From assembly GCA_040904465.1 (NCBI GenBank), contig JBBDTL010000172.1, forward strand, positions 1 through 26,526: a stretch of 26,526 nt of DNA, written 5' to 3'. This document shows positions 1 through 26,526 of the stretch, in pieces; position 1 is the stretch's first letter; the number at the start of each line of letters is the position of its first letter. The DNA comes from Thermomicrobiaceae bacterium (GTDB lineage Bacteria; Chloroflexota; Chloroflexia; Thermomicrobiales; Thermomicrobiaceae). The position numbers were made by a program, and so were the translations under genes. The notes beneath the pieces were generated by a model. That model made no database searches and was not told the DNA's origin. It worked only from the letters and a program-made list of their open reading frames with translations.

Positions 1-698
1 AAGGAATACTTCATCAGTGAGCCGGAATAGCGCACCCGGGAGTTGTTGAACGCCTGCGGCTGGTGCAGATGACCTAGCGCAACATAGCTGAACGGCGAAA
101 AATGATCGACCGAGACCGTCTCCGCCCCGCCGATGTTCAGCGGCCGTTCGGAGTCTGTCACTGATCCACCGCTGACGAATGCATGGCCAAGCAGTACCGA
201 GCGGCCGTTGACCGGATAGCTGCCGATCAGTGATCGCATAGCACTATCGAAGCAGCGGACCTCATCGTCCGCCAGATGGGCCCGTACCTCGGCTGGTTCG
301 CAGTAAGGTGCCGAAAAGAAGCTGACCGGGCCGTGTTCATCATCGAAGATCACCGGCTCGCCGCACGATGCCAGATTCCCGAAGACATACAGGCCCTGCT
401 TCGCCATCAACCGGGCGCCGAACTCCAGCCGGCTCGGATTGTCATGATTCCCGGCGATGACCAGCATCGGGATCTCGTAATCGAGCGCGATCCGGGTCAG
501 CGTCTCGTTGAGCAGTTCGACGGCTTCAACCGGTGGATAGGCCCGGTCATAGATGTCGCCGGAGAGCACAATCACGTCCGGCCGCTGGTCAGCGACGAGT
601 TCAACGAACTGCTCCAGTAAATGCGCCTGATCGTCGGTGAGATGGATACCATGGAACAACCGGCCGAGGTGCCAGTCGGCAGTGTGCAGGATCCGCAC
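1..698 (-). CDS. sbcD: Exonuclease SbcCD subunit D (3' end runs off the window)
   Basis: Manual translation from GTG at 698 gives MRILHTADWHLGRLFHG...GDIYDR...IAGNHD...LGHAFV...YVALGHLH, the metallophosphoesterase motifs of SbcD/Mre11. Absent from the ORF track because it is truncated. Confidence 0.92.
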   Translation of the reverse strand, partial: MRILHTADWHLGRLFHGIHLTDDQAHLLEQFVELVADQRPDVIVLSGDIYDRAYPPVEAVELLNETLTRIALDYEIPMLVIAGNHDNPSRLEFGARLMAKQGLYVFGNLASCGEPVIFDDEHGPVSFFSAPYCEPAEVRAHLADDEVRCFDSAMRSLIGSYPVNGRSVLLGHAFVSGGSVTDSERPLNIGGAETVSVDHFSPFSYVALGHLHQPQAFNNSRVRYSGSLMKYS

Positions 699-815
699 GC
701 TTCACTTGCCCTTTCAAATCGTTCCGACCTGAGGATCATCCTGACGGCTCGTTGCATGACGTGCCGTTCTGCTATTGATGACGGAGTCAATACTACCGTG
801 AAATATCATGCGGTG

Positions 816-870
816 GGTAGCCGGGCCTCTCGTTCTCCTGGGCTGGCGCGTACGAGATGGGGCGGCTACC
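816..870. repeat. GTAG-type REP-like palindromic element
   Basis: GGTAGCCG (816-823) and CGGCTACC (863-870) are inverted; inner TCTCGT/ACGAGA pair. Intergenic between divergent sbcD and GMC genes. Confidence 0.45.
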
Positions 871-913
871 ATCGGTGAAGGCGATTCGCTGCGCAATCCC
901 GGGAGATGCACCC

Positions 914-2443
914 ATGATCAGCCAGAGCAGCTACGACTACCTGGTTATCGGCGGCGGGTCGGCGGGGGCGATCGTGGCATCCCGGCTGGCGGAAGATGGC
1001 GCTTCCAGCGTCTGCCTGGTTGAAGCGGGACCTTCGGACGAGAGCATCCCCGAGATACTCGAGCTGCAACGCTGGCCGGAACTGCTCCATACCGATTACG
1101 ACTATGGCTACAGGATCGAGCCGCAGGAACGCGGAAACAGCGGGATCATCCACAGTCGCGGCCGGATGCTCGGCGGCAGCGGCTCTCACAACATCTGCCA
1201 GGCCTGGCGAGCACCGGATCACGATATGTCTGCCTGGGAAGGCGCTGGCGCCACCGGTTGGGGTCCAGATGGCACCCGTCGGTATTTCGACCGCGTCCTG
1301 GAACGCACCGGGCTCGAATACACCCTGCCGGACAACCATGCCGCTCTCGCCTACATCGAAGCCGGCAAACAGCTCGGGTATACCGAGCGTCTGATGGCCG
1401 CCAATGCTGAAGAAGAGGGCGTCGGCTGGGTTGCGCTCAACGCGAAGAGTGGGATGCGCCAGTCAAGCTCGGTGGCTTACCTTCACCCGCTTTCCGAGGC
1501 ACCATACAACCTGACAGTGCTGACCGATACCCGTGCATTACGGCTTATCATCGATGACGCGGGCAATGCAACAGGCGTAGAGACTGACACGGGCACACTT
1601 CTGGCCCCCCAAGAAGTGATACTCTCCTGCGGCGCAATCGATACCCCGAAACTGCTGATGCTCTCCGGAATCGGGCCGGCCGATCATCTGCGTGAGCTGG
1701 GAATCGAGATCAGGGCGGACCTTCCAGTCGGCAAACACCTGCTCGATCATCCGGAGGCGGGCATCGTCTACGAGACGAACAGGCCCATCCACCAGCCGAA
1801 CACGGTCTTTTGCGACGCGGTCCTCCTGTCAAACATAGCCGATGCCGGCACTAACTGGCCGGAACTGATGATGTGGTTCTTCTCCGGTGACTTCGAGTCG
1901 TTCACCGTTGGATCTACTGTCGGTACTGACACCGCGGACAAGATCACGCCGGAAGGTATCACCGCTTTCACCATCGCTGCTGACATCCTGCATTCGAAGG
2001 CTGAAGGGGTTGTCACGCTACGATCAGCCGACCCGGCAGATCCACCGATTATCGATCCCAGGTACTTTTCAGATCCCGAAGGGTGGGACGAGTGGATCTT
2101 GCTGCAAGGGATCAAACTTGCCAGGCAAATCGCCGAACAACCAGCCTTGGCAGAATGGATTGCCCGCGAAGTAACTCCTGGCCCGCACGTGCAATCAGAT
2201 AAAGAGCTGCTGGAGTACGCCCGGAGCACGGCCTACACCGCCTATCACCCGGCTGGAACCTGCCGGATGGGCGCCGCCGATGACTCGACGGTAGTGGTCG
2301 ATCCGGAGCTTCGTGTCCGCGGAGTCGGTCGGTTGCGCGTTGCCGACGCATCGATCTTCCCGACGCTCCCCGGCTGTAACCCCAACATTACCTGCATGAT
2401 GGTCGGCGAGAAGTGTGCTGATCTTGTTCGAGGGAGAGGTTGA
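914..2443 (+). CDS. GMC family FAD-dependent oxidoreductase (choline dehydrogenase/oxidase-like)
   Basis: YDYLVIGGGSAG FAD motif, RGRMLGGSGSHN, LLMLSGIGP, YHPAGTCRMG, DASIFP...NPN. ATG 914 follows GGGAG RBS; the ORF track extends the start to 857. Confidence 0.92.
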   Translation: MISQSSYDYLVIGGGSAGAIVASRLAEDGASSVCLVEAGPSDESIPEILELQRWPELLHTDYDYGYRIEPQERGNSGIIHSRGRMLGGSGSHNICQAWRAPDHDMSAWEGAGATGWGPDGTRRYFDRVLERTGLEYTLPDNHAALAYIEAGKQLGYTERLMAANAEEEGVGWVALNAKSGMRQSSSVAYLHPLSEAPYNLTVLTDTRALRLIIDDAGNATGVETDTGTLLAPQEVILSCGAIDTPKLLMLSGIGPADHLRELGIEIRADLPVGKHLLDHPEAGIVYETNRPIHQPNTVFCDAVLLSNIADAGTNWPELMMWFFSGDFESFTVGSTVGTDTADKITPEGITAFTIAADILHSKAEGVVTLRSADPADPPIIDPRYFSDPEGWDEWILLQGIKLARQIAEQPALAEWIAREVTPGPHVQSDKELLEYARSTAYTAYHPAGTCRMGAADDSTVVVDPELRVRGVGRLRVADASIFPTLPGCNPNITCMMVGEKCADLVRGRG

Positions 2444-2512
2444 GAGCGGAATCCGGTACGTGAACCACAAGCGGGTTAGAGTCCTGAGATGGCGAATACG
2501 CGGCGATGACGG

Positions 2513-2765
2513 TGTCATCTCGACCGGAGTGCGACGACGAGGTAAGCTCGCCGATCGGATTCGTCCGTGACCACTGTGAACCATCTCGTCGCACGAAGCG
2601 GAGAAACCTGAGAATGTGCCGATGATAGAACTCCAGTACCGGCGAGGGGTCGCATGGGGAAGGCTCAGTTCTCTCCGCTGCGCGCCACCAGAGTCGGAGC
2701 CAAGCGTCAGCACACTCGATCAATAGAGTCGGACGCAGTGTGGTGGCGCTCCGGTCGAGATGACA
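2513..2765. repeat. 253-bp inverted-repeat-bounded cloverleaf element (MITE/REP-like or structured RNA)
   Basis: Perfect 17-bp terminal IR TGTCATCTCGACCGGAG (2513-2529 / 2749-2765) enclosing three arms: 2529-2537/2586-2594, 2598-2612/2664-2678, 2682-2690/2741-2749. Confidence 0.7.
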
Positions 2766-2798
2766 ATTTTTTGCAAATCACGCGAAATGGCGCACTGC

Positions 2799-3803
2799 CT
2801 ACAGCTCTTCCAGGCTATCCCGGATGACGTCGAAGTACTCCAGTGCCAGGCCGGTGCCGATGGCGACACAGCTCAGCGGGTCGTCCGCCACATAACAGGG
2901 GACACCGGTCACCTCGGTCAGCAGGACATCGAAGTTCCGCAACAGCGCCCCACCACCGGTCAGGATCATCCCCTTGTCGATGATGTCTGAGGAGAGCTCC
3001 GGCGGAGTCTCTTCCAGCACTGCCCGGACGGCACCGATGATCGCTTCCAGCGGCTCGGTGAACGCTTCGGTGATCTCATTGGCATGGATCTGAATTGTGC
3101 GCGGAAGTCCAGCAATCTCGTCCCGACCACGGACATCCAGGTAGATGTCTTCCTCGGTCGGAATCGCCGAACCGATCGCGATCTTGATCTCCTCGGCCGT
3201 CCGGTCGCCGATCCGCAGGTTGTACTTGCGCTTGATGTAGTTCTGAATCGACTCGTCGAACCGGTTGCCACCCATCCGGATAGAGCGGGCAACCACGATC
3301 CCATTGAGCGAGATGACCGCAACCTCAGTCGTACCGCCACCGATGTCGATGATCATGTTGCCGCTGGGATCCGCCACCGGCACCTTGGCGCCGATCGCTG
3401 CGGCAAGTGGTTCGCTGATGAGGTAAGCCCGGCGAGCTCCGGCATTCAATGCGGCATCCCGGACAGCGCGACGCTCCACTCCAGTAACTCCGGCTGGAAC
3501 ACAGATCATCACTTCCGGGCGAATCAGCGAAAACCGGCCGACGGCCTTGTTGATGAAATAGCGCAGCATCTCCTGGGTAACGACATAGTCAGCAATGACG
3601 CCATCCCGCATCGGCCGGACGACCTCGATCGTCTCGCGCGGCTCGCGCCCCAGCATGTTGCGGGCCTCAATGCCGACTGCTTTGACTTTGCCGTCCCGTG
3701 CGGAGATCGCAACAACGGACGGCTCGTTCAGGACGATGCCCCGTCCACGCAGGAATACGAGAACGTTGGCCGTTCCCAGATCGATTCCGAGCTGTTTTGC
3801 CAA
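2799..3803 (-). CDS. mreB: Rod shape-determining protein MreB/Mbl
   Basis: [54 protein letters not shown] actin-like ATPase motifs; TTG start after GGAG. Confidence 0.96.
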
Positions 3804-3956
3804 AGGTGACCGCTCCGTTGCCTGTTCGCTTCAGTCAGAAAAATGGGCTCCGGCTTTCCCCGCCAACCAGTTTAGCCCCTGGACGCTTCCCGTTTCCCAA
3901 CGGCACGCAGATGTATCATACCAACGATCCCGATAAGCGCGAGATTCGCGGCTAAT

Positions 3957-4841
3957 CTACTCCGCCGGCTCGACTCCCTTGGCCCGCAACTTTTCAATAT
4001 CAGCCCGCGTTTCAGCCAGCTGTCGCTGAACCACTGGCAGCCGATCCCGCTGGCGCTCCAGATCCTGGATGACCTCGTCGCGTTCTTTCCGGAGCCGGCG
4101 AAGATCAGTATCGATCTCCTGCCGCTTCCAGTCCAGCTCGGCACACTGAGGGCAGCGGTCTTTCTGATCGAGCCAGCCGCCACATCGGGGACAGCGCCGA
4201 GTAAGATCGGCCAGCGTCAGTGCCGGTGGTTTGCTGCCGTCAGCCGTATGCTCAAGCACCTGGTTAGCGTAGGTAGCCAGGCTATGCCGCAGATGCTCAC
4301 GCAGCTCCTGTCTCAGTTCGTCGCTCTCAAGCTGCGGCATCAATTCGTCAACATCTCCAGAGACCCGCCGCAACTCCGGAATCGTCACCTGGTGACCACG
4401 CTCCGCCCAGTCAATCTCTTCGCTGTAGGCAATCTCCGCGTCACCGATCTTCAGGGTGATACGCGCCGGCTCGGTCTCTTGCAGATCAGTAATCTCGATC
4501 GGCACCGGTTCCAGCTGTGGGCGCTCCACAGGATCTGGGTCTGGCTCGATCGCTTCCCGGTCGGCCATTGCCTGCTCTACCGCCTGATTGAGCTGTTCGA
4601 TGCGTTCGGTCCACTGGTTCTCATTCGTCAGGGCTTCTTCCGCGCGGGCCAGATCGTACTCGAGGTTGCTTTCCCGCCGGATCAGGCGCCGGAGCGAACG
4701 ACGCTCGGCATCCCGGATGTGAAATCCCTGCTGCTGCTCCGACGAATCAGTTGCTTCCTCGCCCGAGTCAGGTGCTGGTCCGGCATCCTCTGACGAGCCC
4801 GATTGCTTTGCCTGGTTGAGCCAGTTTCGCAGCCACGACAC
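3957..4841 (-). CDS. Hypothetical coiled-coil protein with zinc-finger (CPRC-x9-CPQC)
   Basis: Long ORF with typical codon use; GTG 4841 follows GGAGG; two CxxC pairs flanked by E/R/Q-rich helical segments. Confidence 0.75.
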   Translation of the reverse strand: MSWLRNWLNQAKQSGSSEDAGPAPDSGEEATDSSEQQQGFHIRDAERRSLRRLIRRESNLEYDLARAEEALTNENQWTERIEQLNQAVEQAMADREAIEPDPDPVERPQLEPVPIEITDLQETEPARITLKIGDAEIAYSEEIDWAERGHQVTIPELRRVSGDVDELMPQLESDELRQELREHLRHSLATYANQVLEHTADGSKPPALTLADLTRRCPRCGGWLDQKDRCPQCAELDWKRQEIDTDLRRLRKERDEVIQDLERQRDRLPVVQRQLAETRADIEKLRAKGVEPAE

Positions 4842-4907
4842 GTGACCACCTCCCGTCGCCAGTAACAGATTGCGTCCTTGCCGGCCGTGACGATGCCGCT
4901 GCGCCAA

Positions 4908-5927
4908 TTAAGCCTGATGGCCGGTGGATCCGTCCGAGCGGACAATCTGCCAGCCTTCCACCTGTTTCATCGCTCGCAGAATGTAGGGGGTAACCCGCTC
5001 CGGTTCAGGAATCCCGCGGAGACCGCGGATGCGTTGCTCGCCTCCGTCTTCGGTGCCATCCAGCGCACGCGCCGCGCCGTAGATCTCCAGGCGTAACTGC
5101 CCGCGCAATATTCCGATGATCACAACGCTCCGATTGTAGCCGCCGCTTGTCCAGGTGATACGCACACTCACCGCATCCCGGCTCGAACCAGCCTGTTCCA
5201 GCCTGGCCAGTCCATCGAACTGCTCGATCGCCGCCTCCGCTGCCCGGGTAATTTCTTCCTGAGCCTGATTCCGGTTTACTTTGCGGATCTCCTCCGGACG
5301 CAGCCCGGTAATCTCGGCAAAGCGGAGCCGTACCCGGGATGTCTGATAGGCGATGACCATTCCCAGCAGAATCGCCCCGTGAACGATCCCCATACCGATC
5401 GAGTGCGCTGTCGTATCCCATGTGTATATCTGTGACCAGTCCCCGTGCAGATCGCTAAGCACATCCATCATCGGGTAGAAAACGAGCGACTGCAGGATAC
5501 TGATGATCCCGAACATGATCAGCAGGTAATTGATCGCCGAGCGCATTGGCCGTAGAAACGCCAGGAGCAGGGCGGCCAGCCCCATCGCGATGCTGACGAG
5601 ATTCCCCCAGAGCGCGATCCAGAAGAGCTCGACCGCGTCGGTTATGCCCTCATATCCCACGAACCCGAAGAAGAAGAAAAAGCCGAAGGCCGTGACGTCT
5701 CCGCCGTAGAGCAGGATCGCCACTGCGTGGCCAACCTCGTGAAACAGGACGCTCACCGGGAGCAGCATGAAGAAGGCCGCCACGCTCATATGCTGGCGGT
5801 CAGCCCGGGTGAAATCGTCGTCGAACAGTTTCTCGCGGTCGCGAATGGTCTGGTAGATCGTCCGGATCGAGATGACCGCCATCAGCAGTCCCATGATCGC
5901 CAGGCCGGCGAAGTTCGTAAACGGCAC
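4908..5927 (-). CDS. Membrane zinc metalloprotease, M50/site-2 protease-like
   Basis: HEVGH (HExxH) inside a hydrophobic segment, several TM-like stretches, soluble C-terminal domain; GTG start after AGGAG. Confidence 0.75.
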   Translation of the reverse strand: MPFTNFAGLAIMGLLMAVISIRTIYQTIRDREKLFDDDFTRADRQHMSVAAFFMLLPVSVLFHEVGHAVAILLYGGDVTAFGFFFFFGFVGYEGITDAVELFWIALWGNLVSIAMGLAALLLAFLRPMRSAINYLLIMFGIISILQSLVFYPMMDVLSDLHGDWSQIYTWDTTAHSIGMGIVHGAILLGMVIAYQTSRVRLRFAEITGLRPEEIRKVNRNQAQEEITRAAEAAIEQFDGLARLEQAGSSRDAVSVRITWTSGGYNRSVVIIGILRGQLRLEIYGAARALDGTEDGGEQRIRGLRGIPEPERVTPYILRAMKQVEGWQIVRSDGSTGHQA

Positions 5928-5968
5928 GCGGTGCTCCTAACTCCAGCGGTTGCCAGCGGTTGATTGTA

Positions 5969-6103
5969 GCAGCCGGCATCGTCCCGCTGATGGCGGGTAG
6001 TTGTGCAGTCTCGTCCGCACCATCTGGTCGCGGGTCCACACGGAGGTGGACGTCTACCGTAGTATCGGCTCCCTGGCAGCCGGCATCCTCCCGCTGATGG
6101 CGG
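5969..6103. repeat. Pair of 28-bp hairpin-forming direct repeats
   Basis: GCAGCCGGCATCGTCCCGCTGATGGCGG (5969-5996) and GCAGCCGGCATCCTCCCGCTGATGGCGG (6076-6103), one mismatch. Confidence 0.7.
6033..6058 (-). repeat. GTAG-family REP copy
   Basis: Reverse strand reads GGTAGACGTCCACCTCCGTGTGGACC: GTAG, stem, 6-nt loop; 22/26 identical to 7078-7103. Confidence 0.7.
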
Positions 6104-6161
6104 CTGGTGGTAGAGTGTTCCCATAGCGAATCGGACAGGGGCTTAGTGACAGGGCCATCTT

Positions 6162-7034
6162 GTGACAGATGATCTGCTCAGCGGCAATCAGATTCATCTA
6201 GCGGACAATCTTGATCTGCTCTGCAAGCTGCCAGACGGCTCCATTCCGCTGATCTACATCGATCCCCCGTTCAACACCGGCCGAATTCAGACACGTACCC
6301 GCATTCGCACCAGCCGGTCGATTGACGGCCCGGGTGACCGGACCGGTTTCCTTGGACAGCGCTATCAGACCACCCAGCTCGGCACCAGCCAGTTCGCCGA
6401 CTCGTTCGATGACTACCTGGCGTTTCTGGAACCCCGGTTGATCGAGGCGCATCGGGTGCTCGCCCCGAACGGCACACTCTACGTTCACCTGGACTACCGC
6501 GAGGTTCACTACGTCAAAGTGATGCTGGACGGCATCTTTGGTCGGGACTCGTTCATCAACGAGATTATCTGGGCCTACGACTACGGCGCCCGTGCCAGAC
6601 GAAAGTGGCCCGCCAAGCACGACACGATCCTGATGTACGCGAAGAACCCGAAGGTGTTCACCTTTAATGTGGACGACATTGACCGGGAACCCTACATGGC
6701 GCCGGGACTGGTCGGTCCTGAGAAGGCCGCCCGTGGAAAGCTGCCAACCGACACCTGGTGGCACACCATCGTACCCACTGTCGGTACCGAGCGCACCGGT
6801 TACCCGACTCAGAAACCGCTGGGAATCCTCCGCCGGATGATCAGGGCATCGTCGGACCCTCGAGATCTGGTGCTCGATTTCTTCGCCGGCAGCGGCACGA
6901 CCGGTATGGCCGCCCACGAGCTTGGCCGGCGGTTTCTCCTGGTCGATTCCCAGGAATCGGCGCTACAGGTGATGCAGGAGCGATTCCGGGATGTTGAGGG
7001 CGTGCGGTTTGTCGGGTATGAACCGGTATCGTAG
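6162..7034 (+). CDS. Site-specific DNA methyltransferase (N6-A/N4-C, beta class), solitary
   Basis: Motif IV IYIDPPF precedes YPTQKP and motif I LDFFAGSGTT; no endonuclease gene adjacent. Confidence 0.92.
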   Translation: MTDDLLSGNQIHLADNLDLLCKLPDGSIPLIYIDPPFNTGRIQTRTRIRTSRSIDGPGDRTGFLGQRYQTTQLGTSQFADSFDDYLAFLEPRLIEAHRVLAPNGTLYVHLDYREVHYVKVMLDGIFGRDSFINEIIWAYDYGARARRKWPAKHDTILMYAKNPKVFTFNVDDIDREPYMAPGLVGPEKAARGKLPTDTWWHTIVPTVGTERTGYPTQKPLGILRRMIRASSDPRDLVLDFFAGSGTTGMAAHELGRRFLLVDSQESALQVMQERFRDVEGVRFVGYEPVS

Positions 7035-7077
7035 GTTCACGGTTCCACGTAGACAGGATCCAAACCGTGCCAATCAT

Positions 7078-7103
7078 GGTAGACGCCGACCTCCGTGTCG
7101 GCC
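7078..7103 (+). repeat. GTAG-family REP copy
   Basis: GGTAGACGCCGACCTCCGTGTCGGCC: GTAG, GCCGAC/GTCGGC stem, CTCCGT loop. Confidence 0.7.
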
Positions 7104-7184
7104 GATCGAATCCGGAATCACCAGGTTCAACTCAGCGTCGCAATGTTGCACCAGATGATCTCATAACATGAAAGGAAAGAACCA

Positions 7185-8216
7185 TTGACCCACATACTCG
7201 ATTTACGCGGAGACTGGGCCGCCCGGCCGACGCAGGAGATGCGTCGGGCGATGGCCGATGCCGAAGTCGGCGATGACAACTCTCAGGAAGATCCGACGGT
7301 CATCAAGCTGGAAGAGCGTTCCGCCGAGCTGATGGGCAAGGAAGCCGGGCTCTTCGTGCCCAGCGGGACGATGGGCAACCTGGTCAGCATCATGGCGCTG
7401 GCGCCATACGGCTGCGAGATCATTGCCGGGGAGCAGGCGCACTCCATGATCTATGAGGTGGGCGGATATGCCGCAATCGGTGGTCACCCGGTCCGGACGG
7501 TTCCCAACGATCGATTCGGCATGATGGACCCGGACGCAGTGCGAGGCGCCATCCGGCCCGACAATATCCACTTCCCCACGACCGGTCTGCTACTCCTGGA
7601 AAACACCCACAATCTCCGCGGCGGGACCGTGCTGAGCGTGGAGCAGATGCGAGAGCTCTCAACAGTGGCCCATGACGCCGGTTTCCCGGTACATCTGGAT
7701 GGCTCGCGCATTTTCAACGCGGCCGCGTCGCTTGGTGTGCCCGCCAGGGATGTGGTGGCCGATGTCGACACGCTGACATTCTGCCTCTCCAAGGCGCTGG
7801 CCGCCCCGGTCGGCTCGATGGTCGTCGGCAGTCGGGAGCAGATCGACCGTGCCCGGCAGGCCAGAAAACTCCTGGGTGGTGGTATGCGGCAAGCCGGGGT
7901 TATCGCTGCTGCCGGGTTTGTGGCGCTGGAGACAATGATCGATCGTATCCCGGAAGATCACGCCAACGCCCGGAAGCTGGCCTATGGGCTTGCCGACATC
8001 CCCGGATTCACGGTTGATCTTGAAACGGTGCAATCCAACCTGGTTTTCGCGGATCTTTCTGAGGGGAAAACAGGCCCGGAGATTGGTGCCGCGCTGGAGC
8101 AGAACGGTGTCCGGATCAACGTGTTCGGGCCCGAACGAATACGGTTTGCCCTGCATTATGAAATCTCGTCGGCCGACGTTGATCAAGTAATCGACCAGGT
8201 CCGGCAACTCGTCTGA
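7185..8216 (+). CDS. ltaE: Low-specificity L-threonine aldolase family, PLP-dependent (paralogue 1)
   Basis: GDDNSQEDPTV, FVPSGTMGN, LENTHN, HLDGSRIFNA, CLSKALAAPVG (PLP Lys), GGGMRQAG. Confidence 0.88.
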   Translation: MTHILDLRGDWAARPTQEMRRAMADAEVGDDNSQEDPTVIKLEERSAELMGKEAGLFVPSGTMGNLVSIMALAPYGCEIIAGEQAHSMIYEVGGYAAIGGHPVRTVPNDRFGMMDPDAVRGAIRPDNIHFPTTGLLLLENTHNLRGGTVLSVEQMRELSTVAHDAGFPVHLDGSRIFNAAASLGVPARDVVADVDTLTFCLSKALAAPVGSMVVGSREQIDRARQARKLLGGGMRQAGVIAAAGFVALETMIDRIPEDHANARKLAYGLADIPGFTVDLETVQSNLVFADLSEGKTGPEIGAALEQNGVRINVFGPERIRFALHYEISSADVDQVIDQVRQLV

Positions 8217-8272
8217 CATCACGGTATTCCCGCTTCGGAGGCGGTTGCGGTCATCGACGCATCGCGACTGAC

Positions 8273-8281
8273 TGTTATACT
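8273..8281 (+). promoter_or_regulatory. Extended -10 promoter TGnTATACT
   Basis: TG-T-TATACT; would place +1 near 8287-8288. Confidence 0.5.
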
Positions 8282-8286
8282 TATGG

Positions 8287-8356
8287 GTACAGGTTGCTTC
8301 GGAAACTGATCCGGGGGTTCCAATGGGGCGGAACGCAGGAACAGCGCAACCTGTAC
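8287..8356 (+). ncRNA. Candidate structured 5' leader / small RNA (three-way junction), family unassigned
   Basis: Perfect 11-bp closing stem GTACAGGTTGC/GCAACCTGTAC with two inner hairpins (TCGGA/TCCGG and GTTCC/GGAAC); begins at the predicted TSS. Confidence 0.45.
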
Positions 8357-8368
8357 GTGTAACACACG

Positions 8369-8677
8369 ATGAATCGACAATACACGTCGCGAGTCAGTCG
8401 ATCTAAACCGAAGAAAGCGACGGGTGCTATGGTTTGGTCCCGGAGTGAGAACTCTGGTTCTGAATCGGCGCCGGCGACAGATGAGGTCGATGGACTCCGT
8501 TTCGGTTGTTCGATGTTGCGCCGTACACGGCTCTATCTGAATGGTGATGACAAACCGGTCATGCGCTGTTCGCTCGGATACGCAGTTCGAGATCAGGATG
8601 CTTTTGAGCGGTGTATGGCAGTTGAAGACCCATGTAACTGTTGGCATCTGCCATCACAGAATGGTTCCAGTTCCTAG
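8369..8677 (+). CDS. Small Cys-rich hypothetical protein (start uncertain: 8369 or 8429)
   Basis: ORF lies between a promoter and a terminator; C-terminal part CSML...RCSLG...RCMAVEDPCNCW looks protein-like; RBS weak. Confidence 0.45.
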   Translation: MNRQYTSRVSRSKPKKATGAMVWSRSENSGSESAPATDEVDGLRFGCSMLRRTRLYLNGDDKPVMRCSLGYAVRDQDAFERCMAVEDPCNCWHLPSQNGSSS

Positions 8678-8756
8678 AGACATCGGCCTCCGCAAGCGGA
8701 GGAATCTTCGGGCATACGGCTCGAGCCGGCCCCGACTCAGGGCACAAAACGATCGC

Positions 8757-8787
8757 AACCCGGCGGGATTCACCCGCCGGGTTTTTT
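8757..8787 (+). terminator. Rho-independent terminator
   Basis: AACCCGGCGGG-ATTCA-CCCGCCGGGTT stem running into a T6 tract. Confidence 0.8.
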
Positions 8788-8820
8788 AGTGGCTTTTCCG
8801 GATGTCAGGGGGCGTATGCC

Positions 8821-9720
8821 TCAGCCGAGATCGCTGAAGATCTGCGATCGGTGCACGGCCATTCCGGCCATCGCTCCGTCCGCGATCGCAAAGGTAATGC
8901 TTCCTGCGGCTCTCGCCAGATCGCCACATGCGAAAGCGCCCTCGACGGAGGTCCCTTTCATCTCGTCAGTCTTGATAATCGTCCCGAGCGGGGTTTCCAT
9001 GAGCTCGCACCCCAGCGCTTCCGCCGCCGGGCTGGCAGGTTTGATCGTTGATGCGACAAACAGGCCAGCCAGTTCGTAGATGCGGCCATCACGAAGATTC
9101 ACATTGGCCATCGTCCCGGTACCAGTGATCTCACTAACCGGCTCTCGTTTAATTGACACATTCCGAGCTTCGAGCTGCCTCACCTGGTCCTCATCGGGAT
9201 CGATAACCTCGTTGGTGAAGAAGGTCGTTGGTCCCCATTCAGGGATGAGAAGCGCCTGATGCATCGACATCTCGCCCGTCGCCAGAACACCAAGCGGGCC
9301 GTTGTCAAGCTCGTAGCCATGACAGTACGGGCAGTGGAAGACCAACTTGCCCCAGCGCTCCGCCAGTCCCGGGATCTCGGGGAGCTCGTCACGGACACCG
9401 GTCGCCAGCACGAGCCGCCTGGCATTCAACACCTCTCCTGCATCGCTGTGGACGATGAATTCATCGCCGGATTTCTCGACATGTATTGCTGCCCCTTCAA
9501 CCCAGGTGACGTTCGGGTACTTGAGTAGTTGAGCCCTGGCTTCGTTCGCGATCTCCGCCGGTGATCTCCCGTCCTGTCCAAGCAGCCCGTGAGAGCTTGC
9601 CGCGAAGCGATTCCGGCGCTCCCCGGCATCGATCACCAGAACAGTCCTTCGTGCCCGGGCAAGCTGCAAGGCAGCGGCCATCCCGGCATAGCTTCCCCCG
9701 ATGATAATGGCGTCAAACAT
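8821..9720 (-). CDS. NAD(P)/FAD-dependent oxidoreductase, thioredoxin-reductase-like (CPYC)
   Basis: IIIGGSYAG FAD motif, LVLATG, FHCPYCHGYE redox motif, FACGD. ATG 9720 overlaps the Rrf2 stop; alternative start 9741. Confidence 0.9.
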   Translation of the reverse strand: MFDAIIIGGSYAGMAAALQLARARRTVLVIDAGERRNRFAASSHGLLGQDGRSPAEIANEARAQLLKYPNVTWVEGAAIHVEKSGDEFIVHSDAGEVLNARRLVLATGVRDELPEIPGLAERWGKLVFHCPYCHGYELDNGPLGVLATGEMSMHQALLIPEWGPTTFFTNEVIDPDEDQVRQLEARNVSIKREPVSEITGTGTMANVNLRDGRIYELAGLFVASTIKPASPAAEALGCELMETPLGTIIKTDEMKGTSVEGAFACGDLARAAGSITFAIADGAMAGMAVHRSQIFSDLG

Positions 9721-10195
9721 CGTCGTACTCCCCGCATCCATGTATTTGCTCCTTGTCACGGTATAAATGGTGGTCGGGGAGGTGCTGGCGAACATCCTCG
9801 CTCAACTCGGCCAGCGTCACTTCACGAAAGCGAGCCAGAAGCACCGCCTCGGCATCCTGAAACGCCTGATCCATCGCTGTGTTAACGGCCTGTTCAACGA
9901 GGCAATCGGGAGATTCAGATCGATTTCCCATTGCGATAATCGCTGGTCTGTCCAGCGCTACGTAAATATCGTGGAGCGTCACAGTCCGGAGATCGCGGGC
10001 AAGCCGCCAACCGCCGCCATGTCCTTTCTCGGATACGACAAAGCCTTGCTTGCGCAGTCCCGACAGAATCCGGCGGACGACCACCGGGTTGGTCTGCATC
10101 ATTCTCGATAGTGCGTCCGACGTCACCGGTCCGTCTGCCCGCGACATGTGTAGAAGAATGTGGAGCACCCCGGATAGTCTGCTGTCTCGTTTCAT
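9713..10195 (-). CDS. Rrf2 family transcriptional regulator
   Basis: MKRDSRLSGVLHILLHM...TNPVVVRRILSGLRKQGFVVSEKGHGGGWRLAR winged helix; lacks the three-Cys Fe-S ligand set. Confidence 0.92.
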   Translation of the reverse strand: MKRDSRLSGVLHILLHMSRADGPVTSDALSRMMQTNPVVVRRILSGLRKQGFVVSEKGHGGGWRLARDLRTVTLHDIYVALDRPAIIAMGNRSESPDCLVEQAVNTAMDQAFQDAEAVLLARFREVTLAELSEDVRQHLPDHHLYRDKEQIHGCGEYDDV

Positions 10196-10212
10196 GGTCG
10201 CTCTCCCACTTC

Positions 10213-10243
10213 ATTTCATGTAACTTATGATATTACATGAAAT
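10213..10243. promoter_or_regulatory. Candidate Rrf2 operator (11-9-11 inverted repeat)
   Basis: ATTTCATGTAA-N9-TTACATGAAAT, perfect arms, 18 bp upstream of the Rrf2 start. Confidence 0.7.
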
Positions 10244-10336
10244 AGCCAAGCGCAAGGCACGTCGGAGTTTAGTCCCGGTATCATGGGATTTTCGTCAGGT
10301 GGGAGTTGTGTCGTGTCGGGTGAACCGCCACGCTAC

Positions 10337-11086
10337 CTAGGCGACTGCTTCTTCGATCTCAGACGGGAAACCTGCGTTGGTGAACACCTGCTGGATGTCG
10401 TCCAGCTCTTCCAGTGCTTCCATCAGCCGAATCGTCTTCTGCGCGTCCTTCTCTTCGAGCTCGACCGTGTTCTGTGGTAAACGGGTTACCTCGGCCTGCT
10501 CGATGGTCAGATCGCCTGATTTCAGGTGCTCGGTGACCTCGGTGAGTGAGGATGGTGCGGTCGTCACGAAGATTGCGTCCTCGGTGGGATCAACATCACT
10601 GGCACCGGCGTCGATCGCCATCATGGCGACATCGTCCGCGTCAACGCCGTCCGCCGGGATGATGATCTGGCCTACCGTATCGAACTGCCAGGCAACGCAA
10701 CCGGTCTCACCGAGTGTTCCGCCGTTCCGGTTGAAGGCAGTGCGCACTTCAGAGGCGGTCCGGTTGCGGTTGTCTGTCAAAGCAATCGCCATGATGGCGA
10801 CTCCGCTCGGGCCATAGCCTTCGTAGAAGACCGTCTCGTAGTTGACGTTGTCCGAGCCGGCTCCGCTCGCTTTGGCGATCGCGCGCTCGATGTTGTCGTT
10901 TGGCATCGATTCGCCCTTGGCTCGGTCGATCGCCATTCGCAACCGGGCATTGGCGTCCGGGTTAGGGCCACCTTCACGCACGGCGACAGAGATCTCACGT
11001 CCGAGTTTGGTGAAGAGCTGGCCACGCTTCTGGTCGTTGACGCCCTTCTTTCGTTTGATCTGTGACCACTTTGAGTGACCAGCCAT
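10337..11086 (-). CDS. yebC: YebC/PmpR family protein
   Basis: [43 protein letters not shown]. Confidence 0.96.
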
Positions 11087-11274
11087 GATTGATCATCCTC
11101 TCTGGCGGACTGTGATGCTCGTGAAGTGACTATTTCGCTGTGCTCATATGTTCATTCATCGTTGCCGGGCAGGCCCGGAGGATTGTGGGAATGGATACCC
11201 TTGCGCGTTCAGCATTCCTGCCGTGGCGACTATTAATGATTCCATGTAGTCATCACCCATTGCCACCGCGGCGA

Positions 11275-11754
11275 TTACCAGGCTCGCAGCACCAGGCGGA
11301 CATCGCCTTCCTCGGTTCGTTCCCGGACGTACTCCACATCGGCGCCATCTGCGATTGCTCCCAGTATGTCATAGATCCGGTCGGCTGCTTCCTGGTCAGT
11401 AGCCAGCAGTTCCTGCCAGTCAGCGGCGTCCATCCCGATCTCGAACCGGTCGGACAGCCCTTCCAGCATTGCGCCTCCCGGAAAGGGCTCGACGATGACC
11501 TCGCTGTTCTCAGGGCTTGTCTGGGTTGATTTGATCCGGCAGCCCATCGCTTCGAGCGTCAGGATCATACTCAGCATCGCCCCTTCGACTCCCTGAGCCC
11601 CGAGGCCGGCCCATGCCCGGCTGAGTCTGGTGCGCGCACGGTCAACGAAACTCGTTTGATTGCTCGCACCCTCCACCGCGATCACCGCAATATTGGCCAG
11701 CATGAAGCGGCTCCAGGCCAGATGATCCTGCTCGTTGAACTGCGTTTCGCTCAC
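11275..11754 (-). CDS. Hypothetical protein
   Basis: 159-aa ORF, GTG start after AGAAAGAAGG, codon use like its neighbours. Confidence 0.65.
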   Translation of the reverse strand: MSETQFNEQDHLAWSRFMLANIAVIAVEGASNQTSFVDRARTRLSRAWAGLGAQGVEGAMLSMILTLEAMGCRIKSTQTSPENSEVIVEPFPGGAMLEGLSDRFEIGMDAADWQELLATDQEAADRIYDILGAIADGADVEYVRERTEEGDVRLVLRAW

Positions 11755-11885
11755 ATCGACCTTCTTTCTCCGATTGCCGGGTGACGGTCACTCCTGAGAC
11801 CAGTGTTGGAACATACAACAGAGGTTCAGTTCGTGTGTCCCTCTGTCATCACTGATTCTGGCCTGTGAGACTGGGATTTGTCACC

Positions 11886-12403
11886 TGTTGATAAGTTTTT
11901 TCTGATTGTGGATAAGCCGAATTCTTCGTGGATAAGTTCGCGGATAATCCGTCCTGGCGTCAGGATAGTGTGCGTACAATCTCATCCGCAGTGTGGACGA
12001 ATTTTCCGGTGACACCTGTCAAATGCAAGCCGTCCACATTCCAACAATGGTTTCCATCCGCCCTCTCAACATCGGATTGAGACCCGTTTCCCGATGCCTT
12101 CAAGGCCCTTCCTGGTTGTCCTGTTTTTCCACACCTCTACTGTGACTACTGTTAATTATCTGCATACTATTTTAAAGCGCACATAACGAGATCCCCGGAT
12201 AACTTGCGGATAATTTTCCCCCTGAACATAATCACTGTGTGCCCCCGGAATGTTATGTTACCTAGTAGGCGATCGTCGGGGTCCGGTGATATGGCAACCG
12301 CTCGAAGTCCCAGTGCCGGCCGAGATTCCAGAGGTACCAGTCGACCACGGCGGATGGTACTGGTATTTCTCTGACGATTGTGGATAACGTTATGTTATCC
12401 ACA
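11886..12403. other. oriC: Probable chromosomal replication origin (oriC)
   Basis: About 500-bp AT-richer intergenic gap with DnaA boxes: TGTTGATAA 11886, TGTGGATAA 11907 (perfect), CGTGGATAA 11927, CGCGGATAA 11939, TTTTCCACA 12125, TGCGGATAA 12205, plus perfect boxes at 12379 and 12395. Trio-like run and AT-rich tract at 12137-12176. Confidence 0.8.
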
Positions 12404-13260
12404 GCGATGATCGTGGCCGCCCGGATTTCGACCTCAAACGGGTCCCCGGCAGGTATGTGTTCCCGTCGAATCAGCTTCTGTTCGAGTTCCGATGAGTAGC
12501 GAAGCACACCCAGCTGGTGAAGCACCTGAGGAACCTTGTAGTCAGCGAATGCCGTCAAAAACGAGAGATCGTCGAAGAGAACCTCTCCGCGTGACTCGAA
12601 GGCGGCTGACAGATCGCCAACCAGGATCTGAGCGCGTTTATAGAACGGGATCGTCCGTCCGTCACAGGTTCGGACATCGATGAAGGAGGGGAACAGTGAG
12701 ATGACTCGTCGCAAGAGCTCTGGTCCGGAATTTTCGGCCTGGCGAACGCAGTCAAGAAAACGACCATTATGCTCGCGTACCAGTGATTGTCCGGCTTCCC
12801 GGAGATTGTGTACCCGCGAGGAAAACAGGGGAATGACCGACTCTCCGCGGAGAATGTGGGCAACGTCGGCTGCCGGGATCGTCGCCAGATAGGTGGCGTC
12901 GGTGATCGGGTAACCCTCAAGCAAAGCGCGTCTGAGCGCGTACACCAGGGCCTGATAGCCGTTGTGGGATGTCCCCTCCCATGCAACCTTCCAGCGTGGA
13001 TCGCCCCAGAAATAGAAGTTCAGGGCATCGAGCACCAGGACGAAGTTGGCTATCTCGTCATCGGTGAGCTCCAGCTCTCCCAGGTGGTCGGCCGACCAGG
13101 ATGTGGCTTGAGGCAGTGAAGGCGTGTTGATTATCTGCTGGGCGACCTCGTGAACTCGTGGTTGGTCGATGCGGACATGCCTGGATCGATCCATCACAAA
13201 GCGTGAAGCGGTTCGAACCCCGAGTGGGTCAGATAACGAGTGCATGGTGTACTCTCTCAC
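12262..13260 (-). CDS. Queuosine salvage protein (Q_salvage/DUF2419, Qng1-like nucleotide N-glycosylase)
   Basis: LDALNFYFW, FYKRAQILVGDL, LTAFADYKVPQVL, EVEIRAATI, DWYLW, PYHRTPTIAY. Start may be ATG 13245. Confidence 0.88.
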   Translation of the reverse strand: MREYTMHSLSDPLGVRTASRFVMDRSRHVRIDQPRVHEVAQQIINTPSLPQATSWSADHLGELELTDDEIANFVLVLDALNFYFWGDPRWKVAWEGTSHNGYQALVYALRRALLEGYPITDATYLATIPAADVAHILRGESVIPLFSSRVHNLREAGQSLVREHNGRFLDCVRQAENSGPELLRRVISLFPSFIDVRTCDGRTIPFYKRAQILVGDLSAAFESRGEVLFDDLSFLTAFADYKVPQVLHQLGVLRYSSELEQKLIRREHIPAGDPFEVEIRAATIIAVDNITLSTIVREIPVPSAVVDWYLWNLGRHWDFERLPYHRTPTIAY

Positions 13261-13331
13261 TCAACGACAGCTGAGTTGATTGTGACGCTGGTTGGACGTC
13301 GAAACAAGTTCCGGAAAGCGAGTGAGCCTGC

Positions 13332-14399
13332 ATGGTCGACCGTATGAGCCCTCAGGAACGGGTCGAGGGATTTATTCAGGAGATGCCAAAGGTTGAGCTG
13401 CATGTTCACCTGGAGGGCGCGGTACTCCCGGAAACCCTTCTGCGTCTTGCGGAGAAGCATGATGTCGATCTCCCGGCGAAGGATCTCGATGGCATCCGTG
13501 AGTTCTATACCTTCCGGGATTTCGACCACTTCGTTCGTGTCTACATGAAAATAAACGATTGTCTGGTAACCCCAGAAGATGTCGGGCTGATCACCGAAGA
13601 GCTCGGCAATGAAGCTGCCCGCCAGAACATTCGCTATCTTGAGGTGACGATCAGCCCGGGGACGCTTACCTACATTCACGGGATGACATTTGACGAGATT
13701 CTGGAGCAGATCAATGCCGGCGCAGACCGGGCATACAGAGCTCACGGCGTGCGGATGCAGTATGTGCTTGACGTCATTCGTGATATGCCGCCGGATGTCC
13801 GGGAAGCAGGCGCGCGGTTTGCGGTAGAAGCGATGGATCGGGGAGTCGTCGCGCTGGGGCTTGGTGGCACTGAGGCGAAGTACCCGCCAGAGCAGTTTAC
13901 GGACCTGTTTGCTCTGGCCCGGCAGGCCGGGTTGCCGAGCGTGCCCCACGCTGGCGAGACGGCCGGACCCGACAGTATCTGGAACGCATTGAAATTGCTC
14001 GATGCGGTGCGGATCGGGCATGGGGTGCGGGCGATCGAGGATCCGGCGCTGATGGAGTATCTGGTCGAGCATCAGATACCCCTTGAGGTCTCGCCGACCA
14101 GCAATATCTGCATCGGGGTATTTGATTCCTGGGACGAGCATCCGATGCGGAAGCTGTATGATGCCGGGATACCGGTATCGGTGAATAGCGACGACCCGCC
14201 AATGTTCAATACGACGCTGACGCAGGAGTACAGGGAGCTGGTCGACCGGTTCGGATTCAGCGTGACTGAGCTTGAGTCAATCACGCTTGGCGCACTGAAG
14301 CACTCGTTCCTTCCGGCTGATGACCGGCGCGCCATGATTGATGAGTTTCGGTCGGAGTTCCAGCGTCTCCGTGAGAAATTCGCCATTGACTTTCAATAG
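13332..14399 (+). CDS. add: Adenosine deaminase
   Basis: PKVELHVHLEG, HAGET, RIGHG, LEVSPTSN, VNSDDP. Confidence 0.93.
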   Translation: MVDRMSPQERVEGFIQEMPKVELHVHLEGAVLPETLLRLAEKHDVDLPAKDLDGIREFYTFRDFDHFVRVYMKINDCLVTPEDVGLITEELGNEAARQNIRYLEVTISPGTLTYIHGMTFDEILEQINAGADRAYRAHGVRMQYVLDVIRDMPPDVREAGARFAVEAMDRGVVALGLGGTEAKYPPEQFTDLFALARQAGLPSVPHAGETAGPDSIWNALKLLDAVRIGHGVRAIEDPALMEYLVEHQIPLEVSPTSNICIGVFDSWDEHPMRKLYDAGIPVSVNSDDPPMFNTTLTQEYRELVDRFGFSVTELESITLGALKHSFLPADDRRAMIDEFRSEFQRLREKFAIDFQ

Positions 14400-14590
14400 G
14401 TGCGTACGTACGATAGTTTTGTACAATAGGTTTGGGAGTATTGGGCTATCGTCGGGATATTGAGTCAGTTATGGTGACCTCCGTATACTTGTAGGACGCA
14501 AAAAGGCGAGCGAATGTTGCTTGCCGTCTGAAACATGCTGGCGTTCATTTCCAGGTCAGCGGCGTTTCCCGTCAGTGAGGAATTGAGGTA

Positions 14591-17383
14591 GTGATGGCCG
14601 AAGTGCTACTCACACAGGCTGTCAATCAGGCCGAAGAGGCGATCGAGTCCGGCAATTATGGCGGGGCGATTGAGACCTGTCAGCGAATTCTCGGGCAGTT
14701 CCCGGAGTTTGCCGGCGCACACCGGATCATGGCCGAGGCGTATGCCGAGCAAGGTGATCTGGAATCGGCCCGAGAGGCATTTCATCGAACGCTGGAGCGT
14801 GACCCGCAGAGTATTCCGGCGCATCTGGGCCTTGGGATGCTTACGGAGGATGCCGGGGACCGGGAGTCGGCACTGGCCTATTTCCAGGTTGCCTGGGAGA
14901 TCGATCCCCGCCGGCGTGATCTCCGGGAGCAGGTGAGCCGGATCTCGCAGCAGCTTTACGGTGCTGACGGCCGCCTCTACCTGACTCGAGCAGCCCTGGC
15001 GTCACTGCATTTCCACGCCGGTCGCTGGGACCGCGCTGTGAACGAATCGGCTCAGGTGCTGCAGGAGTTCCCGTCCCGGATTGATGTTCAGGTTCGTCTG
15101 GCTGAGGCACTCTGGCGTCGTGGTGATGACCAGCAGGCGAAGCAGGTAGGCGCCTCGATTCTGCGGCTGTTGCCATCAGCAGTGGTCCCACTTCTGGTGC
15201 TTGCAGATATTTACCGCCATGAGGGTGATCGCGGTGCTGCGGCTGACTATCTCAAACAGGCCCGGAATATTGATCCGGATGGGGTCCGAGCCGCTGATCT
15301 CATTATGGTCGGTTTTGACGATCAGGCCGATTTCCTATCGGTAGATTCAATTCCGACGATTGATGATCAGATCGTTCATGAGGAGCCGGCGCGTTACGCC
15401 CGTGCCCCTGACTTCAGCGCGGCTGATACGGATGAGCCTGCGTACGTGGATCATTCGGCCGAGCCAGAGGATGTCGTTGTTCCGCCCGAGGCACCGTACT
15501 CGCCGCCGGTTGAGCCGCAAGGAGTGCGGCCGTTCAGCTGGGACGACATCGGGGATGAGGATCTGGAAGCGTCGGATCTTGATGTTCCCGCCGATGATCT
15601 GGCGGCTGATGCAACTCAACCCTCCACGGATTTCTCACTACCGACGGATGAAGAGCTTGAGCGGGCGCGGCCTTCAGGTGAGCGGCCGGCTGGATTTACC
15701 GGCATGTTGAACTCTCTCGATTCTGAGGGTATGCAGCCATTCGATCCATCCGGTGGCGGCCCGGAACCGTCCGGAGCGGAGCAAGGATCCAGCGGATCGG
15801 CGCCGGAACCTGACTGGATGGATATGCCGCTGCCGACCGATGAGGAGTTAGAACAGTCGCGACCCAAGACAGAGGAGTTGTCGAGTCACTCTGGTGTGCT
15901 CGATTCGCTTGATCTGGAAGGCATGGAACCATTCGATCCGTTCGGTGACGAGCAACCGGCACAGGCACGTCCTGCGTATGAGTCGAGTCAGGCTGCCGAA
16001 GTGGCTCCGGAGTCAGAGCCAGAAGTTGCACCAGCGGAAGACTTCATGGAGGACATGTCTCTTCCGTCGGACGAAGAGCTCGAACGGGCGCGGCCAGCCG
16101 ATGAGCGTCCCGCCGGTTTTACCGGGATGCTGAGCTCGCTCGATTCCGAGGGGATGACACCGTTTGACCCCGAAGGCGCTACGGACTTGCCGCCCGAGCT
16201 GCCGATTGAATCGGGAGATGACCCCATTTCCGGTCATGGTGTGTCAGAACCCGAGCCGGAAGTCGAATCGGAAGAGTCCGGTGGTGCGATCGATCTCTCT
16301 GATATGGGCGAAGAGTCGCCATTCCAGATTGACTGGTCTCAGATCGATGGTGAAATTGAAGAAGCGATTCCTGGTGAGATGCCCCGTGGATACACAGATG
16401 ATCTGCGGGGACTGGACGATTTCGGACTTGAACCATTTTCGTTCGAGGATCTATCGGCTGAAGCGCCAGAGGAACCAGCTGGTGAAGAAGTGGTGGCTGG
16501 TGCGGACGAACTGGATCTCGATCGACTGACCGCCGGGTGGGATCAGGAGAGCGATGATTCCAGCCTTCCTCCTTCACCAGATGTGGAAGAGCTCGATTCG
16601 GTTGGTGTGACGTTTGATGAAGAGCAGGCTCGTGAATTCTCGGAGACAGAGTTGCTAAGCGCTGACCGGCTCAACGAGCCGTCAGCTGCGGAGTCCGGGC
16701 TGACTGCAGGAGAGGACTGGGAGCTAGACGAGTTGCTGTCCTCTGCTGAAGGGGTCGGCGATGAATGGGGAGCGTCTGACATCGCTGATCCTGGGATGCC
16801 TGAGACGCCGGAGACTCTGCTGTTCGACGATACCGGTCATGAACTTTCGACGGGTGATGAAGATGTGCATGAGGCCGTTTCGTCCGTCGGTGCTAGTGGG
16901 ACGTCGCGGGTCGTCGGGATCAGCGTATCGCCCGAGCGTCTGGGGCTTGATGAATCGCTTGTCAGTCGAGTGCGTCAAATGAAGCAGACACTCATTGAGC
17001 AGGGGCGTATTGGCGGAAAGGTGTTGCTTCCCGGGACGGGAGCGTCAATCGAATCACTGCGGCGGGCAGTTGAGAACGAGCCGGCGCATATTCAGCACCG
17101 TATCGCGCTCGCCAGCGCACTGGTGCAGGAGCATCCAGATGATGCACTGGAGCAGTTCCGCTGGGTTTACCGGAACGCTCCGGATCACGGGGTTGAGATC
17201 GTCAAAGATCTGGGTCGATTGATTGACGTGATGCGGGAGCGTGAGGTGGGCGTACATCGATTGCTCGGGGCGCTTTATCGGCGCCACGGTGATTGGCTTG
17301 CGGCGGCGAATCACTACGAGGAATCGTTGACCAGCAAGCGAGGCTCTTCGGCCGAGAGAATTGTTCGTGGGCGCCATGGATGA
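14591..17383 (+). CDS. TPR-repeat protein with long acidic low-complexity linker carrying internal repeats
   Basis: N-terminal TPR-like helices (about aa 1-230), D/E/P/S-rich middle with three clear ~42-aa repeats, C-terminal TPR-like helices. Confidence 0.85.
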   Translation: MMAEVLLTQAVNQAEEAIESGNYGGAIETCQRILGQFPEFAGAHRIMAEAYAEQGDLESAREAFHRTLERDPQSIPAHLGLGMLTEDAGDRESALAYFQVAWEIDPRRRDLREQVSRISQQLYGADGRLYLTRAALASLHFHAGRWDRAVNESAQVLQEFPSRIDVQVRLAEALWRRGDDQQAKQVGASILRLLPSAVVPLLVLADIYRHEGDRGAAADYLKQARNIDPDGVRAADLIMVGFDDQADFLSVDSIPTIDDQIVHEEPARYARAPDFSAADTDEPAYVDHSAEPEDVVVPPEAPYSPPVEPQGVRPFSWDDIGDEDLEASDLDVPADDLAADATQPSTDFSLPTDEELERARPSGERPAGFTGMLNSLDSEGMQPFDPSGGGPEPSGAEQGSSGSAPEPDWMDMPLPTDEELEQSRPKTEELSSHSGVLDSLDLEGMEPFDPFGDEQPAQARPAYESSQAAEVAPESEPEVAPAEDFMEDMSLPSDEELERARPADERPAGFTGMLSSLDSEGMTPFDPEGATDLPPELPIESGDDPISGHGVSEPEPEVESEESGGAIDLSDMGEESPFQIDWSQIDGEIEEAIPGEMPRGYTDDLRGLDDFGLEPFSFEDLSAEAPEEPAGEEVVAGADELDLDRLTAGWDQESDDSSLPPSPDVEELDSVGVTFDEEQAREFSETELLSADRLNEPSAAESGLTAGEDWELDELLSSAEGVGDEWGASDIADPGMPETPETLLFDDTGHELSTGDEDVHEAVSSVGASGTSRVVGISVSPERLGLDESLVSRVRQMKQTLIEQGRIGGKVLLPGTGASIESLRRAVENEPAHIQHRIALASALVQEHPDDALEQFRWVYRNAPDHGVEIVKDLGRLIDVMREREVGVHRLLGALYRRHGDWLAAANHYEESLTSKRGSSAERIVRGRHG

Positions 17384-26526: not shown

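Follow-up and report, generated by a model that had tools for sequence, protein, structure and literature searches.

Immediately downstream of a promoter-like sequence in a Thermomicrobiaceae genome lies a 70-nt segment closed by a perfect stem, and the question it raises is what such an RNA would do at the very beginning of a message. Throughout, the window denotes the whole stretch of DNA that was analyzed (26,526 nucleotides of contig JBBDTL010000172.1). On inspection of the sequence, an 11-bp helix, P1, begins 6 nt after the -10 element on the plus strand; its 5' arm, GTACAGGTTGC, is fully complementary to its 3' arm, GCAACCTGTAC, and an inverted-repeat search places the two 11-nt arms 48 nt apart. 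P1 encloses a hairpin closed by CGGA/TCCG, a second one closed by GTTCC/GGAAC and, 3' of the latter, the linker GCAGGAACAGC (Table 1). An earlier note on this DNA had read the extended -10, the stem, the two hairpins and the purine-rich linker accurately, and had taken them for an unassigned three-way-junction RNA, either a novel riboswitch-like leader or a small RNA controlling a Cys-rich ORF. Our analysis supports a promoter-proximal, structured leader of that ORF on the plus strand and gives up both the riboswitch and the separate small RNA. The 70-nt fold is real; it forms the opening domain of an mRNA leader that is long and highly structured, and the message encodes a small protein with four invariant cysteines.

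The promoter scan of 7900-9000 returned a single promoter-like site, TCGACG-16 nt-TATACT with a TG extension, and found no promoter on the minus strand. The terminator scan of the same interval reported only one intrinsic terminator (8757-8783 as scanned) and no terminator-like site before 8757; since this sole terminator lies after the ORF, a separate small RNA finds no support. From the predicted promoter to the terminator, the gene is predicted to be monocistronic. The ORF had been annotated from ATG 8369, which is probably wrong: the conserved Shine-Dalgarno (SD) sequence and ATG place the start at 8429, and the gene caller picks the resulting 82-aa form on a JGI contig from the same genus. 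An upstream ORF, or an extension from ATG 8369, was considered and rejected, as the 60 nt from 8369 to 8428 are non-coding: the reading frame of the 13-nt box within them varies between species (G000, G003), and relatives have stops there. Because the real ORF start is ATG 8429, the domain, given the predicted transcription start, opens a 5' UTR of ~140 nt. In 43 of 43 orthologous loci, TATA[AC]T occurs just once in the 300 nt upstream of the gene, at a distance of 87-166 nt from the ATG, against ~0.05 per 300 nt expected from base composition, which makes a long leader behind a conserved promoter, as judged from these sequences, a trait of the family.

Table 1 Features of the four-Cys gene and its leader, with coordinates in the window
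Feature	Position	Strand	Evidence and remarks
-35-like hexamer TCGACG	8254-8259	+	Promoter scan; not kept in relatives (promoter alignment)
Extended -10 TGTTATACT	8273-8281	+	Promoter scan; hexamer 8276-8281; predicted start near 8287-8289
5' stem-loop domain	8287-8356	+	P1 8287-8297/8346-8356; hairpins 8300-8313 and 8317-8334; linker 8335-8345
A-rich, weakly structured linker	8357-8390	+	35% A over -56..-17
13-nt box GAGTCAGTCGATC	8391-8403	+	Invariant in genus alignment; predicted to pair with 8485-8497 (MFE, genus consensus)
SD-like GAAAGCGAC	8413-8421	+	Block conserved upstream of ATG in all orthologues
Start-site hairpin	8418-8476	+	3' part of SD and GGTGCT (-6..-1) pair with GGCGCC; AUG 8429 inside
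CDS, 82-aa protein with four invariant Cys	8429-8677 (stop included)	+	Conserved start; gene call on JGI contig
CDS stretch GGTCGATGGACTC, codons E-V-D-G-L	8485-8497	+	Complementary to box 8391-8403
Intrinsic terminator, 11-bp GC-rich stem and T run	8757-8789	+	Terminator scan, inverted-repeat search

Folded by itself, the segment 8287-8356 reaches -31.0 kcal/mol with a z of -4.4 (-33 kcal/mol and z -3.7 for 8283-8360), and among 119 random 70-nt windows only 0.8% equal or beat its z and none its energy. The three-way junction described in the earlier note holds in part: it is the centroid fold of the domain, whereas the minimum free energy (MFE) structure is a single nested irregular hairpin. 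Perfect 11-nt inverted repeats with arms within 80 nt number nine in the 26.5-kb window against ~0.5 by chance (an ~18-fold excess, the chance figure for 11-mers being our own arithmetic).

We considered several identities for such an element. A known RNA family was rejected, as the earlier note had anticipated by eye: Rfam 15 returned no match in the whole window at the gathering threshold, nor any over 8273-8430 even at E ≤ 10. An intrinsic terminator was rejected because the stem is followed directly by GTGTAACACACG, with no T run on either strand, and because the terminator scan reports none here. A REP or MITE repeat was rejected as well, since BLAST finds one match in the genome, the domain itself, and the covariance model one match per genome. 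More broadly, it is highly improbable that the segment serves as a DNA element (an operator or cruciform), a minus-strand RNA, a repeat or the terminator of the upstream lyase gene. The arms do form a perfect inverted repeat and the minus strand, too, gives a stable fold (z -6.1), but G-U pairs in P1 of the relatives would be A-C mismatches on the opposite strand, a 48-nt arm spacing is atypical of an operator, and the lack of a minus-strand promoter, the single genomic copy and the missing T run speak against the remaining variants. The same G-U pairs point to an RNA read from the plus strand.

The conservation of the domain was examined in six distinct leaders from the window's genus, one of them from the JGI contig, which was the only distinct sequence added by metagenome and genome scans for genus-level leaders. 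Across the six, the promoter, a 17-nt block on the 5' side, ACAGRTTGYTTYGGAA, the 13-nt box and the SD-ATG region are kept and the rest is not. Five of the six have the P1 core GGTTGC/GCAACC (GRTTGY/RCAAYC), and the sixth species has another hairpin at the same place. Cells of the P1 core are 97% paired; of six slid controls, five stay at ≤55% and one, the +3 slide, reaches 94% on 18 cells. Within the 7-bp core, two pairs have changed on both sides in a compensatory manner (one from G-C to A-U, the other from U-A to C-G), showing that the closing stem is kept in relatives as the earlier note had proposed to check from homologous upstream regions. The covariation score is modest, being reached by 17 of 500 shuffles with five sequences only. 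Inside P1, conservation ends: junction, loops and linker differ among the six species, a three-way junction is possible in two or three of them (G000, G003 and perhaps the JGI contig), and in the other members the interior is one long irregular hairpin. Between genera, the leaders are unalignable and share a stem-loop at the 5' end and nothing else. A sister genus (13 sequences) has another 5' hairpin at this position; it covaries clearly and is 89.7% paired, compared with ≤54.5% when slid, with 16 cells carrying double changes and none of 500 shuffles as good.

The position of this stem-loop is nearly constant across the family. In 41 of 43 orthologues, pairing sets in 6-13 nt after the -10, and one genus (two genomes) departs from this, its first helix not starting until 27 nt after the -10. 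When 80 nt of each orthologous leader were folded, beginning 6 nt after the -10, the mean z was -2.0 over 43 loci; only about half of the leaders reached z < -2, and in 28 of 43 loci the plus strand folded more stably than its complement. These data bear on a neutral origin, in which a GC-rich leader folds by chance and the stem is kept by recent common ancestry alone. The stem is carried by only five or six close relatives, 17 of 500 shuffles match the covariation seen in so small a set, and z stays above -2 in about half of the family's leaders, all as chance folding would have it. However, we find this account improbable, because the fold ranks among the top 1% of random windows, the 7-bp core contains two double-sided exchanges, a 5' hairpin in another genus occupies the same position and covaries independently, and the position is constant in all but two of the 43 orthologues.

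In several genera (L033, L046, L047), an almost unbroken helix of 20-30 bp makes up the 5' hairpin, a form that would suit RNase III. Cleavage of such a helix would yield a shorter transcript with changed stability or translation, for which S. aureus cspA offers a precedent (PMC4419217). Since the unbroken helix measures 11 bp here and 7-10 bp in the genus, which is short for RNase III, we regard an RNase III site as improbable. In other genera (L026, L030, L025, L023, L024), we also noticed a motif, ATGCCACG(A/G), that recurs ~60-110 nt upstream of the -10 of the orthologous gene, and that may mark a regulator site or else belong to the start region of a divergent gene.

Downstream of the domain, the leader contains a second RNA element, which is more deeply conserved and more noteworthy than the 5' domain. 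The start-site hairpin (-28.9 kcal/mol, z -3.7, top 1% of random windows) pairs the region in front of the AUG with GGCGCC, the codons of Ala14-Pro15, which make up its 3' arm. The MFE structure shows this pairing in 42 of 43 orthologues, and here and there the two arms have changed in a compensatory way (GGCACG with GTGCC, GGCGCT with AGCGTC). The synonymous sites of the 3' arm are near-invariant, Ala14 being GCG in 35 of 37 and Pro15 CCG in 37 of 38 sequences, compared with a top-codon share of merely 0.33-0.75 at 12 other conserved residues. The codon usage thus indicates selection at the nucleotide level on Ala14-Pro15, and these near-invariant synonymous sites support a functional hairpin over the start codon. 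The SD-like sequence upstream of the AUG is represented in other genera by GAAAGTGAC or GAGGTGAC, and across relatives by GAAAGYGAC or GAGGTGAC.

A 214-nt fold from the 5' region into the CDS (-85.2 kcal/mol, z -3.5) resolves into three domains, namely the P1 domain, a short hairpin in the A-rich linker and a large box-CDS domain. In the MFE structure, the 13-nt box pairs with the CDS stretch GGTCGATGGACTC and encloses the start-site hairpin; for this third domain, the consensus fold of the genus has -33 kcal/mol. Other genomic matches to the box lie in unrelated contexts, mostly long open frames, and a pattern search for the 5' block and the box within the genus gave no regulon-like copies. 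The box and its CDS partner contain GANTC sites (GAGTC and GACTC, respectively), the box also has GATC, and a gene for an N6/N4 DNA methyltransferase (6162-7034) lies 1.3 kb upstream of the box; this may be coincidence.

The arrangement of the leader invites comparison with known start-site control. In rpoH-type thermosensors, the coding sequence pairs with the start region, and in E. coli tisB and the phage MS2 coat gene, structured start sites are served by an upstream standby site. Like cspA-type UTRs and rpoH thermosensors, the leader exceeds 100 nt, carries a conserved block at its extreme 5' end and a 13-nt box ~10 nt upstream of the SD, and has its start region paired with the early CDS; unlike them, it belongs to a protein that is neither a cold-shock protein nor a sigma factor, and sequence similarity is absent. 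As in tisB and MS2 coat, a stable hairpin takes in the SD and AUG, and the stretch before it is A-rich and weakly paired, which makes the linker 8357-8390 a possible ribosome standby region; in contrast to those genes, the protein here is a core conserved one, not a toxin or phage protein, and neither processing nor an sRNA partner is known.

A conserved hairpin that occludes the start site leads one to expect some control of translation, and the 5' domain might be its sensor: a small molecule, a metal, temperature or the Cys protein acting on the domain would open the start-site hairpin. The 5' block conserved within the genus would agree with such a translational riboregulator, as would the similar three-way junctions, each with a YGGAA motif and a linker rich in purines, that G000, G003 and the JGI contig can adopt. 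We nevertheless consider it rather unlikely, because the interior of the domain is unconserved in the genus and unalignable across genera, there is neither a terminator nor an Rfam match nor a further copy in 45 genomes, and the domain shows no particular affinity for the ribosome-binding region: their complementarity is no better than that of shuffles (mean z +0.1 over 43 sequences), and the same duplex-energy test applied to each genus sequence was non-significant in six of six. Alternative pairing of the 5' strand of P1 with the SD, hinted at by RNAalifold on the six sequences, was likewise rejected, its duplex energies being no better than those of shuffles. Binding of CsrA to the GGA motifs was rejected because PF02599 was not found in this genome or in two 98%-complete genomes of the genus. 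In a wider form, which we judge unlikely, the whole 5' region 8287-8497 would be a lineage-specific translational riboregulator whose hairpin, conserved across the family, shuts the start codon and whose fast-evolving 5' domain, or else the A-rich linker and box, receives the signal; a temperature, metal or redox cue, or the four-Cys protein itself, would then do the opening.

The same results weigh on the riboswitch-like reading of the earlier note, which is not supported, given the unconserved interior, the missing terminator, a pairing with the SD region no better than chance and the lack of a second copy in 45 genomes; there, the covariance model of the domain matched only the four orthologous sites on which it was trained. 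Like the three-way-junction aptamers of the purine and TPP classes, the segment is a multi-helix domain closed by P1, located in a 5' UTR just 3' of the promoter. Unlike them, it lacks conserved nucleotides in junction and loops, an expression platform tied to P1 and an Rfam match, and it accompanies one gene per genome in one genus. A riboswitch aptamer at 8287-8356 is therefore unlikely, since a conserved core and a P1-tied expression platform are missing and the element is confined to one gene in one genus.

Instead, we tentatively interpret 8287-8356 as a 5'-terminal stabilizer domain of the monocistronic four-Cys mRNA. The selected property would be a stable helix starting a few nucleotides from the 5' end, with sequence and interior free to drift. 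A near-absent single-stranded 5' tail (0-5 unpaired nucleotides, a figure that depends on the predicted promoter) would block 5'-end-dependent decay by RNase J, and this protection would preserve a message whose translation the start-site hairpin limits; this hairpin would bury the SD-AUG region and hold down initiation, with the A-rich linker perhaps acting as standby site. The start-site hairpin thereby provides a reason to stabilize a poorly translated mRNA.

In Bacillus-type decay, 5'-to-3' exonucleolytic attack requires an accessible 5' end. RNase J scored above the cut-off in four of four relatives and was not found in this genome, which is 71% complete; RNase Y is present in five of five genomes, including this one, and RNase E/G was detected in none of the five. 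RNase J and RNase Y without detected RNase E/G, a set of the Bacillus type, would fit a 5'-terminal stabilizer stem-loop, the relatives' RNase J representing the 5'-end-dependent nuclease expected of a host, and compensatory change accompanied by sequence drift, another mark of a stabilizer, is seen in both the genus and its sister genus. Hairpins of this kind are known from the 5' UTR of E. coli ompA and from the B. subtilis aprE and ermC leaders. In S. aureus cspA, a processed 5' stem-loop shields the mRNA from RNase J (PMC4419217). In common with these four stabilizers, the present element has a helix that would start a few nucleotides from the (predicted) 5' end of a long leader, keeps structure but not sequence, and occurs in a host lineage with RNase J and RNase Y. 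It differs from them in being a larger, branched 70-nt domain coupled to a conserved start-codon hairpin, and in that its function is predicted. Several observations speak against a stabilizer: a branched domain of this size is more elaborate than simple protection would require; z < -2 is reached by about half of the leaders only, and one genus has the 27-nt gap; RNase J was not found in this genome; the 17-nt block ACAGRTTGYTTYGGAA is conserved within the genus; and the 5' end is a predicted one.

To our knowledge, almost no regulatory RNAs have been described in the Thermomicrobiales, and the leader is thus a comparatively supported example of post-transcriptional control in this order of the Chloroflexota, in which a conserved promoter is followed by a 5'-end stem-loop and by a hairpin over the start codon, the 3' arm of the latter being under synonymous-site selection. 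It does not add a new riboswitch class; the element is lineage-restricted and, on the stabilizer interpretation, of a kind already known.

The leader also draws attention to an uncharacterized four-Cys protein, its start codon now corrected, that is evidently under tight expression control. Of 45 genomes of the family, 43 carry the gene, which also occurs in parts of the order Thermomicrobiales, and the ~82-aa protein has the invariant motifs GC..ML, RC.LG, C and CW. Pfam and NCBIfam searches assigned it to no family, a PDB profile search gave nothing significant, and matches in the ESM Atlas were hypothetical proteins only; the AlphaFold model (pLDDT 51) is too poor for a fold search. At 50% clustering, 88 relatives were found among 1.8 billion representative proteins, and some of them carry the four-Cys region as the C-terminal domain of longer proteins, in which we found no Pfam domain.

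Elsewhere in the window, a perfect 11-nt inverted repeat, ATTTCATGTAA/TTACATGAAAT, with its arms 9 nt apart (10213-10243), lies just upstream of a minus-strand gene for an Rrf2-family regulator (9713-10195) and is likely an operator. Three longer perfect palindromes, at 26067-26103, 26227-26256 and 18343-18372, have arms of 17, 14 and 15 nt, respectively, and because two of them have a common CCCCTCTCC core, they look like a repeat or terminator family.
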